Shown: piece after piece, positions 1-64,000 of the stretch
How the letters are laid out: the number at the start of each line of letters is the position of its first letter
Position numbering within the stretch: position 1 is the first letter of the stretch
IMG/VR virus record: IMGVR_UViG_3300033121_001921
Coordinates: 16,537-80,536 of that record
Source: a virus
Taxonomy: Duplodnaviria; Caudoviricetes
Length of the DNA: 64,000 nt
Reading direction: 5' to 3' (one strand)
Made by a program: the position numbers and the translations under genes
The notes under the pieces: generated by a model
What the model saw: the letters and a program-made list of their open reading frames with translations, nothing else
Told to the model about the DNA's origin: nothing
Databases searched by the model: none

Positions 1-1
1 T

Positions 2-415
2 GATCCAAATAATCCTACAAATCCTACAAATCCTACAGGTAATTTGACATTCGTTCCTTTTGCAACCGGAACGGAAGCTGGCATTTTGCGTGAAGCCAAA
101 TATGCTGTTGACGGTAACCAATCAACATTTTGGATATCAGGAAAAAGCATGTCTAATGGACAATCAGTGGAGGTTTCATTCACTTCCCAATCAGTTACTG
201 GTGTTGCATTCTCAAGTGGATCATATACAAACAGCTATCCACGCACATACACAGTGGATTACTGGACAGGTAGTGCATGGGTCAAGCTAGGGAATTATAC
301 TGGCGCAGTTAATAGTTCCGCAACATGGGCAGCAAAAACAACCACGAAATTGCGTATTACTTGTAATACTGTAAACGGAAACTGGTGGGCAATATCTGAA
401 TTAACATTGAAATAA
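2..415 (+). CDS. 3' end of a protein with an NPT linker and a C-terminal discoidin/F5-8 type C (CBM32-like) domain; runs off the left edge
   Basis: Frame open from base 2 (DPNNPTNPTNPTG); AVDGNQSTFW and WWAISEL are discoidin-like motifs. Confidence 0.65.
   Translation, partial: DPNNPTNPTNPTGNLTFVPFATGTEAGILREAKYAVDGNQSTFWISGKSMSNGQSVEVSFTSQSVTGVAFSSGSYTNSYPRTYTVDYWTGSAWVKLGNYTGAVNSSATWAAKTTTKLRITCNTVNGNWWAISELTLK
11..37 (+). repeat. (AATCCTACA)x3 coding tandem repeat (NPT linker)
   Basis: Three exact 9-bp copies. Confidence 0.9.
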
Positions 416-417
416 TA

Positions 418-2598
418 TTAATTTTCGATTTTAACGATTTTTATATCTCTGAGAATGTCCTTTGGTAGAGAAAGATCTCTATTCAATTTGTAGTATGGAA
501 ATCCACTCGAAATATTTATAGCCACATCATAAATTCCATCTCTTCCTACGATAAAGTCTCCGATATCTATATTAGATATTAGATTTCCATCGTCTGATAT
601 ACCAGCTATTCCTATTTCTCCAATGAATCCGGGAATAACGATGCCAGAAATTAGATCCGATTCACACCATTCATTAAATGTATCTTCTGGATCATTTTTA
701 GATAGATCTAGAAATTTCTGATATTGATCAATTGTCATAACCGATCCAAACCCCATGGAATTTACATTTTCTTTATCCTTACCATCAACATATAAACAGA
801 ATCGACATTCATCGTCATATATCATAAACTCAGCAACCGTATTAACTGGTTGTTCCATATCTTTTCCAAATCCCAAAAGAACAATATCTGTTGGATTGTC
901 GAATGTGGCAAGTGTTTTGAACCCATCAGAAAGGGAATTTTCATCCTTTTTTGAATCAGCATTGTCTGTGTTATCTGTGACACTTTCTTGTCTCTCAATT
1001 GGCTTTTCAGGCTTGCTCACGGTGTAAGAATTAGATCCACACATTTTCTCGAATTCAGGAGATTGTTCGAATCCCATTCTAGTCATTTTAGACACTAATT
1101 GATGCCAATTTAGATCTCCTCGATACTCGTATTCATTTTCCGAAATCATATTGATGCTTGATTTTGCGGATGATCCTAGGCTAAAGACCTTTTTTAGGAT
1201 ATCCGCGGGTAGTTTAAAATCTTTCTTTTCTAGGTCATCTTTCATACCAACTTGTATATTGAATATTCCTTGTGTCAGGAATAAAAGGACTTTAGACCCA
1301 TCAAGTTTTAGGAGTGGGGCTATTTTATCAACAACTTCTTTTGTTTTTTCATCAGGAACAATGTCAGACTTTTTTTCTTCTGAGACAAAGAATACCCATC
1401 CATTTGGATCGTCTCCAGGTGTCATAGTCTCCAGTCGTGTATTCAGAACTCCAAGATTTTCTTGGAATGTCTTCAATTTATTTTCTGCGGTCTTTAGTTC
1501 AAATTGAGTCTTATGAATTTCCTTCTCAGCCTTCTCAATTCTGTCCTTAAGCTCGATGATTTTTTCCTCATTCATTTTCCTAAAAGATTCTGCGAGATAG
1601 TTTTCTGCAACATTGGTAATTGTTTCTGTTACTTCTTCTGAAACATTCTCACTTCGAGGTGATTCAATATTTGAAACTTCATTATCAGAATCACCAAACA
1701 AGGAATCTAAAATGGAAAGAGCCTTATTTGATAATTTTGTATCAGATGGTTGGGATTTTTCTTCCTCTGAATCACCATTAATCATAGAAAAAAGTTTATC
1801 AATTGGCTTTTCGTGATCTACTTCAAGATAGCAAGTGGTATTATCTGCAATCTTGATTGTCTTCTTATCGGGATCTTGGTTTTTAACAACTTTAAAGCTA
1901 AGACCATGAACAATGAATTTTCCAGTATATCCTGTAACATCACGCTCACAAATATCATCAATTAGTCTTTGTACCATTTCAGTGGTTGTAAAATTGGTTC
2001 CAATTTCTATAAGATCGATTGTTCCATCGGGAAATAGTGTCATTTCAAATTTGACATTATCAAGCATTCCAGATAGCTGCTTTCCATCAATGGTTGCCTT
2101 ATCTGATAAGAGTCGAACTCCACCTTTGAGTGCAGTAACAAATCCTAAAAATCTCTTATTGGGCCTAAAATCACCAGTTGTTTTTAGAATTGTTTCAATT
2201 TTATCTGATCTCTTGAATTCAGTGCCATCAAACACAGAATCAATGAGAGAGTCGTGAACACATCCTGAAAGGCAAATTTCCTCCAATAATTTTTCATTAC
2301 TCATGGCATTATATTCCTTGATTCTTTCATCTTTATCTTCTTCATGCAAAGAAGATAACCACTCAATGGCATAGTCTCTAGAAAGGACAATCATAATTGG
2401 ATCGACTTCTTTCCATCCATTCTTCCAATCATAGTAGTCCTTGTAATCAGACACGGATCCATCTACCCACTCAAGAGTTAGAATATCATAGTCTTTTGGT
2501 GATTCATCGATGGCCTTCACCAATCCAATGGTATTATACTTTGGATCATCCTTATCCATAATTTTGGCATACATGCCGGTCCTGAATTCTCCCTTCAT
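418..2598 (-). CDS. hypothetical protein (726 aa) with central coiled coil
   Basis: Long ORF; heptad-like IKELKDRIEKAEKEIHKTQFELKTAENKL; ends LRDIKIVKIEN. Confidence 0.75.
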   Translation of the reverse strand: MKGEFRTGMYAKIMDKDDPKYNTIGLVKAIDESPKDYDILTLEWVDGSVSDYKDYYDWKNGWKEVDPIMIVLSRDYAIEWLSSLHEEDKDERIKEYNAMSNEKLLEEICLSGCVHDSLIDSVFDGTEFKRSDKIETILKTTGDFRPNKRFLGFVTALKGGVRLLSDKATIDGKQLSGMLDNVKFEMTLFPDGTIDLIEIGTNFTTTEMVQRLIDDICERDVTGYTGKFIVHGLSFKVVKNQDPDKKTIKIADNTTCYLEVDHEKPIDKLFSMINGDSEEEKSQPSDTKLSNKALSILDSLFGDSDNEVSNIESPRSENVSEEVTETITNVAENYLAESFRKMNEEKIIELKDRIEKAEKEIHKTQFELKTAENKLKTFQENLGVLNTRLETMTPGDDPNGWVFFVSEEKKSDIVPDEKTKEVVDKIAPLLKLDGSKVLLFLTQGIFNIQVGMKDDLEKKDFKLPADILKKVFSLGSSAKSSINMISENEYEYRGDLNWHQLVSKMTRMGFEQSPEFEKMCGSNSYTVSKPEKPIERQESVTDNTDNADSKKDENSLSDGFKTLATFDNPTDIVLLGFGKDMEQPVNTVAEFMIYDDECRFCLYVDGKDKENVNSMGFGSVMTIDQYQKFLDLSKNDPEDTFNEWCESDLISGIVIPGFIGEIGIAGISDDGNLISNIDIGDFIVGRDGIYDVAINISSGFPYYKLNRDLSLPKDILRDIKIVKIEN

Positions 2599-2834
2599 TA
2601 TTTAGTTTTATTTTGATAAAAGTAAAAGTCTTTAACACACCAGCTGGATTTATTAGCTTTCTTTGATCCCAAACTGCAAAGTATTGTAAATTTCTTTGTT
2701 ATGAGGCTCTCACAAACATACATATATTTTGTGAATCGATGATCATTAGATACCACTCGATAAAGTTTAAACAGTCCGGGCCTTTTCCTATTCTTAAATA
2801 GGCCAGCCACTCTTTTAAGTTTTTTTGTTCCCAT
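2598..2834 (-). CDS. hypothetical basic protein
   Basis: ORF abutting its neighbours in a minus-strand operon. Confidence 0.55.
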   Translation of the reverse strand: MGTKKLKRVAGLFKNRKRPGLFKLYRVVSNDHRFTKYMYVCESLITKKFTILCSLGSKKANKSSWCVKDFYFYQNKTK

Positions 2835-2835
2835 G

Positions 2836-3120
2836 TTAGAATCCTAGTTGTTCAAGTTGATATGCTCTGAATTCCTGTTTTCCGACAGCACCAATCTCAA
2901 ATCCCCTGCGGAAAAAGATATCAAATAGATGCTCATGTCCCATTTCTTTTGCGGCCATGGCTCGATTTATACATTTATGCTCGTCTGTAATTCTATCAGC
3001 CTGGATTTGAGCAAGCTTCATTTGGCGATCCTTGTCACCATTAGACTTAGTAATTATGTCCTCAATGCGAGTGTAGTTTTTAGAAAACTCTCTTTTGGAT
3101 TGTCCTTTATATTTTGGCAT
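2836..3120 (-). CDS. hypothetical protein
   Basis: ORF preceded by a TATATTTG box (3132-3139, minus). Confidence 0.7.
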   Translation of the reverse strand: MPKYKGQSKREFSKNYTRIEDIITKSNGDKDRQMKLAQIQADRITDEHKCINRAMAAKEMGHEHLFDIFFRRGFEIGAVGKQEFRAYQLEQLGF

Positions 3121-3131
3121 TTTGTGAAATA

Positions 3132-3139
3132 CAAATATA
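3132..3139 (-). promoter_or_regulatory. TAnnTTTG Bacteroidota-type -7 promoter box (also at 16712, 24619, 34995, 45745, 54699 on minus; 60490, 62298 on plus)
   Basis: TATATTTG/TAAATTTG/TATCTTTG usually 3-40 nt upstream of starts (the 62298 copy lies further upstream); matches the known Bacteroidota primary-sigma -7 consensus. Confidence 0.6.
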
Positions 3140-3151
3140 GTTGAAAAAATA

Positions 3152-3733
3152 TTATATCCTAATAATTTCTTCCTCTCTTACAGTTCCTATAATTCCTCTT
3201 GATAGATGGTAAATATATCTAAATCCTTGAATATCAATGATATGTATACTATTATAATCAACCCAATAATGTTTATTCTCTTTATTCTCTTTCTTCATTC
3301 GTGATATAATTAAGGATTGAATCTTTTGATTCATAAGGTTATATACCTCCCATTTAAGTCTACTTTCCTTTATGGACATAAGCCTTTTCATTTCATTTCC
3401 AAAAGGAAGAATATCTTCTAAGATCATTGATATTTTACTATCTCGATCCATATCAAAATCTCGAAATGTATATCCGTTGTCTTTTATAATAAATGCTCTA
3501 ATAAACGACTTCTTAGAATCAGTTGAGTTAAAATATACAACATATTCTCCATTTCCTTCACGAGGAATGATTGTTTTCAAATATGTAACATAATCCCAGA
3601 AGTTCTTATTACTCTTTTCAAATCTAAGATTCAGTCTTAGATACAAATCATGTAGATTATTGATATTCCACTTCTTTGGATATCTATTGAATTTTTTATA
3701 GAATTCAGAGTTATTAGAATTTAGCCTAATCAT
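3152..3733 (-). CDS. hypothetical protein
   Basis: 193 aa ORF, ATGA overlap with upstream gene. Confidence 0.7.
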   Translation of the reverse strand: MIRLNSNNSEFYKKFNRYPKKWNINNLHDLYLRLNLRFEKSNKNFWDYVTYLKTIIPREGNGEYVVYFNSTDSKKSFIRAFIIKDNGYTFRDFDMDRDSKISMILEDILPFGNEMKRLMSIKESRLKWEVYNLMNQKIQSLIISRMKKENKENKHYWVDYNSIHIIDIQGFRYIYHLSRGIIGTVREEEIIRI

Positions 3734-4224
3734 GACTTCAAAATATTATCAATTTTTATATCTCTTAATTCAGAATATCTATACTTTCTACTCGGATTAA
3801 ATCCATTTGGATTAAATCCATTTATTCTATTTTTTAGAATGCTTATTTGGTCTTTCTGGAAGAAGATCATGACATCTGCCCTATAAAGAATTTCTGATTC
3901 AACTCTAGAAACGGCTCCATCGATGGTAGCATATGACATTTTTGTTATGATCAAATTTCTATCTCTGGGGAAGCTTTTAATAAAATTTATAAAATCAGTT
4001 TTGAACTCAAATATATTTGATCTTGGTCGAATATTTATTGTGGATACGTCCATAATGACCTTTTTGAAATCACCAATATTTAATTTAGAAATGTCGTCTA
4101 CAAATTCAATTCTGTGGTAATCAGAAAATATTGGAAGAAAGGATTCTAAATGGCGCTCTGAGGCGGCTTGATATCCAATAATTGTTATTGGACTTGATAA
4201 TATGTCCTTTATTAATTCTTGCAA
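3730..4224 (-). CDS. hypothetical protein, possibly a degenerate RecA/DnaB-like fold
   Basis: ADVMIFF...ILKNR resembles the DnaB-family C-terminal motif; no Walker A. Confidence 0.5.
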   Translation of the reverse strand: MQELIKDILSSPITIIGYQAASERHLESFLPIFSDYHRIEFVDDISKLNIGDFKKVIMDVSTINIRPRSNIFEFKTDFINFIKSFPRDRNLIITKMSYATIDGAVSRVESEILYRADVMIFFQKDQISILKNRINGFNPNGFNPSRKYRYSELRDIKIDNILKS

Positions 4225-4526
4225 GATAGTCTCTCTTTTAAGAGTAGTAGCTTGAATTTGCGTTGGGGCGGAAGTTCGAAATCGAATTTCCTTTCAACAT
4301 GATACAGATCAATTATTCTCTTCCTAGCATATATAACATACTCACTAATCTTTCTTTCACGAGCACCATTAATTTCCTTAATGTGGCTCTCGGGGAAATC
4401 GATAGTGAAGTCAACCATTGAAGAAAATTTATTGCACTCTTCTAGAAGAAATTGACGAGCATTATCAAATCCATCCTCAAGATTCTCTACAATCTTTTTG
4501 TCAATATGATGTTTAACCATGCTCAT
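4212..4526 (-). CDS. hypothetical protein
   Basis: ORF overlapping both neighbours. Confidence 0.65.
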   Translation of the reverse strand: MSMVKHHIDKKIVENLEDGFDNARQFLLEECNKFSSMVDFTIDFPESHIKEINGARERKISEYVIYARKRIIDLYHVERKFDFELPPQRKFKLLLLKERLSCKN

Positions 4527-5113
4527 TTTATGATTCGTTTTTTAATACCTAATCCTATCAATAATCCCATCAATGCCCCGCCAACATGTGCAAAATGTGC
4601 AGTGCTACTTTGATAAACTCCAATATGTGAGAGAAGGCCAGATATAGATTCGTATACTAAAAGACCAGCAGCAACGTGTTTAGCCTTAACATTGAAAATA
4701 AAAAATAGAGATAGCTCAGAATTTGGATTTAATATACAAAATAAAAATAATATACCAAAAACTGCCCCTGATGCCCCAATCATTGGTGTGTCAGAATACC
4801 AATTTGTACTCATTGCGAGAATTGCTGCAAAAAGACCAGAACAGAAATAGAATATGCAAAATTTAGTGCTTCCAAGAAGTCTTTCACAAATAGGACCAAA
4901 CATGATAAACGCTAACATATTAAATATTATATGTGCAGGGTAGCCATGCAAAAACATATGTGTTATTAATTGATGAATTTGAAAATGTGGAGACGTGATG
5001 GAAAATAATCCGAAGTTCATAATAGATGTTTCCATTCCTACCCATATCATTAGGAAGAAAGCAGCAACATTTGTTAGCAAAATCCACCTAACTGATTTAG
5101 TTATTTGATCCAT
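4523..5113 (-). CDS. rhomboid-family intramembrane serine protease
   Basis: HIIFNM, catalytic GASG and AHVGG motifs, hydrophobic helices; start set at MDQITK. Confidence 0.92.
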   Translation of the reverse strand: MDQITKSVRWILLTNVAAFFLMIWVGMETSIMNFGLFSITSPHFQIHQLITHMFLHGYPAHIIFNMLAFIMFGPICERLLGSTKFCIFYFCSGLFAAILAMSTNWYSDTPMIGASGAVFGILFLFCILNPNSELSLFFIFNVKAKHVAAGLLVYESISGLLSHIGVYQSSTAHFAHVGGALMGLLIGLGIKKRIIK

Positions 5114-5513
5114 TTTTAGATTTTTTAATACATTCAGGACCGAATCCACTTTCAATCGATTCGGGAGTTGTCAACCTTCGTCCACACCTAGCACAACATC
5201 CTTCGTGCCAAACTTCAATAAACTTAGGAAGGGAAGACATATCCATCTTGCTGATAAACCACTTAAAAACATTTAAGCTGGGAGATCCCTCCTTAATCAG
5301 AGATCTGTTTGATCCTCTAAAGATATTTTGTGGAAAAATGGTACCAAGGAACTCATAGTGATCTGGAGAAGTAAGAACTGATACAAAAAACAGATCGTTG
5401 GATTTCGACTTACCAATTTTAAAGGTAAATCTATTGCCCGTTTTTGGATTTTTTATAGTAAAGATAGATTTTCCCGCAAAGATAAAATCCTTGATTCTAT
5501 CATGAGGAATCAT
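5097..5513 (-). CDS. DUF6011-like zinc-ribbon protein
   Basis: C-terminal CARCGRRLTTPESIESGFGPEC; start set at MIPHDR. Confidence 0.75.
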   Translation of the reverse strand: MIPHDRIKDFIFAGKSIFTIKNPKTGNRFTFKIGKSKSNDLFFVSVLTSPDHYEFLGTIFPQNIFRGSNRSLIKEGSPSLNVFKWFISKMDMSSLPKFIEVWHEGCCARCGRRLTTPESIESGFGPECIKKSKNGSNN

Positions 5514-5562
5514 TTTTACACTCATCCAACAAATATAAGAAATTTTTTCTTCCAATCAAATT

Positions 5563-5570
5563 AATATATA
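5563..5570 (+). promoter_or_regulatory. (A/T)ATATATA putative phage late promoter (also 16714, 18585, 24660, 25622, 28421, 33531, 35029, 37653, 39064, 41387, 50178, 51039, 53844, 54722, 57750)
   Basis: Recurs 3-20 nt upstream of start codons; analogous to the T4 late TATAAATA. Confidence 0.65.
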
Positions 5571-5575
5571 AATCA

Positions 5576-6433
5576 ATGATAAATGAGGCCGTATTCAGAA
5601 GTCCAAAGTGGCTAAGAGATTTTGTAGATTTCGAAGTCAATACAGGTGAAGATATAAAGGGCGAGCCTTCCAAGTCAGAATTGGAGAGGAGACGGAATAA
5701 AGAATGGAAGACAAAATGGGATAGAATCAAGAGGGATGATAAGATTTCCTTTATTGAAGACTACTTGAATTATGATCTTAGAAGGCATAATTCATCAATA
5801 ATAAATGATTTCCTTTCACGAATTGAGAATGATTTTATGGGCGATCAATCATTTATGGATGAATATGATAAGTGGCTGTCTAAGAAAATAGAAGAGAATC
5901 AAAGGCAGAAAAAAATAATTGATACACTAAACCAATTGCATGATAGCATTTGGTCTGATTATATAAAAAATCCCCATGGTGATAAATTCAAAACTCCAAA
6001 TGATAGGCATGGGAATAGATATTGGGAATATAGATTTGAGAATGGAAAAATTTGCCATCTTTCACCATCGACTAATAAATTGGAATTCGATGGTATTACC
6101 TATACACTTAATATTGAATTCAAAAATAAATTCATAGAGCTAGCAAATAGAATTGGTGAGACAAAACAAAGACCAAGAAATGCTAACAATAGGAATAATT
6201 CTTCTAATACAAAGACTAATCAAACAAAGGCAGACCCAAACAGAGAAAGGTATGAAAAGTTGAAGGGAATAGTTAAGATAAGAGAAGAACAATTATACAA
6301 AATGTCCTCTAGAGATCCCAACAGACCTTCACTTCAAAATGAATTAGATGCTTATAAGCAAAAGCTTAGATCTATGAAATCAGAATATAAATTTGAGTCA
6401 CTTATGTCCTTCAGCAACTTTTCAAAATTCTGA
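5576..6433 (+). CDS. hypothetical protein
   Basis: 285 aa ORF behind AATATATA. Confidence 0.75.
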   Translation: MINEAVFRSPKWLRDFVDFEVNTGEDIKGEPSKSELERRRNKEWKTKWDRIKRDDKISFIEDYLNYDLRRHNSSIINDFLSRIENDFMGDQSFMDEYDKWLSKKIEENQRQKKIIDTLNQLHDSIWSDYIKNPHGDKFKTPNDRHGNRYWEYRFENGKICHLSPSTNKLEFDGITYTLNIEFKNKFIELANRIGETKQRPRNANNRNNSSNTKTNQTKADPNRERYEKLKGIVKIREEQLYKMSSRDPNRPSLQNELDAYKQKLRSMKSEYKFESLMSFSNFSKF

Positions 6434-6804
6434 AACATCCAAATAGTGAATAGGAACTTCATCCACAATCTCATGCTTCTCATACAAAAGAATATTCTTT
6501 CCACCAAATTCCCAAGACTGATGTGAAGTGGATTCTAGATCAGACTGTCCGGATTCCTTTCTTCGAATTGAATTGGGATTTGTATAGAATCTTGATATGA
6601 TGCCTACAAGCATGTCCAAATTAGATTGACACTCAGCTGAATTTTCAAAAAATTTTGATATAGATAAATAGTCATCGTTTCCTTGAATATTCCACCCCCA
6701 CTTCATTGAATCTGGAATAGATTTTATTATCTCGGAAAGATTAGTCTGAGACATGGATGATATAGATGTTACCACACCTATCAACAAGGATATTTTAATT
6801 TCAT
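6422..6804 (-). CDS. hypothetical secreted/membrane protein with an apparent 1-nt deletion near the start
   Basis: ATG at 6804 overlaps the topoisomerase stop (ATGA); adding one A to the A-run gives MKLKISLLIGVVTSISS, a signal-peptide-like start. Confidence 0.5.
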
Positions 6805-8120
6805 TTGAATTTCTTTTTAAGTTCTGTTAAATCTTCTAAATACATATTCTTTGGAAGGAGAGATTTAGTCTTCTCAAGTTCGGATTTTCTTTCAAGAAAA
6901 TCTTCTTTTATTTTCTCAAACGTTTCCTTAGTCAATGAATTAATTGGCATTCTCAATAAATAGTCATAGTCTCCTTCTATCTTTTCTATATTTAGAGACT
7001 GAATTTGATCTACAATCTCTGATTTTGGTTTATTGTTTATTAAAATTTTCCCATCCAAGATAAATTTGATAAACTTACCTCTGTTACCTAGTAACTTCAA
7101 ATCATGGGCAATTCTCTCAATTAGATAATCCTTCCTCTTCTGATAGTAGGTTAATCTAAACTCTACAAAATACGAAACGATTTCCTCTACTGATTCAAAT
7201 ATTTTCAGCTTTCCGTTTTCATCAAGAGTTGTATATATCTCTGTTGAATATTCAATCAATTTGAACATCTTACATATTTCATGTTCGGACAGTATCTTCC
7301 CCCTATTCAACTTAACAACATAGTCTATATTGGATTTGCTATTATTCTTGAATGAGATTATGTATTTATCATCAACTAAATTATCCAAAATACTCTCATA
7401 CATTTCATATGTAAATGATGGAGGTATTTCTAAAATTCGTAATGTATTTCCAGATAATTCATATCTTCCCTTTATTATCCATCTCTTGGAATTTTCTTCA
7501 TCTTTGGTGAAGCTACCACTGAAATCATAAATTTCAGGAACCATTTCTTTTATTTTTTCTCCATTTACCGCTCTAATGCAATTATCTATTATAGATACAG
7601 GATTTCTATTCAGAATATTCATTGAAAATCCAACAGCAATTCCAGATCCACCATTTATTAAGATCATTGGTATTATTGGTAGATAAAATTTTGGTTCACA
7701 TTTAACCCCATCAATAGTCACATATTCTAATATTTCATTATCTTTGAATATGTAATCAAATGATTCAGAAATTCGAGTAGATATGTACCTAGAACTAGAG
7801 GCATGTGGATTTCTTAACGATCCATATATACCAATTTCTTCCAACATGGGAATATTGTTCTTAAATTTTTGAGCCATGTTAACCACAGCATCTTCAACAG
7901 AAACATTACCATGATGGTACTGAGTTTTGAAAATAACTTTCCCACCTAGAACATTAACTTTTATTTTCTCCCTTTTTTCTGAACTTAAAGAAAATAAAAT
8001 CTTCCTCTGAACAGGCTTCAGTCCATCACAAAAGCTTGGAATTGATCTGTTTTCTATAACATAGAAAGCAAATTTTTTGTAATCATTATCTAGAAAATTC
8101 GAAATACTAACGTTGTTCAT
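6801..8120 (-). CDS. DNA topoisomerase II, GyrA/ParC-like subunit (T4 gp52-like)
   Basis: DGLKPVQRKI, YHHGNVS, SSRY active-site Tyr, GIAVGF. Confidence 0.95.
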   Translation of the reverse strand: MNNVSISNFLDNDYKKFAFYVIENRSIPSFCDGLKPVQRKILFSLSSEKREKIKVNVLGGKVIFKTQYHHGNVSVEDAVVNMAQKFKNNIPMLEEIGIYGSLRNPHASSSRYISTRISESFDYIFKDNEILEYVTIDGVKCEPKFYLPIIPMILINGGSGIAVGFSMNILNRNPVSIIDNCIRAVNGEKIKEMVPEIYDFSGSFTKDEENSKRWIIKGRYELSGNTLRILEIPPSFTYEMYESILDNLVDDKYIISFKNNSKSNIDYVVKLNRGKILSEHEICKMFKLIEYSTEIYTTLDENGKLKIFESVEEIVSYFVEFRLTYYQKRKDYLIERIAHDLKLLGNRGKFIKFILDGKILINNKPKSEIVDQIQSLNIEKIEGDYDYLLRMPINSLTKETFEKIKEDFLERKSELEKTKSLLPKNMYLEDLTELKKKFK

Positions 8121-9825
8121 TTTTGTATATCCATTTTTTATTACCCGCCCCCCATATTAAATTGTATTTGCGGCTTTTCATTATTTCATATTCTGTTAAA
8201 TTTTTGTTATATCCATCTTTTATTAATTTTTTCTTATTAAAATTAAATCTGTGGTACTTTTTTTGGCCTATTGACCAGTAATAATTAATTGATTCTCCAT
8301 CGAATTCAAATCCCATTTTTCTGTACATGTCACCAGAATAATATGAATTATCAGAATAGGACACAACTATATCTGGTTTATAGAATTTCAAAAAGTACTT
8401 AAATAATCTAGAATATCCTCCAACAACACTTGTATTTATTTTATTGCAAAATCTCACAAGTTCTAAATTTTTTTTACCGTTGATGTATCTAGTATTAAAA
8501 CACATAACAGATACAATCTCATCTGATAATTTCAAACAAATATTGTATTTGCATTTTATTCCACCCTGAATATGATTATTTTCTAAAAATTCAAATGATT
8601 CATTATTACCAATCTCAAATACATTGCATTTTCTGGCAAATATTTTAGACGATTTACCTACCCTGTTCAAAATTATTGACTTAACAATGTTCTTTTTAAG
8701 AATCCAATCATCTTCCCATATTTGTATCAAATCTATTCCGATATCTGAGCAGAATCTCTTCTTTTCTAGGTGATATCTTTTAGATTTATAATCATCACAA
8801 TGCCAATATAAACCATTATATTCTATTCCGATATTAAGATCAGGCAACACAATATCTATCTCTATCCCATTTAAAAATTCTCTATCATTGAACAAAACAT
8901 TATCAATTTGAATATCTCTCTTTATCCAATCAAAAATTTCGGATTGACCTCCAGAAAAAGATCTTAATTTATTACATTCTAAACAGATAACTTTTCCATT
9001 TCGCAGTCTTTCATTCATTAGAGCACAATCTATATCAAATTCTTTTTCACACACTAAATGGTTTAGTCTGACTGATATCGGACAATTGACCCATTCTATG
9101 AATGAATAATCATTTCCAATCCTATTAGATATAGATATTTTATATTTTTCAGCGGAAATTTTCTTACAAATATCCGAAGATTGGTAATTATCGGCACCAT
9201 ATTTTTCCCTATTTGTTTCTAGTGTTTTTTTTATTGCCTCTGGAGATCTCAGTGTAGATCTAACACCATATTTATCAAATATTCTTTTAAAAAAATCTGT
9301 TTTGATCAGATCATTTTTCATCGGATTGGTATCTCCATATCTTTCTATATTGGTCTGTTTGATCTTATTTTTTACCTCCTCAGATTGAGAAGCATATTCA
9401 AATCCATATTTTTCAATATTTGTCTTCTTGGCCTTTTCTATGGACTTTTCAGATAATAGAGGCGACTTGAATCCATATTTATCAATAAATGTTTTCTCTA
9501 TCTTTTCTATTATTTCTGGTGATTTGGACGCATTATCATATCCAAATTTTTCCATACATGTTTTCTCATATTTAAAAATTGAGCATTTATGGGAGCAAGC
9601 AAATAAATTATGACTCTTGATATTACCCAAATAGGTTTGGTATTTCAATTCTTTTTCTTTATAGCAAAAATCACAAATGGCTGTTACCAGAACAGTACTG
9701 CAATCAGATAGATACTTTACATCTATATTCATTATCTCAGATAAGGTAGATTCGATTCCATCATTAATCAGCAGATCCTTGTATCTCTTATTTATTTTAA
9801 CTCTTATCGTTTTTGTCTTCAACAT
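8107..9825 (-). CDS. free-standing putative homing endonuclease (Zn ribbon, KYG repeats, Vsr/PD-(D/E)XK-like domain)
   Basis: CDFC...CSHKC, repeated KTNIEKYG units, EIDIVLPDLNIGIEYNGLYWH; lies between the two topo II genes. Confidence 0.75.
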   Translation of the reverse strand: MLKTKTIRVKINKRYKDLLINDGIESTLSEIMNIDVKYLSDCSTVLVTAICDFCYKEKELKYQTYLGNIKSHNLFACSHKCSIFKYEKTCMEKFGYDNASKSPEIIEKIEKTFIDKYGFKSPLLSEKSIEKAKKTNIEKYGFEYASQSEEVKNKIKQTNIERYGDTNPMKNDLIKTDFFKRIFDKYGVRSTLRSPEAIKKTLETNREKYGADNYQSSDICKKISAEKYKISISNRIGNDYSFIEWVNCPISVRLNHLVCEKEFDIDCALMNERLRNGKVICLECNKLRSFSGGQSEIFDWIKRDIQIDNVLFNDREFLNGIEIDIVLPDLNIGIEYNGLYWHCDDYKSKRYHLEKKRFCSDIGIDLIQIWEDDWILKKNIVKSIILNRVGKSSKIFARKCNVFEIGNNESFEFLENNHIQGGIKCKYNICLKLSDEIVSVMCFNTRYINGKKNLELVRFCNKINTSVVGGYSRLFKYFLKFYKPDIVVSYSDNSYYSGDMYRKMGFEFDGESINYYWSIGQKKYHRFNFNKKKLIKDGYNKNLTEYEIMKSRKYNLIWGAGNKKWIYKNEQR

Positions 9826-11653
9826 ATACCAATTTATTTTTTCTTAAATTAGATTCATCTCCGAACCAAATATTGATATCATTTTGATATCCATCATTTG
9901 GATCAAATTTGATAAGTTTGGTATTTTGAATTAAATCCTTGAACTCTGCTGATTCTAGAGATCCCAAACCCTTTTTATAATCTATTTCATAATTGTATAT
10001 ATTGTTTTTTTCTATCCATTTGTTGTATTCGTCGTACGTGTAAAAATAAATCTTTTCTCCCTTTCCATTCTTTTTACTAACTACCAATAGAGGTGTAAGT
10101 GCTCTATAGATCATATTCAATTTGAATAGATTATCCCACATGCTAAAGAAATTCAATAGTAGACCACAGATACTATCACCATCAGTATCCATATCAGAAC
10201 ATATTATTATCTTTCCATATCTGAATCCACTGATATCTGATGGATCAAAAAGATTCAACCCAATTGATTGTATCAAATTTTTTGCTTCTTCTTTCTCCAA
10301 TATCTTTTTTTTACTCATTCCATTTGTATTGACAAATTTGCCTTTAAGGGAATAAGCAGCTTGAGTATTAGGATCCCTGTATTTTCTAAAATCTCCAATA
10401 GCTGACAATCCCTCCATTATGAACAATTCACATTTGGTTCTAATTGGAGATTGACAATCTATTAATTTTTCAACCTTGGTTCTCTTTTTTAAATCTCTCT
10501 GAAGCTTATTTTCTTCTGCTAATTTTTTTTGATCGATCCAATCTAATATAGATTGAACTATTTCGGATTTTAGTATTGATTTTATTGTTTTATCAGTTAC
10601 TTGATAAGTAGATCCGAAGTCTTTCACTTCTGTGATGAGTTTCTCTTTTGTTTGAGAAGAAAATGATGGATTAACAATCGTGGAGTTAATAAAAATGAAT
10701 ATATGATTCTTTATTTCTGACGGCTTAACATCGACTTTGTGCTTTTTTTGAAAGAAATCCCTGACCTCTGATATTATCTGACTTAGAATGTAATCAACAT
10801 GATTCCCACCGTCATACGTTTCTGTTGAATTAACAAATGATATTTGTTGAAATCCTGAATTAGATGGTGAGATTGAAATCGACCAAGATTTCTCTTTATT
10901 GTTTTCAAAAAAGTAATCATTGGTATATAATTTAACATAGTCCTCAAAGGATTTGATATTTATCAAAGAATCGTTCAGGTATATTTTAAGATTTGGATTA
11001 CATCCAGCAATATCATACACCCTTTTCTCTATCATTTTATAATTATCATCATTTATACCATCTAGTCCAAATCTTTCAAAATCAGGAATAAATGAAATTT
11101 CTGTATGGTTCTTTGTGCTTTTTATGATTTTAGGAACACTCCTTTCGGTCATGTTATTTTTGAACGTTTGAAAGAATTGCTTCTTACCATCACAGGTCGA
11201 TATTGTAAATTCCTTTGAAAATATATTCACACAGGATGATCCCACGCCATTTGTACCAGACCAAGTTCTTGATTCATCATCAGAGAAATTAGACCCAGAC
11301 TTCATATTTGAAAAAACCATCTCTGGGACCCATTCGTTATGTTCTTTATGTTTCTCAACTGATATTCCACCATTGTCCCAAACAGATATTTTATTATCCC
11401 TTATCAAAACTTTTATTGTATTGATCTTAGTTCCAATTCTTTTGGATTCATCTATTGAATTTGTTATTATCTCATCAAATAGTTTAATAAATGCAGGTAT
11501 ATAAACTATTTCTTTCCTGATCATTGACCCATCACTGATAACATACTTCGATGATATGTTAGGATTTATGGATCCTAAATACATCGATGGTCTTAATAAA
11601 ACATGTTCCTGATCCGTTAATTTTTTATACTTCTCCTCTATCTTCTTCGCCAT
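9797..11653 (-). CDS. DNA topoisomerase II, GyrB/ParE-like ATPase+Toprim subunit (T4 gp39+60-like)
   Basis: EIITNSID, GTNGVGS, EGLSA, DMDTDG, YKKGLGS. Confidence 0.95.
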   Translation of the reverse strand: MAKKIEEKYKKLTDQEHVLLRPSMYLGSINPNISSKYVISDGSMIRKEIVYIPAFIKLFDEIITNSIDESKRIGTKINTIKVLIRDNKISVWDNGGISVEKHKEHNEWVPEMVFSNMKSGSNFSDDESRTWSGTNGVGSSCVNIFSKEFTISTCDGKKQFFQTFKNNMTERSVPKIIKSTKNHTEISFIPDFERFGLDGINDDNYKMIEKRVYDIAGCNPNLKIYLNDSLINIKSFEDYVKLYTNDYFFENNKEKSWSISISPSNSGFQQISFVNSTETYDGGNHVDYILSQIISEVRDFFQKKHKVDVKPSEIKNHIFIFINSTIVNPSFSSQTKEKLITEVKDFGSTYQVTDKTIKSILKSEIVQSILDWIDQKKLAEENKLQRDLKKRTKVEKLIDCQSPIRTKCELFIMEGLSAIGDFRKYRDPNTQAAYSLKGKFVNTNGMSKKKILEKEEAKNLIQSIGLNLFDPSDISGFRYGKIIICSDMDTDGDSICGLLLNFFSMWDNLFKLNMIYRALTPLLVVSKKNGKGEKIYFYTYDEYNKWIEKNNIYNYEIDYKKGLGSLESAEFKDLIQNTKLIKFDPNDGYQNDINIWFGDESNLRKNKLVYVEDKNDKS

Positions 11654-11757
11654 AATACTACTCTATATATCCAAATATTCCCTTTGTTGATCTCACCCTA
11701 AATAGAATTTTGAATTATACTATTTTATGAAATGGAGGGATGTTTTATCAGGAGTTG

Positions 11758-11979
11758 TTACACACCGGGGTGGATGTGAGAGTCCATCTTTACTATAACA
11801 TCACTTCTACTATTTATTGTATTTGACAGACTTTTAATATCTAATCGGAATCTATGAGGCACTGTTGATATCTTATAATAATTAAGCCATTCCAAATTAT
11901 GCCCCTCTGGAAATACTGGCCTTAGATAAAATATTCCAAATTTAGATTGAAAAGATTCAAAAGTTCTAAGGAATTCCAT
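11758..11979 (-). CDS. small hypothetical protein with CTS-like N-terminus
   Basis: MEFLRTFESF, preceded by TATATATA. Confidence 0.55.
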   Translation of the reverse strand: MEFLRTFESFQSKFGIFYLRPVFPEGHNLEWLNYYKISTVPHRFRLDIKSLSNTINSRSDVIVKMDSHIHPGV

Positions 11980-12043
11980 TTGGTATATATAAAAATAGGG
12001 TGGAAGATTTCCACCCTATTTTCTTCTGTATAGTTTTTTTGTA

Positions 12044-13657
<1,614 letters not shown>

Positions 13658-13668
13658 GTTTTTTTTAA

Positions 13669-13941
13669 TTAAATTATTGCGAATATATCAGACTCACGTA
13701 GAATTATAAGATCCTCACCCTCAACACTTATTTCACTACCGGAATATTTACCATATAAGACGTTATCTCCTGTTTTTACTGTCATTGGTTCATCTTTTTT
13801 CCCATTCCCAACTGCGAGAACACTCCCCTTTAGAGGTTTCTCCTTGGCTGTATCAGGAATAATCAATCCGCCTTTTGTAACGGATTCTTGTTCATGTGGC
13901 TTTATCACCACTCTATCATGTAAAGGTTTAATATTGCTCAT
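13669..13941 (-). CDS. groS: co-chaperonin GroES (Bacteroidota-type)
   Basis: [20 protein letters not shown], short [12 protein letters not shown] segment. Confidence 0.97.
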
Positions 13942-13981
13942 TTTTCTTATTTTGTATTGTTATTAAAATTATTGAGAAAGT

Positions 13982-14324
13982 TTAAATTCCAATTTCATCT
14001 AGAATATTGGATCTGTGTTTTGATTTTAGAAACATATTCATTTGATATAGAATCATTCCATCACTTTTGTAGAGTAGTGGGCCAGAAAATAGACCCACAT
14101 CTCTAAAAACCCAAGCTACCCTTAAAGTGGATTTTTGCCTCGTTTGTATAATATGTTATTGAATTTTGTATAATTCTCCTCAACATCAATCTTATTTGAT
14201 CCTTAAACAGTCCAACGTCTATTCTATAGAGTTCATCTATTACTTCATCAATAGAAGATTTTATGAATACATCTATATCACTATTTCCAGACGGACTGGC
14301 AATGAGTATGTAGAATTTATCCAT
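13982..14324 (-). CDS. hypothetical protein with an apparent homopolymer frameshift at about 14105
   Basis: Track ORF 14103-14324 continues in a shifted frame to ...HRSNILDEIGI* if one T is removed from a T5 run. Confidence 0.5.
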
Positions 14325-14556
14325 TAGCAGGAGAAATTTCTACCTTCCATGTCCACCATAGAGAGAAATTAACGTAAATTAGAAACGATGCATTCATTGA
14401 ATCCCCCTCAATAGATACTTCTTCATTTTTGGTCCATATTCCAATTCCTCTATCTTTAGTTCTCCTTAGTCGAAAGGATAATCCATATGGATGCCATTTT
14501 TTATTCTTTATCCATGGAATAACTATTCCATCGCTATATTTCTTATATAAGATCAT
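14317..14556 (-). CDS. hypothetical protein
   Basis: ORF in operon. Confidence 0.55.
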   Translation of the reverse strand: MILYKKYSDGIVIPWIKNKKWHPYGLSFRLRRTKDRGIGIWTKNEEVSIEGDSMNASFLIYVNFSLWWTWKVEISPANG

Positions 14557-14589
14557 TTATATCTTTGAATTTATCCAAAAAATCTATTT

Positions 14590-14883
14590 TCAAGTTCTTA
14601 TCGCGGAATTAAACTTAGAATCATCTAAGTAGCATTCCTTTTCGATACCAAGAGATTCACACATGAGATCATATAATTCATCCTTTTTCGATTTTTGGTT
14701 TATATAGGATAGTCCAGCAATATTATCTTCTAATTTTGCTATTAATTGTAATTTGGAAAATTTGAATCCAAAATTATATTTTTCTAAGGGAAATTCACCA
14801 AGATCATTTTTAAATTTATAAAATTGAGATCTCATGAATCCAGAATCACAATCTAAGAATTTTATTAGATCATTTTCCATCAC
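14590..14883 (-). CDS. hypothetical protein
   Basis: ORF in operon. Confidence 0.6.
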   Translation of the reverse strand: MMENDLIKFLDCDSGFMRSQFYKFKNDLGEFPLEKYNFGFKFSKLQLIAKLEDNIAGLSYINQKSKKDELYDLMCESLGIEKECYLDDSKFNSAIRT

Positions 14884-15442
14884 TCATATTTTTCAAATAC
14901 TGAAGCTCTCTTGGAGATAGAGATTCCATTCCCTTCTCGCTTATTTTATCCAAAATACTATCCATATCTAATGAGCTATCCTCCATGCCAGAGTTTTCTA
15001 TTAGATTATCATAAAATTCTTTAATGGATTCCATAACTTCAATATTACCAACAAAATTCTGCTCCTGAACTATCATATATTTTATGACTTCTTTGGCCAT
15101 ACTTTCAACAAACTCGGGAACAATTCTCTCCAGAACTCGATCCATCTTATGATAATATCCAGCCTTGAAATTTAAGGAACATCTGATTCTAGGCATTTCT
15201 AATTTCACCCTATCTTCATAAACCAATTCCATCTTTCGCTTGTAATTCTCTTGCTGATGATATTTTTCTTCCTCTGTATTTGATTTTTTAACAAAGAATC
15301 CCCAATTCAAAAACCAATTCATATTTTCTTCTAGAGTATCTTTGGATAAGCTTTTAGAGCTCCTGAGTTCAGTAATAAAACTATGATACGTTTCTGGAAA
15401 CCAACTCTTCGCTTGATCTTGAGTCAATTTAAATGTGACCAT
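14870..15442 (-). CDS. hypothetical protein
   Basis: 190 aa ORF ending DSILDKISEKGMESLSPRELQYL. Confidence 0.75.
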   Translation of the reverse strand: MVTFKLTQDQAKSWFPETYHSFITELRSSKSLSKDTLEENMNWFLNWGFFVKKSNTEEEKYHQQENYKRKMELVYEDRVKLEMPRIRCSLNFKAGYYHKMDRVLERIVPEFVESMAKEVIKYMIVQEQNFVGNIEVMESIKEFYDNLIENSGMEDSSLDMDSILDKISEKGMESLSPRELQYLKNMSDGK

Positions 15443-15471
15443 ATGTTTGTTAAAAGTTCTATATATACTAT

Positions 15472-15861
15472 GTGAAGATAAAAAAGTTGAAAGATATTTT
15501 AGATTATCGAGTTAAAGTATCTGTAAATCATAATCATGGACTAAGAACCTATTCACTGATGGACATGAATGATAGGAGAATAGCTTTTTTTACCATCGAT
15601 ATAGAATATGATGAGGATGGTAAAGAAATATTGGAATCTGGACATCTTCAGTCTTTGTTTTTATCGGAAGAGTATAGGGGAATGGGAATATCTAAATTGA
15701 TATTCAGAGTGCTTCTTGGTGAAGTAGAAAAAACAGGATATGAATCTGTTTTCCTATCCGTTACTACTGACAATGAACCTGCTATTAGATTGTATAAATC
15801 TCTCAATTTTGATGTACTCAATAAGAATGATAAATACTATACTATGTCTTTAGACATCTAA
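15472..15861 (+). CDS. GNAT-family acetyltransferase
   Basis: LFLSEEYRGMGISKLI acetyl-CoA motif; NEPAIRLYKSLNF. Confidence 0.88.
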   Translation: MKIKKLKDILDYRVKVSVNHNHGLRTYSLMDMNDRRIAFFTIDIEYDEDGKEILESGHLQSLFLSEEYRGMGISKLIFRVLLGEVEKTGYESVFLSVTTDNEPAIRLYKSLNFDVLNKNDKYYTMSLDI

Positions 15862-16374
15862 ATTTGATAACATGATCTCTCTCCATAAATTAATGAATCT
15901 ATTTTTGATTATTTCTTCTTTATATCTTTTAGTAACATGATGACCACTGCATTGTATAGATTTCATATACTTTTCTTTGATTAATTTATCATATATTGGC
16001 TTGATTTTCTCAAAGCAATTCATTTCATGTGAGTACTTTACCATATTTTGCAAAAGATCAAATTTTATTCTCTCAAAATTAAAATAAAAATCTTCAATTA
16101 CGAAGCTTTGCAAATAATTGAAAATATTTGCAGTGTCAAAATCGAGTGGATTAATATGGGGGTCTGTATTTCTTGGAGAAATGAAAAAGAATTCTATTTC
16201 TCTTTTTGTGAATTCAGATATAGCTTTATAAATATATTTTGATATACGATAATCCAAATAGATAAATATTCTGTTATCAATTTTCTCATAAAATGGAATC
16301 CAAGCAATTTTCTTGGCAAGAATTCTATTCTTCGACCTCTTGGTTTCGAAAGGCCATTCAATATCAAAGACCAT
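15850..16374 (-). CDS. hypothetical protein
   Basis: 174 aa ORF. Confidence 0.65.
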   Translation of the reverse strand: MVFDIEWPFETKRSKNRILAKKIAWIPFYEKIDNRIFIYLDYRISKYIYKAISEFTKREIEFFFISPRNTDPHINPLDFDTANIFNYLQSFVIEDFYFNFERIKFDLLQNMVKYSHEMNCFEKIKPIYDKLIKEKYMKSIQCSGHHVTKRYKEEIIKNRFINLWREIMLSNLDV

Positions 16375-16702
16375 ATTCTTTTTTTATTTTCGTAAATTCT
16401 ATATTATCTAATTCTCTAGTTCCTAGAGACTCTCTGTTTATTTTTAAATCTCTATAGTAATTATTATTTTTTCTATTGGGTGAATACTTTATTTTGTATC
16501 TACTATCATTTTTATGCGTTGAGATGGATTTATATAGATAAAAGTTGTTTGATCCAATTAGATCACACCACTGAGGATCTAAAATCTTTATTCCATTGTT
16601 TCCCACGAAACCATAGCGAGAGTACGACCACTGATTAGACTTTTTTAGTCTCTTTTTGTAGACAATTTCCTGTCTCCATTTTCGCCATATTCTGTTTCTC
16701 AT
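16364..16702 (-). CDS. hypothetical basic protein
   Basis: ORF preceded by TATATTTG (16712-16719, minus). Confidence 0.65.
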   Translation of the reverse strand: MRNRIWRKWRQEIVYKKRLKKSNQWSYSRYGFVGNNGIKILDPQWCDLIGSNNFYLYKSISTHKNDSRYKIKYSPNRKNNNYYRDLKINRESLGTRELDNIEFTKIKKEYGL

Positions 16703-16725
16703 AAGACATTACAAATATATAGATT

Positions 16726-17091
16726 ATGATTAAGAAGTTTGAGGAATTTGAATGGGTCAGTCCAGAAGGGCCGCAAAGTATGATTTTAGAATCGGGACAT
16801 GGCAAAATTTATTCCAAAGAGGAAATAGAAGAATTTTTTCAAGATATTCTTGATGAATGCGATTCCTCAATTTTTGTAACTGTTAGAAATGATTATGTAT
16901 CTGTAATAATATTCATTGATCTATATCAATGGAATTCAAATAAAAATTTGTCGAAAATGATATCAAATGATTTCTGGAGATTAAGAAAATCTACGGAATT
17001 AGCATGGTATGATAATCGTGACCAAGAAGTAGATATAAAAAGAGAATATGGCATTCAGAAGTATTTCATGGTATCTAGAAACTTAAAATAA
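16726..17091 (+). CDS. hypothetical protein with CTS-like N-terminus
   Basis: MIKKFEEFE, behind AATATATA. Confidence 0.7.
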   Translation: MIKKFEEFEWVSPEGPQSMILESGHGKIYSKEEIEEFFQDILDECDSSIFVTVRNDYVSVIIFIDLYQWNSNKNLSKMISNDFWRLRKSTELAWYDNRDQEVDIKREYGIQKYFMVSRNLK

Positions 17092-17110
17092 GAATGCTGG
17101 TATAATTCAC

Positions 17111-17743
17111 ATGATATTTAAAAAGTTCGATAAGAATATCACAAAAGAGCTTATTCAAACAGGGGTTACGGATTCGGAAGAACTAAAAATCCAAATAAAG
17201 GCTGCAAAAAAGGGATATTTAGCTGAATATCGTAGAGAGAGGGGATTCATTTTTACATATGGAATTCTAAGAGCAATTTTTATGGACGCAATCGAAGCAA
17301 AGAAGTCAGCAGATATAAAAATTGGTGCCTATAAGATGTTCCATAGAATCGTTCCAATTGCCATGGCTCCATTTTTTCCAGTCTTAGCAATTGTAGGGTA
17401 CATTTTGGGTACCACAAGAGCAATTAACAAGATCTGGAAACCTTTGATATCGGATTGGAAAATAAATGACGATGGATTCCTAAAAAGAATGATAGATGCA
17501 ACAATGAAAATATCTGAAGGCGAGATTGAGATAAAAGACAGATTTACAAGAGCCTTTGTTATATCAGATAATTTGGTCTCGGCTATAAAATCAGAAATCC
17601 TGCACGAATTTTCAATTTATCTATCAAATAAGATGAGTCTATTAAATAGATCTTTGGAAGTTCCTGAACATTTTGTAGAGAATGAATTAAAATCTTATCT
17701 GAATGATAGATTTAAAGTAAATCCTCGGATCCCTCTCAAGTAG
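17111..17743 (+). CDS. hypothetical protein
   Basis: 210 aa ORF, MIFKKFD start, one hydrophobic stretch. Confidence 0.7.
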   Translation: MIFKKFDKNITKELIQTGVTDSEELKIQIKAAKKGYLAEYRRERGFIFTYGILRAIFMDAIEAKKSADIKIGAYKMFHRIVPIAMAPFFPVLAIVGYILGTTRAINKIWKPLISDWKINDDGFLKRMIDATMKISEGEIEIKDRFTRAFVISDNLVSAIKSEILHEFSIYLSNKMSLLNRSLEVPEHFVENELKSYLNDRFKVNPRIPLK

Positions 17744-18311
17744 ACCAATCTATTTCTGCTTTGCTTATTGATTTTAGGACCTTATTACATTTGGAAAAAT
17801 GTTTGTACCCAAAGAATCCATTGCTGGCAGAATATGGAGAAGGATGGGAGGCTTTTAATATGTGATGCTTCTTATGATCTATCAAATATTCTTTTGATTG
17901 CGCAAATTTTCCCCACAAAAGGAATACCAGATCCTTCTTTAAATTGGAAGTTTCATTGATAATAAAATCTGTGAATATTTCCCATCCTTTATTTTGATGT
18001 GAAGCTGGATGTGATGGTCTTACAGTAAGTATGGTATTCAATAACAAAACTCCTTGATTGGCCCAATTTTCCAAATTTCCTGTTCTACATTCTATTCCAA
18101 GATCATCCTTAATTTCTTTAAATATGTTGATCAGAGATGGTGGCGGAGAAATCTTATTAGAAACAGAGAAACATAATCCATTTGATTGGTTGAGTCCATG
18201 ATATGGGTCTTGCCCTATTATGACCACATTTGTATCTTCAAATTTGGAAAATTTAAAAGCATTGAAAACCTTGTCTTCTGGAGGATATATTAATTGCTTT
18301 TGCCTATGTCT
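17736..18311 (-). pseudogene. ung: uracil-DNA glycosylase (family 1), 5' end missing
   Basis: IYPPEDKVFNAF, GQDPYHG, VLLLNTILTV and HPSPYS present; frame closed by TAA at 18312-18314 with no upstream ATG. Confidence 0.85.
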
Positions 18312-18559
18312 TTAAATTTACAAAATATTCTAATTCAAATTGTGAAGAATCAATTGAGTCAATATCTAACGAAGTCTATAACGAATTTTGTAATATTCTA
18401 GGAAAGGAAAATGTTAGGTTGGTTTGGGGAATAGGTGAATTGGAATCTGATGCGGTCAAATCAGCAATTTCCCTTCATAGATTAGATTCTTTTCCAATAG
18501 TTATTAGTGTCGGAACTCTATTAGACGAATCAAACAATCCTGGAATTTTCTCAATTTGA
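18266..18559 (+). pseudogene. start-less 3' gene fragment divergent from ung
   Basis: Open frame ...KFTKYSNSNCEESIESISNEVYNEFCNILGKENVRLVWGIGEL...GIFSI* with no ATG. Confidence 0.5.
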
Positions 18560-18599
18560 AATTACGTCAGGGAAGTCTATATGAAATATATAGACTAAT

Positions 18600-21500
18600 A
18601 TGTGGGTTCCCAATAATGATACTTATAAATGGTCTGAGCGAGAGGATAAGAACTCTGTTCAGGATTTTGAGTCCTACAAGCAAGATCTTAAATCAGTTAG
18701 ATTCTATCAAAAATGTCTCAGCGGATCAACATATGTTGCAGTAAATAACCTAGAAAATATCTATGATATTTTGGATGAGCAAGATCCAAGAACATATTAT
18801 TATGATTCGGGATTCAGTGGATATGTAGATTCAGGATCACCGACAGGATCGTTCCAAATAGGGATAAATGGAGCGACATCAGGTACTTATTCTCAATATG
18901 AATTCCTAAACAAAGAAATTGCAGAATATGGAATGACTCTAAAAAATTTGTTTACTCCAAATAGATTAATATCAGACCAAATATCCAATTTATTTTATGT
19001 AGATGTTGCTACGGATGGACCTGTAAGTAATATTGGGCAATTTACTCAAAACCTTATAATCGATGATATAAGATTAAAAGAAGGACATAGGATTCTCGTA
19101 AAGGATCAATATAGAACAGAGATACTATCAAACTCTATTGATCCTGATACCTATTTTATAGGTTATTATGAGGTAGTGGAGGAGGGATCAACTCAATCTT
19201 CATATAGAATACCGACTTCCGAAAATGGAATTTATATTTTTAGAAATTCTAGACTTGAAAGGACAACAGATTTAGATGAATATGAGAATCTTATTAAGTA
19301 TAGTATATGCGCGAAACTTGGATCCGCGAATAGAGAGCTCCAATTCCATCTTCAAAGATTAAGCAATGGGTTTTTTCCTGAATACCAAAACTCGGAACCA
19401 ATTTACTTCAAATTAAAGAAAAATTGGGTAGTTAGAAATAGAATGGACTATAATAATCTATTCGAGCTCATGTTATACGATACAATAAAACATGCAACTC
19501 AATCAATTTTCAATTCAGAAGATGGTATAACATATTCAATACCATCAAGAACAATAGCTGTAGGTGAATTTGGATCAATATTAAACACTCAAGGTGATCT
19601 TACAACTATAGTAAATAATAAATGGAAAACAAATCTCCGAAGCATAGATGAGACGGAAACTAACTATTGGATATGTGGTGATGATGGGACACTTCTGAAG
19701 GTCGATAAGATTTCATTTGAAATAACCAAAATAAAAATTGACGTTGAGACAAGATTAAATAAGATATCCTTCTTTAATAATCTAAGAGGTGTAATTATTG
19801 GAAAATTTAATCAATTATGGGTTACAAGTAATGGAGGATATTCTTGGACCAGAATCCAATTTGATTCATTTGAGGGATTCAATTATAATTCCGTTATATA
19901 TTCTCAAATTGATAAATTTTATGTTGGTGGTGATAATGGTGTATTTATAGAATTCGAGGTCGTTGGATCTGAATGGAATGCCTACAAAAGAAGAATATCT
20001 AGATTTGAGGGACAAGATGATGAATTCTTATTGGTTGAAGATATAACTTCACTTTCATATATAGAAATTAATGATGATCCATATATATCAATAGGTGCCA
20101 GAGGAAACAACATATTCATATATGATAAAAATCACGTCTTGTCAGAATATGATTTTATATACCTTAGAGGTGATATAGAAATTAGTGATGTTACAAGTAT
20201 TATAAATTATGGTCCAACTTACAGTTTGGTATTTTCTACGTTTGATGGAGTTTACCAAACTTATCCATATTTAGCGGTTCCAACATCATTCAATATAATC
20301 GATGTAACTTTTCAAACATATCTAAATCAATTTGCAATAAATTCTATTTTTAATTATGCAGATACGGAAATAATTTTAGTTGGTAACAACTCAACATGGA
20401 AATTGAGTCAATTATCTCTATCAAGTGTTGATGTATACGATAATGATAACATATCGAATTATCTTGATAGATTGAAGCCAAAGCTTCTATTTATGAATTA
20501 TGACATTGGATCAAAGCTTTATTGGTTTGATGATTACGGACAATATAGAATTCCACAACGATTTTCGATGCTAATCACTGATCTATTATCATCTACAAGC
20601 ATTGAATTTAGATCAAAGTCTGGAGAGATAAGTTGGATAGACTATTGGAAAGACCGACAAAAGACATTTGGATATGCTAGCGGAGATATGTCCAACTCAA
20701 CAACTGTCGAGCCTAGCTTCCTATTTAGACAAGATGATACGAATTCGGGAACATGGTCATATGTTGGATCGGATGTAACAATATCCTACGATGCCAACGT
20801 AATGCCACTAACGCAATCATCGAGATTTAGACCACCATCAACCCCAACACCTGGATTTGTAGAAGATCTGTACTTTTATGATTATCTTGGGGTGTGGAAA
20901 AATCCGGGATCTCAAGTTGGAGATGTGATTTTAATAAAATCTGATATCGTAGAGGGAAAATTCATAATAAACAGAGTTGAAGGCAGCTATTCTTATTTCT
21001 TTACAGATTTCAACGAAAACATAATTACAAATTTATCCCAAACGATTGATCCTATTTATGTCAAGAATTTAAATCTTTACAACTCAACGAGTCAAGATCT
21101 ATTTATGGATGTCTTCAACAGACATTACATTTCCAATGCTTATGGAATTGATACTTTAGAATATTCTGCCACACAATCCTCATTTGAAATATTCGGTAAA
21201 TATAGTAGATATTCAGCATACTATAATCTAGAAATGGAAATAGATGACGGAACAAACACAACAGAAATAAATTATCCAAGCGGATTCTTGAATTTCGGAT
21301 ATACTCCAACATATAATCTTTTAAGCTATCTAACTTTTATAAATCCTGCTCTATCAGCATCAAAGGAATTCTTATCTCTACCAGTCTTCGAGAATATACC
21401 ATGGGGAACAACAGTTTCTAATGTTTACATAGATATTGGAATACCAAGTCATAATAAAATAAGATTTGGGACCGATCTAAAGCACATTTGGGATTCTCTT

Positions 21501-23540
21501 CTATTATGGACATTTGTTGATGTAGAAGTAACTGGATCCCCAAATATATTAAAAGAAGGATTAATAATCGTAAATAAGTATTTCGAAGAAAATATCAATT
21601 ACCCTGGACTAAATTGGATCATTGAATTTCATGATTTAATTGGCAGCAACTGGGCTTCAATAACTGATATATCCATTAGATCAAGAAGGAGATTAGATCA
21701 AATTTCCAGAGATTTGCAATACTTTAATAATTTTCATCGTCCGGAAGATCTAATAACTGATGTTTATGATCTTTCAGGATCTCCAATAGTATCGACATTC
21801 TCAAATTATGAGACCGAAATAAAATACAAAATACCAACAGACTCATATGTTAAGGCAATGCTATCAGACACCGAATTTTTTGAATCCATTACAGGTGTTA
21901 TATACACAGACTATAAGAATGAGTTAGCTATACAAATAGCTAAATTAGATAGGGAATATGAAATTGATATAACAAGTGGATCAGCGAGTCAGATAACCTT
22001 ATCAGATCCACACAATTTGGTAATTGGGGATAGTGTATCTATAGAATATACAGGAACTCAATCCGTATTAACTCCGTCTGCTCTCGGATATAGATCCGTG
22101 ACATCAATAATTAATGAATATACTTTAGAAATAGATGCTACTATTTCATTTCAATTGGGACTCGTCTTAACATATACTAAAAAAGATCCATTTTTGAATT
22201 TTGAACCAATAGATATCTTTGATTTAGGAGTGGGAGATAAGAAAGTTAAACAAGCTGTTGAGATAACTCCAGACAAGTGGGATGTCGAAGGAAGTCGATA
22301 TTTCCTACAAAATATGGATTTCAATAAATTCAGATACAGGCTTATCGATGGACTTGATCTGGAAACGCTATCAAACAATTATCAATGGATTCTAGAAGCT
22401 GAGATTAAAGATGCTATAATAGGATATAGATTGGTGGACAAGGAATTAGTTTGGTATAAGGGAATCTGGGAATGTGGAAGATGGTTTGGTGGTCGTTGGA
22501 TATCAGGTACTTGGAAGTCGGGGGACTGGTATGGTGGTACGTGGGAATCTAAAAAGATTAAGGATAATTTTATCTCCGTTGGTGTTGATGACTCATCTTC
22601 AAATTTAGAAAGTTCTAAGTGGTTTGGTGGAAGATGGTTTGGTGGAATTTGGAATGCCGGAACTTGGTATGATGGAAGATGGTATGATGGAATTTGGTCG
22701 TCTGGAAGGTGGTATGATGGCACTTGGAATGATGGCACTTGGAAATCGGGAGACTTCCTATCAGGAATTTGGGTTCTGGGCGAGTGGAGCAATGGAATAT
22801 TCAATACTTCAAATGGACCCGCTTTCTGGCTAGATGGTAAATTTATGGGTGGTGATTTCGAAAATGGAGTTTGGTATAGTGGGGAGTTCAATCAATTGGA
22901 AAATGGTCCCGTTTCTAGGTTCGGAACAAAAGCTATAAATACAAGAAATGCTAATTGGTTAGGTGGTAAATTCATCGCTGGACAATTCCATTCATATTTA
23001 AACTTAAATGATGATGGAGATCCTGACGTATCAGATATACATAAGTATTCAAATTGGCATACTGGATTTTTCAGTGGGGATTTCTATGGTGGTAATGCCT
23101 ATAACATAAACTTCAATTCCGGCGTCTGGCATGGGGGTATACTAAATGATCTAGAAATAGTTGGAATTAATTCTACTCCATCCAATACATTTTTATTAAG
23201 TGGCATTTGGAGATTTAACATTGGTGATCAATTTTATGTGACTGATGATTTGATCACATCCACATATTCAGTCTTTGGATCAACTCAAGATCCTATTAGA
23301 TATAGAGTCATAGATACTACCTTAGATGAGGATGCTAATACAACTGAAATCTATGTTGATAGAAGATTGTTTGATATTCTTTCAGTGAATACTGGTGAAA
23401 TAGATACGGGACTTAAACTGGTTTCTAGATTTTCAAATTCCTTCTTTAACTCAGGAATTTGGTTCAATGGAGTTTTTGAGTCTGGATATTTCAATGGTGG
23501 AATGTGGTATATGGGAAACTTTTCAGGAAATTGGGGCTAA
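18600..23540 (+). CDS. large putative virion protein (1646 aa) with BNR-like propeller region and C-terminal G-x-W pentapeptide repeats
   Basis: TSNGGYSW BNR-like motif; tandem GIWEC/GRWFG/GTWKS repeats; behind AATATATA. Confidence 0.7.
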   Translation: MWVPNNDTYKWSEREDKNSVQDFESYKQDLKSVRFYQKCLSGSTYVAVNNLENIYDILDEQDPRTYYYDSGFSGYVDSGSPTGSFQIGINGATSGTYSQYEFLNKEIAEYGMTLKNLFTPNRLISDQISNLFYVDVATDGPVSNIGQFTQNLIIDDIRLKEGHRILVKDQYRTEILSNSIDPDTYFIGYYEVVEEGSTQSSYRIPTSENGIYIFRNSRLERTTDLDEYENLIKYSICAKLGSANRELQFHLQRLSNGFFPEYQNSEPIYFKLKKNWVVRNRMDYNNLFELMLYDTIKHATQSIFNSEDGITYSIPSRTIAVGEFGSILNTQGDLTTIVNNKWKTNLRSIDETETNYWICGDDGTLLKVDKISFEITKIKIDVETRLNKISFFNNLRGVIIGKFNQLWVTSNGGYSWTRIQFDSFEGFNYNSVIYSQIDKFYVGGDNGVFIEFEVVGSEWNAYKRRISRFEGQDDEFLLVEDITSLSYIEINDDPYISIGARGNNIFIYDKNHVLSEYDFIYLRGDIEISDVTSIINYGPTYSLVFSTFDGVYQTYPYLAVPTSFNIIDVTFQTYLNQFAINSIFNYADTEIILVGNNSTWKLSQLSLSSVDVYDNDNISNYLDRLKPKLLFMNYDIGSKLYWFDDYGQYRIPQRFSMLITDLLSSTSIEFRSKSGEISWIDYWKDRQKTFGYASGDMSNSTTVEPSFLFRQDDTNSGTWSYVGSDVTISYDANVMPLTQSSRFRPPSTPTPGFVEDLYFYDYLGVWKNPGSQVGDVILIKSDIVEGKFIINRVEGSYSYFFTDFNENIITNLSQTIDPIYVKNLNLYNSTSQDLFMDVFNRHYISNAYGIDTLEYSATQSSFEIFGKYSRYSAYYNLEMEIDDGTNTTEINYPSGFLNFGYTPTYNLLSYLTFINPALSASKEFLSLPVFENIPWGTTVSNVYIDIGIPSHNKIRFGTDLKHIWDSLLLWTFVDVEVTGSPNILKEGLIIVNKYFEENINYPGLNWIIEFHDLIGSNWASITDISIRSRRRLDQISRDLQYFNNFHRPEDLITDVYDLSGSPIVSTFSNYETEIKYKIPTDSYVKAMLSDTEFFESITGVIYTDYKNELAIQIAKLDREYEIDITSGSASQITLSDPHNLVIGDSVSIEYTGTQSVLTPSALGYRSVTSIINEYTLEIDATISFQLGLVLTYTKKDPFLNFEPIDIFDLGVGDKKVKQAVEITPDKWDVEGSRYFLQNMDFNKFRYRLIDGLDLETLSNNYQWILEAEIKDAIIGYRLVDKELVWYKGIWECGRWFGGRWISGTWKSGDWYGGTWESKKIKDNFISVGVDDSSSNLESSKWFGGRWFGGIWNAGTWYDGRWYDGIWSSGRWYDGTWNDGTWKSGDFLSGIWVLGEWSNGIFNTSNGPAFWLDGKFMGGDFENGVWYSGEFNQLENGPVSRFGTKAINTRNANWLGGKFIAGQFHSYLNLNDDGDPDVSDIHKYSNWHTGFFSGDFYGGNAYNINFNSGVWHGGILNDLEIVGINSTPSNTFLLSGIWRFNIGDQFYVTDDLITSTYSVFGSTQDPIRYRVIDTTLDEDANTTEIYVDRRLFDILSVNTGEIDTGLKLVSRFSNSFFNSGIWFNGVFESGYFNGGMWYMGNFSGNWG

Positions 23541-24028
23541 AATCCTATATAATTTTCATGATAAAATATCATAACATGTCTAATATATTTTCCCCTTTTG
23601 AATTTGCGACGTTCATTCTCCAAGTCTTGATATGAATCATAAATTTGCAAAAATCCAAATTCCTTAGCTAAGTTGGAAAATTCCTGGATATTTTCATTCC
23701 ATTTACCCTCCTCGAATGTTATAGATACAGTATAAAATGGAATGTTCCTATATCCATATCCCACGGAAGCCTTCCTTTGAATATCTATAAGCTCTGAATC
23801 TGGTAACAATCTACTTATATTGTAATAAAATTAAGACTGTCTGTATCTAAGAATATCATAAAATGATGGATTTCCATCCCATCCATTCCAGACAGGAGCG
23901 TGCCATTTAAGCGATAAGAATATCTTTTTCACATCAACCGAAACGTTGAAAGATTCTTCCAATCCAGAAAAGATATCAAATAGCACTCCCTCATCTTCTG
24001 AATAAGATTCAAATTTCTTTATTATCAT
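23537..24028 (-). pseudogene. CTS-motif protein split by an in-frame TAA (23831-23833)
   Basis: Track ORFs 23831-24028 and 23537-23809 share a frame: YRQS*FYYNISRLLPDSEL. Confidence 0.6.
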
Positions 24029-24615
24029 AGATCATCAAATTTCTTTATCTTAAATAGAGAATTAATGTTATTCAGTTTTGCCTTTATATCATCTAATAGT
24101 CTTTTATGTATAGTATTTAGGTCTCTATTTTTTTCAAGTCCTTTTACTATTCTAAAAGTTTCTTCAAAATAATTATTTCTGAACTTCTCGGACGCTGTAA
24201 ACGCATCTGAAATATTTTGAAGCCTGTCTGATAATTTAATGATAAGTGCTTTGTCCGACATCTTTATCATCTTATTAAGAAGATAACCCCCCTTATCACC
24301 ACCCCATTTATGTGAAATCTCACCACCATCAGATGTAAGTTCCATGACAATATCAGCAATATCGGGACCAAATCTATCCTTTATGTCCCTATATCCTATC
24401 CATTTGTCCTCATAACAATCTTCTGCAACATCATGCAAAAGAGATGCACAGAGAATATCCTCATCTGTTGTGTAGAATTTAGCTATACCATTGACTTTCT
24501 GAACATGATCATCAAAATAAGGTAGTCCAATAAATTTTCTTACTTGTCCCCTATGCTTTTCTTGAGCAAATTCCCAAGCTTGCTTCTCCTTTTCCGTAAT
24601 AGGTCTGTTAGCCAT
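24025..24615 (-). CDS. HD-domain protein, SpoT/Mesh1-like (p)ppGpp hydrolase family
   Basis: AQEKHRGQVRK, PYFDDH, LLHDVAED, IKLSDRLQN. Confidence 0.88.
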   Translation of the reverse strand: MANRPITEKEKQAWEFAQEKHRGQVRKFIGLPYFDDHVQKVNGIAKFYTTDEDILCASLLHDVAEDCYEDKWIGYRDIKDRFGPDIADIVMELTSDGGEISHKWGGDKGGYLLNKMIKMSDKALIIKLSDRLQNISDAFTASEKFRNNYFEETFRIVKGLEKNRDLNTIHKRLLDDIKAKLNNINSLFKIKKFDDL

Positions 24616-24671
24616 CTACAAATTTAATCATTTTTTCACAAATTACAAAATGCGTAATTTATATATAAATT

Positions 24672-25250
24672 ATGAATCACATTAAAAAATTTGAATCTTG
24701 GGATAATGATGCTCCAGTATTCAATTTTGATCAAACATTTCATGTTGTTGGCAGAAATGAAATATCTAGCTGGTGGGATTGTCTATCATGTGATAATATA
24801 TGGGAAAATTTTAATAAAATAGATCCATCAGAATGTCCAAAATGCTCTTCAAAAGAAATTGAAGAAATAGAATCTGGTGAAGAAGATGACTTACTAGATT
24901 TATATAGTCTTAAGAAAGCCTATGAAAATCTGAATCCAGAATCGCACCAAGAAGTTATAAATGAAGTTAAGTCACTAATTGAATCAACAATTGAAAAGTC
25001 TGGAGGTGAATTTTCAACTTTTGTGGAGTCTATGGTAAAGGAACCAGAAAAATTCAAAATTGAAGGACTTATCAATGATTCCGACATATATGATTTCTAT
25101 CTAAAATATAGAAATGATATAGATGAGATATTAAATGATGTGAAGTTCTATGATGAGGTTCCATCTGAAATAAATGTTTTTGGTCTATACGATTATATAA
25201 TTACGGGAACGAATAGAGCCGTTCAAGAGGTTGTCAAGATGATCAAGTAA
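24672..25250 (+). CDS. hypothetical protein with CTS-like start and Zn ribbon
   Basis: MNHIKKFESW; CLSC...CPKC. Confidence 0.75.
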   Translation: MNHIKKFESWDNDAPVFNFDQTFHVVGRNEISSWWDCLSCDNIWENFNKIDPSECPKCSSKEIEEIESGEEDDLLDLYSLKKAYENLNPESHQEVINEVKSLIESTIEKSGGEFSTFVESMVKEPEKFKIEGLINDSDIYDFYLKYRNDIDEILNDVKFYDEVPSEINVFGLYDYIITGTNRAVQEVVKMIK

Positions 25251-25617
25251 GAGTTATGCAAATTAGCATTTCCGCATATTGTCTTTTAATTCTTAGTCCA
25301 TCATATTCAATCTTTGATACCGATTCATAAATTAATTTATAAATCTTAGATTCGTCTTCTAAAAACTTATAATACTCTTCAAGATCTTCGGGATTTCTAA
25401 CATCTTTACTAACTTCTTTACCTAGGGTCACAACAACAAGAAATTGATTACTCATTCTATGATTATCAAAGTATCCGAAAAGGCCTTGATACACTTTATA
25501 AATTTCTTTAGAGTAGTAAAATTTGATTTGATTTTCATCAGAAATATTTAAAAACGCAAGCTTTATATCATCCAATCTATCATCAATTGAAGATTCATTG
25601 AATCTACTAATTTTCAT
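25243..25617 (-). CDS. hypothetical protein with CTS-like start
   Basis: MKISRFNESS; shares a palindromic TATATATA with the divergent gene. Confidence 0.7.
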   Translation of the reverse strand: MKISRFNESSIDDRLDDIKLAFLNISDENQIKFYYSKEIYKVYQGLFGYFDNHRMSNQFLVVVTLGKEVSKDVRNPEDLEEYYKFLEDESKIYKLIYESVSKIEYDGLRIKRQYAEMLICITLT

Positions 25618-25633
25618 TATTTATATATAAATT

Positions 25634-26044
25634 ATGAACAAGAGTAAATATTTTATGTCAATTCATGATAAATTTGGCAACTATATGAAGGTTTGTGATA
25701 ATATGGAGTTAATAACTGGATACACAAAATCAGAAATTATTGGGCGATCAGCCTATGAATTCTTTAATCCAAAATGTATCCCAGATATCGTGACTTCTCA
25801 TTTAAGTCCAATACTGACAAGCATAAGCTATCAAATTGTTAAAAAAGATGGGACATTTCTTTATGTAAATACCTTATCATTCAAGACAGTTGATGACGGC
25901 ACTAAAAATGATTATATTTGTTGTGTAACTAAGAAAATGAATTTCTTAGAGAGATTTCTTTATAGAGTAAGCAGATATAAAAGGAAACTAAACTCAATTA
26001 TTACTCTAAAAATCAGAAAGGCTCGTGATCAAAAAAACATATAA
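25634..26044 (+). CDS. stand-alone PAS-domain protein
   Basis: IHDKFGNYMKVCDNMELITGYTKSEIIGRSAYEFFNP is a PAS-like signature. Confidence 0.8.
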   Translation: MNKSKYFMSIHDKFGNYMKVCDNMELITGYTKSEIIGRSAYEFFNPKCIPDIVTSHLSPILTSISYQIVKKDGTFLYVNTLSFKTVDDGTKNDYICCVTKKMNFLERFLYRVSRYKRKLNSIITLKIRKARDQKNI

Positions 26045-26534
26045 TGATCAAGATATTGGAAATTTTCTAGATTGTTTTCTAGAGATTGAGGATAGTGGAT
26101 TTAAAATAGATTTAGAAATTGACATATTGATGGATGCTTATCCTTATGGGTTTCTTTACAATCCACATATATGGAATAGTGCAAAGCGACAATGGAATAC
26201 TCCATGGGAAGGAGATCCATCAAAAATGCCCAGTATGGATGCAACTAGAGGTGGTATAATTACAAATTATCATTCCGACCTTATAAGAGTAAAAATCACA
26301 GGATCAAAGGAATTATTAATGGGAATAGATTTTTATGAAAACGTGATAAATATTCATAGGCCACTTAGAAGTGATTCTGTAAATCAAATATCACTTAAAA
26401 ACCTCGAAAATATAAGATCCAATATACTTATGAGAAAAATTAAGAATATTTCTGGATTCTACTTATATAACTCTCAATATTATTCTCTGACGAATGGGAA
26501 AGGATCTATAATTTTGGAATTCATACATCAATAA
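26025..26534 (+). CDS. hypothetical protein, paralog of 32043-32552
   Basis: Shared QDIG..LDCFLE.ED.GFKI and DAYPYGFLYNP.IWN.AKRQWN.PW.GDPSK. Confidence 0.75.
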   Translation: MIKKTYNDQDIGNFLDCFLEIEDSGFKIDLEIDILMDAYPYGFLYNPHIWNSAKRQWNTPWEGDPSKMPSMDATRGGIITNYHSDLIRVKITGSKELLMGIDFYENVINIHRPLRSDSVNQISLKNLENIRSNILMRKIKNISGFYLYNSQYYSLTNGKGSIILEFIHQ

Positions 26535-27113
26535 TCAATCCCACCAATTTATCAATCCTCGCCCGGTATGAATTTCCTCATATGACTTGTTTTTTAAATT
26601 AGGATCTATGATGTAATCGTAGTCAAAATTATCACCTTTTAGTATATCGAAAAGTTCTATCCACGTCTCCTTTTCTATTTTTCGAGATTCAGTCATTATA
26701 GCATCATCTGTTGATATCTCTTCTTCGGTTCTAAGATCAATCATTTCATAATACTTCTCACCATCAATAATTGTTTCCTCAAATTTGAATCCGTTAGATG
26801 AGTGATTCAATCCTAAATTCTTTTCAGCCAGGTTAGAAAATGAATCATTGATGATACAATCAAGTAGATAAATACACCTCCTCATGTAATAGACTTTCTT
26901 CGATCTAGATTCATTTTCTTCTTTTCCGTAGTTCTCAATGTAATCGCAGGATCTTGTCAAAGATTTTTTCAATAATCTTAAACTATGTTCATAATCACAA
27001 GGGTGGTAATTTGTTAATTCCGATCTAAATATCCATATATTCCTAATAAAATTAGGAATATCATATCTGATAAGATCATAAACCCTCATAAGTCTGTATC
27101 TTATATTTTTCAT
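26535..27113 (-). CDS. hypothetical protein
   Basis: 192 aa ORF ending GLINWWD. Confidence 0.75.
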   Translation of the reverse strand: MKNIRYRLMRVYDLIRYDIPNFIRNIWIFRSELTNYHPCDYEHSLRLLKKSLTRSCDYIENYGKEENESRSKKVYYMRRCIYLLDCIINDSFSNLAEKNLGLNHSSNGFKFEETIIDGEKYYEMIDLRTEEEISTDDAIMTESRKIEKETWIELFDILKGDNFDYDYIIDPNLKNKSYEEIHTGRGLINWWD

Positions 27114-27288
27114 AGGCTATATTTCCACAAGATGGACACACTCCTTTTTTAATTCTACGTTCAAATTTGTCAGAAAGTTCCCTAGATATACACATTGGGT
27201 CACAGTTAAATCTAAGACAATGTGGGCACATGTCTAGAGATCTAGAACCGTCCAATTTTAATCCCCTCGGTTTCCTCTTTTTGATCAT
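27076..27288 (-). CDS. small Cys-rich hypothetical protein
   Basis: CPHC, CDPMC, CPSC. Confidence 0.6.
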   Translation of the reverse strand: MIKKRKPRGLKLDGSRSLDMCPHCLRFNCDPMCISRELSDKFERRIKKGVCPSCGNIAYEKYKIQTYEGL

Positions 27289-27953
27289 ATTATCTCTATG
27301 CTATCCGCCTCAATAGAAACACTGATAGGCTTATTTTTATATCTATAATCCTCGTCGAGATTAGATGCGTTTATGTATAAAGTTCCATTATCTGATTTAG
27401 ATCCATAACCATTGTGAATATGCCCAAACACATGAACTTTTGGATTTATGTATTTTGATACTTCTTCAAATAGTAGTTCACACCCACAATTAAATCCATC
27501 AGGTAGGTGGTCCAATATTCCATGGGGTGGTCCGTGGGTAATAAGAATATCAGTGTTTCCGGGAATCATTTTCCACTTTGATAATAATTCTTCCCCTCTT
27601 CTTGGCAAATTAAAGGCCCAATTATAAAATACTGGCTGCCATGGAGATCCCCAAATTTTAATTCCCTCAATTTCAATTCCATTATCTTCTAGATATATAA
27701 TATTTGGATACCTAGATAGAATTTCTTTAGCTCTCTTTGGATCATCTTGAAAAATAAAATCATGATTACCAGCAATGAAAACTTTATATCTATAAGGAAG
27801 GCTGGAAAACCATTGTAAAAAATTCTCAATTTCATGTTTATATCCTCTTATTGATAAATCCCCAGCATGTACCACAACATCACCACCAATAAAGTCGCTA
27901 TTTGGCATCCAAGCCTGAGAAGAATGAGTGTCTGATAAAAAGGTTATTATCAT
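27285..27953 (-). CDS. calcineurin-like metallophosphoesterase
   Basis: SDTH, HAGD, AGNHD, THGPP, GHIH. Confidence 0.93.
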   Translation of the reverse strand: MIITFLSDTHSSQAWMPNSDFIGGDVVVHAGDLSIRGYKHEIENFLQWFSSLPYRYKVFIAGNHDFIFQDDPKRAKEILSRYPNIIYLEDNGIEIEGIKIWGSPWQPVFYNWAFNLPRRGEELLSKWKMIPGNTDILITHGPPHGILDHLPDGFNCGCELLFEEVSKYINPKVHVFGHIHNGYGSKSDNGTLYINASNLDEDYRYKNKPISVSIEADSIEII

Positions 27954-28372
27954 AAAAGGTCAATCCAATTAAAGTGTATATGGAAATGATTTATTATCAA
28001 TGCAAATATAATAAGTGATTTTGCTAACTCAAATAAAAATCCTAGAACCTTTCCAATGAAAGTGAATTTACTATTGACTATAATGTTGAAAAGAAATGAT
28101 AACAAAATCAGAACTAAGAAAACAATCCAACTTTTGGTTATCAATCCAAAAAAGAACCAGATAAATTCAGCCTTCGCGAAAGTATTAAAAGTTGAGAATA
28201 CATCATAGTCGTGTTTACTCCTAAAGTCTTTTTGAATTGGATCTATGCCAGATATTTTTTTAAAGGATTTAATCCACATCAACGTATTGTAAAATCCATT
28301 GAAGTATATGATGTTCGATATGGCCAAAAAAAGAATAGCAAGGCCAATCAGATAATATGCATGTCCCATCAT
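27950..28372 (-). CDS. hypothetical membrane protein
   Basis: Four hydrophobic segments. Confidence 0.75.
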   Translation of the reverse strand: MMGHAYYLIGLAILFLAISNIIYFNGFYNTLMWIKSFKKISGIDPIQKDFRSKHDYDVFSTFNTFAKAEFIWFFFGLITKSWIVFLVLILLSFLFNIIVNSKFTFIGKVLGFLFELAKSLIIFALIINHFHIHFNWIDLL

Positions 28373-28432
28373 TTTTTATTATATCTGGTTGGGGATTTAT
28401 GTTTAGAACATCTCAATCATAATATATAGATA

Positions 28433-29350
28433 ATGTTAATTAGCGAGTCTGTATTTACTCCAACGAACAATAGAAATTATAAAAAATTCAAATCACTAGG
28501 ATATGAATTTGATATTGGTGATGTGATATTGGTAAGTATCAATCATCTTTCTACAGGATCAAAATCTATTGTTGTTGTACAGTGTGATGTTTGTGGGTCT
28601 AAAATGGATTTAAAATATTCCATGTATGTAAAGAATACTAAAAAGTATGGCATTTATACATGTAATGGTCGATGCTCCAAAATAAAATTTAAAAAAACTT
28701 AGAATTTCGGTTCAGAGACTCCGATGCAAAATCCCGATATAAGAAATAAAGTTGGTGAGTATTTCCTATCTAAATATGGAGTTAGACACCCATCAATGCT
28801 TTTAGAATTTGAAAAGAAAAAACAAGACACAAATATAGAAAGATACGGAGTTCCTCACCAAATGCATATATCAGATAATATCCTAAAAATAAAAAGCTCC
28901 AAGTTAGAAAAATACGGGAATGAAAATTATAATAATATCAAAAAGAATAAAGAGACTTGCTTGGAACGATATGGTGTTAATAATGTAATGAAAGTTGAAG
29001 AGATATTTAACAGGCAAAAATCATCTAGCTTTAGTAAAAACGAAATAAATAATTTAATATATCAAAGTACTTATGAGCTAGACTTCATAAAAAAATGTCT
29101 GAGTATGAACATTAGAATAGAAAACGGGCCATCTATTGATTACGCATTTGATGGCAAAGATCATAAATATTATTCAGATTTCTACTTGCCAGAATATAAT
29201 TTAGTGTGTGAGATCAAGTCTAATTATATATACAACATGGAAGTTGATATAAATGAACGTAAAAAAGCATCTTCGATAAAAAATGGATATAATTTCTTAT
29301 TTATAATTGATAAGAACTATACTGAATTTGAAAAAATATTGATTAGATAA
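28433..29350 (+). pseudogene. KYG-repeat PD-(D/E)XK homing endonuclease interrupted by an in-frame TAG (28700-28702)
   Basis: CDVC...CNGRC, KYG repeats, YYSDFYLPEYNLVCEIKS; the two track ORFs share a frame. Confidence 0.7.
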
Positions 29351-32046
29351 TGGTTTGCCCGTTGTACAAAAGATTAAAGGAAAATGGAACAAGTTTTTAT
29401 GTATTTCCGGGTAGTGCTGAAGATATTTCAGCCAGTCACCAGAATCAGAATTATAAAATGTACTTTTCTAAGTACACTTTAGTCAACTTTCCAAAAGTAA
29501 ACTCTGTTGATCCTGGTGGTACACAATCAGAATATATTACATTTAATTTTGGTACTTTCAGCACCATATCTCCCGGTGCCCCTGATAATTTCAGTGATCA
29601 AATAGTTGAATCTCTTAGAAATTATGTCGCTAATCATGAGACATCAATAAGAGGATCTAGATTAAACAATACAGATTTTTACTATGACCCAACTGCATTA
29701 GAAACAACTTCAGAAAAGATATTTTTTAAATGGTGTAAGAAAATAGGAATAATAGGATTTGAACCAGCTATTCCCCAAGATGAATATTTTGACAATTTGG
29801 ATGAATTTGCTAGAAAAAATTCTAATGATGATTCTTATTTTAAAGAATATCTCTGGAAAGAAAGAGAGATATCCGAATATGCAATTATTGATATAGATGC
29901 AACATCGAATTTGACTCTAACGGTTAATGGGGTGTCAAATATCAGAGAAGGTGATATTATAGAAATCTATGGCGATTCTGATTTAACGACAACTATAGGA
30001 GAATACGTCAGAGTAAGAGTATTGGGAGTGACATTCGATGTTGATGACAATCATGTTATTGAACTATCATTGACGCCGGGTGGATCCTATGTCGCCACAG
30101 GAACAAAAATAAGATTATACTATCATAGACTAATCCAATATATTGGGGAAGTCAATGGTGTTTCAAACGTTCAACAATCTAACAAATCATATACCGAAGT
30201 TTATGCGCATGTTCCAGATCACACTGGACAAACACCTGATATTCTTTTCAGAACAATCGCAGATTCAAATTATAAACCAGGATTAATATTTCCGATAAGA
30301 CCAAATCAATATCAACCAGAAATTGTTGGAGCTGAGTTATTTTCATCACCAATTGTAAATGATCCACTATCCTATCCTGGGTCCTATTATGGTCAATTTG
30401 ATACTCCAGATTTCACATACGAAGTTGCAAATGGAGATTCGTTCAGAAGATCTGGAAGCTACTTTGGTGTATCAGGTGATATTAACGAACCTATAGTTGA
30501 TGGATCTTTGATAGACGGAATAACAATAGATTTTGATACATCACACTATGTTAAGATGAATATCGAAGATAGAGTTATTTCAACATTTGATCAATTCAGC
30601 GCATTGGAAGTTAATAACGATCCTCCACAAGATTTTGATTTTAATGCAATTCTGTGGTACTATATGGTTGAGGACTCTAATGGAAATAAGAGAACAAACT
30701 TGTATGGAATCTCCTTTTTGGATAATCCAGAAAACAATCCCGTTGTGGACGATATTGGACTAAGATTTCCTCTATATAAAAAATTAGTCACAAATGGCCA
30801 ACAAGATGGAACATCTTATGCCTTTGCTATTAATTTGAATTTCAATATTGTAAGTGATAACATTATCGAGGCCTATAATCCTGACGCCGTTAATTCACTA
30901 TTCAGTATGAACTTATTCAACAGCGCTATGAGCAAATTGGCGTCAGCGAATGACAGCTTTCTGAACGTTATAAGTGAGCATGTTACTCTAAAAACCGAAA
31001 TAAATGGATTAAAACAGCTTCTATATTCTCAAACTGACTTTGCTGCAATAAATTCGAGACTCTCAACTCTGGATAGCTTGCTAAGATTATATAGCACAAG
31101 TCAAATGGTTTCATCAGATACAATTGAAGTTGAATTGGATGATAGTGTTTCTCCACCTGTAATAAAGCATAACTCTATTGATAGGTCATATATTTCAACC
31201 GAAATATATAAGACAAGTCAGATGTTTTCATCTGCTGGAGTAGTTCCTGTTCAAATAAATCCACCTCAATATAAAGATTTCCTAATTCAGATCGAGAACA
31301 ATGATGAGGTAGAATTTGAACTTGATGGCAATCTAAAGATAGTCTTGAACTCAGATCTTGAAATAAGACAAAGTATAGATATTTTGATATCTGGATCTGA
31401 TCTATCTTCGCAAAATAAAAAACTTGATATTTACATAACTACCGTCAATCCAAATACAAACATTGTAGAGGAAGATGACGATGAGGTAACTACAACAAGT
31501 TCTGACGGATCAACAGAATTCTCTGATGTTCAACCTGTCGAAACACTTTTAATTGGGGATGTTGATCTGCCTGTGTTCTATAATTTGAATACATCTCAAC
31601 CCAACTCTGCCAAGTCATGGAAGAGTTTTAATTTTGATATAGACTTCGATGAAGATATAATAATGCTCCCCAATAACACTTTACAAATATCCCTAGTAGG
31701 GAATCAATTTATAATTGCAAACTCAATCAAAGAGGGGGATGCTTTAGTACTAAATAATTTATTTATTGGCACTTCATCAGTTTTTGATTTCTCTGGCCAA
31801 TATTTTGTGACTTCTGTGTCTGTCAATCAAATAACACTTGATATATCTATCAATGAGGAATTTGTCTCTTATGGAACGGGACTTCTCCCTCTAACACTCC
31901 ATAGTGCATCTTCGACTGTACTGAGCAATAGTCCATTCATATCTCTAAACAAAGGAATTTGGGTAAGAGTTACAAGAATTAGCTCTTCTGAACAAGTCTC
32001 CATAGATCAAAAATATTTAATTGATGTTAGAGATCTGCAATACTAA
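29350..32046 (+). CDS. large hypothetical, probably virion structural protein (898 aa)
   Basis: Acidic, beta-rich composition; co-transcribed behind AATATATA. Confidence 0.6.
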   Translation: MVCPLYKRLKENGTSFYVFPGSAEDISASHQNQNYKMYFSKYTLVNFPKVNSVDPGGTQSEYITFNFGTFSTISPGAPDNFSDQIVESLRNYVANHETSIRGSRLNNTDFYYDPTALETTSEKIFFKWCKKIGIIGFEPAIPQDEYFDNLDEFARKNSNDDSYFKEYLWKEREISEYAIIDIDATSNLTLTVNGVSNIREGDIIEIYGDSDLTTTIGEYVRVRVLGVTFDVDDNHVIELSLTPGGSYVATGTKIRLYYHRLIQYIGEVNGVSNVQQSNKSYTEVYAHVPDHTGQTPDILFRTIADSNYKPGLIFPIRPNQYQPEIVGAELFSSPIVNDPLSYPGSYYGQFDTPDFTYEVANGDSFRRSGSYFGVSGDINEPIVDGSLIDGITIDFDTSHYVKMNIEDRVISTFDQFSALEVNNDPPQDFDFNAILWYYMVEDSNGNKRTNLYGISFLDNPENNPVVDDIGLRFPLYKKLVTNGQQDGTSYAFAINLNFNIVSDNIIEAYNPDAVNSLFSMNLFNSAMSKLASANDSFLNVISEHVTLKTEINGLKQLLYSQTDFAAINSRLSTLDSLLRLYSTSQMVSSDTIEVELDDSVSPPVIKHNSIDRSYISTEIYKTSQMFSSAGVVPVQINPPQYKDFLIQIENNDEVEFELDGNLKIVLNSDLEIRQSIDILISGSDLSSQNKKLDIYITTVNPNTNIVEEDDDEVTTTSSDGSTEFSDVQPVETLLIGDVDLPVFYNLNTSQPNSAKSWKSFNFDIDFDEDIIMLPNNTLQISLVGNQFIIANSIKEGDALVLNNLFIGTSSVFDFSGQYFVTSVSVNQITLDISINEEFVSYGTGLLPLTLHSASSTVLSNSPFISLNKGIWVRVTRISSSEQVSIDQKYLIDVRDLQY

Positions 32047-32552
32047 CTGTAGATAAATTCTAAACTAATACATCCGATATTGTCCACTAAGTCATTATAA
32101 TAGCAATGGTGAAGGTAAAATCCAGTTAAATTATAGATCTTTTTCAATAGTGGATTTTTTCTAATAATTTCTAAATGTTGATATGACTCAGTGTCAACGA
32201 ATGAGTTGCCAGTTACTGATTTGCACAAATGCAATAAATATTTATAGAAATTTATTCCCTTTATAAGGGATTCTGATCCAGATATATCAATTCTGATTAA
32301 ATCAGGATTTGAATGTGTAATTACACCACCTCTTATGGTTGGGATCTTTGATGGATCACCTAGCCAAGGATTGTTCCATTGCCTTTTTGCCTCATTCCAT
32401 ATCTCTGGATTATATAAGAATCCATAAGGATATGCATCGATTGTTAAATTTGTTTTTAACCCTATTTTGAATCCGATATCTTCAAATTCAAGAAAGCAGT
32501 CTAAAACAGTTCCAATATCTTGATTCGTATATGATCCAAATTTTCTTATCAC
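32043..32552 (-). CDS. hypothetical protein, paralog of 26025-26534
   Basis: See paralog; MIRKFGSY start. Confidence 0.75.
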   Translation of the reverse strand: MIRKFGSYTNQDIGTVLDCFLEFEDIGFKIGLKTNLTIDAYPYGFLYNPEIWNEAKRQWNNPWLGDPSKIPTIRGGVITHSNPDLIRIDISGSESLIKGINFYKYLLHLCKSVTGNSFVDTESYQHLEIIRKNPLLKKIYNLTGFYLHHCYYNDLVDNIGCISLEFIYS

Positions 32553-32561
32553 AAATTAATA

Positions 32562-33530
32562 TCAAAAATCCAAATTCACAACTATTTCATCATCCAATGC
32601 ATCATATCCTTCTTCTCTTGGGGGTTCATTATAAAGAGCTCCATTGCTCTGAATCAGAACATAATTTTTGAATGATGAATTCCAATTAGAAAATACTCCA
32701 GAATCTGGATTATAGAACTTGAATGTATCGATATACGGATAATATCTCAATTGGTGATTGTCTAATTTTACCTTCAAGAACAATTCTACATTTGAACTTC
32801 CAACTTGGAAGTATATTTCGCTTTTTGAGGTTTGTTCTGTTTTATAGATATATCCATTTTCTTTTGCCCAAGTCTTAAAAGAAGTCACGTCATGATCATA
32901 GATCGAATAGATTCGATCCATTACTTTATATATCTTTCCATCTTCCGCGACACATTCCTCCCAAAGAAGAGCTCTAGTGCGTAATTTACCATCTTCTTCA
33001 AGATTGATAAGCATTTTAATCTTATTTGGATTCTTGGCATAAAGCTCCATAAATCTGTTTCTATCATTATATCTCATACATGAATTCCAAAGAGTACCGC
33101 ATGATCTTTCGTTTGGCATATGATAATTTTGATCTAGGTACCATTTTAATATTTCTTCTCCTTCAATAACCTTGAACTTAGAACTATCATTTGAGAAATA
33201 GCTTTTATAGATATTGACAAATTTTTCGATATCGTGACTAGATATTTGAAATTGATTGATCCATTCTTTCTTTATCAACTTTGTAATAAACCTACCAATT
33301 TTCATTTTAACACGATGCTTAGCATCATCTGCAAATCCAGAAGAAAGATGGAGCTTATCCTTTGGTATATAAGAAATATGACCAGACTCTGAATCAGCTT
33401 TGATCCAATCACCTATTGGATCCAAATATTCATCACGGCAAATAACATCGGATATTCTTGAGATATGATAATTATGGCAAAATATCAAAAATTTCCGAAA
33501 CTCGTTTTCAATATTAAATGAATAGAACAT
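32562..33530 (-). CDS. hypothetical protein (SCMRY...RALLW motif)
   Basis: 322 aa ORF; GTLWNSCMRY, RALLWE, MDRIYS, YYPYIDTFK. Confidence 0.75.
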   Translation of the reverse strand: MFYSFNIENEFRKFLIFCHNYHISRISDVICRDEYLDPIGDWIKADSESGHISYIPKDKLHLSSGFADDAKHRVKMKIGRFITKLIKKEWINQFQISSHDIEKFVNIYKSYFSNDSSKFKVIEGEEILKWYLDQNYHMPNERSCGTLWNSCMRYNDRNRFMELYAKNPNKIKMLINLEEDGKLRTRALLWEECVAEDGKIYKVMDRIYSIYDHDVTSFKTWAKENGYIYKTEQTSKSEIYFQVGSSNVELFLKVKLDNHQLRYYPYIDTFKFYNPDSGVFSNWNSSFKNYVLIQSNGALYNEPPREEGYDALDDEIVVNLDF

Positions 33531-33542
33531 AATATATAGACT

Positions 33543-33755
33543 ATGGAGTTTTTATTAGAGTATTCGTCTTATTATAAAGTTGGGGACAAGGTTCTAATAG
33601 AGTATTGGTACAATGATGACATAACAGTTGTTAAAATAGATGAGATCATTGGTAGGAAATACAAAGTTACGCACAATATTCCAGAATCTAAAATTTTTAA
33701 TGCTCCAGATGAATTACTTAAATCTTCAGACATAATTGATTATTTTAAGCCCTAG
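33543..33755 (+). CDS. small SH3/KOW-like protein with CTS-like start
   Basis: MEFLLEYSSYYKVGDKVLIEY. Confidence 0.65.
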   Translation: MEFLLEYSSYYKVGDKVLIEYWYNDDITVVKIDEIIGRKYKVTHNIPESKIFNAPDELLKSSDIIDYFKP

Positions 33756-33775
33756 TGTTATTTAACACTACATTT

Positions 33776-34978
33776 TCAATGTACAGGTTGTTTATTATCC
33801 ATCCCACAATATGTGGAAATCAAGTATCCGTAATAGCCAACGTCCTGAGGATCATTCATATCGAGATATTGTGTGGCTAGAATAGATAGTTCGTCACGGG
33901 TTAGGTTGTGATCTAAAAACTTAACTTTCAACATATCATATTGTCCTGATTCTTGTTGATCCATAAAATCATCAGATTCTCTCCAATTCTTAACCTCTGT
34001 CAAATTAGCACCTGATTCTATATAGACTTTGGAGTCACGGTTCTTTCTTTTCCATCGATTCTTACGGCGACGGCGACTCTTTTTACTAGAATGTGTATAT
34101 TCAACGATGCCATTGGTACTCATGTGATCCATGTCATATGCATCATTATCCACATAAGTTCTCTTTTGTGTATATGTAGGATAATTCGAATATGAATATG
34201 ATTTGTATTCAGTTTTGGTCTTATCTCTTTCAGTTGGAAGACTTTCCCAATCAATCAATATTACAGCATCTGCAAGATTCGCAAGGTGGGTAAGATCCTG
34301 CCTTTCATTGGTTGTATGTTCATTATAATATCCAACAGATATATTAGTGCATTCGGATATCACTCTTACAAATTCAGCTGAATCTGTATAGATCCCTGTG
34401 TCATCCTTTCGATAAGAGAGATTCAATTTATTGAATTCGGAGGCAAGTGATTCTGCAAATTTATCGGAGCAGGTTCTGGTAGAGGATTGGTGAGTAATTA
34501 CAGAGTTTGTGCCTCGTCTATCAAAAGACACCATTCTATGATATGGCGAAAATTCATCTATAAGATTAGATGCAGCCGTTGATCCCAAACAACCAACCTC
34601 TTCACCATAGAAAAAGTAATAAGTCCCTGGAATATTATGCTTCATCATCCACAAAAGGATTGTGACTCCAGCTTTATCATCTGCTCCCAAAATCGATGTC
34701 CCATCAGTCTTAACTATTTCATTACCACAATCATCATCGAAGACGTGGCTTACATCAACTTGAGCTTGACAAGCAGTGTCCAAATGAGATGTAAAAATGG
34801 TTTTAGAATTGCCAACTTGATAATAAAAGTTTCCAAACTGATCTTCTTTCAAATCTTTTGGAAAAAGTCCACACTGAATCATATCGTCTACTAGACCATC
34901 CTCAAATCCAAATGGATAGGTCTTGGTAGTCAATTTCAAAAAAGTTGATTTAATCCACTCAAACGTATCTATCTTCAC
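33776..34978 (-). CDS. M20/M28-family zinc peptidase
   Basis: SHLDT, GADDKAGV, GEEVG, FDRRG, VGYYNEHT. Confidence 0.85.
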   Translation of the reverse strand: MKIDTFEWIKSTFLKLTTKTYPFGFEDGLVDDMIQCGLFPKDLKEDQFGNFYYQVGNSKTIFTSHLDTACQAQVDVSHVFDDDCGNEIVKTDGTSILGADDKAGVTILLWMMKHNIPGTYYFFYGEEVGCLGSTAASNLIDEFSPYHRMVSFDRRGTNSVITHQSSTRTCSDKFAESLASEFNKLNLSYRKDDTGIYTDSAEFVRVISECTNISVGYYNEHTTNERQDLTHLANLADAVILIDWESLPTERDKTKTEYKSYSYSNYPTYTQKRTYVDNDAYDMDHMSTNGIVEYTHSSKKSRRRRKNRWKRKNRDSKVYIESGANLTEVKNWRESDDFMDQQESGQYDMLKVKFLDHNLTRDELSILATQYLDMNDPQDVGYYGYLISTYCGMDNKQPVH

Positions 34979-35047
34979 GTATACAAAATTTTTACAAATA
35001 TACGAAATTTTTCCAAATTTGGTGTATTAATATATAATATATACCCA

Positions 35048-36316
35048 ATGATCAAAAGATATCATCAATTTCTTTTAGAATCCATAGAAATCAATGAAAT
35101 AAGGGATTATTTTTCAGATCTAATAGATAGTGGATTTGGAATAGATATCATCGATAATATTTACTATGATACAACTTATCAACATCTATCTAAGGAATAT
35201 GGTATAACCATGGTAGATTTTGATAGACATGAATCATATCAATTAATGTTTTCTGGGTCTAAATATAGAGAGGGTATTATTATAAAGCTGTTGGTAAGTG
35301 GTGGCGCCACATTTGAGGACGTAACAATTGATTTTCAAAATTCAATTTCACAACTGGATTCAATTGGATTTAATCTCTTAAAAATAAGAGCTATTTCTGA
35401 CAATGGCAATGGATGGGATGATTTGAATGTAAATCATATTAGTATGAAAGATAGCTCAATTGTATTAGAAGGAATGAATTTTGAATATAATCAGTGTGTT
35501 CTGGAGTTGCAATTCTATATTGACGATGAAAAGAAATTTAATGATATCGATGTGGCTAGATACTATGGGTGGACAGGTTATGAAAAAGATGAGTCTGGAA
35601 ATATATCCATAAAATTGGAAACTTCGGATGTTATTTCTACTTTTGGATATAAAAGCGAATACTACCAAATATTACTCGAATATGAGGATATATTTGATAG
35701 ATATAGGAATCATGGGAATTACGTACCGCAAGTTAAAGAGTTTGGTCAAAGATATTTTGGCATTGATAAAGAAAATATGATAAAACTCCTCACCTATATT
35801 ATTGATTCATCAAATTGGAATGTATTTTTGGATAAATATGTGGAAAACGAAGAATTAAAAACTCTATCCAAGGATAATTTCCTAATCGAGATAACAAGCT
35901 ATAAGCAAGAGCGCAATCTGTGCTCAGTATTAGAAAATTGCAATGCAGATTATAGCGATATAATATCTGATATAAGATGGATAATTGGGGATTTTGCATC
36001 AGATGCTCATGCTGGAAAAAATCTGAAAGAAATCCAAAATTCATTTGATGATATGTTAAGTAAGCATTGCTCTTACACAGTAGATGGTGAAGATATGAAA
36101 ATTCGATTCAGTAATGATTGGATTAGGGATGTACAAATGTATATTCTAAATGAATCTTTAGAATCAATTTTCTCAAACTGGGTCACAGAAGAAATACCCA
36201 GATCGGAGAAAGATCTTAAGCCTAGACTATCTGATTGGGGTGATATTGATAAGAAAGAACTCAATATCGAAATATCAGGTATTGTTGATAACTATAAGAG
36301 AAAAATCACATCATAG
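35048..36316 (+). CDS. hypothetical protein with CTS-like start
   Basis: MIKRYHQFLLES, behind AATATATA. Confidence 0.75.
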   Translation: MIKRYHQFLLESIEINEIRDYFSDLIDSGFGIDIIDNIYYDTTYQHLSKEYGITMVDFDRHESYQLMFSGSKYREGIIIKLLVSGGATFEDVTIDFQNSISQLDSIGFNLLKIRAISDNGNGWDDLNVNHISMKDSSIVLEGMNFEYNQCVLELQFYIDDEKKFNDIDVARYYGWTGYEKDESGNISIKLETSDVISTFGYKSEYYQILLEYEDIFDRYRNHGNYVPQVKEFGQRYFGIDKENMIKLLTYIIDSSNWNVFLDKYVENEELKTLSKDNFLIEITSYKQERNLCSVLENCNADYSDIISDIRWIIGDFASDAHAGKNLKEIQNSFDDMLSKHCSYTVDGEDMKIRFSNDWIRDVQMYILNESLESIFSNWVTEEIPRSEKDLKPRLSDWGDIDKKELNIEISGIVDNYKRKITS

Positions 36317-36533
36317 CTCCCGGCGGAACATTGGGTGGAGAACTAGCTCTCCATAGAACACAATCATTCGGATTTGTGTAATATCCATAATCCTTAAATA
36401 TATCTGATTCTTCTAGAATTTTATTTACTATGGCATACTTATTAGATGTTATTATCAAATAATTCCTATTTGAATCATATTCATATTCAATTGCATTTTC
36501 CCTCAATCCATTTATTAATTGATCCATAGACAT
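36306..36533 (-). CDS. hypothetical protein
   Basis: 75 aa ORF. Confidence 0.5.
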   Translation of the reverse strand: MSMDQLINGLRENAIEYEYDSNRNYLIITSNKYAIVNKILEESDIFKDYGYYTNPNDCVLWRASSPPNVPPGAMM

Positions 36534-36569
36534 GGATTTACGCTTTCCTTTATGAATTCATTGAATTTT

Positions 36570-37145
36570 CTAATTTCCATTTATATTAAGGTATTCCTTT
36601 ACTTTCATCAACATAAATTCAGTTATAAGATCTGAAGAAATAATAGAGTTAATATATTTAAGATCAACTTTTACTGATTTGCTCAATTCTTCAGCTTTGG
36701 AACCATCACCAGAAGCGACTATTTCATGGTAGTCCCTTTCAGTTAGAGTTATTATTGCTGGATGGTATTTTGCTGAATTGGATTTAGAAATATAGACTGG
36801 TGTCATAAATTCAATGTTAAAATCAGGACTTATAACTATTCCAGCCTCCTCTTCTATTTCTCTTAGAATTGCAGTTTGTGGAGTTTCCCCAACTTCTATA
36901 GATCCAGATATTACGGTGATATGGTACTCTTGCCCATCTACATACTTAAAAGTTGGAATGTATTCTTGTCTTATTATTATCTGATTCATTTCTATTAAAT
37001 AGATAATACAGACAACATAGTCTGGCTCTTTTATTATAGACCAATCCTCAAATTGAATTAATTTCAAATGATCATCTGAATATAAAACATTCTCATCTTC
37101 ATCAGGAATGTCAGATTTTGGTTTCAATCTAGAAAATTTGTCCAT
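36570..37145 (-). CDS. NUDIX hydrolase
   Basis: Nudix box GSIEVGETPQTAILREIEEEAG. Confidence 0.9.
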   Translation of the reverse strand: MDKFSRLKPKSDIPDEDENVLYSDDHLKLIQFEDWSIIKEPDYVVCIIYLIEMNQIIIRQEYIPTFKYVDGQEYHITVISGSIEVGETPQTAILREIEEEAGIVISPDFNIEFMTPVYISKSNSAKYHPAIITLTERDYHEIVASGDGSKAEELSKSVKVDLKYINSIISSDLITEFMLMKVKEYLNINGN

Positions 37146-37165
37146 GAGGTATATATAAATATAAA

Positions 37166-37411
37166 TTAGGACTTTCGTTTCCCATCTCTAAATGCTGATT
37201 GAGTCTTGTTAGAAAAATCAACCACGTCTTGTAAACTCATATTCCATTTACGAACATATCCTTCAATTGCACCAATCAAATCTGATAACTCACATAATTG
37301 CAAAATTCCATCATTTTGCTCGTAGGCATCTTCAAGTTCTTGATATTCCTCCTTTATTTTAGAAAATTCTCCGTACTTACCTTTCTTTATTTCTGTTTTA
37401 TGATATCCCAT
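37166..37411 (-). CDS. MazG-like all-alpha NTP pyrophosphohydrolase
   Basis: KIKEEYQELEDA...ELSDLIGA acidic helices. Confidence 0.65.
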   Translation of the reverse strand: MGYHKTEIKKGKYGEFSKIKEEYQELEDAYEQNDGILQLCELSDLIGAIEGYVRKWNMSLQDVVDFSNKTQSAFRDGKRKS

Positions 37412-37652
37412 GTAGCATTTGTATTTTTACCAACCTCAATAGTATTTTTATATAGTCATTGTGTGATTTAAATGAATCATCAATTACTATTCTATATAAT
37501 TGAATACTATCTGTTTTGCGTATTAAAATTCTAGCAAATCCAAATTCATTCATTTCTTCAAGAATATCTAAAAAGACATCATTCTTTTCTCTAGTATAAA
37601 ATTTTAATATTTCATATGGATCACTTTTATCAACTTCCAAGGCGTAGATCAT
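37398..37652 (-). CDS. hypothetical protein
   Basis: 84 aa ORF. Confidence 0.6.
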   Translation of the reverse strand: MIYALEVDKSDPYEILKFYTREKNDVFLDILEEMNEFGFARILIRKTDSIQLYRIVIDDSFKSHNDYIKILLRLVKIQMLHGIS

Positions 37653-37665
37653 AATATATAATACT

Positions 37666-38007
37666 ATGGAGTTACAATATGTTTTTGTCTACGGCGTTTT
37701 TAGAGACGCTTATAATAATCTACTAGGTGAGTCTGTTTATTGTTGCAATTCATTTGTTTATGGTAAAATGTATAGAGTTAGTGAATTTTATCCAGGATTT
37801 AAGAGATCCGATTGTAGTGATCGAGTTTACGGTGATGTTTATCTAATAGATCCATCAATTTTAGAAACATTAGATGAATTTGAAGGCGAAGAATACGAGA
37901 GAAAGAAAATATGGACCTCAATGGGAGAGGAATGTTGGATATATGAATATAAATATCCAATAGATCAATTCGAGGAAATTACAGCAGGTGATTGGATTTT
38001 GAGATAA
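37666..38007 (+). CDS. gamma-glutamylcyclotransferase (AIG2-like) family protein
   Basis: VFVYGVFR, VYGDVY, LDEFEGEEYER, CWIY. Confidence 0.88.
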   Translation: MELQYVFVYGVFRDAYNNLLGESVYCCNSFVYGKMYRVSEFYPGFKRSDCSDRVYGDVYLIDPSILETLDEFEGEEYERKKIWTSMGEECWIYEYKYPIDQFEEITAGDWILR

Positions 38008-38056
38008 TTTTCGATAGCTAAGTTCCATAATAATTGGAATGATTGATTAGAAAAGA

Positions 38057-38803
38057 CTAAGGAGTATGATGATTCTTTCTGAGTATCTCTTTCTCGTAAT
38101 ACTCTTCAAATCCAGATAAAAGATCATTCATACCTGGAGACTTATTTAGTCCTATGATTTCATCTACCAATCCAAATTCTAAAGCTTCTTGTGAATTAAA
38201 CCACTTGTCCCATCTAGATGATTCTAACATTTCATCAAATGTTTTTCCACAATTTTTAGCCAGTAATTTGAATAGAATATAATTGTATTTTTCGGCCTCT
38301 AGTTGCCCAATTCTTGTTGATTGCACATTACCCTCTATCCCATGCGATACCATATGAGTCATAATTTTAGAGAAAATCAATGAAGATCTTTTTCCTTTAG
38401 CCCCAGATGATAATAAAATTGATCCCATTGACGCACACATTCCTATATTTATAGTTGCAACGTCCGAAGAGATATAATTCATTAGATCCACAATTCCTAA
38501 GCCATGTAGTACAGAACCACCAGGTGAATTTATATGGAGCGTTATATCCTTTTTAGGATCAACCGAATCTAGAAAAAGCAATTGAGCTTGAATAATATCA
38601 GACATATGCTGGTTTACAACTCCTGAAACCCAAATTATTCTATCTCTAAGAAGTCTACTGAATACATCCATCTGAGTTACTCTTAATTCTCTTTCTTCTA
38701 AAATGTATGGTGTTAATCCATTTTCAATATGATAGTTTATTGAATCACCATTTATATTGAGATGTCTGGTTGCATATTTGCAAAATTCTTTTGAATTGTC
38801 CAT
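38057..38803 (-). CDS. clpP: ATP-dependent Clp protease proteolytic subunit
   Basis: MDVFSRLLRDRII, INSPGGSV, MCASMGS (Ser), MTH (His), EALEFGLVD. Confidence 0.95.
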   Translation of the reverse strand: MDNSKEFCKYATRHLNINGDSINYHIENGLTPYILEERELRVTQMDVFSRLLRDRIIWVSGVVNQHMSDIIQAQLLFLDSVDPKKDITLHINSPGGSVLHGLGIVDLMNYISSDVATINIGMCASMGSILLSSGAKGKRSSLIFSKIMTHMVSHGIEGNVQSTRIGQLEAEKYNYILFKLLAKNCGKTFDEMLESSRWDKWFNSQEALEFGLVDEIIGLNKSPGMNDLLSGFEEYYEKEILRKNHHTP

Positions 38804-38881
38804 TATAAATTTATTTGTTCATTCTATCTTTTATGAAATGGTTTGTTTAGAAGCAATTTTCTTGGAAAGATATACGATAAA

Positions 38882-39037
38882 TCATATTCTTTGTTTTAAT
38901 AAATTAATTATACTTTTTACATCCCCAGACTCAACCTCATGAAATTGAATATTATTTTCTCTTATCAAATTGTAATAAGAATTATCTACTTCTTTTGCTT
39001 GTTCTAAATTTTGAACCCTACCATCCGGTCTGTAGGA
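38882..39037 (-). pseudogene. 3' fragment of a NadR/AAA_28-like P-loop protein
   Basis: YRPDGRVQNLEQAKEVDNSYYNLIRENNIQFHEV resembles the C-terminus of 42502-43059; no N-terminal P-loop. Confidence 0.5.
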
Positions 39038-39075
39038 GGCGCAAAAACAAATCAAAAAAATATAATATATAAGTC

Positions 39076-39417
39076 ATGAAATAGATTGATACAAAATTAA
39101 TTATTATCACAAGGGAAGATATATCCGATGGATATAAAGTTGTTCAATCCGCCCATTCTATTGCAGATTTTGCTCACCAACATCCTGAAAAATTTAATGA
39201 TTGGAAAAATACATCCAATTCTATAATCTGCCTCTCTTGTAAGTCAGAAGAACATCTTTTAGATCTCCATAAAAAGTGGAGTAAACGGACTCCGTGTTCA
39301 ATATTTTTTGAACCCGATATAGATCAGTTTACTTCACTTTGTCTTTTTGGTGCCCCTGAAATAAGAAAATCATTTTCAAATTTACCCCTAGCTCTAAAAA
39401 AACAAATAACCCAATGA
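39076..39417 (+). CDS. Pth2-like peptidyl-tRNA hydrolase with an in-frame TAG at codon 3
   Basis: ATG AAA TAG ATT..., then KLIIITREDISDGYKVVQSAHSIADF, SIICL, FFEPDI, LPL; not in the ORF track. Confidence 0.75.
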
Positions 39418-39490
39418 ATAGACTCGCCGTAGTAGATGAAGTTAGATTACAAAGAATTCAATATCGTTTAAAATATGTTATATATACTTT

Positions 39491-40423
39491 ATGAAAAATA
39501 ACATTGAATTAAAAAATTATAACAAAAGTGGAATCTATAAAATAGAAAACATTGAAAATGGATTTGTTTATATAGGAAGTGCATACAATTTTTATAACAG
39601 ATATAGAGTTCATAAATCAAGATTATCCAGAGGAAAACATGATAATTATCATTTACAAAAATCATATAATAAATATGGTGTTGAAAAATTTGAATTCAGT
39701 ATTGTTGAAATAGTAGACAATATTGATAATATCTATGATATAGAAAAATTTTACATAAATAAGTTCTTTGGTACTAAATGTTATAATATTAACACCGAAA
39801 CACAACCCCACATTAATCTCATTTCTTGGAATGATTCTAGAGAAAAAGAATTTTCTTTAATTTCCCCAGATGGAGAATTAAGATTTTTTAAGGGGTATGT
39901 AAGAGCCGGAAAAGAATTGGGAATACTACCATCAGGAATAAGACAAGTTGTAATTGGTAAAATAAAAAGCTATAAGGGATGGAGAACAATAGATAATAAA
40001 GACTATGATTATAAAAATTATAGAAAAATAAAAAATAAAGGGGCTAAATTACATGATATTAAATTATTATCTCCAAGCGGAGAAATAATTGGCCCAATAT
40101 TTAATATTGAAGAATTTGCAAGATTAAATAACATACATCCATCGATAATATTTAATATTATCGCAAAAAGAACAAGATATTCTAATGGATGGTCTCTTTA
40201 CGAAGGAAGTATCAAGAAACCGATAGAAAAAAATGCAAAATTATATGATATTTGCCTTATTTCACCATCAGGTGAAGTATTTGATGGTATAGAAAATCTT
40301 GCAAAATTTTGCAGAGAAAACAATGTCCAAATAGCAAGCATAAGAAAGCTTATAAAAGGAACCATCAAAAGAAAATCTTATAAAGGATGGAAATTAAAAG
40401 AAAATCACCATGTCAAAAATTGA
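39491..40423 (+). CDS. GIY-YIG homing endonuclease with three C-terminal LISPxG repeats
   Basis: SGIYKIEN, YIGSA, HDNYHLQKSYNKYG; repeats LISPDG/LLSPSG/LISPSG. Confidence 0.88.
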   Translation: MKNNIELKNYNKSGIYKIENIENGFVYIGSAYNFYNRYRVHKSRLSRGKHDNYHLQKSYNKYGVEKFEFSIVEIVDNIDNIYDIEKFYINKFFGTKCYNINTETQPHINLISWNDSREKEFSLISPDGELRFFKGYVRAGKELGILPSGIRQVVIGKIKSYKGWRTIDNKDYDYKNYRKIKNKGAKLHDIKLLSPSGEIIGPIFNIEEFARLNNIHPSIIFNIIAKRTRYSNGWSLYEGSIKKPIEKNAKLYDICLISPSGEVFDGIENLAKFCRENNVQIASIRKLIKGTIKRKSYKGWKLKENHHVKN

Positions 40424-40916
40424 ATTACGAATAATTAAATTCCTGAATAGAATTCTTAAGAAATTCAACAAGCAAATATCCATTAATGGAAAATACTACC
40501 TTATAGAAGAGGGAAGAATTCATTACGAATGTGTGTATTGTCAAAGGGATCAAATAGCTCTTCCGGATTTTAAGTATAAAAAATATTCATACGAGTTGCA
40601 AAAACTACCACAGATTACATCACAAGATATAACTATTTCAGATGATGAATTATACGAAATTTATGGATGGGCCATAGAAACAAGATCCACAATAAGTGTA
40701 GATGAAGATGAAAATCCCCAATGGAGAAATGCCAAACCACATAAGATATACTCGTCTAGAGAAACGGCGTTGGATTCAATAATCCAACTAAAATCAACCG
40801 AAGACCCATGGACCAAAAGATACTACTCATATGAATATCGAGTTAAACCCATCTATCACATTTCATCAACAGAAGGAATGCGAAACGTTCTAATCAATAA
40901 AATCTTAAACAAATAA
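40410..40916 (+). CDS. hypothetical protein
   Basis: 168 aa ORF ending MRNVLINKILNK. Confidence 0.7.
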   Translation: MSKIELRIIKFLNRILKKFNKQISINGKYYLIEEGRIHYECVYCQRDQIALPDFKYKKYSYELQKLPQITSQDITISDDELYEIYGWAIETRSTISVDEDENPQWRNAKPHKIYSSRETALDSIIQLKSTEDPWTKRYYSYEYRVKPIYHISSTEGMRNVLINKILNK

Positions 40917-40926
40917 ACCAAAAACA

Positions 40927-41334
40927 ATGAAAACAAAAGAACAAAACAAGCAAGAAGTCGTTAATTATCTAACCAAGTGCTCTCAACACATTTTCGTTAA
41001 GGGATGGGAAGAATGGAGGCAAATTTTTCTTAAGCAAAAAGAAATAACAGAATTTGTTAAAATACTTGTTAAAGAAGATGGATTTGAAATTTACTCATTT
41101 GGAAAAATTAGAAAACTCACTAACAAAGACATTGATGACTTGGTTGAGAATTTCAAATCAAATGCAAAAAATCAAATCAAAATGACAACATTTGTTAATC
41201 AATATGTAAACGGCCCAAGGCTTTGTGCAGTCAAAAGCAATAGATACGTCAAAGAGCAGGTAGATAAAATTCTTAATCAAAGAGAGGATCCGTCCAAAAA
41301 AGAATCTACTATATCTAAAATTTTCAAATTCTAA
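40927..41334 (+). CDS. hypothetical protein
   Basis: 135 aa ORF. Confidence 0.7.
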   Translation: MKTKEQNKQEVVNYLTKCSQHIFVKGWEEWRQIFLKQKEITEFVKILVKEDGFEIYSFGKIRKLTNKDIDDLVENFKSNAKNQIKMTTFVNQYVNGPRLCAVKSNRYVKEQVDKILNQREDPSKKESTISKIFKF

Positions 41335-41341
41335 ATATTTT

Positions 41342-41371
41342 GGTGGAGGAGGTGGAGGAGGTGGAGGAGGA
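41342..41371 (+). repeat. (GGTGGAGGA)x3+GGA G-rich tract
   Basis: Directly visible between two + strand ORFs. Confidence 0.9.
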
Positions 41372-41410
41372 GAAAGTGCATGTATTAATATATACTGAAA
41401 GATAATCAGT

Positions 41411-42493
41411 ATGATAGTATCAAAATCTGCAGAAGTCACAATAAATCCATCAAATTATAAGCATTACGCTAGATTTTATCCAAGCATTAATTTTAGGGAT
41501 AAAGTCTTTGTTAATATTTCCGAATTAACCAAATCATCATCATGTATTATCAAAGCTTCTTGTGACTTCTGTAAATTTGAAAAAGATATAACATATAAAG
41601 CATATTGCGCCCAAACAAAATCCATAGATTATTATTCTTGTTCCAAGAAAGATTGCGTTAGTAAGAAAATTAAACTAGTATCTCAACTAAGATATGGTGT
41701 AGATAATCCATCTAAATCAGAAAATATTAAGGAAAAAATAAGAAATGTAATCAAAGAAAGATATAGAGTTGATAATGTTATGCATCTTGAATCATTCAAA
41801 GAAAAACAGAAAAAATCTATACGTAATAGATACGGGGTTGATAATCCATTTCAGTCTGAAGAAATTAAAGATAGAATAAAAGCAAAAAATTTAGAAAAAT
41901 ATGGAAATGAAATATCATCAAAATCCCCAATAATTAAAGAAAGAGTAATTATAAACAATAACAAAAAATATGGAGTTAATTATCCGCAACAACTGGAAGA
42001 AATTAAAGATAAAATAAAATCCACCAATTTAGAACGATATGGATATGAATCGGCATCATCCTCTATTGAGATAAGGAATAAAATAAAATCAACCAATTTA
42101 GAACGATATGGTGTCCCCAATTACTCCCAATCAAACGAATTTTGGCATAAATTTAAAAGCTCAATTGCTTGGAAAAAACACAATGGGCAAAATTATCAAA
42201 CCTCATATGAGCTAGATTTTTTAATACATTGTGAATCAAAAAATATTACATTATCATCGAATATACCAAGGATAAAATATAATCTAAATGAAGAAGATCA
42301 TTATTACTTCCCCGATTTTTACATAGAATCCATAAATTTATTAATAGAGATAAAATCTTACTATTGGTGGAAAAAGCTGGAAGATAAAAACATTCAAAAA
42401 ATTGAATCATCCAAACTACTAGGATATAATCACATATTGATAATGGAAAAAGATTATTCTGAATTTGACAAACTTATACAATCGATTTTATAA
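41411..42493 (+). CDS. KYG-repeat PD-(D/E)XK homing endonuclease
   Basis: CDFC...CSKKDC, repeated KSTNLERYG, YFPDFYIESINLLIEIKS. Confidence 0.78.
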   Translation: MIVSKSAEVTINPSNYKHYARFYPSINFRDKVFVNISELTKSSSCIIKASCDFCKFEKDITYKAYCAQTKSIDYYSCSKKDCVSKKIKLVSQLRYGVDNPSKSENIKEKIRNVIKERYRVDNVMHLESFKEKQKKSIRNRYGVDNPFQSEEIKDRIKAKNLEKYGNEISSKSPIIKERVIINNNKKYGVNYPQQLEEIKDKIKSTNLERYGYESASSSIEIRNKIKSTNLERYGVPNYSQSNEFWHKFKSSIAWKKHNGQNYQTSYELDFLIHCESKNITLSSNIPRIKYNLNEEDHYYFPDFYIESINLLIEIKSYYWWKKLEDKNIQKIESSKLLGYNHILIMEKDYSEFDKLIQSIL

Positions 42494-42501
42494 AATTTTA
42501 T

Positions 42502-43059
42502 ATGAGATCAAAATTAGTTAGCTTTATTGGTGCACCCGCATCAGGAAAGTCAACGTTGGCAACAGATGCCCACACAGAGCTAAAAAAATTAGGAAAGAAT
42601 TCCATCTACATTTCGGAATCAGCTACGGACTTCATTGCAGAATACGGAATACCAGATACTCCAGTAGATCAAATAACAATATTTTATAAACAAACCAATA
42701 GAGAAAAAATGTTTATTGGTACAAAGGAGTATATAATATGTGATTCCAGTGGAATCTTGAATTATTTCTATTTTAGAAAACTATTTAAGACACCCCTATC
42801 CAACAAGGACATAGCAACGATAAATCACCTTCAAAAAGAGATACTCAAAACATTGAACCATTGGGATTTTATATTTTATCTACCACCCATGTTGGGAAAT
42901 ACGGAAGATGGTATAAGATATCAAAACAAAGATGAAATAATAAAAATAGATAGATGGATAAAATCCTACCTTGAAATGGAATCAATTCCTCACATAGATT
43001 TAAGTAGTATTGATGTTAGTAAGAGGCAAGAATTTGTTATAAAAACCATATTACAATGA
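42502..43059 (+). CDS. NadR/AAA_28-like P-loop nucleotide kinase/ATPase
   Basis: Walker A GAPASGKST; ICDSSGI. Confidence 0.8.
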   Translation: MRSKLVSFIGAPASGKSTLATDAHTELKKLGKNSIYISESATDFIAEYGIPDTPVDQITIFYKQTNREKMFIGTKEYIICDSSGILNYFYFRKLFKTPLSNKDIATINHLQKEILKTLNHWDFIFYLPPMLGNTEDGIRYQNKDEIIKIDRWIKSYLEMESIPHIDLSSIDVSKRQEFVIKTILQ

Positions 43060-43313
43060 ACTACCTTAAAAAGGGAGATTATGTTAGAATTAAAGATGAT
43101 TGTGATATCTTCAACCACATAAAAAACACAACTGGTCGAGTAATAAACATTACAAGCAGCGGATATATAGTTGAATGTATTTTCAAAAATCCATATCCTG
43201 ATTTCTATAACATCCCCTATGAGTACATTTCAATAATACCCTACACTCTAAGAAAAATAAGAGAAAGAAAAATAGATCGCATAATAGATGATAAATCTGA
43301 ATATAGTAACTAG
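43056..43313 (+). CDS. small KOW-like hypothetical protein
   Basis: LKKGDYVRIK; ends RERKIDRII. Confidence 0.65.
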   Translation: MNYLKKGDYVRIKDDCDIFNHIKNTTGRVINITSSGYIVECIFKNPYPDFYNIPYEYISIIPYTLRKIRERKIDRIIDDKSEYSN

Positions 43314-45195
43314 ATGCACTAGACTTAAATACATCAATGATGTAAAAAATTCCATATTTAATACCGATAAATTCGAAATAACTTGGTGGCTAATATTCGA
43401 TACTAGAAATCTAAAAGAAATAGATGCTGATTTTTTGGAATCCCTACAATCAGTAAATTGCAAAACTCTATTCTATAAGGGAGAAGATGGGGACTTTGGC
43501 CACCAATTGGTAAATAAAGTATTTGACCAAATATCAGATGGATTTGTCTATATGTTGGATGACGATAATATAATACATGAGGACTTTTATGAAAATATCC
43601 ACGAGTCTATAATAAAAAATCCAGAAAAAAGAGGATTTATATTTTCACAGAAAGTTGGAGGAAGAGATTTTAGCGGATTAGATGTGAGAATGGGATCTCC
43701 AGAAAATACCAAGGTGAGTCATATAGATATGGCCCAATTTATTTTAAGGAGGGATCTAATAAGATCATATAGAATAGATCCTATGAATTATATAGCTGAT
43801 AGCATTTTTATAGAAAAAATCTACACAGAAAATAAGGATGACTTTTTTTTCATAAATAAAATCCTCTGTCATTATAACTATCTTAGTAAGGATAGTGGAT
43901 GGGTATCATCTCCACGTATATTATACATAGGCGAAGACATACCTGTATTAAAATCAATTGCATACGAGAATCTAGGAGAGAGCGATCACTTAAAAGTGGA
44001 GTATAGAACAGATGATTCTGATCTACAAAACATACTTAATAACTTCAATCCAAATGCCATAGTGGTAGTTGGTGATCCAAATAATGGTAGAAATGTAATT
44101 TCTCAGCCTCCAGATATAAGAAGGAGGGCAATTCATTTCGACAAATCTTCCTCTTCAATTGGTGAATCTGCCTATCAAGTGGCGATGAACTGGATTTTAG
44201 ACCACAATAGAAGAGATACGGTGTCATATTTCACCCCAATTTATAATACGGGAGAAAAGCTAAGACTAACATATCAATCTCTACAAAACCAAACCTGGAA
44301 CAATTGGGAATGGGTTATTGTTAATGATTCAACAGATGATGGCAAAACTCTAAAAATAGCAGAGGAATTAGCATCAAATGATAATCGTATAAAACTATAT
44401 GATTTTAGAAAAAAATCCGGGGGAGTTGTTGGTGAATCAAAGTACAGAGCTGCAACACTATGTAGCGGAGAAATACTTGGAGAGGTCGATCATGATGACT
44501 ATCTAATGCCAAACTGCACAGAGATGCTATTGAAAGCATCAGAAAAGCATCCACAGGCTGGATTCTTCTATACCGACTGTGTAGAGCTAACTTCAAATTG
44601 GGAATCTCCGAAATTTTATGGAGAAGGATTTGGATTAGGATATGGAAAATATAAAGAAGAGATGCATTTTGGAAGAATGATGAATGTGGCTGAGTCATTT
44701 AATATAAATCCAAAAACAATAAGGCACATTGTGGGTGTACCTAATCACATCCGAGCTTGGAGAAGAAAAGATTATATGAGAATAGGAGGCCACAATAGAA
44801 ATCTAACAATAGCAGATGATTTTGAGTTGGTTATTAGAACATTCTTAGAAACAATATTTGTTAGAATCCCAAAGCTTGGGTATTTGCAATTTATTCATGA
44901 AAACGGATCAAATACACATAAACAATCCATATATGATATCCAGAGAAGAGTAAGAACTATATCAAACTATTACAATCTACGAATAAAAGAAAGGTTTCAT
45001 GAATTAGGAGTAAATGATTGGGCATTTCAAGAAAATCCCCATTATCCGCTCCTAACTCCAAGTAGGTTTGGTGATAAAGAGGAAAAGGTTAATCTTATTT
45101 ATGAAGAAGAATCTGGACTAAAACAGGAATTTATGTCAAATACACCCCCTCAATCTGCTGATCCACTAAATTCAGAATTAGAATATATGATTTGA
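43288..45195 (+). CDS. two-domain GT-A (family 2) glycosyltransferase
   Basis: YMLDDDN in domain 1; TPIYNT, VNDSTD, EVDHDD and ADDFEL in domain 2. Confidence 0.88.
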   Translation: MINLNIVTRCTRLKYINDVKNSIFNTDKFEITWWLIFDTRNLKEIDADFLESLQSVNCKTLFYKGEDGDFGHQLVNKVFDQISDGFVYMLDDDNIIHEDFYENIHESIIKNPEKRGFIFSQKVGGRDFSGLDVRMGSPENTKVSHIDMAQFILRRDLIRSYRIDPMNYIADSIFIEKIYTENKDDFFFINKILCHYNYLSKDSGWVSSPRILYIGEDIPVLKSIAYENLGESDHLKVEYRTDDSDLQNILNNFNPNAIVVVGDPNNGRNVISQPPDIRRRAIHFDKSSSSIGESAYQVAMNWILDHNRRDTVSYFTPIYNTGEKLRLTYQSLQNQTWNNWEWVIVNDSTDDGKTLKIAEELASNDNRIKLYDFRKKSGGVVGESKYRAATLCSGEILGEVDHDDYLMPNCTEMLLKASEKHPQAGFFYTDCVELTSNWESPKFYGEGFGLGYGKYKEEMHFGRMMNVAESFNINPKTIRHIVGVPNHIRAWRRKDYMRIGGHNRNLTIADDFELVIRTFLETIFVRIPKLGYLQFIHENGSNTHKQSIYDIQRRVRTISNYYNLRIKERFHELGVNDWAFQENPHYPLLTPSRFGDKEEKVNLIYEEESGLKQEFMSNTPPQSADPLNSELEYMI

Positions 45196-45740
45196 TTTAT
45201 TCTCCAATCTCTTAAATTCGTGAAGTGATTTTTAAAGTGTCCCTCTTCATATTCAGATTCTGAGATACCATATTTCATATCTCCGGGTTTGTCCCTGTTA
45301 ATAACATAATATTTATCACCGTGAATAAAGTATGAATAAATTACACCTCGGAAAAATTTTGCCCTATGGTAGAAGGATCCAAAGATAGTGTCTTTAATAC
45401 AAATGCAATGAGTTTTTTGGACCTTAACGGGCTTTGCTCCCGAATTTCTACCATAGGTGAAATTATGATCTCCCACAGATGGAAGAATTGAATTCATTTT
45501 TTCAATCCTCACAACGTGTTTTATCTTTTTGTTTAATTCGCCCTTTATATTATTGACAGTTTTGGAAAACTGAACCTCATTTTTGCCTATCTCCCTAGCA
45601 AATTTTTCCGGAGAGAATCTCATGAATTCTTTAAGAAGCAAATATTCAGCACTATCAGACCTCTCGGGATTTAAAGTCCTTAAATAGTCCACGTATCTCT
45701 GTAAATCAGGAAGCGTTGATATGCTGGTCAGAACTCTCAC
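45150..45740 (-). CDS. hypothetical protein
   Basis: 196 aa ORF behind TATATTTG. Confidence 0.6.
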   Translation of the reverse strand: MRVLTSISTLPDLQRYVDYLRTLNPERSDSAEYLLLKEFMRFSPEKFAREIGKNEVQFSKTVNNIKGELNKKIKHVVRIEKMNSILPSVGDHNFTYGRNSGAKPVKVQKTHCICIKDTIFGSFYHRAKFFRGVIYSYFIHGDKYYVINRDKPGDMKYGISESEYEEGHFKNHFTNLRDWRINQIIYSNSEFSGSAD

Positions 45741-45815
45741 TACACAAATATATTAAAAATGATCGAATGCAGACTTTTTTCGCAATGACAATATAAATTA
45801 AAAATTATATCTATA

Positions 45816-46787
45816 ATGCTATTGTCATGCATAATCGACGGAAATTACATTTTATCAAAACTCGTATTCACTCTACATAAAAACAATTTACTATATGGAG
45901 CTTTAGATCAGGCATTAGAAAATTCTATATTAAATTATAGAAAAATTTACCCATTCAGTGATTTCTATCTCGTATCTGATTCAAAAGAAAGATCTTGGAG
46001 AAAAGAACTTCTAACAGAATATAAAACAAATCGAAAGAAGGACTCTGATATTGATTGGAAATTTGTATACTCTACATATGATAGATTCAAATCTAGGCTC
46101 TCTGGGGTCAAGATTCTCGAATATCCTCGAATAGAGGGAGATGACTGGATAGCATTTTTAGTCCAAAAATTGAATGAGGATAAAAAGTCTACTATGATAG
46201 TCTCAAACGATTATGATATAAAACAACTCATAACCTTCAATTTAGAAGGAATGTGGATAAATTTCATGTCAAATGAAATGTTCAATAAGCAAAAAATATT
46301 TCTACCAAGCAATTACCAAATAATTATAGATAAGATTAGAAAGCTACCAAACGATGATATTTTCAATCTAAATGATAACTCAGAATTTCTATCTCTATTT
46401 AAAAAATTTGAAACAAAATACGAAATATCAGAAATCAACAACATGGAATCACTTTTTATAAAAATAGTCTCTGGAGATTCGAGTGATAATATACATTCGG
46501 TTTACAGAGTTAATAAAAATGGAAGAGTTCGTGGAATAGGATTCAAAGGAGCCCAATCAATATATAATTCATATATTAATGAATTCGGAGAAGTATCTTT
46601 AACAGATCCTGATTTATATGAAAATATTGCTGATATAATTTGTGAAAAAAAGAAGCTATCAAAATCTATGATAGGAAAAATAGTTTCCAACATAAATGGC
46701 AATATGAAACTTATTGATCTAAGAATGAATAACTTCCCAAGTGATATTCTAAATTCAATGAACGATAGATTTTCAAAATGTCAATAA
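45816..46787 (+). CDS. 5'-3' exonuclease / T4 RNase H (FEN1-like)
   Basis: IIDGN, SWRK...YKTNRK, EGDD, SNDYD, GDSSDNI. Confidence 0.88.
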   Translation: MLLSCIIDGNYILSKLVFTLHKNNLLYGALDQALENSILNYRKIYPFSDFYLVSDSKERSWRKELLTEYKTNRKKDSDIDWKFVYSTYDRFKSRLSGVKILEYPRIEGDDWIAFLVQKLNEDKKSTMIVSNDYDIKQLITFNLEGMWINFMSNEMFNKQKIFLPSNYQIIIDKIRKLPNDDIFNLNDNSEFLSLFKKFETKYEISEINNMESLFIKIVSGDSSDNIHSVYRVNKNGRVRGIGFKGAQSIYNSYINEFGEVSLTDPDLYENIADIICEKKKLSKSMIGKIVSNINGNMKLIDLRMNNFPSDILNSMNDRFSKCQ

Positions 46788-47065
46788 TAGAACAAATATT
46801 CAGACTCACCACCCATGGATTCAAGTCCACACTTAATAAGTGGTCGATTAGAAATCTCAAAATTGATGTACCAATTGAAGTATCAAGGCTCTTGATATTT
46901 GAAAATATATTAGTACTAGATAGTGGAAATTTAGAAACAGGAGAAGAACACTACGTCTATAATCCAGATCTAATCGGAAAAGAAATCACAATCAAAAACG
47001 AAGAAATATCTAATTCTTTAATAAGCATTTTAAGGCAAATAAAATTGAACTCTATAGATGTTTGA
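46778..47065 (+). CDS. hypothetical protein
   Basis: Ends ILRQIKLNSIDV. Confidence 0.65.
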   Translation: MSIIEQIFRLTTHGFKSTLNKWSIRNLKIDVPIEVSRLLIFENILVLDSGNLETGEEHYVYNPDLIGKEITIKNEEISNSLISILRQIKLNSIDV

Positions 47066-47764
47066 GATCAAATGCGAAGATAATCTCTCATTTATGAGAT
47101 CTATAGATTCCAATTCTATTGATTTGATCTATGGTGACATTTCGAAGACCTAAAGCCAAAAAAAGAGGATATATACGAATTCTATGTGCCTAGAATAAAA
47201 GAAATGCATAGAATTTTAAAATCCACTGGATCCATCTATCTTCAAATGGATTGGAGAATAAATCATTGGATTAGATGTATAGGTGATGATATATTTGGAT
47301 ATGATCGGTTTCTGAATGAAATAGTATGGTACTACAATTCATCACCAAGAAAAAAAGGAAATTTCAGCAACCGACATGATACTATATTGAGATGGTCAAA
47401 AACAAAAAAATTTAAATTTAACGAAGATATCGTAAGAGAACCATATTCACTATCCGCTCCTCGCGGATATGAGAAAGAGAAATACTATCATCCAAAAGGA
47501 AAAGTAATGGGAGATGTTTGGCAAATAAACATTTTAGGACAGAACGATAAAAGTGAAAGAGTTGGATATTCAACCCAGAAACCAAAAGAATTAATTAAAA
47601 GAATAATCGAAGTATCAACTGATAAAGGAGATTTAGTGGGGGATTTTTTCATGGGATCAGGAACATCGGCTATTGCGTGTAGGGACACGGGGCGGAAATT
47701 TATAGGATGTGACATAAACGAAAAAGCAATAAAGATATCGAAAGAAAGAATAGGAATAAAATGA
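47058..47764 (+). pseudogene. N6/N4 DNA methyltransferase with a frameshifting deletion at about 47140
   Basis: MFEIKCEDNL...IDLIYGDI, then shifted frame FEDLKPKREDIYEFYVPRIKEM...YSTQKP...DFFMGSGT. Confidence 0.8.
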
Positions 47765-48039
47765 TTGAAAAGACATTCAAAAATTTTGATATTGAATCAG
47801 ATGAAGGCAAAATGCTATTAGCATCCATTGCCATCTTGACAAGTATTAGTATTTCAGATATACAGGAGAAAAAATATGGAAGTACTTGTTCTCCAGAGGA
47901 TGTTATAGATACTATTCAAGATTTAGCAAACAGAATATTTCACGAAAAAGAGTGGAAAAGAGATCAAATGGGTAAAAAGAGAATTGAAAAAATAAATAAA
48001 CTAGAAAATGAACTATCCACTACCAGGAGAAATTTATAA
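47761..48039 (+). CDS. hypothetical protein
   Basis: 92 aa ORF. Confidence 0.6.
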   Translation: MIEKTFKNFDIESDEGKMLLASIAILTSISISDIQEKKYGSTCSPEDVIDTIQDLANRIFHEKEWKRDQMGKKRIEKINKLENELSTTRRNL

Positions 48040-48238
48040 ACATTACAAAGGCGGAACATATGAGATAATATCCCTCGCAATTCATACAGAAACAAAGGAA
48101 ACTCTAGTCATATATAAGTCTCTAAATTTTGGATCTGTACATGCTCGTCCGTTTGAGATATGGAACGATACTGTACAAATAGAAGAATCTAAGGGCGAGC
48201 TAAAAACAATTGTTCCAAGATTTAAGAAAAATGGTTGA
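48008..48238 (+). CDS. DUF1653-like protein
   Basis: YKHYKGGTYEII...HTET.E.LVIYKSL...ARP. Confidence 0.82.
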   Translation: MNYPLPGEIYKHYKGGTYEIISLAIHTETKETLVIYKSLNFGSVHARPFEIWNDTVQIEESKGELKTIVPRFKKNG

Positions 48239-48635
48239 AGATAATATATTATCAGTCTCCAAAGCCATGTTCCAGAATAAAAATAATTGGCCATTGGTGA
48301 CTATTGATATGAAGGAGAAATACTTCTTCATATTTAATAGGTATCTAAGTAAAAAATATCCCAAAGAGGCTCAACTTATCAATGATAAATTGATAAATAA
48401 ATCCATTGGATTAGACCTTTGGTACTATTTCATGTTAGACAAACCATACCCAAGATGGTTTTGGTCCAAATCTAAAAAATCAGAATCGGAAGACATATCA
48501 GATAAAGACTATGATCTCCTGATGCGGAAATTAAACCTAAACAAAAGTGAGGATTTAACATATTTAATTAATAACTTCTCTGAAGTAATTGAAGAAGAAT
48601 TAAAATTTTATAAAAAACAACTTAACAATGGATGA
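48210..48635 (+). CDS. hypothetical protein
   Basis: 141 aa ORF overlapping nusG. Confidence 0.7.
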   Translation: MFQDLRKMVEDNILSVSKAMFQNKNNWPLVTIDMKEKYFFIFNRYLSKKYPKEAQLINDKLINKSIGLDLWYYFMLDKPYPRWFWSKSKKSESEDISDKDYDLLMRKLNLNKSEDLTYLINNFSEVIEEELKFYKKQLNNG

Positions 48636-49167
48636 AATGAAATGGTACGCTATCAGAACACAAAATAATAAAGAAAAGAGTGTTTTAGAAAAACTGACCC
48701 TGGAAGTGGGGAGATCAGGAATGTCAAATCTCGTTGGTAGAACAATAATACCGGTGGAGAAGATCTTGTCCTCAAAAGGTGGAAAAAAATTCTTTAGAGA
48801 AAGGACAATATATCCCGGATATGTATTTATTGAGACATCAGCTCTAGGAGAAGTGAATAATATTCTTAAAAGCGTTCAAGGAGCAACTGGATTTGTCAGA
48901 AGCAAATCAGGAGATATACATCCCATAAAAGACGATGAAGTTAGAAATTTACTAAAAGTTGAAGATGAAAAGCGCGAGGTTGTTGAGAAATTAACAACTT
49001 TCCACACAGATGATGAAATCCGAATAATAGATGGGCCATTTGATACCTTCAAGGGTAAAGTACTAGAAGTCCTCCATGAAAAGCAAAAAATTAAAATTGG
49101 TGTTCTGGTATTTGGCCGAATAACCAATATCGAGCTTAATTATGACCAAGTTGAAAGAGTCTATTAA
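48628..49167 (+). CDS. nusG: NusG-family transcription factor
   Basis: WYAIRTQNNKE, YPGYVFIE, GATGFV, KOW motif IIDGPFDTFKGKV, VFGRITNIEL. Confidence 0.92.
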   Translation: MDEMKWYAIRTQNNKEKSVLEKLTLEVGRSGMSNLVGRTIIPVEKILSSKGGKKFFRERTIYPGYVFIETSALGEVNNILKSVQGATGFVRSKSGDIHPIKDDEVRNLLKVEDEKREVVEKLTTFHTDDEIRIIDGPFDTFKGKVLEVLHEKQKIKIGVLVFGRITNIELNYDQVERVY

Positions 49168-49531
49168 AAATAGAAAGATATACGGAAATTACAGAGTTTA
49201 TTCACCCGATGATATTCTGATGTTCAGAACCAATTTAAAAAAGATAAATTGGTATTTGGGTAGAAATTTAGCTCAAAAAATAGATGAGGAATCTATAAAG
49301 TTAACTTTTGTTCCAAATGGGATGGGATGTTATGGGGTTGGATATGGGTTGGGTAAAATGCAAAACATTTGCGTTGTGTGTGGAAATAATGAATTTCTAA
49401 CAAAACATCATGTTGTTCCAAGATGCTACCGAATTCATTTTTCCGAATCATCAAAATCACATAAATTTCATGATGTTTTAACGCTATGCTCAAACTGTCA
49501 TTACAAATATGAAGAAATAGCTTTTTCATGA
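49142..49531 (+). pseudogene. N-terminal half of an EXD2-like HNH/Zn protein
   Basis: CVVCG, HHVVPRCYR, KSHKFHDVLTLCSNCH; truncated at an insertion. Confidence 0.7.
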
Positions 49532-49562
49532 TAACCCATTTATTATTGAAGTTCAGTATCTT

Positions 49563-50186
49563 ATGAATACTATTAGTGATCTAACATTTGATAATATTTA
49601 TCATGAACATACTAATTATTGGTCAGTTACATCATTGAAAAACTTTTTTGATAAATTGGGAGTTACTATCAATAAAGTAGAACATGTTAAAACTCATGGT
49701 GGATCAATAAGAGTATATACTTCAAAAAATAATTCAATTGATGAAAGTGTTTCATTGTTTTTGAAAAATGAGAGTGGTTTTGGAATTGATGATTATTCAA
49801 CTTATTTGAATTTTTCTGATAAAGTTAAAAATATCAAAAATACTGTATATGAAAATATAGTCGAACTGAAAAAAAGATATAAGATATCATCTTATGGATC
49901 ACCAGCTAAGGCAACAACATCTCTTAATTATTTTGGAATTGATGATAACTTAATTGATTTTACAGTTGAAGATAATCAGTTAAAAATTGGAAAAATTATA
50001 CCGGGAGTAAATATTCCGATAGTTTCGAAGGAATATTGTCTTAATAATTTACCAGATGTTATTATTGTCTTAGCGTGGAATTTTTTCAATGAGATAAAAT
50101 CAAATAATAAAGATTTAATTGATTTAGGTGTTAAATTTATATCAATAAAAGATTTGGAAAATCCGAATATTTATTTTAATATATAA
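49563..50186 (+). pseudogene. 5'-truncated sugar C-methyltransferase (Methyltransf_14-like C-terminal part)
   Basis: FDNIYHEHTNYW, HGGSIRVY, YGSPAKATT, IPGVNIPI, LAWNFFNEI; SAM-binding N-terminus absent. Confidence 0.8.
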
Positions 50187-50202
50187 AAGAAAATATTAAA
50201 TC

Positions 50203-50628
50203 ATGTCAATTTTGAAATTTCGAATATTTGAATCTGAATCTGCCTCAGATATGGAAAATAATATAACGGACATTTGTAAAAAACTTATTGATAGTTGTGG
50301 ACCGGGTAAGGTTTCTATTAAAAGTGTCTACTTTGGTAAAAAATATGAGTTTCCGCGGGAGTATGGGGCGAAGGAGCAGATTGAAGATGGCATTCCGGGA
50401 GTTGTAGTAAGAATAATGAATCGACCAATTGATGCAAGATATATCAAAAGAGAAACAAAAATTATAGAAGAGAATAAAAATTTTTGGAACCTCATATCTG
50501 AAATTAATCAACGACTTAAGTCTGAATATTTTTATAAATTTGAACAAGTTGGAGACAAAGATTTATACTTCTATATGATAGAAAACGATGCCGCTGACCA
50601 TGAATACGCCATTCGTGGATGGATATAA
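50203..50628 (+). CDS. hypothetical protein with CTS-like start
   Basis: MSILKFRIFESE, behind AATATATA. Confidence 0.65.
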   Translation: MSILKFRIFESESASDMENNITDICKKLIDSCGPGKVSIKSVYFGKKYEFPREYGAKEQIEDGIPGVVVRIMNRPIDARYIKRETKIIEENKNFWNLISEINQRLKSEYFYKFEQVGDKDLYFYMIENDAADHEYAIRGWI

Positions 50629-50995
50629 GAAGGAAATAGCTAAAATCTATAACGCTCCAATAAATGGGGATCTAATAAGTAATAGAAAAATTCAAAAGAT
50701 AAAAGGACTATTTCTTTGTATTTCAGAAAATAGAAATATACCATCTAAAAGAATAAAGGAAATAAAGAACGAAATAAAGAACGAATTGGGCATTAAAAAA
50801 ATAACAAAAAATCTTACCAACAGATGGATAAATTCAAAATCGTCTACACCAGTAGTTTGTGTTAAAACACATGGCGAAATGGTTGTTAACCAACTCAAAA
50901 ATATATCAAATTTCGTTAAAGAGTGGAGAATACATTTTGTAAATAATACCAATCCAAAATTTTTACCAGAAAATTGGTCTATTGATCATGAGTAA
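50624..50995 (+). pseudogene. C-terminal half of the EXD2-like HNH protein
   Basis: YKKEIAKIYNAPING...HGEMVV...WRIHFVN...FLPENWSIDH. Confidence 0.65.
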
Positions 50996-51049
50996 CCACT
51001 AAAATTGATAAAATTCTATTTACCAATTTAGCATTCTAATATATAGATA

Positions 51050-52418
51050 GTGATAAAGTGTATGATTTGTAATTTAATGTATAAAGGACTAGCGGGACAT
51101 CTGAAATCGAAGCATAATATATCCACCAAAGAATATAAATTAAAATTCCCAAATTCCACGACCCTATCCAAAGAAAGCTTATCAAAAATAATAAAGGATA
51201 AAAATAAAAAGTGTATTCACTGTGATAATACATTTCTTTCTAAAGATCCTAGAAATCTAACATGTAGTAAAAAATGTAGATATGATCACAGATCTTCCAA
51301 AACGAAAAGGAATAAAAAGAAGCAAAAACTACATTGATATAAAATGTCATTATTGTAATAAAGAAAAATCCATGTTAAAATACAGAGAGGGTGGTAAAAA
51401 TTTTTGCAATAAAGATTGCTATTCCAATTATCATAAATCTCCAAAAATTACCATCAAATGCAAATATGCAAAATGCCAAAATTCATTTGAGAGGTACAAG
51501 AAAGAAAAAACAAAATATTGTTCCAGAATTTGCTATAAGCTCGACTATAGTGAAGACAGGCAGGATTTTAACACAAATAGTAACTATCGAAAGGGATACT
51601 ACACATCTCTAAGGGATGGGTCTAAAAAATGGTTCGATAATCGATACGAGTTGAGTAGAATGAAACAATTAGACATGGATAAAAATGTTTTAGAATGGAC
51701 AAAAAACAAAATAAAAATAAGATATACTGGAGAGGACAATAAAGAGCATATTTATACCCCAGATTTAATTATAAGATATAAAGACGAAACAATTATTGAA
51801 GAAATAAAAGAAAGAATTACCAAAATAGATGTTCTTAAAATGGAATCAGCTATTCCATTTTTGAAAAATATGAACATAGAATATAAAATAATTCAAAAAA
51901 ATAACATATACGATGATTATCTAGATCCAATTATTGAAATCTACGAAAATAAATTTGGATCATTTCAAAGAATATCACTAATATATTCATTTATGAAGAT
52001 GGCAAAAACCATATCTGATAGATCGACTTGCATAAGAAGGAAAGTAGGGTGTTTAATAGCTCCACAAAACTTATATAATATATCAGCAATTGGATATAAT
52101 GGATCTTTACCAGGAAAAGAGAATGGATGTATTTCTATGGGATCTGGAAAATGTGGATGTATTCATGCGGAAATTAACGCATTATCAAAATTCAAAGAAT
52201 TTAATAAGTCCGAGACATATATATTGTTTTGCACCCTATCTCCATGCATGAACTGTTCATCAGAAATCCTAAACTATCCAATAAAAAAAGTTATCTATTT
52301 GGAAGGATATAGAGACACTTCTGGAATAAGACATCTAAAGAAAAATGGAATATCTGTGATAAAATACCAAGAATTGGTAGATAAAAACAACACCGGATAT
52401 GAAATCCCTAGGAGATAA
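51050..52418 (+). CDS. Zn-finger/TnsA-like endonuclease fused to a dCMP deaminase, with an apparent +1 indel at about 51300
   Basis: CxxC repeats; YTPDLIIRY...EEIK; RSTCIRRKVGC, HAEINAL, PCMNC. Confidence 0.8.
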
Positions 52419-52442
52419 TAGTAGAAAAAATAGATACGTAAG

Positions 52443-52940
52443 ATGTCTATTATAGATCAGATAAATGATTTATGCGAAACCTTCAAAGATGATACTAAAA
52501 GTATCTACTGTGTCAATGATTATGATATAATACCATTTGTAAAATTATACATGAACTGCAAGCTAATTAGCTCAGCAACTGTACATGATGGGTCTGGAGG
52601 GGTGACAATAACATCAATAAGTCCAGAGACGTGGTTTGATAAGCTCCTGCCCTATCTGGTAAATAATGTCAGGATAGTTACAAACTCAAGATCATTTATT
52701 TTGTTTTCCTTTTCCGAGAAAGGAATATCATCCACAAGTCATGAATGCAACTCTATGAGGTTTGAATCAGATGAAAAAATAGTAGACTTTCTAACTCTAG
52801 AAAGAAATGAAGATTTGGTCCTATATTATATTTGCAAATATGTTGATCTGTCCACACTACAACCACAATGGCTAATCAGCTATTATCTAGTCAAAGATCC
52901 AAAAGCAATAAGAAACAGAAAAATCAACTCTATACTTTGA
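52443..52940 (+). CDS. hypothetical protein
   Basis: Ends IRNRKINSIL. Confidence 0.7.
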   Translation: MSIIDQINDLCETFKDDTKSIYCVNDYDIIPFVKLYMNCKLISSATVHDGSGGVTITSISPETWFDKLLPYLVNNVRIVTNSRSFILFSFSEKGISSTSHECNSMRFESDEKIVDFLTLERNEDLVLYYICKYVDLSTLQPQWLISYYLVKDPKAIRNRKINSIL

Positions 52941-53841
52941 ATTTGGATCTATAATTCAAAACGGCTATATCTTTGGACTTAGCCTCAATTTCAACATCAA
53001 AATCCATCCCAAAATCCTCTATCTTCTCATAGATAAGATCAGCATGTGCGGTGAATTTACTTGAAATGTCTTCTATTTTTCTAGATGAACTCATGTGAGT
53101 AATAGGTCTGGACTTCCATGTTGACATGGCCATCTTAAGAGCCTCTTCCATTGATTGATCTTGAGGGCCATATTTAAAATGCAATTGATCAAAGACTATT
53201 GGAATACCTATTTTGGAATGAACAAGATCGTATAGCATTCTAACAGAATACTGTGATATTTTATCGTCATTTTCAACTGTTAGTCTTTTTTGACAAGACT
53301 CGGAAAGGAGTTTATAGTTATCACAAAATCTGCCAGCAGCTTCTTCCCTATTTGGTTGAGTAGTATTAATATGAATATTTATTGGATAATATGTTGTTTG
53401 ATCAAGTCCCATCAAATCCATCAACACGGAATGTTGATTGAGTTCATAAATTGTCTTCTTAACAACTGCAGAATTGGAACTAGCCAAGACATTGAATGGC
53501 CCTGGATGATAACTGACTCTCATTTTATTTAATTTCACAAATTCTCCAATTTTAGATAATAAAGACTGAATTTCATCGAATCTGGGCAACTTTAAAAATT
53601 CATATTCAGTCATCCAGGGAAAAGAATCACTAGACATTCTATAGACCAATATGTCATTGGATAAATTCCATTTCAAAATTTCCATTGTGTCTCTTAAGTT
53701 TAGCAGTGATAGATCCGAAACATATGATAATCCCTTTGAATCAAATGTCTTTTTTACCATTCCTCTATTAACTTGAATAAAATCCTTCTTTTTTCTTAAA
53801 GAATTCAAAGAAAGATTTATACAACAATATCCAATGTTCAT
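52930..53841 (-). CDS. uvsE: UV damage endonuclease (UvsE/UvdE)
   Basis: IGYCCIN, YRMSSD, SYHPGPF, LTVENDDK, FDQLH, HAD, EAKSKD. Confidence 0.93.
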   Translation of the reverse strand: MNIGYCCINLSLNSLRKKKDFIQVNRGMVKKTFDSKGLSYVSDLSLLNLRDTMEILKWNLSNDILVYRMSSDSFPWMTEYEFLKLPRFDEIQSLLSKIGEFVKLNKMRVSYHPGPFNVLASSNSAVVKKTIYELNQHSVLMDLMGLDQTTYYPINIHINTTQPNREEAAGRFCDNYKLLSESCQKRLTVENDDKISQYSVRMLYDLVHSKIGIPIVFDQLHFKYGPQDQSMEEALKMAMSTWKSRPITHMSSSRKIEDISSKFTAHADLIYEKIEDFGMDFDVEIEAKSKDIAVLNYRSKFKV

Positions 53842-53855
53842 TTTATATATACTTT

Positions 53856-54269
53856 ATGCGAATAAAAAGATTTAATGAGATAAATGAAGGATGGAAGGAA
53901 AATCTCCTAGTATCTTTATCTCTTCTACTTTCGACTCCGTCATTTTCCCAGAAATCAAATATAGATAAAACTGATCAAAAAGAGCAATCCATTGACTACA
54001 ATAAAGACTTTTGGAGGGCTTGTTTTCAACTTTGTGAGGAACTAAAATCCCCCAAAATGTCTCTTGAGGAGAGAGCTGGAATCCTAGAAGCCCAAATTCA
54101 TTTCCAAGCCAAAAGGGATGGAACATCACCGAAGAAAATGTCAGAAAAGGGGGAAATTACAGCTAAGATAATAATGGAAAAGGTATCCAAGTTATCCAAT
54201 GATCAAATCGATATTCTAGTGCAAAAAGGATCTAGTGGAAATATATCTGGATCAATCACAGGTCTGTAA
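53856..54269 (+). CDS. hypothetical protein with CTS-like start
   Basis: MRIKRFNEINEGWK, then a hydrophobic stretch. Confidence 0.7.
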   Translation: MRIKRFNEINEGWKENLLVSLSLLLSTPSFSQKSNIDKTDQKEQSIDYNKDFWRACFQLCEELKSPKMSLEERAGILEAQIHFQAKRDGTSPKKMSEKGEITAKIIMEKVSKLSNDQIDILVQKGSSGNISGSITGL

Positions 54270-54492
54270 TCAAATCTACTTTCAATTCTCTATTTATTTT
54301 CTCTAATTGTGGCTTCGTTATACCAATGCCACATGTAAAATCGGATTGGCAAAGGCAACACATCATATATATTATATAGTACTGAAGATCAATGGCGTAC
54401 CCAAAGGAAGATTCTAATCTATTCTTATCGATTTTATCTACACAATTTCTACATATACTAAAATAGTATCCACTTTTCCCTGAAAATCCCAT
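54256..54492 (-). CDS. small Cys-rich hypothetical protein
   Basis: CRNC, CCLC. Confidence 0.55.
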   Translation of the reverse strand: MGFSGKSGYYFSICRNCVDKIDKNRLESSFGYAIDLQYYIIYMMCCLCQSDFTCGIGITKPQLEKINRELKVDLITDL

Positions 54493-54683
54493 TAGATATT
54501 ATTTTGTGTTCTCTCTTTCTTCCTTTCGTAGGCCAAATATTTAATTATAATATTGACCTCATCTGCTGTCACATCATATTTGCGACACATGTCCAGCTTA
54601 TCCTTTTTACCAAAAATAGACTTCCTGAATTTTTTCAGTTCTTCTTTAATCCGAGAGAACTTCTTCATATCCATTTTAATCAT
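54492..54683 (-). CDS. small hypothetical protein
   Basis: ORF behind TATATTTG. Confidence 0.55.
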   Translation of the reverse strand: MIKMDMKKFSRIKEELKKFRKSIFGKKDKLDMCRKYDVTADEVNIIIKYLAYERKKERTQNNI

Positions 54684-54734
54684 GTGTAGTTTTGATTTTC
54701 AAATATACAAATTTCGCAATTTATATATACATAT

Positions 54735-55286
54735 ATGGAAATTAAAAAATTTGTTGATTTCATTAGAGAAAGCATATCAGATACTCCCGAGGAGTATATA
54801 AAAATGGAATTAACAAAATTGAAGAGAAAAATAGATGGATTCTTCGAAAAGAAAGAAGAAGAATCTGATGGGAATAAGGTTTCAAATATGTCTGACGCCC
54901 TAAAAAAGGGGAAGGATCAAGAAAAATCAGAAAAAACTATATCATTTTCTGAACTTGGTCTTCAACTACAAAGCTCTGAAATAAGTAAATACTCAGCTCT
55001 ATATGATAATTTAGTGGTAAAATTTTCTGATGATGAGTTTCTTTATAATCTTTATGTTACAATTCCCCTAAAAGAAGCAGTTCCAGAAGAAGATGGAGAA
55101 TCAAAGAACATAAAAAAATGCTTCCTTAAATTCAAGAAATATGATCTAGATCACTTTGATTTAATTGGGCAGATCACAAGAAATACAGATATCGATAAAA
55201 TCGACGAAGATTATTTAGTATCTCTTAAGATAGATTTAGACGATGAATTTGATAAGAAAGAGGATTTAGGAATCGAAACCGAGTAA
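54735..55286 (+). CDS. hypothetical protein with CTS-like start
   Basis: MEIKKFVDFIRES, behind TATATATA. Confidence 0.75.
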   Translation: MEIKKFVDFIRESISDTPEEYIKMELTKLKRKIDGFFEKKEEESDGNKVSNMSDALKKGKDQEKSEKTISFSELGLQLQSSEISKYSALYDNLVVKFSDDEFLYNLYVTIPLKEAVPEEDGESKNIKKCFLKFKKYDLDHFDLIGQITRNTDIDKIDEDYLVSLKIDLDDEFDKKEDLGIETE

Positions 55287-55296
55287 TATATTCAAT

Positions 55297-55470
55297 ATGA
55301 ATAGGATGAAATCATTTAATGACTTTTCACATCTTCGTAAAGATATCTATAAAGATTTTGGATCAACTAATAGAGAAATAAACGAAATAGAGGTGTTAAG
55401 ACATATTGAAAATTTCATTATAGAAAATAAAATTGATGGACACAGAAAATGCAGACACGGTAAAGAATAA
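55297..55470 (+). CDS. 57 aa hypothetical protein immediately left of the array
   Basis: MNRMKSFNDFSHLRK...GKE*, translated by hand. Confidence 0.5.
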   Translation: MNRMKSFNDFSHLRKDIYKDFGSTNREINEIEVLRHIENFIIENKIDGHRKCRHGKE

Positions 55471-55491
55471 TTTTTAATCTATTTTTATTGT

Positions 55492-55545
55492 ACATAACGT
55501 CCGATGATAAACAATCGTTTTAATGTTGTTTATCATTTGTTATGT
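55492..55545 (+). repeat. hairpin H1 (near-identical to H14)
   Basis: acataac-gtccg-atgataaacaa/ttgtttatcat-tt-gttatgt. Confidence 0.9.
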
Positions 55546-55625
55546 GTAGGTGTGGATTATTAAGGTAGAATGTTTAATCGAAGAACTGAACAAAAATTTT
55601 AAAAGAAAAAGAAGGGTGAGAAGTT

Positions 55626-55907
55626 TTAATTCTTAAAGATTAATGAAAAATCATAGTTATCATATCCTTCTACAATTCTTATTTTTACACCTGTTATATG
55701 TCCGAATGAGCCATACCCAAATTCTTTACCTGTTGATTTTGTTATTTGTCTCCATTCAGTTTTGGAAATATTGTGAATAGGTATATCCTTACCTAAAATA
55801 TCTTCCATCTCCTTTAATGATTTTTCATAGTGTTCATCTTTTGGTTTCCCTATAATTAATCCAGGAAACATATTTTTGCTGTGAATTTCTTCAATTCTTA
55901 TTTTCAT
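55626..55907 (-). CDS. cassette hypothetical protein
   Basis: 93 aa ORF. Confidence 0.65.
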   Translation of the reverse strand: MKIRIEEIHSKNMFPGLIIGKPKDEHYEKSLKEMEDILGKDIPIHNISKTEWRQITKSTGKEFGYGSFGHITGVKIRIVEGYDNYDFSLIFKN

Positions 55908-55954
55908 AATTTTTTATTTTTAAAGATTTCTTTTCAATGTCTTTAAGTTCGTCT

Positions 55955-56080
55955 TTACCTCTTCCAAATTGTTACTACTTCAATAACACCACCACTCTTA
56001 ATATCGGTGTTTATACTTTCGTTTAAGAATTGTCCAAAATTCTTAACTTTATTTATTTGTTCTCTCATTTCTTTACTCAT
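55955..56080 (-). CDS. 41 aa ORF MSKEMREQINKVKNFGQFLNES..., starting in the H2 loop
   Basis: Hand translation; CTS-like KNFGQFLNES. Confidence 0.5.
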   Translation of the reverse strand: MSKEMREQINKVKNFGQFLNESINTDIKSGGVIEVVTIWKR

Positions 56081-56159
56081 AATTTTACTTTACTATCAAG
56101 TTTAGTGGTAAATTGAAAGTTCATCAAAGCAAACCTTCTCATACACCCAACCGTTATGT
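55996..56159 (-). repeat. hairpin H2 (left arm and loop like H7; right arm degenerate)
   Basis: acataac-ggttg-ggtgtatgagaaggtttgct on minus; GTT box apparently ATT. Confidence 0.65.
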
Positions 56160-56176
56160 GTAATAAAAAATAATTA

Positions 56177-56539
56177 TTATCCACTAAATGAAGCATCTCT
56201 ATCAGATACCATCCAACCATTGAGCATACTGGCTGGTCCATATATTCTCAAATTTTTAATGCTTGTTTTTTCTAAATGTTTTTTAATAGAATATAAAAGA
56301 TTTTTCACATTAGCTCTGCGAATACCATTATTAGATTCAGTTCTTAAAAGTTCTAATTTAGCAACTGAACTTGCTTTAAGTCCAAAATTAGTTTTATCTA
56401 TTATTGATTCCAAATAATCTAACATTTCATCATTAGAACCATTTTTTATTAAATTATCTATTTCTTTAATATATTTACGGTTTAGTGTTTTCCTAATTAA
56501 AGATTCATTAAGTTCATCAAATCTTTTGATATGTTTCAT
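56177..56539 (-). CDS. cassette protein with CTS-like start
   Basis: MKHIKRFDELNES. Confidence 0.75.
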   Translation of the reverse strand: MKHIKRFDELNESLIRKTLNRKYIKEIDNLIKNGSNDEMLDYLESIIDKTNFGLKASSVAKLELLRTESNNGIRRANVKNLLYSIKKHLEKTSIKNLRIYGPASMLNGWMVSDRDASFSG

Positions 56540-56564
56540 ATTGTATTAATTATTTTTTAATAAC

Positions 56565-56665
56565 ACATAACAAGGTGTATATGTAAGTTTTTTATTAGTT
56601 TTTTATTAGTGTATATATTAAAAAAAAATGTGAAAAAAACCTACATATACACCCAACCGTTATAG
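56565..56665 (-). repeat. hairpin H3 (loop contains AATATATAC)
   Basis: ggtgtatatgtaggttttt/aaaaacttacatatacacc stem. Confidence 0.9.
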
Positions 56666-56712
56666 GTAATTGTTTTAAAAATTCCCACACTCCTTAACAA
56701 TTTTCTTATTAA

Positions 56713-56868
56713 TTAACCTTGTTTATATTCTTGCAATACATACGGTAAATTCATTGAACTTACTCTGTTTTTGCTTTCATAAATAAATTGCCCGTGTTCG
56801 TTTTTTACGGCATCAATTTCTTTACAAAATTCTAATTCGTCTTTAATTAATTCGGTCATTGCATCCAT
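56713..56868 (-). CDS. small cassette protein MDAMTELIKDEL...
   Basis: Hand translation, 51 aa; possible 1-nt deletion at the 3' end. Confidence 0.55.
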   Translation of the reverse strand: MDAMTELIKDELEFCKEIDAVKNEHGQFIYESKNRVSSMNLPYVLQEYKQG

Positions 56869-56913
56869 TTTATTTAAGTTTAATTTACCAACGCTAATTT
56901 TTAAAACAACTAC

Positions 56914-57041
56914 CTATAACATAGTGTATATGTAATGTGAGGTTCAGTTGTATATTCAAAGTTTATATTTCTAATCAACATTTGTGGTTAAGTCAAGTTT
57001 CGTGTTTCAAATCTCACACTACATATACACAATCGTTCTGC
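56914..57041 (-). repeat. hairpin H4 (near-identical to H10, inverted)
   Basis: gtgtatatgtagtgtgag/ctcacattacatatacac stem. Confidence 0.9.
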
Positions 57042-57045
57042 GCAA

Positions 57046-57347
57046 TCATGAAACGAACAGCCGAACGGTCACAGGGCCTTCGCGGAAGTCGCCAGTGATT
57101 GTGCCGTCCACGTATTGCTCGTCACCCTTGCGGAAGTTCTTCCACTTCCATGGGAGCGGCGTTGCATCGTAATCGCCTTGACCAAGGCCAACGGCAGCAT
57201 TGAGCAGGTGCTGCCTGCCGTGAAGCCTTTGGCCTCAGCCCACGCCTGGGCCGCGTAGTATGCCTCCCATGTTCCCTTGTTATCGAACGTGGCCTGCTCC
57301 ACCACTGGCTTATTGACCCTGACCGTTCCACCTATTCGCTTTCGCAT
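57046..57347 (-). CDS. GC-rich (about 61%) cassette gene with a 1-nt frameshift at about 57178
   Basis: MRKRIGGTV...LALVK/GDYDATPLPWKWKNF...GPVTVRLFVS*. Confidence 0.7.
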
Positions 57348-57381
57348 TATTGTTGAGTTTTGAGTGAGTTGAAAAGACCGC

Positions 57382-57459
57382 GCAGAACATGCAGCTATGC
57401 GGCATGCCTCAACACAGGTCCAACGCGCTGCACGCCGCATAGCTGCTGAACCGTTATAT
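57382..57459 (-). repeat. hairpin H5 (GC-rich)
   Basis: gcagctatgcggc/gccgcatagctgc perfect 13-bp stem. Confidence 0.9.
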
Positions 57460-57537
57460 TCAATTAAACAAAAAATTATGAGTTTTTAATTGCTTCTAAT
57501 ATTTGTTGTTATATTTAGTAAAAATTAATTTATACCT

Positions 57538-57702
57538 ATGAAAAAAGAACAATATGCAGTTTATGAAAAAGAACCAAGACACGGAAAAGATAAAAACGGA
57601 GTGATACTTGCACCATTTAACACTAAGGAAGAAGCCGAAGAAGCAGGTAAGAAATATGGTTATTATGGTGATAATTACTATGTAGATAAACTCATAAATT
57701 AA
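57538..57702 (+). CDS. 54 aa cassette protein MKKEQYAVYEKEPRHG...
   Basis: Hand translation. Confidence 0.65.
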   Translation: MKKEQYAVYEKEPRHGKDKNGVILAPFNTKEEAEEAGKKYGYYGDNYYVDKLIN

Positions 57703-57712
57703 TTTTTATCGA

Positions 57713-57847
57713 ATATAACGGTTCTCAGATATATTTAGGTTTTCATTTTAATATATACACTAAAATAACAAAAGAAGATGAAACTTTTAAAAACACAAAA
57801 ACAGTTGAACGAAGCATCGGAAAACTTGAATATATCTGATGTTAGTG
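57713..57847 (+). repeat. hairpin H6 (loop holds AATATATAC and an ATG)
   Basis: tcagatatatttaggtttt/aaaacttgaatatatctga stem. Confidence 0.9.
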
Positions 57848-58119
57848 AGAGTAAAAAATTAGACAAAACTCTATCAAACCCCGAGTTCGATAATCTTATC
57901 GATAAATTATCTGAGATGGGTGTATCACATGATGACGTAGAAAAGTTTAAAGAGTATTCAATCGAATTTGAGAACGAAAATGATGAATATGAAAAGAAGG
58001 CGATTTTAGATACATTCTCATTAGATATATCAATGGATTATGAAAGTTTATACGATGAAGTGGAAGATGATATATCAGACTTATATTATGAGACAGGATT
58101 AGACCCTATGGAGTTTTAA
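57778..58119 (+). CDS. acidic cassette protein starting inside H6
   Basis: MKLLKTQKQLNEASENLNISD|V; GTT is in frame. Confidence 0.75.
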   Translation: MKLLKTQKQLNEASENLNISDVSESKKLDKTLSNPEFDNLIDKLSEMGVSHDDVEKFKEYSIEFENENDEYEKKAILDTFSLDISMDYESLYDEVEDDISDLYYETGLDPMEF

Positions 58120-58130
58120 TTTTTTATTCT

Positions 58131-58225
58131 TACTAACGTTTGGGTGTATGAGAAGGTTTGCTTTGATGAACTTTCAAAATCACCACTAAACTTGATAGCA
58201 AACTTTCTTATACACCTTGTTATAT
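58131..58225 (+). repeat. hairpin H7
   Basis: ggtgtatgagaaggtttgct/agcaaactttcttatacacc stem. Confidence 0.9.
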
Positions 58226-58343
58226 GCTGTGCGGATTTAACCACTAAACTACCTACGAAGAACAGAACCTTTTTGTTTTATTTTTGTGGGTGGAAAATTA
58301 AAATTTGAATATTTATATATATATAATAAAACTATTTAATAGT

Positions 58344-58799
58344 ATGGAATTAAGAAAATTTATAGCAACTACTATACGTGAATATTTGAATGAAAGTCAA
58401 ATCGAACAAATTAGAAATACTGGGCTATCAGTTAGTAATAAAATTGAAGGTGGCTTTTTAACTAAAAAAGAAGTTGATGAACTTCAAAGAGAAATTGAAT
58501 CAAATTATGATACAACACCTAAATTTGGACAAGATAGTAATGACATAAGAAAACGTTTGTATAATTATGATAATCCTTATGCAGAAAAAGATATTAATGG
58601 TGTTAATTTAAGAATAGTACAAGGTTTGATAGAGGGTGAGCCATATTCTGGTAATAGAAGAAAAACTTGGTTATTATATGCTGATGGTAAAATTGTTGGT
58701 AAATTTTATAAAGTGGATGATATTAAAAAAGTTATTAAACATATTGAAGATAATTTAGTTAAATCAATATCTAATAATCCAAAAGAATTGGGTGGGTAA
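58344..58799 (+). CDS. cassette protein with CTS-like start
   Basis: MELRKFIATTIREYLNES, behind a TATATATA tract. Confidence 0.75.
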   Translation: MELRKFIATTIREYLNESQIEQIRNTGLSVSNKIEGGFLTKKEVDELQREIESNYDTTPKFGQDSNDIRKRLYNYDNPYAEKDINGVNLRIVQGLIEGEPYSGNRRKTWLLYADGKIVGKFYKVDDIKKVIKHIEDNLVKSISNNPKELGG

Positions 58800-58858
58800 A
58801 AATAAAACAAAAAGAATGTTACGATGAAACTTAATATGAAGTACCAATGTAGCATTGC

Positions 58859-58988
58859 ATATAACGGCTGCGTGTATGAAACGTAATGGATTAGATGCAC
58901 TAAACTTTAAACATAAAATGAACTATAATAGAAATATGAACTTTAAATATACCACTGAAACCATTATGTTTTATACACGATGTTAGCA
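58859..58988 (+). repeat. hairpin H8
   Basis: gtgtatgaaacgtaatgg/ccattatgttttatacac stem. Confidence 0.9.
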
Positions 58989-59077
58989 GTAGTACGGATT
59001 TAAACCACAAATGCTCAATCGAAGAACTGAACCTTTTTTTCTTTTCTTTTTGTGCGGTGGGAAAATAAAATTGAATA

Positions 59078-59875
59078 ATGGAACGAAATATAATTTATAA
59101 CGAAGATTGTAAGATTACCTTGAAAAAACTTCAAGATAAATCTATTGATGGTGTAATTACATCACCACCATATAATATAAATACTGAAAGAAGCGATTGT
59201 TATTACAATAACGGATATTCTGAATTGGATGGGTTAAGTGAAAATGATTATCTTGAAGTAAGAACTAATGAATTTAAAGAATTTTCAAGAGTGATAAATG
59301 ATACTGGTGTAATTTGCTATAACATATCTTATGCAAAAGAAAATCCAATACTACCAACATTGTTGGTTGCTAAAATTCACAATGAAACTGATTTAACTAT
59401 TGCGGATATTATTTGTTGGAAGAAACCAAATGCTATACCTTTTCAGACTTCACCAACTAAATTGAGTAGGATTACTGAATTGATTTATGTTTTTGTGAAG
59501 AAAGAGCATTTACACACATTCAAAACCAACAAGGAAGTAAGTAAGGTAAATAAAAAAACAGGTCAAAAGTTTTACAAAAACTATGTGAATTATATTGAAG
59601 CAAGAAACAATGACGGATACCAATGTCAATTGAAAGCATCATTTTCGCAAGATTTAGTAAATCAATTAATAAATATTTATTTTCCAAAAGGTAGTTTAAT
59701 TTACGAACCGTTTACTGGAATAGGGACTACACAATTAAGTTGTATTGAAAATGAATGTGATTACATTGGTAGTGAATTAGTAAAAGACCATTATGAAATT
59801 GCTTTAGAGAGGGTTAGAGAAAAAAGAAAAGAAAAAGAATTTAATCTAATAACTTCATTCGGAGATGGGATGTAG
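59078..59875 (+). CDS. N6/N4 DNA methyltransferase (beta-class motif order), solitary
   Basis: TSPPYN precedes YEPFTGIGTT. Confidence 0.9.
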   Translation: MERNIIYNEDCKITLKKLQDKSIDGVITSPPYNINTERSDCYYNNGYSELDGLSENDYLEVRTNEFKEFSRVINDTGVICYNISYAKENPILPTLLVAKIHNETDLTIADIICWKKPNAIPFQTSPTKLSRITELIYVFVKKEHLHTFKTNKEVSKVNKKTGQKFYKNYVNYIEARNNDGYQCQLKASFSQDLVNQLINIYFPKGSLIYEPFTGIGTTQLSCIENECDYIGSELVKDHYEIALERVREKRKEKEFNLITSFGDGM

Positions 59876-59881
59876 TATTAC

Positions 59882-59939
59882 TGCTAACGGACAGGCATTG
59901 CCGCCGTTGCATTTGAATGGCGGCAATGCAGTGTTAGGC
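59882..59939 (+). repeat. hairpin H9 (GC-rich)
   Basis: gcattgccgcc/ggcggcaatgc stem. Confidence 0.9.
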
Positions 59940-59971
59940 CACGTTCTTTTAACTTTCAAAAGCAAAAGGCA

Positions 59972-60235
59972 ATGAAGCGATTTCACGAAACCGCTGATGG
60001 CAAGTTCATTGAACTAAAGGACTTGACAGACGAGCACCTTGCCAACATCATAAAGATGATTGAACGCAAGGCCAAGGATGGCATTGATCTCGTGTTCGGC
60101 GGAGGACACGGTGATTACGAAGAAATGTGGGGTGATGTTGAACACCTGCATGGGCAGGAAGTCTTTGACCACTTCGGGTACGAGAAGTACAAGAAAGAGC
60201 AGCGTCGTCGTATTCGTCTTCGGAATGTGGCCTAA
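59972..60235 (+). CDS. cassette protein (about 48% GC); stop TAA lies inside the terminal TAAC box
   Basis: ELKDLTDEHLANII...; GCC TAA C. Confidence 0.75.
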   Translation: MKRFHETADGKFIELKDLTDEHLANIIKMIERKAKDGIDLVFGGGHGDYEEMWGDVEHLHGQEVFDHFGYEKYKKEQRRRIRLRNVA

Positions 60236-60358
60236 CGATTTGGTGTATATGTAGTGTGAGATTTGAAACACTAAACTTGACTGAACTACAAATGTTGATT
60301 AGAATGATGAACTTGAATATACCACTGAACCTCACATTACATATACACCTTGTTATGT
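60230..60358 (+). repeat. hairpin H10
   Basis: ggtgtatatgtagtgtgag/ctcacattacatatacacc stem. Confidence 0.9.
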
Positions 60359-60536
60359 GTAGGTGTGCTTATTTATCACCAACCTTCAATCGGAGAACTG
60401 AAAGAAAATTTTAGAAAAAAGAAGGGAGGGAAATTTTTAATAATTTTTAATCTTTGTGTCCTTAAATTTTTTATTTAAGAATTTTTTGTTATATTTGTAG
60501 AGTTGAATTAGTATTAATAACTAAATAAAAAATAAA

Positions 60537-61115
60537 ATGAATATAAATGAATTAACAAACCCAATAAAAGTGTGTGATTTATCATTAAACGAAAATGACA
60601 ATGATAGAGCATTGTGGAATATAACATGGAACAGAGATGTTGATAACACAATCCTTTCACAGAAAAATGGTAGATGTTATTATATTGTTGTTAATGGTGA
60701 AATATTCAAGATAGGATATTCAGATTGTGATGGTGGTATAAAATCAACCATAGGCTCATATAGAAGTTCTGGTAATTCCGGGAGACCTTCTGATAGAACA
60801 CATGGTATTCATGTTTTAATAGCGGAGCAATTATTATTAGGCAATAAAGTTGAAATATACTTTCATTATAATCCACTTATAAATGTTAATTTAACACTTA
60901 TGGATGGTTCTGTTGTTTCAATAGAAAATTCAATTTCTGGTAAAATATTAGAATTAAAAAACATGGAAATATATAAAAATAAACATAATGATTTTCCTGT
61001 TTGGAATTTACAAGAGGCTGGAAAACCTTGGCCGACACACATACAAGAAAGTAGAAATAACTTATTATCGGGAAATCCTTTAAAATTAAATGAAATAAAA
61101 GAAAGATTATTTTAA
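60537..61115 (+). CDS. putative GIY-YIG restriction-type endonuclease (Hpy188I-like)
   Basis: GRCYYIVVNGEIFKIGYSD...IKSTIGSY...VEIYF pattern, recalled similarity only. Confidence 0.55.
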   Translation: MNINELTNPIKVCDLSLNENDNDRALWNITWNRDVDNTILSQKNGRCYYIVVNGEIFKIGYSDCDGGIKSTIGSYRSSGNSGRPSDRTHGIHVLIAEQLLLGNKVEIYFHYNPLINVNLTLMDGSVVSIENSISGKILELKNMEIYKNKHNDFPVWNLQEAGKPWPTHIQESRNNLLSGNPLKLNEIKERLF

Positions 61116-62011
61116 TCTTTCTTTTTAACTATTAATATTTCGTGTGATTTTTTAACTACTTCACTATTGTTCAATTCTATTCTATTCTTACCAATTCTTT
61201 TTTCACCATTACTCATAGAATAATTCCACTCTGGAAAATAAAAATCAAAATCTTTGTAGTATTCTCTTATTGTTTCACAATTATTATACGAAAGGACAAA
61301 ATCACCATTATGTGATAATAGTAAATCTCTTAATAATTCGTGATCAAAACCACTATGATGAACATCTATATTTTTCATCGGATACATACCTTTGTGCATT
61401 TTATTATCACTATCTTTATCTAAAAAATAAGGTGGGTCAAGATACAAAAAATCGTTTTTATGTTTTATTATAGATTTTTCAAATGGTAATTGTTCAACTT
61501 TTAGATTATCACATTTGAAATCTTTTATTTTATCTATCATAGATCTCCATTTTTTATCATTTAGATAAACACTTGAACCCCAACCTAAATAACCTGGACC
61601 ATAAGAACAATTGTGATTGAAATAATAATATGCTGCCAACTTTATATCATCCAACTTTATTATATTTTCTCTTTTGTAGTGATCAGTATTCCAATCTTTC
61701 AACATTTCTTGCGTCTTATCTAAACACATCAATATTTCTTTAATTCTAATATACTCACTATCTGTTGGTTGTATTTTTAATAACTCATTATACAATTCTT
61801 TTGGTTTGTTTAGTAATATATTCCAAAAATTAACAAGTACATCAAATACATCATATCCAACAACTTCTTTATTTAGGTTTCCTGACCAATGGACTTCAAG
61901 GGATCCACCACCAATAAAGGGAGATACTATTTTATCATATTTTTCAACAAATGGTGTTATCTGTTTAATGGCTTTACTTTTACCACCAGCATATCTTAAT
62001 AATGTTTTCAT
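61112..62011 (-). CDS. D12/Dam-class N6-adenine DNA methyltransferase
   Basis: LRYAGGKSK, SPFIGGGS, YLDPPY. Confidence 0.92.
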   Translation of the reverse strand: MKTLLRYAGGKSKAIKQITPFVEKYDKIVSPFIGGGSLEVHWSGNLNKEVVGYDVFDVLVNFWNILLNKPKELYNELLKIQPTDSEYIRIKEILMCLDKTQEMLKDWNTDHYKRENIIKLDDIKLAAYYYFNHNCSYGPGYLGWGSSVYLNDKKWRSMIDKIKDFKCDNLKVEQLPFEKSIIKHKNDFLYLDPPYFLDKDSDNKMHKGMYPMKNIDVHHSGFDHELLRDLLLSHNGDFVLSYNNCETIREYYKDFDFYFPEWNYSMSNGEKRIGKNRIELNNSEVVKKSHEILIVKKKD

Positions 62012-62137
62012 AAATAAATTTCTTTTTCTTTTATATATTAAATTCCAAAATTAGTTTTCTGTATTTTCTGTAAAATAAATAAAACTTTATGAAATAATTA
62101 ATATATAAATTATAGTAGAAAAATTAAAAATAGTTTG

Positions 62138-62287
62138 ATGAAAAAGAGACGAGATAAAGAATACTTTACATTAAATCCAGAAGTTAGAAAAGAATTTCTA
62201 AAACATATAGAGGAAAATAACCTAAATAAATCAAAGTTGATAGAAACTCTTATAGAGGAATATATGAAAAAAGTTAAAGAAAAATAA
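62138..62287 (+). CDS. 49 aa ribbon-helix-helix-like putative regulator
   Basis: MKKRRDKEYFTLNPEVRKEF...NKSKLIETLIEEYM, hand translation. Confidence 0.55.
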   Translation: MKKRRDKEYFTLNPEVRKEFLKHIEENNLNKSKLIETLIEEYMKKVKEK

Positions 62288-62395
62288 AAAAATTTCTTAT
62301 CTTTGTGTTCTTAAAAAATTATTAAAAATGTGCGGTGGGTTTTTTCTAAAATTTTCTAACACAAAAGTTGATTCGGAGGACAGAACCACACTTAC

Positions 62396-62584
62396 ACATA
62401 ACGGTAGGGCGGTTGGCGCAGTGCGTATTATTAACGATAAACTAAATTAGAATGAAAGCAGAAGATTTTTACAAACAACGAAGCAACTCAATAAGGGAGT
62501 TGTGGGCATTATCACCAAAGCAAATTGAATACATAGGTTTGATTATGGAAGAGTATGCAGCATTGCGCCAACCGCCTGTTAGCA
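62396..62584 (+). repeat. hairpin H11 (loop encodes the first part of an ORF)
   Basis: ggcggttggcgcagtgc/gcattgcgccaaccgcc stem. Confidence 0.9.
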
Positions 62585-62676
62585 GCAGTTTTTCATCTGA
62601 AAGCGACCATATTTGTATGATGTACTTAGATAAGCAAAGAACTTGTATGGTTTGCGGTAAACAAAATTGCTGCTAA
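62452..62676 (+). CDS. 74 aa protein spanning H11 and a 100-bp cassette
   Basis: ...ALRQPP|VSSS...CMVCGKQNCC, stop in TAAC. Confidence 0.7.
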   Translation: MKAEDFYKQRSNSIRELWALSPKQIEYIGLIMEEYAALRQPPVSSSFSSESDHICMMYLDKQRTCMVCGKQNCC

Positions 62677-62791
62677 CGTTTTGCGTATATACGCAGTGCA
62701 ACCGAAAACTTTATTTGAAACACAAAAATTGAAATTATGATAAAAAATTTGATTGAAAAACTGAAAGCATTGCGTATATACGCTGTTATAA
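62671..62791 (+). repeat. hairpin H12 (ATG in loop)
   Basis: gcgtatatacgcagtgc/gcattgcgtatatacgc stem. Confidence 0.9.
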
Positions 62792-62991
62792 GCCGTTTTT
62801 TATTTCCATACAAAACTTGGATTGAAATGAGAGAAAAATCTAAAGACGAGTATGGAGAAAAATTATGCTACTGTGGACATACCTATAAATGCACTTGTTC
62901 CAATCCAGATAAAACTTTGTTTAAGGAAAGTATAAAACGTGGTAGTATAATTTTATGGGATAAAGAGAACGGTTGGAAAAATGGCTTATAA
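62737..62991 (+). CDS. 84 aa protein starting inside H12
   Basis: MIKNLIEKLKALRIYA|VISR...CYCGHTYKCTC, stop in TAAC. Confidence 0.72.
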   Translation: MIKNLIEKLKALRIYAVISRFLFPYKTWIEMREKSKDEYGEKLCYCGHTYKCTCSNPDKTLFKESIKRGSIILWDKENGWKNGL

Positions 62992-63116
62992 CGGCTGACG
63001 CTATACGAAGGTGGGGATTAAGATGCACAACCCTTGCTTACCGCACAAAAGCAAATTAGATGCACAACTGTACAATTTTGGCACACAGCCCCACTTTTGT
63101 ATAGCGTATGTTATAG
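62986..63116 (+). repeat. hairpin H13
   Basis: acgctatacgaaggtgggg/ccccacttttgtatagcgt stem. Confidence 0.9.
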
Positions 63117-63134
63117 GCTGTTAAAAAGAATTTT

Positions 63135-63386
63135 ATGACAACTGTTAAAGAACTTAGAGAATTACTCGCAACAATGCCTGATGATTATGAAGTGGTTATT
63201 TATCCGAAATATTCATCCGATAAAGTTGATGGATATAGAAAGCACAGATTTAGAATTGACCAAGTTTGTGAACAAGAACCGTATGCTGTATCAATTAAAG
63301 ACGATGCTGAAAAATTAAAAACTTATTTCGGGAGTAAAGATTATGAAGAATATGAGGTAAATAACCACGTAGCTATTCTTTTTTAA
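63135..63386 (+). CDS. cassette hypothetical protein
   Basis: MTTVKELRELLATMPDDYEV. Confidence 0.75.
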   Translation: MTTVKELRELLATMPDDYEVVIYPKYSSDKVDGYRKHRFRIDQVCEQEPYAVSIKDDAEKLKTYFGSKDYEEYEVNNHVAILF

Positions 63387-63390
63387 TTGC

Positions 63391-63444
63391 CTATAACGTC
63401 TGATGATAAACAATCGTTTTAATGTTGTTTATCATTTGTTATAT
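63391..63444 (+). repeat. hairpin H14 (near-identical to H1)
   Basis: atgataaacaa/ttgtttatcat stem. Confidence 0.9.
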
Positions 63445-63477
63445 TTTAGTATCAAAAATTTTATACAAATTAAAAAT

Positions 63478-63849
63478 ATGAAAAAAGAAAAAGCGGAAAA
63501 GGAAATAAAACAACTATTAGATAGTGGTTTAAGTTTTGATTACAAAATTGATATGAATATCATAAATAAACAAATGTTCTGTATTGAACGGGAAGGATTT
63601 TCTATGGGCGATATTATATCAAAACTTAAAGAAGGTGAGAAAATTTTGTTCTATCTTAACGATGGTTATAGATCAGATTGGGATGATAAGAAAGGATATT
63701 CACCTCTTTATCAAATAAAAGATAGAGAAGGAAGTATCTATTGGAAACATGACACTTATGGAGAGTGTGTTCGTATAGATAGTGATATGGGTTCAATCAG
63801 AGAATGGTGTAACGAATTAAACGAAATTTATAGTATAAAAAATTCATAA
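63478..63849 (+). CDS. cassette hypothetical protein
   Basis: Start set at MKKEKAEKEI. Confidence 0.7.
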   Translation: MKKEKAEKEIKQLLDSGLSFDYKIDMNIINKQMFCIEREGFSMGDIISKLKEGEKILFYLNDGYRSDWDDKKGYSPLYQIKDREGSIYWKHDTYGECVRIDSDMGSIREWCNELNEIYSIKNS

Positions 63850-63864
63850 AATTTTTGATATTGA

Positions 63865-63995
63865 ATATAACGGTTGCAGATATACTCAATTTGGGATTAA
63901 ATAGTAGAAACTTTAAAATTAAGATAAAATGAATAAAGAGAAACAAGAGTGGGATAAACATCTAACACCCAAATTGGGTATATCTGATGTTATGC
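63865..63995 (+). repeat. hairpin H15 (ATG in loop)
   Basis: cagatatactcaatttggg/cccaaattgggtatatctg stem. Confidence 0.9.
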
Positions 63996-64000
63996 AACGT
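63929..64000 (+). CDS. partial ORF starting inside H15
   Basis: MNKEKQEWDKHLTPKLGISD|VMQR, GTT in frame. Confidence 0.6.
   Translation, partial: MNKEKQEWDKHLTPKLGISDVMQR

What the first reader, a model, noticed from the sequence alone, without database searches (positions are those of the whole stretch)
57713..64000. ORFs start inside the hairpin loop and read in frame through the stem and the GTT box
Seen in four of four intact cases: ATG 57778 to GTT 57841 (21 codons), 62452 to 62578 (42), 62737 to 62785 (16), 63929 to 63989 (20). GTT is always the Val codon and the stem is translated as LNISD-V, ALRQPP-V, ALRIYA-V, LGISD-V. Three ORFs stop at the TAA of the terminal TAAC (60235, 62676, 62991). 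Inference: the recombination site doubles as promoter, start and N-terminal peptide; a fixed frame at GTT means any exchange there yields in-frame chimeric proteins (combinatorial leader-body shuffling).
Basis: partly seen in the sequence, partly recalled or inferred. Interest (0 to 1): 0.8.

Follow-up and report, generated by a model that had tools for sequence, protein, structure and literature searches.

The report
Genes starting inside phage integron hairpins
In this jumbo phage's integron-like gene-cassette array, many small genes begin inside the folded DNA recombination site in front of them, so the stem is translated as a reusable N-terminal leader.

Summary
All four ORFs start at an ATG in a hairpin loop and read through the 3' stem arm and the GTT box with GTT as Val. 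Three ORFs stop at the TAA of the next TAAC.

It also generalises. I collected 389 such sites from 76 related IMG/VR phage loci. Among 150 long hairpins with an ORF open from GTT, 81% have an in-frame loop ATG. The controls give 19% (the other two frames) and 8% (the reverse strand).

The proposed mechanism is only partly right.
- Homology breakpoints, a conserved attI-like end site next to a Xer/IntI-like recombinase, and GC content all place the crossover at TAAC, upstream of the hairpin, not at GTT.
- Leader and body therefore belong to one mobile cassette. This is an integron layout with the genes inverted, so the attC-like site sits 5' of its gene.
- The frame at GTT is not fixed: 74% GTT=Val, 22% nnG-TTA, 3% nGT-TAn.
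- The same leader families do sit on many unrelated bodies, with the junction exactly at GTT. A few bodies carry different leaders. Leader-body reassortment therefore happens over evolutionary time, by an unknown route.

This scan has already noted the same system on other DNA (for example e1-5870981). I found no paper describing it.

The parts
57716..57844 (+). Hairpin recombination site (TAAC ... GTTA, about 20-bp stem). The loop holds TAATATATA at 57749 and the start codon at 57778.
57778..58119 (+). 113-aa ORF. The leader (21 codons) is encoded by the loop and the 3' arm, GTT at 57841 reads as Val, and the body follows.
   Evidence: Homologues of the body carry at least 4 leader types, and the same leader sits on 4 other bodies.
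62399..62581 (+). Long hairpin site (179 nt) with a loop ATG at 62452.
62452..62676 (+). 74-aa ORF. 42 codons lie inside the hairpin, GTT is at 62578, and the stop is the TAA of the next TAAC.
62674..62788 (+). Hairpin site with a loop ATG at 62737. The loop carries the TTGAAACAC motif.
62737..62991 (+). 84-aa Cys-rich ORF. It has 16 leader codons, GTT at 62785, and its stop is the TAA of TAAC at 62989.
   Evidence: The L015 homologue keeps the same body and an in-frame but different leader. 43 database homologues have varied N-termini.
63868..63992 (+). Hairpin site with a loop ATG at 63929.
63929..64000 (+). ORF start (20 leader codons, GTT at 63989). The body is cut off by the end of the contig.
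58134..58222 (+). Hairpin site without a loop ORF. The next gene starts after GTT, at 58344.
58862..58985 (+). Hairpin site without a loop ORF. The methyltransferase gene starts at 59078.
59885..59936 (+). Short GC-rich hairpin in front of the GC-rich gene 59972-60235.
60233..60355 (+). Hairpin site in front of a three-gene cassette (60537-62287). It holds only a short, probably spurious loop ORF.
62989..63113 (+). Hairpin site without a loop ORF. The gene starts at 63135.
63394..63441 (+). Short (44-nt) hairpin site. The gene starts at 63478.
55495..55542 (+). First site of the array (short hairpin, same family as 63394).

Best explanation
The region is the end of an integron-like cassette array of an uncultured jumbo phage, probably of Bacteroidota. 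In related phages the array ends at a conserved attI-like site directly upstream of a 267-aa Xer/IntI-like tyrosine recombinase. The window's contig stops before reaching it.

Each mobile cassette, read on the gene strand, is C + hairpin + GTT box + gene + matching box ending in TAA. The crossover lies in TAAC, at the 5' foot of the hairpin. This is the classical integron layout with the genes inverted, so each attC-like hairpin sits in front of its own gene.

In most long (about 120 nt) hairpins the loop carries the start codon and, at least in one family, the phage's gene-start motif. The ribosome then reads the 3' stem arm and the GTT box as the last 6-8 residues of a roughly 20-residue leader, continues into the body, and often stops at the TAA just before the next crossover. 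Leader and body travel as one unit.

Hairpin-plus-leader families are reused on unrelated bodies, with the junction exactly at GTT. The hairpin therefore acts as a portable 5' module (recombination site, start signal and leader) that is joined in frame to a gene when a cassette is made, or in rarer exchanges.

Shown: the ORF geometry, the cassette boundaries, and the reuse of leaders. Inferred: translation from the loop ATG, promoter activity in the loop, and how new junctions arise.
For: ORFs and hairpins.

Cassette boundaries:
- Five cassette pairs share the upstream hairpin (0.79-1.0 identity) and the body, while the downstream hairpin differs (0.21-0.67). Identity starts and stops at TAAC.
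- Arrays lie upstream of the recombinase and point the same way in the related loci.
- In 62/63 loci the last body ends with the reverse complement of its own GTT extension plus TAAC. In about 55 of these it is followed directly by TATnATATATA, 43-53 nt before the recombinase ATG.
- Hairpin GC correlates with the downstream body (r = 0.48, p = 3e-15) and not with the upstream body (r = 0.05).
- The gene strand folds better than its complement.

Translation from the loop ATG:
- 81% in-frame loop ATGs against 19% and 8% in the controls.
- In the loop part of the leaders, differences by codon position are 251/205/369, an excess at third positions.
- 19 of 21 GTT-ATG sites still keep an in-frame loop ATG.
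- Lipoprotein-type signal peptides span the stem and GTT box in frame 2.
- A homologue whose 3' arm has been lost keeps the leader through an in-frame deletion.
- The L015 homologue of the 84-aa body has no ATG between GTT and the conserved region, and uses a different in-frame leader.

Leader reuse.

Compactness: the stop is the TAA of TAAC in 33/102 cassettes and lies within 30 nt of it in 48 more.

TAATATATA occurs 15 times against 4.4 expected, mostly 4-27 nt before ORF starts, including the loop at 57749.
Against: - There is no direct evidence of translation or transcription start sites.
- The sites are related by descent, so the counts are not independent.
- My site finder is a heuristic (TAAC/GTTA plus arm pairing). 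It misses degenerate sites and made at least one wrong call (L055_1).
- The window's own contig lacks the recombinase.
- Some body homologues have very short N-termini, so the leader is not needed for the fold.
- About a quarter of frame-0 bodies have an ATG right after GTT that could serve as the real start.
Confidence: 0.8

Rival explanations
1. The crossover is at G|TT as in classical integron cassettes, so the leader belongs to the upstream cassette. Every cassette move then fuses a new leader to a body, with a fixed frame guaranteeing in-frame chimeras.
For: The sites look like attC sites written in the usual gene direction, with TAAC first and GTTA last. Hairpin-family conservation stops sharply right after GTTA. 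The same leaders are on different bodies. One body pair is joined to two different hairpin families exactly at GTT (L060/L075).
Against: Every informative cassette pair breaks at TAAC, and none of them keeps the downstream hairpin with the body. The attI-like end site follows a TAAC with no hairpin. Hairpin GC follows the downstream gene. The frames are 74/22/3%, so random pairing would often be out of frame. The sharp stop of conservation at GTT is the mirror image of the cassette-specific part of the inverse core site in classical integrons, so it needs no exchange there.
Confidence: 0.07
2. The loop ATGs are chance upstream extensions of ORFs in AT-rich DNA. Real starts lie after GTT and the stem is never translated.
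For: Some extensions are clearly spurious: the ATG in the arm of the 44-nt hairpins, including window 63403, and the short frame at 60256. About a quarter of frame-0 bodies start with ATG right after GTT. Gene callers sometimes start the 84-aa family at an internal Met.
Against: 81% against 19% and 8% in the controls. Third-position excess in the leaders. Many bodies have no ATG for dozens of codons after GTT, yet the stretch from GTT on is held open and conserved there. Signal peptides need the loop start. The leader is kept in frame after the hairpin has decayed.
Confidence: 0.08
3. The hairpins are regulatory promoter/terminator stem-loops of the kind that mediate homologous-recombination shuffling in T4-type phages (PeSLs), not site-specific recombination sites. 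The leaders are conserved because they are part of that regulatory module.
For: The phage has T4-like replication genes. The loops carry gene-start motifs. The same promoter-plus-leader module also occurs in front of genes that have no hairpin arms (L087). PeSLs are described in PMC2839356 and PMC4122927.
Against: The breakpoints are base-precise at a 4-5 nt box, not spread over the repeat. Each body carries its own matching inverted boxes. A tyrosine recombinase and a conserved end site flank the arrays in 60 or more loci. Stem sequences differ between families while the TAAC/GTTA boxes are invariant.
Confidence: 0.05

Closest known systems
Integron gene cassettes and attC sites (IntI, attI, cassette arrays)
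   Same: The sites are imperfect hairpins bounded by ...AAC and GTT... boxes. Each cassette has its own complementary boxes at its two ends. The arrays have one orientation, with a non-hairpin end site next to a tyrosine recombinase of the Xer/IntI group. Stop codons lie in the TAAC box. Read on the strand opposite the genes, the order recombinase, end site, cassettes and the position of the crossover match class 1 integrons.
   Different: The genes are inverted within the cassettes, so the hairpin is 5' of its gene and often contains the start codon and leader. The recombinase is short (267 aa) and scores below the integron-integrase cut-off. Unpaired bases lie on the crossover side. The host is a phage. 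In classical integrons the attC follows the gene and is not translated as an N-terminus.
ORF-11 in attI1 and fused or start-less cassettes (for example N-terminal variants of aacA4); review PMC8876359
   Same: A recombination site that carries translation signals and an ORF running across the crossover point, which can change the N-terminus or the translation of a cassette gene.
   Different: Those signals come from attI or from a neighbouring cassette and depend on position. Here the start and leader lie within the cassette's own site and move with the gene, and this is the norm for long hairpins rather than an exception.
Clusters of attC sites lacking an integrase (CALINs) reported in virulent phages, including a Polaribacter phage (Qi et al. 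2023, PMC9892861)
   Same: attC-type sites and cassettes, often carrying methyltransferases, in lytic phage genomes. The window also has two methyltransferase cassettes.
   Different: That paper treats them as bacterial integron parts carried by phages. It reports no phage recombinase, no inverted gene polarity and no gene starts inside the sites.
PeSL promoter/stem-loop cassettes of T4-type phages (PMC2839356, PMC4122927)
   Same: A conserved stem-loop plus promoter in front of small variable phage genes, associated with modular gene shuffling.
   Different: PeSLs act through homologous recombination and are intergenic. Here the junctions are site-specific, a recombinase is linked to the arrays, and the stem is coding.
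T4 internal-protein capsid-targeting leaders on variable bodies (from my own knowledge, not tested)
   Same: A short conserved N-terminal leader shared by unrelated small phage proteins.
   Different: There is no evidence here for packaging or cleavage. The last residues of the leader are dictated by DNA pairing: the stem is invariant at DNA level, and the Ser three residues after Val reflects a DNA-level (A/T)GT at +10 to +12 that is present whether or not the site is coding.

Membership tests
Integron (classical) | An IntI integrase that reaches the family threshold and carries the IntI-specific extra domain | tested here: not met
   The own contig has no match. The recombinase of related arrays scores 154-158 bits against a cut-off of 265 on TIGR02249, with the match split into two stretches. 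It is 265-267 aa long against a 315-position profile. Its best solved relatives are XerA-like proteins and the N-terminal half of VchIntIA.
Integron (classical) | attC-type sites: an imperfect inverted repeat with an inverse core ...AAC and a core GTT..., 50-150 nt long | tested here: met
   11 sites in the window and 389 in related loci, 34-309 nt long with a median of 113, with TAAC and GTTA boxes.
Integron (classical) | Cassettes are discrete units bounded at one box, with complementary core sequences at their two ends | tested here: met
   Breakpoints lie at TAAC on both sides. Matching 8-10 nt boxes occur on every body in the window and in 62/63 terminal bodies.
Integron (classical) | An attI-type site next to the integrase gene, where the array begins | tested here: met
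   A conserved TATnATATATA follows directly after the final TAAC, at a fixed 43-53 nt from the recombinase ATG. Its function has not been tested.
Integron (classical) | The gene lies upstream of its own attC and is transcribed away from the integrase end | tested here: not met
   The genes read towards the recombinase, and the hairpin that co-travels with a gene is the one 5' of it.
Integron (classical) | Single-strand folded substrate with extrahelical bases that direct the choice of strand | not testable with these tools
   The gene strand folds 3-4 kcal/mol better and shows a 4-5 nt bulge next to TAAC. Strand use needs an assay.
PeSL (T4-type phages) | Intergenic promoter plus terminator stem-loop, with exchange by homologous recombination in the repeat | tested here: not met
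   The stems are coding, the junctions are base-precise at TAAC, and a recombinase is linked.
Capsid-targeting or propeptide leaders | The leader is cleaved and directs the protein into the prohead | not tested
   There is only a shared N-terminal motif: 9 ORFs in the contig against 1.15 expected.

The most novel reading that the evidence does not exclude
The hairpin is a natural in-frame tagging site. New cassettes, or rare exchanges that use the opposite strand and cut at G|TT, would join any gene fragment to a ready-made module of recombination site, start signal and N-terminal leader. One leader family carries the K-[KR]-F-N-E-type N-terminus that many unrelated proteins of this phage share, so it may act as a functional address or propeptide, for example for packaging into the virion. 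On this reading the array would be a shuffled library of tagged effector proteins.
Probability: 0.2. Interest if true: 0.9.

Novelty: new variant of a known kind. Interest (0 to 1): 0.7.

Why it matters
Integron recombination sites are regarded as non-coding joints that follow their genes. Here a large family of uncultured phages uses the same kind of joint in front of the gene and translates it. The recombinase of that family has at least 226 relatives in IMG/VR.

One roughly 120-nt element is therefore a recombination site, a start signal and an N-terminal peptide at once, and the cassettes are coding almost from end to end.

This puts an unusual double constraint on one sequence, DNA pairing plus codons. 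It also offers a handle on how cassettes are born, an old open question, because the hairpin-gene junction is in frame and base-precise at GTT. It also shows how phages keep swappable accessory genes such as methyltransferases and small unknown proteins.

For annotation, gene callers and integron finders will mis-set both cassette boundaries and gene starts in these arrays.

Tried and rejected
- I started from the classical model, with the crossover at G|TT. I dropped it after the breakpoint, end-site and GC tests.
- Spacer asymmetry as a guide to the recombining strand gave the opposite answer to the comparative data, so I treat it as uninformative.
- Rfam found nothing relevant in 54-64 kb.
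- Pfam, NCBIfam and PHROGs gave no function for the four leader-bearing proteins, apart from one sub-threshold DUF7732 hit.
- No close recombinase homologue exists in deposited phage genomes. The best are below 40% identity, in Polaribacter and Cellulophaga phages.
- The nearest cellular homologues (50% identity or less, mostly Bacteroidota) show no co-oriented upstream arrays. There were 36 sites in 622 kb.
- A lipoprotein regular expression was too strict and flagged 2 cases. About 5 are visible by eye.
- One apparent counter-example to hairpin-body co-travel (L055_1 against WIN_9) was a mis-called site.
- Literature searches for a description of phage arrays with this polarity, or of starts inside attC, found none.
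Full report
**What the window is.** The window is the last 64 kb of an 80.5-kb IMG/VR viral contig that CheckV estimates at 28% complete. It encodes T4-type topoisomerase II subunits, a homing endonuclease, a GroEL and a peptidase, which fits a jumbo phage. GC content is about 30%.

From 55.5 kb to the contig end lies an array of hairpin sites written TAAC-arm-loop-arm-GTTA on the + strand. A segment at 55.6-57.45 kb carries cassettes in the opposite orientation. Every stretch between two sites starts with GTT plus 5-7 bases and ends with their reverse complement plus AAC. This is the classical hallmark of integron cassettes.

**Checking the observation.** All four stated ORFs exist with the stated geometry:

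| Loop ATG | GTT | Codons from ATG to GTT |
|---|---|---|
| 57778 | 57841 | 21 |
| 62452 | 62578 | 42 |
| 62737 | 62785 | 16 |
| 63929 | 63989 | 20 |

- GTT is read as Val in all four.
- The hairpins fold with 17-20-bp stems (z -2.8 to -3.9) and the ATGs lie in the loops.
- Three ORFs end at the TAA of the next TAAC.
- The window has 11 + strand sites. Four of the eight that are 85 nt or longer have no gene-length loop ORF (60233 holds only a short frame ending 20 codons past GTT), so 'four of four' is a selected subset.

**Enlarging the sample.**
- A pattern taken from the LNISDV-type hairpin found two more viral contigs. In both, the array runs into a 265-267-aa tyrosine recombinase on the same strand.
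- That recombinase has 226 relatives in IMG/VR. I fetched 80 loci.
- It is Xer/IntI-like but below every curated cut-off.
- It has no close relative among deposited phages or bacterial genomes.
- A simple site finder gave 389 sites in the arrays of 76 non-redundant loci. The arrays are always upstream of the recombinase and point the same way.

**Is the loop start more than chance?**
- Of 208 hairpins of 100 nt or more, 150 have a frame open for at least 30 codons from GTT.
- In 121 of these (81%) a loop ATG is open to GTT in that frame. The other two frames give 19% and the reverse strand gives 8%.
- Within hairpin families, differences in the loop-encoded part of the leader are 251/205/369 by codon position, while the stem part is almost invariant.
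- Several frame-2 leaders are lipoprotein-type signal peptides whose hydrophobic core spans the stem and the GTT box.
- A database homologue of the 113-aa protein has lost the 3' arm by an in-frame deletion yet keeps the leader.
- The L015 homologue of the 84-aa protein conserves the stretch directly after GTT, with mostly silent or conservative changes, and has no ATG there. It uses a different in-frame leader.
- I conclude that the leaders are very probably translated, but no expression data exist.

**Where is the crossover?** This decides the interpretation. If it were at G|TT, leader and body would belong to different cassettes. Four lines of evidence say it is in TAAC.
- Homologous bodies found in different contexts share the upstream hairpin (identity 0.79-1.0) but not the downstream one (0.21-0.67). 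Base-level identity begins and ends at TAAC.
- In 62 of 63 loci the last body ends with its own matching box plus TAAC. In about 55 of them it is followed directly, with no hairpin, by a conserved TATnATATATA at a fixed 43-53 nt from the recombinase start, which is an attI-like site.
- Hairpin GC correlates with the downstream body (r = 0.48) and not with the upstream one (r = 0.05). In the window, both GC-rich genes are preceded by GC-rich hairpins.
- The gene strand folds better than its complement.

Read on the opposite strand, the layout is that of a class 1 integron: recombinase, end site, cassettes, and a crossover at the G|TT of the far box. The difference is that every gene is inverted. 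The hairpin therefore belongs to the gene behind it, and the loop-started ORF lies entirely within one mobile unit.

**Frame at GTT.** Among the 121 loop-started ORFs, 90 read GTT as Val, 27 read nnG-TTA and 4 read nGT-TAn. Frame 1 is closed by TAG in the common GTTAG box. Frame 0 is preferred but is not a rule.

The frequent Ser three residues after Val reflects a DNA-level (A/T)GT at +10 to +12 that is also present at non-coding sites.

**Leaders and bodies.**
- Hairpin clusters of 10, 10 and 7 members sit on 10, 10 and 7 unrelated bodies.
- Conservation collapses right after GTTA.
- In the 5.8-billion-protein collection, the window's own leader type is joined to four other bodies. The 113-aa body occurs with at least four N-terminal types.
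- The 84-aa body family has many different N-termini, some very short.
- One body pair is joined to two different hairpin families exactly at GTT.
- Reassortment of leader and body at GTT has therefore happened repeatedly.
- I found no case of a body travelling with its downstream hairpin. This argues against GTT being a routine exchange point.
- How the junctions arise is open: cassette birth, rare opposite-strand recombination, or illegitimate joining.

**Promoter claim.**
- TAATATATA occurs 15 times in the window (4.4 expected), mostly 4-27 nt before ORF starts across the phage genome. One copy lies in the 57716 loop, 20 nt before the ATG.
- The same motif plus the same leader type precedes genes with no hairpin arms in another contig.
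- Other loops carry a TTGAAACAC-type motif that in the window occurs almost only in the array (3 of 4 copies).
- Promoter function is plausible but untested.

**Comparison with what is known.**
- Integrons are the closest system, and several defining features are met. The integrase criterion and the gene polarity are not met, so I file this as integron-like rather than as a member.
- attC clusters in lytic phages have been reported (PMC9892861), but without a phage recombinase, inverted polarity or coding hairpins.
- ORF-11 in attI1 is the nearest precedent for an ORF across a crossover point (PMC8876359).
- PeSLs are analogous in role but not in mechanism.
- Earlier notes of this scan describe the same system on other genomes, including the mirror-image polarity and starts inside the loop. 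I reached the same reading from my own tests.

**Verdict.**
- The site does double as a start signal and leader, and leaders are combinatorially distributed over bodies.
- Routine recombination takes place at the other foot of the hairpin.
- The frame is not fixed.

Noticed in passing
window 55600-57460: A block of 4-5 cassettes lies in the opposite orientation. Its right junction at 57447-57457 is a box that reads as GTTATATTC on the + strand and as a TAAC box on the - strand. This suggests an inversion between two oppositely oriented sites.
   Followed up: partly
window 55545-55620, 58225-58300, 58990-59065, 60360-60440, 62330-62395; also L058 and L061: A recurring motif set sits just after some hairpins, in cassettes whose genes start after GTT: ACGGATT-AACCAC, AATCGRAGAAC-GAAC, and a T-run followed by GTGNGGTGGG. 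It may be a promoter or UTR module. There is no Rfam match.
   Followed up: no
window, 15 sites, e.g. 5562, 28420, 33530, 35035, 37652, 51037: TAATATATA lies only 4-5 nt before the ATG of many phage genes. It may be a late-type promoter giving leaderless or near-leaderless mRNAs.
   Followed up: partly
window 60353-62578: One cassette holds three ORFs: 192 aa (+), a Dam-family methyltransferase (-, 61112-62011) and a 50-aa protein (+). It may be a restriction-modification or orphan-methylase module. A second methyltransferase cassette lies at 59078-59875.
   Followed up: partly
G000 contig; window 16726, 25243-25617(-), 53856, 54735, 55297, 56177-56539(-): The N-terminal motif M-x(2-8)-[KRSQ]-F-x-[ED] occurs in 9 of 175 ORFs against 1.15 expected from shuffles. 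The same motif is encoded in one hairpin leader family.
   Followed up: partly
L001 6561-6812 (- strand): A 248-nt hairpin whose loop contains a complete 69-aa ORF with a hydrophobic C-terminus. The ORF ends at the TGA inside the 3' arm, so loops can hold whole genes.
   Followed up: no
L005-L084, 43-53 nt upstream of the recombinase ATG: A conserved attI-like end site, TAAC followed by TATnATATATA, lies at a fixed distance from the recombinase gene.
   Followed up: yes
L011 302, L014 6499, L021 5284, L077 1547, L079 7597: Cassette ORFs in frame 2 encode lipoprotein-type signal peptides whose hydrophobic core is the translated stem arm plus the GTT box.
   Followed up: partly
L126 (Flavobacterium saccharophilum), L145 (Desulfitobacterium) and others: Some bacterial loci with distant homologues of the recombinase have 3-8 hairpin sites on the strand opposite the recombinase. 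These may be arrays of the other polarity.
   Followed up: no
L085 1000-1130; L087 400-830: Cassette genes occur with half-decayed or absent hairpin arms but with the promoter-like motif and the leader intact. These are either fossil cassettes or the ancestral form from which coding hairpins arose.
   Followed up: partly
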